Below, one piece after another: positions 1 through 20,000 of a DNA stretch of 20,000 bases (its first letter is position 1; every line of letters starts with the position of its first letter). A program made the position numbers and the translations under genes. The notes under the pieces were generated by a model. That model had not been told where the DNA came from. It saw nothing but the letters and a program-made list of their open reading frames with translations, and ran no database searches. This DNA is from Albugo candida (Eukaryota): the NCBI GenBank assembly GCA_040437565.1, contig JBDOQK010000062.1, forward strand, positions 179,985 through 199,984, given 5' to 3'.

Positions 1-51
1 TATCCAACTTTAAGCATTTGTGGGATTTGACGAAAACCCTGAAACTTTTAG

Positions 52-299
52 GCATTTCAGCTTTTTGATGAGGACGGGAGTGGCAAAATCAACTTACGGG
101 TAAATATCATTAGTGATGTATGATTTTATTGTCATGCTTTGCAACAATGTAGAAAATGAGACGAGTAGCAAAAGAGCTTGGCGAAACATTAGACGATGAA
201 GAACTGCAAGCTATGATCGATGAATTTGACGAGAATCAAGATGGTGAAATAGATTTAGATGAATTTAGAGCGATTATGAAAGAATCTGATGACCTATGA
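52..299 (+). CDS. CETN3: Centrin/caltractin (centrin-3/Cdc31-like), 3' two exons (52-99, 153-299); 5' part lies outside the window
   Basis: Splicing out intron 100-152 (GTAAAT...TGTAG, 53 nt) gives [64 protein letters not shown]. This has two EF-hands and the centrin signature [15 protein letters not shown] is typical of the centrin-3 subgroup. Missed by the ORF track. Confidence 0.9.
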
Positions 300-748
300 T
301 TATTGGGGCGATGTTTACTCGGGATGCTGGCCTCATTCATAGTGTTTAAAAACACGTGCTGATTGACCTATACAAATTAAGAAACTCGCTACAAGTGCCT
401 TCTACCCATCACATAGATACATAAATCGACGGCTTGATTACATTCATGTGACAACGAGTACCAATCCAGGTGTCGATTGTTTGACTAAAAATGGCCGATG
501 AAAGGAATAGAATCCCACCTTTTTTTCCTCAATTCGCTGTATGCGTTTGCTACTCCTCGACTTAGTAGCCAGAACCATCCAGTGAAGGATCAGGTAGCTC
601 AACTTGAGCGAGTATATCCCATTTTTGCATCTTAAGCGTACCGACATACTGCTCCGTTCACCACATACGATTGATACCGATAATTTAATACTGACGTCAG
701 AGGGTTAGCAGCGTATAAACGATCCAATTGATCGAATACTCGCTTTTC

Positions 749-1032
749 ATTGGCCTTACCCTTCGTAAAGTAAAGGCGCATCTGATGTGCACCGATTTAC
801 GCGAGCAATTACTTCATAGTATTGGCAATGAGCTTGTATANNNNNNNNNNNNNNNNNNNNNNNNNNNNNNNNNNNNNNNNNNNNNNNNNNNNNNNNNNNN
901 NNNNNNNNNNNNNNNNNNNNNNNNNNNNNNNNNNNNNNNNATTGGCCTTACCCTTCGTAAAGTAAAGGCGCATCTGATGTGCACCGATTTACGCGAGAAA
1001 TTACCTCATAGTATTGGCAATGAGCTTGTATA
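749..1032. other. Scaffold gap (841-940, 100 N) with duplicated flanks 749-840 = 941-1032
   Basis: 92-bp direct duplication either side of the Ns, with 2 mismatches (806 C/998 A; 813 T/1005 C). Confidence 0.95.
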
Positions 1033-4000
1033 TAGATGCGAAAACGCCTATAATTCACGAAAACGCTTCAGAAAATCACAGAACAAGGTCCCATGAAACG
1101 CGGACGCACGAAATACACGCACAAGCTTCTGATCATTACGCCGCTACCGGATTGCAACAACGCGATACAGCGAGACGTCCGGTATACTCGCGAAGAAATG
1201 CGGTGCGATACAGAGAATCCAGTCCATTATCGAGTGATAACAATTTTGAGCTTTTGGGCAAAGAACCGCATGTTCAAAAATATCTCGTGGCGCGTTCGTA
1301 TCGACAAAATTCGTACTTTGCGACAAAGTTACATCATTTCTCAATCATTTTAACTACAATAATGGCCTGTGCAGTGTGCTTTTATTACCTTCATAACGAT
1401 AAAAGTATCGTGCTTAATCAAGAATGGCCTACTCAGCATGGATTTCGTCTTACTGATCCGAAGCGTTTCTACACTTTTCAAGCCACTGGATGCGAGAGTA
1501 TGATTGGATTTGCAGCATTGACCTATCACACATTTCCAGCCCTTCTCATTCTTGGACTTCCAGGCTCCGGGCTACGTCTATTTGAGCCATTTCATCGTCA
1601 GCAAGGATACCAGGAATCACGTACGCGAGTCAAACTCAAACGAAAACTCATGTTTCAAGTCTGTGAAATGGTTGGCGTGCTTGTTTTCCTCTTCAGCTTT
1701 GTCCTGTTTCTCTTTTTCTGGTACATGGTGTTTCGCCATGCTGCATTTTCATGCCCCATCCTCTCCGTTCATGTGTACTGTTTCCTGGCGTTTCTTTGCT
1801 TTATCGCCATTTTTGTGGAATTATGTCTTTTTGCCCGTTATCGCGAACATATCAAAATGACACTAGGGGCTTTCAAAGAGAGCGATCAAACCGGGAATGT
1901 TCGTCACTTATTCGGTAAAACCGAACGAAAAACTTCAACTTCAACTTCAACGCGCGCACTCATTCACGCATGTCGGAACCGCATTTTTCGAGCGACTCGC
2001 TCGGGTGATTCCGCCGAACTGGAACGTGCGATAGTATACGCGAAGGAACGGCTACCAGATTTTCCTTCGCGGTATTATGGTAACGTGGTCATTTACTTTA
2101 CATTCTTCAGTCTTTCAGAAAAAAATCCAATGCATATGGCAGCTTATAACGGACACGTGGAAGCTATGAAGTTGCTTCTTTCGTATGGTTTTGATGTTAA
2201 CGCGTTCGATAAATTCAGTCGCGTGCGATTTAGTACCGGCGATCTCTTTTGGTACTTTGCGCAGTTTTTTGTATCGAAACCGGTAGACGTCGAGCAAGAT
2301 CAAGCGGTATCGGTTTTAAAAAGCACATTGGTATCACCGTTACATTGTGCAGTAACTTCAGGGCAATCGGAAGCTGTTCGATGGCTTCTACAGCATGGAG
2401 CTGATGCCAACTTGGTTGCGGTATCTTCGTATCGGTCCGAGCGCGTACCTCCGATATTCCTGGCAGACCATCCGGAAATCGTTCGCATCCTTATTGAGCA
2501 TGGGGCTAATATATTAATGGTACCAGATCCGGGGCATATGAATACAGTGACTGTATTACAGATGGCGTATATGCGAAGCGATCGCGCAGTGGAACATGAG
2601 CTGGAAGAACATGGAGGAGATGTAGCTCTGACTCCGTTTCATGCTGCAGCAGCGTTGGATGATGTGGTAGCCGTACGAAAATTTATACGGGATGGAATTG
2701 ATGTGAATTGTCTCGGAGAGCAAGGATATCTTGGTATGAATCGACGGACACCGTTGCATTGGGCTGTGGTGAATAACGCGAAGAATGTGGTTGAGATTCT
2801 ATTGCATTCGAATGCAGATCCCAATTTTCAAGATGTGCGAGGACGGACACCGTTACATTGGGCTGCTCGTCTCAACCACGCGGAAATTATATCGTGTCTT
2901 CTGTCTTATGATGCAAATGTCAACATTGTCGATCAAGATGCGATGACTCCTCTTATTTGTGCTGCATTTGGGAGAAATGTTGGACGAGAATTATTCACAG
3001 ATCTGGTCAACAAGGGAGCTAATATCAACTATGCGTTACCGACTACGGGCGATACGGCTTTACATATTGCAATACGATGTGAAAATAAAAATACAGCATT
3101 GGCAATCTTAGCAAGTGGAGGAATGATTCTCACTCTGAACAGAGAAGGTGTGCGTCCAATTGACTGCACAACATCAACCAAGTTCCAGTATGAAGTCAAA
3201 CAAGCAGCAGGACATCGCGATGTGATGATAAGCTATACACATACTCACATTGAGTTTGCAAAGAAATTACGAAAGTCCCTTGAAGATAATCACGTCACAA
3301 CTTGGCTGGACTTGATGGATCCAAGCGGTATCGGTGGTGGAACTATATGGCGAGCAGAAATTGCTCGTGGGATCACGAATGCTGCTTTGGTGGTCTGCAT
3401 ACTGGCGGAAGACTACGCTGAATCAGACTGGTGCCTAAAAGAGCTGGCACTGGCAAAGCAAGTTGGTACTCCAATATTGGCTGTTTCGACTGAAAATGTC
3501 ACCATCGGTGAAGATCTACAGGTTTACTTATACACTCGCCAGATGATTCCATTTGAGCCAGCCATTATAGCTACCAAACGCAACATACTAAACAGTCGGC
3601 TAATCGAGTATGAATACGATGAGTTTCAGTACGCCAACCAATTCCGCTTGCTACTCGATGGTGTACGCGACGAAATTGAGAAGAATCGAAAGAATGTGTT
3701 GTGTCGGAATATGCGATTGCAACAAAACGCAAATAATTCGACTATCGTGACTATGATGCAGAACAGAATGCCTAACAAGGTACACGTAGATGCATCCATG
3801 GGTTCCAACCAATTTGTATTCATATCACATGGTGATAAGCATGCGCGCTTTGTTGACCGACTAAGTCGAGCACTCACCGAGAAGAAAGTGTTGTGTTATG
3901 TGGATCGATACGTGAGCAACATCTCGGAGAGTGGAGACGTAGCGGATCGCATTCACGCGGCAAAGGAGGCGATCTTGAAATGTTCTTGCTTTGTTGTCAT

Positions 4001-4361
4001 TCTATCGGATAGCACAGTCAACTGTGACTTCTTGACGGATCAGCTCGCGTTTGCTGAAGACAAAGCAAAACCGATTTTTCCAATCATTTTGAATAAGATC
4101 GAAGTTGGCTTGGACAAGAATTACACGTTGGCTCGCACGGAACTGTATCATTTCATTATGAATGGGCTTGGATTCAAATCAAGCTTACAAAACTTGTTAA
4201 CTGGATTGATGACGCACTACATTGCAGCAAATAGTCTCAACGACGACATTTCTGAGATCCTAGGCAAATCATATGCTACGCCAACTCTGATCGGAAACGG
4301 GTTCACGGAATCATATTCCATACTTGAAGAGCATTCGATTCTGGGCGCTTCGTCGGAGTGA
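1020..4361 (+). CDS. Multi-pass membrane protein with about 9 ankyrin repeats and two C-terminal TIR (TIR_2-like) domains, 1113 aa, intronless
   Basis: First ATG at 1020 (the ORF track starts at TTG 1014). Four hydrophobic segments at about 1338-1835. Ankyrin motifs such as NPMHMAAYNGHVEAMKLLLSYGFDVN, SPLHCAV, TPLHWAV, TPLHWAARLNHAEIISCLL and TALHIAI at about 2120-3170. TIR1 DVMISY...WCLKELALA...PILAV at about 3219-3554. TIR2 FVFISHG...FVVILS...FLTDQLAFA...PIFPII at about 3813-4160. Confidence 0.9.
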   Translation: MSLYIDAKTPIIHENASENHRTRSHETRTHEIHAQASDHYAATGLQQRDTARRPVYSRRNAVRYRESSPLSSDNNFELLGKEPHVQKYLVARSYRQNSYFATKLHHFSIILTTIMACAVCFYYLHNDKSIVLNQEWPTQHGFRLTDPKRFYTFQATGCESMIGFAALTYHTFPALLILGLPGSGLRLFEPFHRQQGYQESRTRVKLKRKLMFQVCEMVGVLVFLFSFVLFLFFWYMVFRHAAFSCPILSVHVYCFLAFLCFIAIFVELCLFARYREHIKMTLGAFKESDQTGNVRHLFGKTERKTSTSTSTRALIHACRNRIFRATRSGDSAELERAIVYAKERLPDFPSRYYGNVVIYFTFFSLSEKNPMHMAAYNGHVEAMKLLLSYGFDVNAFDKFSRVRFSTGDLFWYFAQFFVSKPVDVEQDQAVSVLKSTLVSPLHCAVTSGQSEAVRWLLQHGADANLVAVSSYRSERVPPIFLADHPEIVRILIEHGANILMVPDPGHMNTVTVLQMAYMRSDRAVEHELEEHGGDVALTPFHAAAALDDVVAVRKFIRDGIDVNCLGEQGYLGMNRRTPLHWAVVNNAKNVVEILLHSNADPNFQDVRGRTPLHWAARLNHAEIISCLLSYDANVNIVDQDAMTPLICAAFGRNVGRELFTDLVNKGANINYALPTTGDTALHIAIRCENKNTALAILASGGMILTLNREGVRPIDCTTSTKFQYEVKQAAGHRDVMISYTHTHIEFAKKLRKSLEDNHVTTWLDLMDPSGIGGGTIWRAEIARGITNAALVVCILAEDYAESDWCLKELALAKQVGTPILAVSTENVTIGEDLQVYLYTRQMIPFEPAIIATKRNILNSRLIEYEYDEFQYANQFRLLLDGVRDEIEKNRKNVLCRNMRLQQNANNSTIVTMMQNRMPNKVHVDASMGSNQFVFISHGDKHARFVDRLSRALTEKKVLCYVDRYVSNISESGDVADRIHAAKEAILKCSCFVVILSDSTVNCDFLTDQLAFAEDKAKPIFPIILNKIEVGLDKNYTLARTELYHFIMNGLGFKSSLQNLLTGLMTHYIAANSLNDDISEILGKSYATPTLIGNGFTESYSILEEHSILGASSE

Positions 4362-4416
4362 GAACAGAAGACCTACCTTGGAAATTCGGATCGCTGTGCG
4401 AAACAGGCTCTATCGT

Positions 4417-4890
4417 GCTTTGTGACGAAGTCGATCGCCGACTTTGCTGGGGTTTACGCCAAATAGTGATACATTCGACGATCATTCACACTACGCTGGA
4501 GATAATCTCGCTCAATGAGGCTTTCGATACGCAATTTGATTAGCTGAGGAGATGGTGTGAATCGTCCGGTCATTTGCCTCACAACTTCAGCAATCAAATG
4601 ACTNNNNNNNNNNNNNNNNNNNNNNNNNNNNNNNNNNNNNNNNNNNNNNNNNNNNNNNNNNNNNNNNNNNNNNNNNNNNNNNNNNNNNNNNNNNNNNNNN
4701 NNNGCTTTGTGACGAAGTCGATCGCCGACTTTGCTGGGGTTTACGCCAAATAGTGATACATTCGACGATCATTCACACTACGCTGGAGATAATCTCGCTC
4801 AATGAGGCTTTCGATACGCAATTTGATTAGCTGAGGAGATGGTGTGAATCGTCCGGTCATTTGCCTCACAACTTCAGCAATCAAATGACT
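4417..4890. other. Scaffold gap (4604-4703) with duplicated flanks 4417-4603 = 4704-4890; duplicates the CUL3 3' end and stop codon
   Basis: 187-bp apparently identical duplication. The CUL3 stop appears at both 4454-4456 and 4741-4743. Confidence 0.95.
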
Positions 4891-7463
4891 ATGTTCCATA
4901 TGTCTTCTTGCCTTCATCACTCGGACAATCACTGCTTCTACCGTACAAAAAAACACAATCAGCGGTTAAGAAAACAGGCAGAGTCAATGGATTGGCATCA
5001 AAATTCGAATCACTGAAAGGATATAAATGCTTTCGATCTTCAGCAACTGTTGCTGGAAGTTGAGTTTGATCAATTTGCTTCTCATCGCCACCGTAGACAG
5101 CATTCAGCATCAAAGATGTCTCTTTCTGCGAAATCAATGGAATACGGACACGATAGAGTTTGCTTTGATACTCTTCGTTCAATGTGAATACATCATCAAG
5201 ATCAATTCGCTTCCCTTTGGAGCTTTTTAACAAAATTCGAAACTTCGGGGTGCAAAGCGAAATCAAATGGCGTTTCAGCTCATGTTCGTGAATCTGCGTT
5301 TGCTCCAGAATCTGCTTGAACGACCAACATGTGTCCGAATTGAACATCAACAGAATATAAGCCTGATAGGTCGACACATTGAATTCATGGATTCTGTCTC
5401 CGTTGTTTCTCTGAAAGCGTGCTCGAATATCCACAGAGCCTAATTGAGTCGCCCACGTCAGCTTCCGGCCATTATGACGTGACACATAGAAGTTTTCAAA
5501 GCTTTCAATCAGTTGCTTTAGCTCAGCTGGCACATCTGAAATAGATGGAGGAGAAATCGGCCAGAAACCACTCGTAAGGATGTGAACATGGAGCTGTGCA
5601 GAAGTCGTATCCATATCGGCCGCTTTATCCGAAATTGGGCGTTTTGATTGTGCCTTACGATACATTCCCATGATATCTTTTGACACGTTGATGTCTTTAA
5701 ACATTCCCTCCAACTTGGAAGTGAATTGATATCCACATTCTTCTCTCAATTTGGTTATAACCATTCGTTCTGCTTCATCACTGGCGCCACGTTCCCTCAA
5801 CAATCGCCTGGCCAGAAGATTCTTATAATATTCTTCGAAAACGTCTTTATCTTGGAGATATCGAAACAATGCGATCACCTCACTCACTTGGTTCTTTAAT
5901 TCCTCTTCATATCGAGCTTTGGAACGTAATAACTCATCGAGGTAATGAGCCAAGTAGCCGGAGCAAATGCTGTTGATATTCAGAAACGCTTCANNNNNNN
6001 NNNNNNNNNNNNNNNNNNNNNNNNNNNNNNNNNNNNNNNNNNNNNNNNNNNNNNNNNNNNNNNNNNNNNNNNNNNNNNNNNNNNNNNNNNNNNGATTCTT
6101 ATAATATTCTTCGAAAACGTCTTTATCTTGGAGATATCGAAACAATGCGATCACCTCACACACTTGGTTCTTTAATTCCTCTTCATATCGAGCTTTGGAA
6201 CGCAATAACTCATCGAGGTAATGAGCCAAGTAGCCGGAGCAAATGCTGTTGATATTCAGAAACGCTTCAAAGCCTCGTTTGATACTTTTATGGAATTCTG
6301 GATCTTCTTGGAAACATCGTTGCCAGAAAGTGATAAATGGCTTTCGAAGATTCAAGATCTGGTCCACAAATTGTCTTGAATCTACAGCGGTTTCCGGCTT
6401 CAATTGAGCTTGGACGTACTGCTCTCCATTATGCTTTATGTAGCCATACACACTTTCGGTCATATTCTTTAGTGTCTGTGGAATTCGACGAAAGAGGAGG
6501 TACATCCGTCGCAACGAGTCCACGTTTCCATCACGGAACATGATCCAACACCCCGAATTGACTTGATCGGTCAGAAGTTTCGCCTGTTTCTCAATCAATT
6601 CCGTCTCGACAATCCTTTTCAGCTTGTGATCGGTTGTGGAGTTTAGATAGTAAGATACCCGGAGAGCTTCTTCTTGGATCCGTTGATCGGCTTTGATGAG
6701 ATACTCCCCACAAGGTGCATGATCCAAGTATCTCTGGGCTTCTTGGCGGTAGAACTCCAATGTCTCAGCAAGAAAGAATTTCTCGAACTCTTCTTCGTAC
6801 ACGCAGTTGGAATGGATTCCAAGCATGACCAACATACAAAGCGTGTTTTTCATTGAAGCTCGGTCAATCAGTTCACCGTGACGTTCACATGCAATATTCT
6901 TCAGCAGAAGTGATCGAAGCCGGCTTTGGATCCTTCCATTTCGAACAACAACTGCGAGAAAGATTAACAAAGAGCGCTGATAGATTGGAGTTTTTCGTTT
7001 TTGTGGCACGTAATTATGCTCCTACATTGACAAAATGTCATAAAATTGAAGAGTGTTGAGAACGCGTACCATATACATCAACACATCACGAATCATGGTG
7101 ATGATCACTTGGTAATCATTCCATTTCTGGTTCAGAAATGCCAGTAGATTTTCATTTGGAGTCAATGCGACCTCATCGGCCAACTCTTCGCACTGTTCTG
7201 TGATCACTTGGACAACTCCATTGTAAAGCAAGTCTCCGTGCTTTTGCAGAACAAGATGGTATGAAGACCTGTAACATCAATAATGAATTGCAAACTCTCT
7301 CCGTATCGTCTCCTTACCGAAAAAGTTCCTCAAAGGAAAGCTGACTCGCATTATGAGCGAAAATTTCACGCATTGCGCCCCGAAGAAACTCCCAAGTCTC
7401 TTGAGCGAGCGACGCGTCCATCCCCACTCGCTGGCGGTACGGTTTGATCACTAATTTTTTCAT
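4741..7463 (-). CDS. CUL3: Cullin-3; exons 7463-7318, 7268-7070, 7021-5025, 4942-4741; about 755 aa after collapsing the 276-nt gap artefact
   Basis: N-terminus TWEFLRGAMREIFAHNASQLSFEELFRSSYHLVLQKHG, MIRDVLMYM, FRYLQDKDVFEEYYKNLLARRLL, ECGYQFTSKLEGMFKD, and C-terminal IVRVMKARR...IESLIERDYLQR...YHYLA*. GT-AG introns 7317-7269 (49 nt) and 7069-7022 (48 nt) plus AT-AC intron 5024-4943 give a continuous frame. Confidence 0.95.
4943..5024 (-). other. U12-type (minor spliceosome) AT-AC intron, 82 nt, phase 2, in CUL3
   Basis: Minus strand: CAT TT|ATATCCTTT (5024-5016) ... TTTTCTTAAC branch site (4974-4965) ... TGTAC|G GTA GAA. Removal gives EDRKHLVEAVIVRVMKARR, colinear with the conserved cullin motif. 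Confidence 0.92.
5818..6269. other. Scaffold gap (5994-6093) with duplicated flanks 5818-5993 = 6094-6269, inside CUL3 exon 3
   Basis: 176-bp duplication with 2 mismatches: 5884 T/6160 A (Ser/Cys) and 5927 T/6203 C (synonymous Leu). Confidence 0.95.
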
Positions 7464-7570
7464 GATTGGTTTATTAATTGCACGCAAATTGCTTCCAAAA
7501 AGCGGCAATGGCTGAATGAATTCCTTGCGCACGAAGAAAGCGTACAGTAACGAACCGATTATTAAATAGT
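7464..7570. promoter_or_regulatory. 107-bp shared (bidirectional) promoter region between CUL3 (-) and MON1 (+)
   Basis: Start codons at 7463 (-) and 7571 (+) face away from each other. Weak Inr-like TCATTC on the minus strand near 7514-7519. Confidence 0.6.
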
Positions 7571-9275
7571 ATGGAAATTATTATATGCTCTCGATCTGGG
7601 AAGCCGATTTTTCAGTGTCAATTGCGTCAAAAGCAGCTATGCAACACGGCTACAGTGGATGGTGAATCAGTGGAGAGTCGCTACTCTTCCGCTGCATTCG
7701 TTTCTTCGATGCAAGGGCTTTTAGATTTTGTTTTTTGTACTCAAAAGCAGAAGCTACAAGTCATCGAGACAGAGACTTTTGTGGCTCGATTTATTACCAC
7801 AGATGAATTGAGCTTTGCAGTACTGCTCACAAAGAGATGTTTTGAGATCACGCTGACATGGTCATGCGTTGAGCGTTTATTTGATCTCCTACATGGCTTT
7901 ATTCAGCTCATTCTGACTCGAAAAGGCCTCGAAATTCTCAAAAGCAGCCCTGAGTACGATCTACGTAGTCTTCTGACCAACACAGAAAATATCATGGAGC
8001 GAATTGCCTATCTCTGGTTCACATCCATCACAGTGCGAGTGAAAAGTCTCGGATTTGAGAGTTTACGACTTGCGTCAAAGTTGCGATCACGCATCACAGA
8101 AGCACTGACGCCACGCCATTCATCGGCGGAGGAATCATTCCATTTCCTTTGTGGGCTACTACTCAGTGATGAGAAACTTGTTTGTATCGTACATCCACGA
8201 AAAGATCTTTTTCACATGAGTCTCGATGGTACTCAGCTTCTTTTACTGTGATCTTTAGCAATTAATTTGTTCTTGCGCTTTAGATCTGACGCTACTGGTC
8301 ACGTTCGTCTACCACAGCAAAAGCTTCCGAAATTCGGAATCATGGACACCTGTTTGCCTCCCATCTTTCAATCCAAAGTATGTCCCGCCTCCATCTACAC
8401 TCCCCATACGCTTTGAATCATGAGTGCTGAACTAGCGGATTCCTACACGCTTATGTATTCTTTTTCGACAAAGATACATCGCTTGTCTTATTGAGCAGTT
8501 GTCCCCTTCCATCGCAATTTCATGTTTTTCAGGCTGAGCGACACCGAATATCTTCTCTGTTGGATGAAATGGACGCATTCAAGGCTCTTGACAATTCCAT
8601 GCAAGAATATCAAACATGGTGGTTGCAAGAGCAAATGCGGCAGAATGGGTTGCTCCATTTTGTGTACAAAAACGAGCAAACCGGTGAATGTGTCGTATCG
8701 CCTTGGATGTCCCCCTTTGAGTCACTTGGTGAGACATTTAATATAACGCATCTCGATCGCTATACTAAACTCCACCAACGCATGGGTTTCAAAGAAGGTG
8801 CGCCACAAGAATTACAGAAAAGTCAATTGATCGGGAAAGCCGTTGGTTTGGATGCATCCAACGCACATTCCATGGTGTTGAATGATCCACATACGTTAGT
8901 TGTAGGCTTACAAAGTCAGGACAGTCGTGTGTACGCNNNNNNNNNNNNNNNNNNNNNNNNNNNNNNNNNNNNNNNNNNNNNNNNNNNNNNNNNNNNNNNN
9001 NNNNNNNNNNNNNNNNNNNNNNNNNNNNNNNNNNNNCACAAGAATTACAGAAAAGTCAATTGATCGGGAAAGCCGTTGGTTTGGATGCATCCAACGCACA
9101 TTTCATGGTGTTGAATGATCCACATACGTTAGTTGTAGGCTTACAAAGTCAGGACAGTCGTGTGTACGCGACATTCGATGCTCTGTACGACATCTCAGAT
9201 GCCGAGAATGTTTGTAAGGATCTTTGTCTTCGACTTAAGCAGGACATTATGTTGATGTCTGCCACATTAATTTAA
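7571..9275 (+). CDS. MON1: Vacuolar fusion protein Mon1/SAND (Rab7 GEF subunit); exons 7571-8228, 8284-8377, 8436-9275; about 452 aa after collapsing the gap
   Basis: IICSRSGKPIF, YDLRSLL, and the spliced hallmark SESWTPVCLPSFNPNGFLHAYV. GT-AG introns 8229-8283 (55 nt) and 8378-8435 (58 nt) keep the frame. Confidence 0.9.
8804..9169. other. Scaffold gap (8937-9036) with duplicated flanks 8804-8936 = 9037-9169, inside the last MON1 exon
   Basis: 133-bp duplication with 1 mismatch, 8870 C/9103 T (Ser/Phe). This explains the apparent frameshift between ORFs 8491-9063 and 9060-9275. Confidence 0.95.
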
Positions 9276-9372
9276 GAGAAGCATGTAATATCGATACACG
9301 TCGCGGAATGCCCCCGTGCCAAGATCGCCTCTTCTATCGCATTGTTTCGATACCCTAACCTGTGCTCGGAAT

Positions 9373-9663
9373 GTACCATGCAATATTCGTCACAATCTGG
9401 CTTTATAAAAGAACGGCAAATGTCTCGAGTACCTCGCACCTCCTTTAGTACCGTACCTACACGCGTAGTCATCCATGGTGGGTACCATTGGTACGTGCCA
9501 GCATGGCCTTTAATACTAACTCCAAGTGTACCAATTCGGCGTCGAGACAACCGTGCCACAAGAGGGTACCTCGAGGTCTTTTCGCGTGCAACATTCAAGC
9601 TTCGCCCCACTGGCGGCTCTTCTCTATCCCACATTATCACAAACGGCACAGCATGCTGCGTAC
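9373..9663. promoter_or_regulatory. Cluster of nine GTAC motifs (eight GTACC on one or both strands) upstream of the RWP-RK gene
   Basis: GTAC at 9373, 9429, 9448, 9453, 9482, 9491, 9528, 9566 and 9660. A regulatory function is inferred only. Confidence 0.3.
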
Positions 9664-9784
9664 ATTCCCATATCCCATGTATCATTGATTCTGAATCCTA
9701 AGCCTTATTAACCCTTTTGCATTAATCGAACCTGTTCGACAGCGAAACGCATTCGATTTTGCATACAAACATCAAGTCAAGCTG

Positions 9785-10720
9785 ATGAATTCGACCGGGT
9801 CAGACTATGGAACCAATGAACAAAGTCTTTCCACTGCAACATCTGATAAAGATCGGTACGAACAATGCACACAGTACGAGCATTCGGAGCTACAAGAATC
9901 AGCATGCACATTGAGGTCAAAGAAGCGAAGATTGATTCGCAACATGGAGGTGGCACAATGGAATGAAGCTGATGATGGATACCATTCTAGCACGTCTTCT
10001 GATGCGACACATATAAATACCCTTACCAATATGTCCAATTTGGAACACTTGGCCGTTGCATCAAATGCATTTATTGCAACACAGAGCTTTCAAGAAGAGG
10101 AAGAAAAAGAATATGCAACTGGAGAACAATCGATGGGAAGGGCATTTCGACTGGAAAAGGGCGCTGCTACGGCTCAATACATCACAGTCGATATGCTGCG
10201 ACCGCATTTTGACAAGCCGCTAAATGATGTTGCAAAGATTTTTGGGATTTGCTCGACTCTGATGAAAAAAGTCTGTCGCCGCTTACAAATTCGCAAATGG
10301 CCATATCGTCAAATCTTATCGTTACGGAGGAGCGTCGTGTCGATGAAGAAGCAAGTTGATTACTTTGACGGTGAGCGGAAAGTGGTCTACAGCGATCAAA
10401 TGAATAAGCAACAAAGGAAGTTGGATCATTTGTTGCGTACGGGGAATGCGCTGGAGGAAAGTGGTGGATGCTCACGACTTACCAATAGTGAACAGTATCG
10501 ACTTCCACGGTATATTGAAACCACAACTCACTCCGTAAACCAAGAAAGTCTCACTCATCAGTCAGCTTATGGAACCGCATCCGCTTTACTGAACAATGAG
10601 AGTGAGGTGCGGCCAATATTACCTTCAATTTCGTACTTGCTTAACAGACAGCATCACGATAACAGCAGTGATGAACCGGATTCGGTACCGTTTCCATTAC
10701 ATAGTGATCATACATTTTAG
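9785..10720 (+). CDS. RWP-RK domain transcription factor, 311 aa
   Basis: ITVDMLRPHFDKPLNDVAKIFGICSTLMKKVCRRLQIRKWPYRQILSL (about 10181-10325) matches the RWP-RK domain pattern and is followed by a short coiled coil. Confidence 0.9.
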   Translation: MNSTGSDYGTNEQSLSTATSDKDRYEQCTQYEHSELQESACTLRSKKRRLIRNMEVAQWNEADDGYHSSTSSDATHINTLTNMSNLEHLAVASNAFIATQSFQEEEEKEYATGEQSMGRAFRLEKGAATAQYITVDMLRPHFDKPLNDVAKIFGICSTLMKKVCRRLQIRKWPYRQILSLRRSVVSMKKQVDYFDGERKVVYSDQMNKQQRKLDHLLRTGNALEESGGCSRLTNSEQYRLPRYIETTTHSVNQESLTHQSAYGTASALLNNESEVRPILPSISYLLNRQHHDNSSDEPDSVPFPLHSDHTF

Positions 10721-10919
10721 CAGTAAGATCCACTCGCACCCCTGTAAGGTAATATAACTGCAAAGCGTGCGCGAGTTACTATCTAGTGTAAAAAGTATCT
10801 CAATTAAGTCACGTCGCACCACCACAAAGTCTACTCATGAGTGGGTGCAGCGTTTAGCACCTCAATGTGTCTCCCTGAGACGTTAGCTCTTCCACCCTGA
10901 TGTTACAATTATAGTAGGA

Positions 10920-11796
10920 ATGAGTCATGTCATTATGACTGATACTATGCGGCAAGGAAGAATGCTGATTTATCTCATCAGTGAGGGTTAACTAACCCTT
11001 CTTTGCAAGTCTGAATCCCTCTTTCCGTCATGTTGTAATGAGTCAACTTTTCGACATAATGTAGAAGGTGAGTGAAATAGTTTTCGTATTTCGAATACCG
11101 ATATTCATTGACCTCTATAAATAGTCGTCATGTATTCATTCTCTATACCGCTACCCTCCTACGACTCACACGCGATATTGGACAATTTCAATAGGCAACC
11201 GTCATTAGGAGTGACTCAATAACTCAAAAAACTCATATAACTAGTCGCTATGGCGTTCTCAAGCACATAAGCTGTCGTGTCTACACCGTCGAGAGCTGAA
11301 CTCACATATCTATAGAATACATCTCAAAGTAAACGAACTCGGACGAATTTATTACGATAGAGAGATGAAAGTTTGTCCAAGTGGACATGGGACACAGAAG
11401 TGTCCTCATCAGGACTCAATACTCGCTCTACCAAATCATCGAAAATCCTCATACCATCTACGTGCACCAAACCTGTACATTCGAATTCACACTCTACAGC
11501 CTTTGAAAAACTCACATTCACTTGACAACTCGCGAGTCTATGAGAAATCGTTTCGTTATATCACGTACGTGACGGTATGTGTTTCCTATTTCTGCCATTG
11601 AGATCGAACTCGGTAGGATTAGGCAATACGCAATTGTCAAAATTCTCACCGGCCGCCAAACTTTTACGCGGCGTTTGAATAAATTCGGCAGTGGACCGAG
11701 GCTTCGGAAGCGAAATGAACGAGATAGGATAGACTACTGCTAAAGGTAGAGCGCGTTTCCCATAAAGTGAGCAGGACACGTGATCGCATGAGTCAT
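10920..11796. promoter_or_regulatory. Cluster of AP-1/GCN4-like TGA(G/C)TCA sites in the intergenic region upstream of the Rab-like gene
   Basis: Perfect sites at 10921, 11039, 11212 and 11789 (two as full ATGAGTCAT), plus several one-mismatch copies. Confidence 0.35.
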
Positions 11797-12248
11797 AAGG
11801 ATAAGACGTAGCTTTAGAACGAGAAATAACGAATATGCGAGATCGAGACTGTGAATTCATTTCTTTCGATTGCATACAAACAAATATTTAAACTGTCGAT
11901 ATAGTGGTACAATAATTCATGCCAAATGACTTTACATCTCATACTGAAATCTTCCCAAAGCGTGTATGAGATCGTGCGACTCGATTTATTTTTGGGCTTT
12001 TCGTCGTCTGATTATTTTGAGATTGTCAGCATGTATTGGTATAGCATCACCTTCTATGGTATATCGATTCACGTAGGTATATTCCGATACAGCATTTCGT
12101 TTCTCACAATCCAATTGAACAGGTATTCAGGTTTCAGAATATCAATCGCATAGGTTGCGCAAGTGTTTTATGATCTTTTCGCCAAGATCCAAAACATATT
12201 TTGGGGTTCAAGAATGAAAATGCGACAACGATTATACCCTCAGTAAAG

Positions 12249-12264
12249 TCTCACTTTGCATTTT
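12249..12264 (+). promoter_or_regulatory. Oomycete-type Inr+FPR core promoter candidate
   Basis: TCTCACTTTGCATTTT resembles the oomycete core-promoter consensus GCTCATTYBNNNWTTY and lies about 100 nt upstream of ATG 12350. Confidence 0.5.
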
Positions 12265-12349
12265 CACATCGACATCGCAATTTGTTTGCATTCATAACAC
12301 AACAAACCGTTCTAAACCGCGGTACATCTTCACAAGTGCTTTCACGACC

Positions 12350-13275
12350 ATGAACATTACCACAGCTTACAAAAATAGCTTTAGTGTGATTCCAATGCGT
12401 TCCAAAAGAAATGTATGCGCTGTTCGCAAAGGTAAGCTATCTATTCCCCATGCATTCGCCACAGTATCACTAACCGCACACTTGTAGTAATCTTTCTTGG
12501 CGATCGTAATGTTGGCAAAACAAGCCTCCTGTTATCCATGGTGAGCGGGAAAGGAGTTGTGGACGCGGCCAAATCAGAACTCATCGGAACTGATTATTTG
12601 TATAAAGTCGCCGAGTGTAACCAACAGGTGCCTATCAAAGTGCAATTGTGGGATTCTGCGGGTCAGGATCGACATGGACCAGAAGGATTGAGTCGAACAT
12701 ATCTGCGTCACGCTCACGGTGCAGTTCTTGTGTATGATGTGACGGATCGACAGTCAATGCTCAAGGTATTTCAGTGGACCAGCACTTTACTCCGAGAGTA
12801 TCAGAATCAGCCTTTTACGCTCCTTCTTGTTGCCAATAAGACAGACTGTCCCCGATGTAAACGCATTATAACCACAGAGGAGGGACAACGAATTGCTTAT
12901 GGTATTGGAGCACAGTATGTTGAGTGTTCGGCCACGAATGCTGCTCTCACACAAAACGCATTTAACCGATTAGCCGAAAATTTGAATTCTTCTCACATTT
13001 GGAGACAAAACGGATTGAGAGTGGTTACGGCTTTGTGGCTCGCTTCGATAAATAGCAAAGTGTGTCCATTGGGCTCTTTCCATACACGTTCGCAATCCAA
13101 TTTGAGAGACGACATGCCGGTACCATACGCTCGAAGGCATTCGATTAATTGTCCGGAAATGGTGACCAAAGTGCCTTCTCGGTTGATGAAGTTTGCCCGT
13201 ACGTCTCCACCAAAAGTATTAGGTACAAATTTATTCTCGTTTTTTCGGCATGATTACTGCAATTTATTGTCGTAA
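12350..13275 (+). CDS. Divergent Rab-like small GTPase, 289 aa; exons 12350-12431, 12488-13275
   Basis: Intron 12432-12487 (GTAAGC...CACTAAC...TAG, 56 nt) restores KVIFLGDRNVGKTS (P-loop). Also IGTDY, VQLWDSAGQD, VLVYDVT, LLVANKTD and YVECSAT. Confidence 0.85.
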
Positions 13276-14043
13276 ATAAGCGGCTCTCGCGGTTATTAAA
13301 TAATTACACGTTTTTGCCACATTTTTAGGCTTTCTATCCCGGGAATCTTGACAAATGCGATAAAGTGAAAAGTGCCTGAACCTGATGATAGTTCTAGAGT
13401 GCGGTACGGTACAGGTGTCAATAGACCAGTCTTATCAAGGCAATGAGGCGAAACGCAGACGCCACAGGTAGTACTCTTGATACACCAGATTCTCTACTAC
13501 GTTACGCATCACTGTACAAGCACGAATCAAGGCGAACTTAACGATGGGAGTAATTGACTTCGAGAGCTCTTTCGAGTCATTTGATTGACTTCTTGTTACT
13601 CAGTCACTTCTAACTAAGATCATTGGGGTGCGTGTTTTGATACGAAATCGCGATCTTGTCCTACTCGTGTAGTACTTTATCCCACTGTGGGGCTGTCTAC
13701 TTTTGAATATCCATTCATAATGCAGCTTGACGTTAACCTTTCTGACAACTTAATCTTCGCATTTGCGTGAGCAACTTCTTTAAGTTACAAAACGGAAAAA
13801 TAGGATGCGCCAAGTCAGTAGGAATGGAATGTTTCACCGCTTTTGGCTCCGGCAGCCACTCATATAATTTTTCCGCGGAAATGTCGCATGACTGTGTTCC
13901 GAAGTGTGAGGTCGCTTCATTTTTCTCTGCTCAAGGCGATCTTTCGAAGCGTTCCGTAAAAAGTATGCTGAAATTGAAGAGAAGCAACTGGCTTTTATGA
14001 AACTTCCATTTTTTCTCGAATTTTATTCCTTCTCTGCACAGGA

Positions 14044-14519
14044 TTCTGCCAGTTAGACATTTGCTTCGTACTTGTCAAGTTGATTTGGGAACCCTTCGGC
14101 CACACTGACCATGAGTCCACAGAAACTCGCGGTCAAAGGTACGACGCACACGTTATTGTCTTACTCAACAGTTTAATAAGTTGCGTTTTAGTGTTAAAGC
14201 TTCAAGGGATCGGGTCAGATGGAACTAAAGGNNNNNNNNNNNNNNNNNNNNNNNNNNNNNNNNNNNNNNNNNNNNNNNNNNNNNNNNNNNNNNNNNNNNN
14301 NNNNNNNNNNNNNNNNNNNNNNNNNNNNNNNTTCTGCCAGTTAGACATTTGCTTCGTACTTGTCAAGTTGATTTGGGAACCCTTCGGCCACACTGACCAT
14401 GAGTCCACAGAAACTCGCGGTCAAAGGTACGACGCACACGTTATTGTCTTACTCAACAGTTTAATAAGTTGCGTTTTAGTGTTAAAGCTTCAAGGGATCG
14501 GGTCAGATGGAACTAAAGG
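14044..14519. other. Scaffold gap (14232-14331) with duplicated flanks 14044-14231 = 14332-14519; duplicates exons 1-2 of the C2 gene
   Basis: 188-bp apparently identical duplication. Confidence 0.95.
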
Positions 14520-15517
14520 TTTGTCAAAGCCTGTGGCTTAAACAACATTTGTTATAACAGATATTGTAGCGCTCCATCTTGCAGTTCGGTTGCATTTATG
14601 CGGAAGTACACAGACCACTAAAGTGAGCACCACACACGAGTACAATGAGCAATTTCACTTGTAAGTTCGTCGAATTACAACTTAGTGTTATCTGACATTT
14701 CGATCGCAAAATCAGTGAGTTGAGGGGAAAAAATAAGGAAGACACAATGCGAGTTGAGGTATTGAGGGGGAAAAAAACAATCGGGTCAAAGGCTCTCAAG
14801 TTGGACGATTTACTTCAATTGATTCCTAATATGATGGAAGTGAAAGTGGAGCTGGTTGATTTGAGCACAACTGCAGTCATTACAATGGAAATCGGTGACG
14901 ATTGTCCAACTCCTCAAGATAACAGTGAGGCAGAAGTGGTACAAACGTCTCAAGTCAGTAGAGAGAAACCTGAGGATAAAGAGCCAAAGGAGAGTCCCTG
15001 CACCTCAATGATATCGCAACCTACTCCGCGACCTTGGTTTATGCGGTTAACGTACTACTACGACGCTACGAAACGGTTGTACAATTACTCAACAAGCTTC
15101 CCAGTCGTCAATAGTGTCGCCCGCTTTGGCGAATCCACGACTGATATGGTTCTAAAGCGTATCAGTGGGAAGACATTGATGGATCTGGATAAGGAGGGAT
15201 TAATGCCGCTGCTGTCACTATTAGACGATTCCGTGGATCAAGTATTAGCAACTGCACTACTCACGGTCGCACAAAGTCAATCCTATATCGTGCACAAGAA
15301 AGACGTCGTGGCCGAAACGATATCACACGTGGCTCATAAGTCTGTTTCAACTATCACCGATACAGCAGAGAATGCTATCCAAATAGTTTGCAAGGCCAAA
15401 AATTACACAACCACTCAAATTATCAACGTATCGTCCAGTGTGTATACTGGAGTGTATGGTACCACTCTATCGATTGTCAGCCATGTTCCGTATCTTGGCG
15501 CCAAGCTTCGGACGTAA
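14399..15517 (+). CDS. C2-domain protein with a perilipin-like amphipathic C-terminal half, about 322 aa; exons 14399-14426, 14480-14518, 14561-14660, 14716-15517
   Basis: Three GT-AG introns (53, 42 and 55 nt; an alternative in-frame acceptor at 14569 is possible) give MSPQKLAVKVLKLQGI...TQTTKVSTTHEYNEQFHFELR...MRVEVLRGKKTIGSKALKLDDL, a C2-fold pattern, in frame with ORF 14720-15517. Confidence 0.75.
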
Positions 15518-15567
15518 CGATTTTCTAACAATGGAAAAGGCTGAACGTCTTGAAGCTTGGCGCCAAG
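15494..15567. repeat. Inverted repeat (16-bp perfect arms, extendable to about 21 bp) spanning the stop codon of the C2 gene
   Basis: CTTGGCGCCAAGCTTC (15494-15509) is the reverse complement of GAAGCTTGGCGCCAAG (15552-15567). GACGT/ACGTC extends the stem. Confidence 0.85.
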
Positions 15568-15792
15568 TACAAGTAATGACATTATCAAACTTTTGATTTT
15601 ATGACGGTTTAAGGCTGAACGAAAGAAGTGATCCTGGACGGTGTTGTGGTTTACGTGAGAACGATGTTCAAGTGAAACGATCTACTTGGCACAACGAATG
15701 ATAGTTGATGGCCGCAGATAAGCTCGGATTTGCATTGATTATTGTCGAAGCGTATTTTTATTGAATAAAATTTGATTTTAAACATTGTCGTG

Positions 15793-16962
15793 TCAGCCTC
15801 GTGGAATTGTTCGGATTCGAAGGTCGAAATGTATTCCATCATTGTACCTTCTCGAGTGGACTTGAATTGTACGATTTAATTGCTTGCGTAGCAAAGGGAC
15901 AATTAATGTGAGAAAACCATCCTTCACCTCTGGCGACAATCTAGGTAATTCTATCCCCATAGGAAAATGACTTCCCGGCTCAACCATCTCCAAACTAGCT
16001 GTTTCGAGTTGTTCAAGTGATAGTTTTCCTAATACTTTCCTATCCACTTTATCGTTCACAACATGAGCAAGCCATAGGCGAAGATACTGCAGCTTGCGCG
16101 TGTTTGATGTCCATGTGAAGAGTACATATTGTACTTCAGGAGAGTCCAAGTCAAATGCTGGAGTCGGATGACGTATCCACTCTTCTGTCCACTCAGGCGT
16201 ACTATCCTTCACTGTGACTATCACTGATACATCTCCATCACGATCGGGTTGTGTCTCACGAGCTTCGTCTTGTGTATTTTGCTTTATTAGATCGACGAGT
16301 AAACGATTTTCGTCTTCCAAATCACATATTCGCTCTTCGCATTTCCAATTATCGGTTTTGAGCTTTGCTATTTCCTGTTCTTGCTCACGTACCACTTCCA
16401 TCAATTCATTACATTCGACTTTGTGTTGCTGCTGTATAGCAATAAGACTCTTTTTCATGATTAATAATTCATTCTCATACAGTTTGGTCTTTTGCGTCAA
16501 GACCGCCACTTCTTCGTTACCATCCGTGACGTCGACTTGATCATTTTGTAATTTAGTAAAAGTCGACTTGGAAGGTGAATGGCGTGATAATTTCTCTACT
16601 TGTCGAAGCGCCTGTAACTTTTCCGCTCTCAAATGACAGATTATCTCTTCGGCGTTCAATAGATCGTCTTCCAGTTGTACTATTCTATCTTCTGCTGCTT
16701 TCAATTCAACTTCTGCTGTCACTGCATCGTTATTTTCTATCGTGTTTTCTGTCTCTGACTCTGTCGAATTACTCCTTTCTCGCTCTTTTGTTTGGGGCAA
16801 TTCAGAGTGGTATTGAAACTCTCTCGCTACTATAGACGTACATTCGCTGTTATCCGTACCTTCACCTTTTCTGGAAGCATTTAAGCGGTCAACCAAACCG
16901 TTTTTTTGCCACATTTCTGCTGAAATGTTACTTTGTCTTACGAACCAATCACTTGTCTTCAT
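15793..16962 (-). CDS. Hypothetical coiled-coil protein with a globular C-terminal domain, 389 aa
   Basis: Long ATG-initiated ORF. Heptad-rich E/K/Q/L segments at about aa 75-230, and an aromatic/hydrophobic C-terminal region (PAFDLDSPEVQYVLFTW...YLRLWL...DGFLTLIVPLL). Confidence 0.8.
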   Translation of the reverse strand: MKTSDWFVRQSNISAEMWQKNGLVDRLNASRKGEGTDNSECTSIVAREFQYHSELPQTKERERSNSTESETENTIENNDAVTAEVELKAAEDRIVQLEDDLLNAEEIICHLRAEKLQALRQVEKLSRHSPSKSTFTKLQNDQVDVTDGNEEVAVLTQKTKLYENELLIMKKSLIAIQQQHKVECNELMEVVREQEQEIAKLKTDNWKCEERICDLEDENRLLVDLIKQNTQDEARETQPDRDGDVSVIVTVKDSTPEWTEEWIRHPTPAFDLDSPEVQYVLFTWTSNTRKLQYLRLWLAHVVNDKVDRKVLGKLSLEQLETASLEMVEPGSHFPMGIELPRLSPEVKDGFLTLIVPLLRKQLNRTIQVHSRRYNDGIHFDLRIRTIPRG

Positions 16963-17105
16963 TCATGTATTTCATCCAATCCTTATTTTACACTGTTCAG
17001 TTTTGTTTCTTTTTTCGTTGATTACAACGCTCAATTTCATAATTAAAAGTATTACAATTCGGCGGACTTCATCGCTGACAGGAACCAACTAAGGCTTTTT
17101 AATTT

Positions 17106-18395
17106 CTATATAAAACCTTCATCCAAAATAGTTGCCTCCCTTGATACTGACTCATTTTCTGCGCTTGCTGCTGACTGAATTCTTTCCTCGCTATCCAGAG
17201 CAAGAGGATCACTTTCTTTCCGTATGATTGGTGTTTGATGTATCCATTGTGCTTCATTCTTTTGTGCGCGCTGTATTGTTACATACTTTTTTTCCGTTTT
17301 GGTCACATCTTCCCGTTTTAAGAAGTATTTGACGATCTCCACGAAGCCCAAATAAGAAGCATACATGACAGCCGAAAGTTGCAGCTGCTGTACGGGGGAG
17401 CGCATGTTATCGAATGATTGTGGTGCGATATCTTTGTAGATTACGTTCTCTTGCTTTCCCACTAACTCAGCCGGTGCTAGAGGCTTGACCAACTTTTCAG
17501 GATCGATGTTTCCAGTGTTTTTGTCCTCAGTAAGCGTCTCCACTTCTTCGCTATCTTGGCTTTTGTTGACGGTAGTCGCTGCAGAGATCGAACTGAATGG
17601 GAGAGCCGTCATGAACGAAGCAGTATCCAGCGGCAACGACACTTCCATACAAGCGTTGATATCACCATCATTCTGATCGATCTGCTCAACAATCTCCATA
17701 AACCGCTCAATGCTCCCCATACTATGACACACTGCAAAATGATATGGGTATCGTGTCAAATCTCCATGCACACCAAGCGCTCGAATTGGTACTAAGTTTT
17801 GACCATTTTCTTCTCGATACTTAATTGAATCATAAGCTATTTCAGAAGATAATGTCAGAGTTCCCGCCTCATTCAGGCAGCTTGTTGGAAGTTCATTCCG
17901 ACTACCTATTAACGTTGATGCAAACTCTGGTTGCAACTGTAGTTTGGGTCGATCTTGAAAATCGACTTCAAGTGCTGCTCCTCTTCCGATGAGTCCGTGA
18001 CGTTTACAGAAGCGAAAGTACCAGCCATACGACGCCTTGAATGGACCCAAATTGTGTTTCTGTGAGATCGATTTCGCTTTTTCTTGCACTAAAGAGGATG
18101 ATACTTTGATTTTTCTCTCCTTCAAGTCCATAATCCATGCAAGTAATTCATCTTCAAATTCGGCGTGCTTGGCGATACCTCCACGCCGACGATGATCGCG
18201 TTCTCGTAAACTTCCTTGTAGATATCTTTTCTTTATATCAAGACTGCGCTTCAATAAGCGAGAAATAGCAGCTGCACTAACTCCATAATCACGAGCACAT
18301 TTTGAATTTGTCATTTCAGAATTATTCTCAAAACATTCGATTATTTCAATGCGCTCGCGATCAGTAAGTCGTTTACCGGAGCCTCGTTTTCCCAT
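17106..18395 (-). CDS. CENP-B/pogo(Tc5)-type double helix-turn-helix DNA-binding protein lacking a DDE domain, with degenerate ankyrin-like repeats, 429 aa
   Basis: RLTDRERIEII...CARDYGVSAAAISRLLK (psq-type HTH) and EFEDELLAWI...VSSSLVQEKAK...FKASYGWYFRFCKRHGL (CENP-B HTH). No DDE catalytic motif is seen. Ankyrin-like SAVMYASYLGFVEIVKYFLK. Confidence 0.85.
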   Translation of the reverse strand: MGKRGSGKRLTDRERIEIIECFENNSEMTNSKCARDYGVSAAAISRLLKRSLDIKKRYLQGSLRERDHRRRGGIAKHAEFEDELLAWIMDLKERKIKVSSSLVQEKAKSISQKHNLGPFKASYGWYFRFCKRHGLIGRGAALEVDFQDRPKLQLQPEFASTLIGSRNELPTSCLNEAGTLTLSSEIAYDSIKYREENGQNLVPIRALGVHGDLTRYPYHFAVCHSMGSIERFMEIVEQIDQNDGDINACMEVSLPLDTASFMTALPFSSISAATTVNKSQDSEEVETLTEDKNTGNIDPEKLVKPLAPAELVGKQENVIYKDIAPQSFDNMRSPVQQLQLSAVMYASYLGFVEIVKYFLKREDVTKTEKKYVTIQRAQKNEAQWIHQTPIIRKESDPLALDSEERIQSAASAENESVSREATILDEGFI

Positions 18396-20000
18396 AAATT
18401 ACGCTTACGTCTCGATTAAATTGAAGGGAGGTCCACTCAAGTTAATAGCACGCGATTGGTTATAACTCGATATGAACGCTAAACCTCATACAAATTTATG
18501 CAATGCAGCTTTCTTAAGATAATATCGAATCATTTATCAAGTTGAACGTTCTTTGTTTTGAATACTGTAAAGCAATCGTAATTATGCCGCTCATGCGCAA
18601 TGATAAGCGTTGATGTTTTGGCTGGGGAGTACAAAAACGCTACAGATTTGGTCACGGTAGGACGCTGCTTACATCAAAATGGGTTTTCCACCCTTGAATA
18701 AGACAGAATGAAGACGACGCAAAATGCGACGTATCTCGAAAGCCTTGACGCCATTTCATAAGTATACTTAGAAAACTTTATGCGTAACAAATTATTAGTG
18801 GCTACTGGTTGTATATTGTACAATTCAAGTTGACGGGGTGGCTCTTCAATTCTGCAGTTTTTCCGCGTACTTTGACTTTGTGGCAGAGCTTTTTGAAAAA
18901 CTAATAATCGGAATGGAATGGCTTTTGCAAACCGTCTATTACGTTCTGCCAAGGCTATCTAACTCTGGCACCATCACTCGAGTGTGCATCAGTTTGTAGA
19001 TCGGAGAAGCATACAAACGGCGCCTCCGACTGTAAACAAGTACCCAATATGGCTCTACTCGACCTCATTTTCGTATGGTTCGAAATAAACTTTACATCTC
19101 ACACATGCGTATGCTTCTATTTGTCGTCACACCAGTGTCATAGCTTGCGGATATCCATATATCCATGTTCGACCATTAACAATACATATTTACAATGCCT
19201 CGAATATGAAACAAACGACTGTCTAGAATACAGCAGAATACAAGAATAGATTTGCGGATGGAACGACTGTCCAAAGAATTGTACGGACACCGTATGGAAG
19301 CATAATCTCGAAAAATTATCAAAGTATGCCGTCTTTTTCATAACACGAAGTCTTAGCAATCGTTTTGATTCATACTTGCTATTCGTAACTATCTCTCAGC
19401 AAAATCGGATGGAAAATTCGAACTGAGGAAAGAAAATATCACCTGATGATGGGATTGTGCTGATGTTAGCGTTGATGTTGATGTTAACGGGACTGTTGAT
19501 CAAGGATGTTAAATTCTCTGCTCTCAAAGAACGAGAGATGAAAGTGACTCTTATTGCTCACTGTGACGGGCAACTGTTCTATACTTATCCCAAGCAGAGA
19601 ATTTTAGTAGAATGAGCACGCATGTGTGATAGAAGAGGGTTGTACTCCTTGTCATTTCCACATGCTCCAATTAAGGAAAAAATGCACATCAAACATTCGA
19701 CCTTTTCATTCTCTCTGGCAAGTGATCGCTGATACCCAAACACATGTTATCATAACGTTTGTGTGTATTTCCGTGAATGGTGGAATACTTCTTTCAGAAG
19801 TGTACTCATTTGTAATGACTCCTTTATTGTTGTCTGGTTTTACGTGTACGGTGTTTTCGCTATGATGTTTGACGTTTGATGTTTGTGAAGCAGCATGCAT
19901 TACGCAATGTACTGTGTCACGTCCATTCGCTTTCGTAGACGGCCATATTAGGCTGAAAGCACCGTATCCCGTCTGCTCTGCGAAGTTAAGCAGCCTCAAG

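Follow-up and report, generated by a model that had tools for sequence, protein, structure and literature searches.

Does an intronless gene of Albugo candida that joins membrane helices, ankyrin repeats and two TIR domains encode an NAD+-cleaving immune or signalling receptor, as a sequence-only reading of the surrounding 20,000-nucleotide stretch of DNA (the window) had proposed, or a protein of another kind?

Gene structure and domain order

On the plus strand of the window, positions 1020-4361 form one unbroken ORF of 1113 codons, with the ATG at 1020, the TGA at 4359-4361 and an upstream in-frame TGA at 975-977, and none of the five 100-N gaps in the window falls inside it. One gap adjoins the gene, between the two copies (749-840 and 941-1032, 98%) of a 92-nt direct duplicate that includes the start codon, and is regarded as part of an assembly artefact (Table 1). 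The translation matches P0002, a 1113-aa protein deposited for Albugo candida, without a difference over its full length (100% identity, 100% length), so the intronless model agrees with the public annotation, and the genome, previously described as oomycete-like, is indeed that of an oomycete. Given the length of the ORF and the E-values of the domain matches, chance is excluded as their origin. The order of four hydrophobic helices, ankyrin array and two Pfam TIR_2 domains within one intronless ORF is likewise real, as seen from the ORF itself, Pfam, Kyte-Doolittle analysis and AlphaFold2.

Table 1. Positions in the window of the gene, its encoded regions and the adjoining artefact
Feature	Residues	Position	Strand	Remarks
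Assembly artefact adjoining gene		749..1032	.	100-N gap 841-940 between two copies of 92-nt direct duplicate
Whole gene		1020..4361	+	Single-exon ORF, 1113 codons + TGA
N-terminal region, predicted cytosolic	1-94	1020..1301	+	Poorly conserved; mean pairwise identity 0.26
TM helix 1	99-124	1314..1391	+	KD peak 1.76; helix 10-35 of AF2 fragment model
Loop 1, predicted extracytosolic	125-156	1392..1487	+	Median K+R 3
TM helix 2	157-183	1488..1568	+	KD peak 1.62; helices 68-80, 83-94 of model
Loop 2, basic, highly conserved, predicted cytosolic	184-209	1569..1646	+	Median K+R 8
TM helix 3	210-238	1647..1733	+	KD peak 2.66; helix 121-149 of model
Loop 3, short, predicted extracytosolic	239-247	1734..1760	+	Median K+R 1
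TM helix 4	248-272	1761..1835	+	KD peak 2.73; helix 159-192 of model
Juxtamembrane motif	273-292	1836..1895	+	Consensus RFREHxKMQLGAFKESDQTG
Ankyrin-repeat array	310-731	1947..3212	+	About 9 repeats plus caps
TIR1, predicted catalytic	733-888	3216..3683	+	TIR_2 66.1 bits; SARM1 TIR Z 16.2
TIR1 active-site codons	Asp764; Ser802; Glu808	3309-3311; 3423-3425; 3441-3443	+	Cat1 alignment
Inter-TIR linker	889-927	3684..3800	+	Long-helix end, then disordered, poorly conserved; identity 0.20
TIR2, predicted non-catalytic	928-1072	3801..4235	+	TIR_2 36.8 bits; Gln1008 at 4041-4043
C-terminal tail	1073-1113	4236..4358	+	Poorly conserved, identity 0.25

The membrane module and the ankyrin array

The four hydrophobic strings singled out in the sequence-only reading (residues 107-124, 161-180, 217-238 and 247-272) coincide with the only four Kyte-Doolittle peaks of at least 1.5 in the whole protein and, in an AlphaFold2 model of the 4-TM fragment that scores as confident (pLDDT 87.8), with four long helices. 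No Kyte-Doolittle peak occurs before residue 103, and neither a signal peptide nor a hydrophobic segment is found at the N-terminus. Over 54 sequences, consisting of the query and 53 of the 120 listed homologues, loop 2 has a median K+R count of 8 and the segment after TM helix 4 one of 5, as opposed to 3 and 1 for loops 1 and 3, and the predicted cytosolic location of the ankyrin array and the TIR domains, which had already been put forward, fits the positive-inside rule. The designation as a receptor is not supported, since the predicted outside loops are short (medians 32 and 9 residues) and hold few conserved positions.

Within the N-terminal half, conservation is highest in the juxtamembrane motif, with R275, H277, M280, L282, G283, A284, E287 and G292 each present in all 54 sequences, and TM helix 3 opens with Q213-x-C215-E216, whose three named residues are equally invariant (54/54 each). 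Loop 2 is predicted to form a β-hairpin (strands 102-104 and 117-119 of the fragment model) and conserves G184, R186, F188, F191, R193, K205 and R208, while TM helix 2 is kinked at Pro173, a residue kept in 53 of the 54. Cys158, directly after loop 1 (53/54), and Cys245 in loop 3 (54/54) are both on the predicted outer side of the membrane and may possibly form a disulfide pair. The 4-TM module is rare, a search of 1.84 billion representative proteins yielding no more than 33 relatives, and all 13 of these that carry organism names are from oomycetes. No convincing structural relatives of its model were found: Foldseek gave no match at E <=0.001, and the matches to LRRC8A (Z 9.1, the best), a de novo Ca channel (Z 8.3), connexins (Z 7.0-7.8) and pannexin-2 (Z 7.3) all lie below the level of about 13 that the structure tool itself considers meaningful for helical bundles.

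As for the ankyrin array, the original count of about nine repeats is reasonable, in that nine units plus caps can be read by eye, but only six are called independently, as separately significant stretches of the Pfam Ank match (E 1.2e-44; Ank_2 E 1.2e-41), and Ank-family matches are confined to about residues 365-670. Ankyrin and DARPin sequences in the PDB match with E down to 2e-70, and the first ankyrin helix pair is visible in the AlphaFold2 fragment model. In agreement with the earlier claim that LRR and NB-ARC domains are missing, the Pfam domain search of the protein found neither of these and no SAM or death-fold domain, and no oligomerisation element was identified in the protein.

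Two unequal TIR domains

Both TIR domains stand, since TIR_2 (PF13676, cut-off 28 bits) matches each when scored alone and the AlphaFold2 models of both match solved TIR structures with Z about 16. The top structural match of TIR1 is the TIR domain of SARM1 (rmsd 2.1, 128 residues aligned). A phmmer search of PDB sequences returned no match of TIR1 to SARM1, the relatedness being too low, and only one match at all, a weak one to the bacterial NADase Cat1 (E 7.9e-6), in which Cat1 D33, S68 and E74 pair with D764, S802 and E808 of TIR1. These Cat1 residues line the NADase site, and alanine mutants at the three positions abolish growth arrest in vivo, as reported for Cat1 (PMC12162218). In the family, E808 and S802 are found in 54/54 sequences and D764 in 53, with a gap in the remaining one, and the glycine-rich loop DPSGIGGG (residues 767-774) is invariant. 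TIR1 also has an SxWCLxEL-type motif, which resembles plant TIRs. Mean pairwise identity over 22 sequences is highest in TIR1 (0.74), followed by the ankyrin array (0.57), TIR2 (0.49) and the TM part (0.41). Conservation this high would be no less expected of a scaffold that serves only protein-protein contacts. The PADLOC profile matches of TIR1 are modest, PDC-S66 being the best (1.1e-8), with SAVED-TIR at 4.6e-6 and ThsB weak, and the Pfam ThsB_TIR score of 20.0 bits is under the cut-off of 21.2.

The sequence-only reading implied NAD+ cleavage for both TIR domains without distinction. For TIR1 this is credible as far as sequence can tell, and TIR1 may be called a candidate NAD+-cleaving domain, but the two are not equivalent, as the catalytic position of TIR2 is Gln in 53 of the 54 sequences, a gap in one and never Glu. 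Even the catalytic Glu is needed without being enough, since according to a preprint purified Dictyostelium TirB and TirD processed no NAD+, whereas TirC did (10.64898/2026.04.30.722052). When TIR1 and TIR2 are aligned by hhalign (probability 95.8%, E 7.6e-9) E808 lies opposite Q1008, and judged by sequence TIR2 is an old, diverged internal duplicate of TIR1. It has near-invariant residues of its own (G938, R977, C988, D1007 and A1012), and the TIR of SPARTA TIR-APAZ superposes on it with Z 15.7 (rmsd 2.8, 128 aligned). The linker falls below pLDDT 50 over model residues 186-201 and is greatly expanded in 'long' paralogues (alignment columns 1140-1345), and the C-terminal tail does not have the terminal Arg-Met/Ile found in most relatives.

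Distribution of the family

The family was found throughout the oomycetes: 89 of the 120 listed homologues have organism names, and all 89 are oomycetes, from 13 genera, with TIR_2 present in 115 of the 120. The obligate biotrophs Albugo candida, Bremia, Plasmopara and Hyaloperonospora have at least two copies each among the listed homologues. In a FastTree phylogeny (53 rows) the Albugo, Pythium-type and Peronosporales members fall into three or more clades of paralogues, Albugo being represented in two, and two further clades are made up of Saprolegniales. The family is thus divided into several old clades of paralogues across the oomycetes and is so far known only from them. The earlier statement that no characterised receptor family has this architecture is borne out, but the architecture has not gone wholly unnoticed: literature searches turned up only a one-sentence mention, in a review, of oomycete "uncharacterized ankyrin repeat-TIR proteins" (Lapin et al. 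2022, PMC9153377). These are almost certainly the present family, although the passages concerned do not mention the TM domain, the tandem TIR, the Glu/Gln asymmetry or the paralogue structure (PMC9153377).

Proposed function and alternatives

We lean, with little better than even confidence, towards a TIR enzyme that is tethered to a membrane, has TIR1 as its catalytic domain and TIR2 in a regulatory or structural role, and serves core signalling or a cell-fate function. It would be a polytopic membrane protein with the N-terminus, the ankyrin array and both TIR domains facing the cytosol, fixed to the membrane by the oomycete-specific 4-TM bundle, the conserved cytosolic face of which probably couples to the cytosolic domains. 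TIR1 would be the working part and would act as an NAD(P)+ glycohydrolase or cyclase of the TIR type. Its active site, made up of Asp764, Ser802, Glu808 and the glycine-rich BB-type loop, is complete and has hardly changed in evolution, and by analogy with other TIR enzymes TIR1 may be active only once TIR domains are brought together. TIR2, keeping the fold and a conserved pocket with Gln for the catalytic Glu, would be a non-catalytic partner, either promoting intramolecular assembly, inhibiting TIR1 or providing a nucleotide-binding regulatory site; the 'partner' and 'inhibitor' roles are without structural support, since the relative arrangement of the TIR domains is undefined in the AlphaFold2 model (pTM 0.54, linker disordered). 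The ankyrin solenoid would likely be a protein-binding or autoinhibitory element. Ancient, slowly evolving paralogues across the sampled oomycetes, obligate biotrophs included, suggest a core signalling or cell-fate function and not a diversifying pathogen sensor, and this evolutionary pattern is also the sole basis on which we modestly favour a messenger made locally from NAD over a bulk depletion of NAD+. Among protists, Dictyostelium TirC, described in the preprint as an active TIR NADase with a TM tether (10.64898/2026.04.30.722052), provides a precedent for such an enzyme.

The catalytic evidence for TIR1 is shared by an executor of cell death or abortive defence, similar to SARM1 or bacterial TIR defence proteins, which we consider unlikely; in this reading the protein would be held inactive at the membrane until it is released by proteolysis or triggered by stress or by infection, for instance with oomycete viruses, and would then assemble, drain NAD+ and kill the cell or hypha. 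TIR1 has its best structural match in SARM1, itself a solenoid-plus-TIR protein (ARM-SAM-SAM-TIR), the nearest PADLOC profiles are those of defence TIRs, and TirC is reported in the preprint to be toxic once its TM tether is removed (10.64898/2026.04.30.722052). An executor is however in poor agreement with several ancient paralogues whose catalytic domains have hardly changed and which lack a variable sensor part, with the lack of NB-ARC, LRR, SAM and death-fold domains, and with neighbours in the window (a cullin, an EF-hand exon, and longin-domain, RWP-RK and Ras ORFs) that show no signs of a defence locus. Less likely again is a non-enzymatic scaffold in which both TIRs are homotypic interaction modules that nucleate a membrane signalling complex, as in TLR/MyD88. 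TIR1 does match non-enzymatic animal TIRs (Hydra TRR-2 Z 16.2, MyD88 Z 14.7, IL-1RAcPb Z 14.5), TIR2 has lost the catalytic Glu, and obligate interaction modules typically show such extreme conservation of their surfaces, but the Asp, Ser and Glu of TIR1 at the Cat1 NADase-site positions are invariant or nearly so. Furthermore, adaptor-type animal TIRs to our knowledge generally have no catalytic Glu, and we know of no partner TIR adaptors in oomycetes.

Database names of homologues bring in two other possibilities. Several homologues carry the label 'Transient receptor potential Ca2+ channel (TRP-CC) family', and a TM pore gated by the ankyrin or TIR domains, possibly, as an enzyme-channel fusion, by the product of the TIR itself, would be in keeping with the 4-TM channel or channel-associated bundles among the best sub-threshold structural matches. 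Such a channel is nevertheless very improbable and the label unsupported, given that no channel family, TRP and Ion_trans included, was matched at E up to 1 for the whole protein or up to 10 for the TM part, that those structural matches stay below the meaningful level, and that there are four helices as opposed to six and no pore loop. In TRP proteins the ankyrin array is N-terminal of the TM domain, whereas here it lies C-terminal; ankyrin repeats and membrane helices are what the two share, and the label most likely stems from ankyrin-repeat similarity. The Hyaloperonospora orthologue P0025 is labelled 'RxLR effector candidate', and bacterial pathogens do deliver TIR effectors, but a secreted or host-translocated effector turning TIR activity on the plant is extremely improbable, and this label too is unsupported, in view of the four TM helices, the missing N-terminal signal peptide, a slow sequence evolution unlike that of effectors and equal conservation in Saprolegnia, Achlya, Thraustotheca, Aphanomyces and Pythium oligandrum, which are not known to be plant biotrophs.

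Relation to known TIR systems

Like SARM1/TIR-1, the Albugo protein has a helical-repeat solenoid before a superposable TIR with Glu at the catalytic position (on the TIR1 side from the Cat1 alignment), and is highly conserved and not diversifying; SARM1 is anchored at mitochondria, so that membrane association is common to both. It differs in having no SAM domain, ankyrin in place of ARM repeats, a 4-TM bundle in place of the N-terminal targeting segment and a second, Glu-less TIR. In TirC, likewise a protist TIR enzyme, an N-terminal TM tether restrains a toxic NADase, but it is described in the preprint as having one predicted TM helix, no ankyrin array and a single TIR, and is placed in a CAP12/Pycsar-like clade recently acquired from bacteria (10.64898/2026.04.30.722052). 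The Albugo family, on the other hand, combines a 4-TM bundle and about nine ankyrin repeats with two TIRs and goes back far within the oomycetes. Bacterial defence TIRs are represented by Cat1 of type III CRISPR, sharing Asp, Ser and Glu, by SPARTA TIR-APAZ, the best structural match of TIR2, and weakly by ThsB and SAVED-TIR profiles, whereas the Albugo protein has no CARF, SAVED, APAZ/Argonaute or ThsA partner and is eukaryotic, membrane-embedded and ankyrin-linked. In the plant pair RPS4/RRS1 one signalling-competent TIR is combined with an incompetent one, and TIR2 superposes on both (RPS4 Z 14.9, RRS1 Z 14.1), as TIR1 does on the TIRs of RUN1 (Z 15.1), RPV1 and RPP1 (Z 13.9-15.1 for the three). 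The Albugo TIRs are however in a single chain and not in two proteins, NB-ARC and LRR are missing, and we know of no EDS1-type pathway in oomycetes.

What is new here is the distribution of the family, the rarity of its 4-TM module, the conservation and active-site match of TIR1 and the Glu to Gln replacement in TIR2. The immune flavour of the original proposal does not agree with the slow evolution, which has kept the mean pairwise identity of TIR1 at 74% between orders and paralogues, or with the several copies in the four obligate biotrophs. Because of these two features the family looks more like a conserved component of oomycete cell physiology than a variable immune receptor.

Gene structure and genomic surroundings

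The TIR gene is contained in a single frame, and its translation is identical from end to end to a deposited Albugo candida protein of 1113 residues, labelled merely 'unnamed protein product / TIR domain-containing protein', so that the sequence-only reading was correct in calling the ORF intronless and the genome oomycete-like. Lengthening the ORF upstream is ruled out by an in-frame TGA at 975-977, and a chimeric gene model is likewise rejected, since over 100 homologues have their domains in the same order. Of the ten sequencing runs that contain this stretch, none is recorded as RNA. None of the five 100-N scaffold gaps in the window lies within the ORF, and the 92-nt direct duplicate bracketing the gap at 841-940 (749-840 and 941-1032, 98% identity) takes in the start codon and leaves the ORF unaffected. 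The gap in the cullin gene is likewise bracketed by a duplicated coding stretch, with the same peptide on either side of the X run, and such duplicates look like an assembly effect, left by overlapping contig ends or by haplotypes that were not merged, and not like biology.

Features of the window, with strand and supporting match
Feature	Position	Strand	Remarks
EF-hand protein, last exon	156-296	+	EF-hand_7, E 2.7e-9; directly upstream of the TIR gene
TIR gene (4TM-ANK-TIR1-TIR2)	1020-4361	+	1113 codons; ATG 1020, TGA 4359-4361
Cullin gene	4889-7009	-	Convergent neighbour; Pfam Cullin E 8e-91, C-terminal 333 residues; broken by assembly gap
Fuz/MON1/HPS1 first longin domain ORF	7571-8251	+	E 1.2e-7; ordinary housekeeping neighbour
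RWP-RK-domain ORF	9785-10720	+	About 5 kb downstream of the TIR gene
Ras-family GTPase domain ORF	12538-13275	+	E 1.5e-26; ordinary housekeeping neighbour
429-aa ORF, Tc5-transposase DNA-binding HTH domain	17106-18395	-	E 9.8e-15
100-N scaffold gaps (five)	841-940, 4604-4703, 5994-6093, 8937-9036, 14232-14331		

Domains like those of two neighbours occur in gene models of the family. The name 'Ankyrin repeat and EF-hand domain-containing protein 1' is given to some members in other genomes, and the Lagenidium model P0122, a homologue of 2513 aa, contains both EF-hands and LRRs; the EF-hand-bearing models are probably merged adjacent genes. The Pythium insidiosum member P0031 (1259 aa) has a Pfam match to RWP-RK, with its TM domain beginning at residue 387, and could represent either a merged gene model or a conserved linkage of both genes. 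The HTH-containing ORF at the far end of the window is either what is left of a pogo/Tc5-like transposon or a gene that has been domesticated.

Domain architecture

The four hydrophobic strings picked out earlier are located at residues 107-124, 161-180, 217-238 and 247-272, and are the sole Kyte-Doolittle peaks of at least 1.5 across the whole protein. They are followed by an ankyrin array (Pfam Ank E 1.2e-44, with six stretches significant separately; Ank_2 E 1.2e-41), in which nine units and their caps can be counted by eye between residues 310 and 731, and thereafter by two TIR_2 domains, which score 66.1 bits (TIR1, residues 733-888) and 36.8 bits (TIR2, residues 928-1072) when taken singly, against a cut-off of 28. 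A Pfam scan at E up to 1 gave no NB-ARC, LRR, SAM, ARM, death-fold or ion-channel family, in agreement with the reported absence of NB-ARC and LRR. As read from alignments A1-A3 (A1 comprising 22 family members) and from residue counts over a 54-row alignment of the query and 53 homologues, the family is defined by a 4-TM module, a juxtamembrane REHxKMxLGAFxE motif, the ankyrin repeats, a TIR1 with Glu and a TIR2 with Gln, and the A. candida protein has them all. Homologues bear conflicting names in their sources ('Transient receptor potential Ca2 channel', 'RxLR effector candidate protein', 'mitochondrial chaperone BCS1-B', 'Ankyrin-2' and 'Transmembrane protein'), and the domain content found supports none of the five.

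The two TIR domains

The AlphaFold2 model of residues 722-1075, made from 54 rows consisting of the query fragment and 53 of 120 listed homologues chosen for diversity, has a mean pLDDT of 84.3 and a pTM of just 0.54, the latter owing to a disordered linker (model residues 186-201) that leaves the mutual orientation of TIR1 and TIR2 undefined. When compared by VIA-align over Foldseek's top 1000 chains, TIR1 (model residues 8-166) matches the human SARM1 TIR with Z 16.2 and an rmsd of 2.1 Å over 128 residues, the Hydra TRR-2 TIR with Z 16.2 and the grapevine RUN1 TIR with Z 15.1. TIR2 (model residues 207-351) matches SPARTA TIR-APAZ TIRs with Z 15.7 (rmsd 2.8, 128 residues), RPS4 with Z 14.9, SARM1 with Z 14.2 and also, at Z 14.6, the nucleoside 2-deoxyribosyltransferases, which have a TIR-like fold in common. 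Since both domains pass the TIR_2 cut-off and their best matches to solved TIRs reach Z 15.7-16.2, the notion that the C-terminal regions might not fold as TIRs can be dismissed. The two are furthermore homologous to each other, as their columns align in hhalign with a probability of 95.8% and E 7.6e-9 over 131 columns, placing Glu808 of TIR1 opposite Gln1008 of TIR2. The earlier claim of two TIRs holds for the fold but not for their implied equivalence, the catalytic Glu being replaced by Gln in TIR2.

By sequence, the only solved structure in the PDB to match TIR1 is the type III CRISPR NADase Cat1 (E 7.9e-6), of which Asp33, Ser68 and Glu74 are aligned on Asp764, Ser802 and Glu808. According to the available text of PMC12162218, these Cat1 residues line the NADase site and alanine mutants of them abolish growth arrest in vivo. 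Glu808 and Ser802 are present in 54/54 rows of the alignment and Asp764 in 53/54, with one gap, and the loop DPSGIGGG (residues 767-774) is almost invariant in the same rows. Of the two domains, only TIR1 combines a pocket Asp and Ser with a catalytic Glu where helix alpha-C begins, and its pocket is, as predicted from these residues, complete, frozen and of the NADase type. In TIR2, position 1008 is Gln in 53 of the 54 rows and a gap in the remaining one, so that a catalytic Glu is found in no second TIR of the alignment, and phmmer against the PDB gave no match beyond chance-level eIF3c rows (E above 0.5). Judging from near-invariant residues particular to it (G938, R977, C988, D1007 and A1012) and from a mean pairwise identity of 49%, TIR2 is not decaying.

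The membrane domain

AlphaFold2 gave a confident model of residues 90-345 from a 54-row alignment (pLDDT 87.8, pTM 0.75; Val90, a GTG codon, was rendered as Met at position 1 of the fragment), with helices at residues 99-124, 157-183 (kinked at Pro173), 210-238 and 248-281, a small beta-hairpin between helices 2 and 3 and a first ankyrin-like helix pair after helix 4. Basic residues are amassed in loop 2 and after helix 4 (median K+R of 8 and 5, against 3 in loop 1 and 1 in loop 3), which predicts an N-in/C-in topology. The protein is accordingly a polytopic membrane protein with a predicted cytosolic ANK-TIR-TIR part, as the sequence-only reading had proposed from the even number of helices. 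Conservation is highest on the predicted cytosolic face, that is in loop 2, Q213-x-C215-E216 and the juxtamembrane motif (273-292), whereas the loops outside have median lengths of just 32 and 9 residues and few conserved positions, which makes a classical ligand-binding ectodomain less likely. Cys158 (53/54) and Cys245 (54/54) are both predicted to be on the outer side and could form a disulfide. Members of clade A from Phytophthora and the downy mildews carry an acidic insertion of 30-40 residues (…GNGGMDLDDDEED…) in cytosolic loop 2 (A1 columns ~340-370), which those members of A1 that belong to Albugo, Pythium and the Saprolegniales lack.

The membrane part has no family in Pfam or PADLOC, no Foldseek match at E <=0.001 for the model and no usable match in the ESM Atlas. 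Exhaustive VIA-align comparison returned LRRC8A (Z 9.1), Fc-epsilon-RI beta (9.0), PRPH2 (8.5), synaptophysin (8.3) and connexins (7.0-7.8), all of them four-helix membrane bundles of a generic kind and short of the Z of about 13 that the tool itself sets for helical bundles; any kinship with the 4-TM superfamilies (LRRC8/connexin/pannexin, MS4A, tetraspanin and synaptophysin) is at most tentative.

Distribution and evolution

The full-length search gave 520 matches at E <=0.001, and among the best 120 of these, 115 have TIR_2, the remaining five being short, while all 89 that carry organism names are from oomycetes (Albugo, Pythium, Globisporangium, Phytophthora, Plasmopara, Peronospora, Hyaloperonospora, Bremia, Peronosclerospora, Saprolegnia, Achlya, Thraustotheca and Aphanomyces). 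A phmmer search of 1.84 billion representative proteins with the TM part (residues 90-300) gave just 33 matches at E <=0.001; of the 19 looked up, 13 carry organism names, all of them oomycetes, Lagenidium included, and 6 carry none. Eight of the 33 were scanned with Pfam, whereby ankyrin repeats were found in seven, TIR_2 in three and another membrane family in none. A word-index search for short TIR1 relatives likewise gave 42 matches, of which the 15 named are all oomycetes, a result that leaves room for distant bacterial relatives given the limited sensitivity of such an index.

Mean pairwise identity over 22 sequences is 0.74 for TIR1, 0.57 for ANK, 0.49 for TIR2 and 0.41 for the TM part, and 0.20-0.26 for the N-terminus, linker and tail. 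The paralogue clades rest on a FastTree tree of 53 rows with midpoint root and SH-like support. Clade A comprises 26 rows, with the query as a basal branch whose length (0.76 vs a median of 0.18) makes its exact position unsure; clade B holds a second Albugo candida gene (homologue P0093) and an A. laibachii protein; a 'long' clade contains proteins of 1450-1650 aa with much enlarged inter-TIR and C-terminal regions; and the Saprolegniales members form two clades. This layout implies at least one duplication older than the split of Albugo from Pythium/Phytophthora. Each of the four obligate biotrophs among the best 120 of the 520 matches keeps at least two copies. Arg-Met or Arg-Ile is found at the C-terminus of 14 of the 22 members of A1, preceded in clade A by a conserved acidic 'RNFESIS..ED' patch, and may serve in sorting or in binding; the A. 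candida query ends in GASSE and has no such terminus.

Relation to known TIR proteins

No functional study of the oomycete 4TM-ANK-TIR-TIR family was found in the literature, which is consistent with the earlier impression that the architecture belongs to no characterised family. Already on record are the protein sequences, their TIR and ANK annotations and, in the available text of a 2022 review (Lapin et al., PMC9153377), a brief remark on oomycete ankyrin repeat-TIR proteins. We found no earlier description of the 4-TM module, seen solely in oomycetes here, of the fixed live/dead TIR pair or of the paralogue structure. A TIR atlas preprint (10.64898/2026.04.30.722052) surveys EukProt, which is among the source databases of the homologues, and its main text makes no mention of oomycetes. 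The same preprint, as far as its available text goes, describes Dictyostelium TirC as an active TIR NADase tethered by a TM helix; the likeness extends to the tether and to the predicted enzyme, but TirC has one helix and one TIR from another clade, whereas the query has four helices and two TIRs and is not a member. Tandem TIRs as such are reported from mollusc Tolls (PMC4929906, available text), and PMC10732462, in its available text, has STING as its topic and not the present family.

Other assignments fail on domain content. A Toll-like receptor is excluded by the lack of an LRR ectodomain, by four TM helices instead of one, by short outer loops and by two TIRs instead of one, and a plant TNL/NLR by the fact that neither NB-ARC (or NACHT) nor LRR appears in the Pfam scan. 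Thoeris ThsB is likewise rejected, since PF08937 scores 20.0 bits, below its cut-off of 21.2, and since ThsB is a stand-alone TIR partnered with ThsA whereas the query is a multidomain eukaryotic protein; the best E-values against the PADLOC ThsB models are 3e-4 for TIR1 and 6.5e-5 for TIR2. The family is real, well conserved and uncharacterised, and constitutes a new architectural variant among TIR enzymes, with enzymatic activity predicted, but not a categorically new entity.

Proposed function

On balance we slightly favor the reading that the protein is a membrane-tethered core signalling or cell-fate enzyme with a predicted catalytic TIR1 and a non-catalytic TIR2. By analogy with other TIR enzymes, TIR1 would cleave NAD(P)+ once TIRs are gathered, and TIR2 would be its non-catalytic partner, acting either in intramolecular assembly or inhibition or as a nucleotide-binding regulatory site. 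A precedent for an inactive TIR is that of RRS1, which is paired with RPS4. The ANK solenoid would be a binding or autoinhibitory element, the counterpart of the ARM repeats that have this role in SARM1, and the 4-TM bundle would place the enzyme and perhaps govern its activity. As to the outcome, we hold the production of a messenger to be somewhat more probable than the depletion of NAD+. The slow change, the lack of a variable sensor, the several old paralogues and the retention of at least two copies in each of the four biotrophs suit an enzyme of core signalling or cell fate more than a diversifying immune receptor.

SARM1 combines a solenoid with a TIR NADase, and the query is predicted to work alike, but the ARM repeats and tandem SAM domains before the TIR of SARM1 have no counterpart among the Pfam matches of the query down to E 1, ANK being found instead, so that the query is not a member. 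A death executor of the SARM1 type is an explanation that we regard as unlikely. A non-enzymatic scaffold would suit the Gln of TIR2 and is hard to square with the conservation of the TIR1 pocket, and seems rather improbable. That the protein is a channel would agree with one of the names given to homologues; a TRP cation channel (TCDB 1.A.4) is however rejected, since there is no Ion_trans/TRP match in Pfam and since TRP channels carry their ankyrin repeats N-terminal to an ion-transport domain that has six TM helices and a pore loop, whereas those of the query are C-terminal to its four helices, and we consider a channel of any kind very unlikely. A secreted effector, as the RxLR label would have it, is scarcely credible for a protein with four membrane helices.

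A bolder and doubtful variant of the enzymatic reading is a lineage-specific, non-immune TIR enzyme making an NAD-derived messenger (ADPR, a cADPR isomer or an NAADP-like compound) at an oomycete membrane, in which the Gln pocket of TIR2 would be a nucleotide sensor or feedback site and the paralogues would be split by membrane or life stage, for instance in zoospore Ca2+ signalling. In its boldest version, the 4-TM bundle would be a conductance gated by the TIR product, i.e. an enzyme-channel fusion.

In bacteria, plants and animals alike, TIR enzymes have a central place in immunity and cell death, and to our knowledge nothing is known of those of stramenopiles. The family described here extends across the sampled oomycetes, including major crop and fish pathogens, and offers a clean and testable way into the TIR chemistry of this major pathogen lineage. 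The predicted natural and covalent pair of a 'live' and a 'dead' TIR may help in studying how TIR active sites are assembled and controlled, and the joining of TIRs to a polytopic membrane domain raises the question of whether a membrane signal controls the predicted NAD+ cleavage. The analysis furthermore puts right the labels TRP channel, RxLR effector and BCS1-B chaperone, which are misleading and are being passed on among oomycete genome annotations. Finally, as its membrane module was seen solely in oomycetes in these searches, the family is a candidate lineage-specific vulnerability and, if the messenger-enzyme reading is true, would be a selective target for oomycete control.
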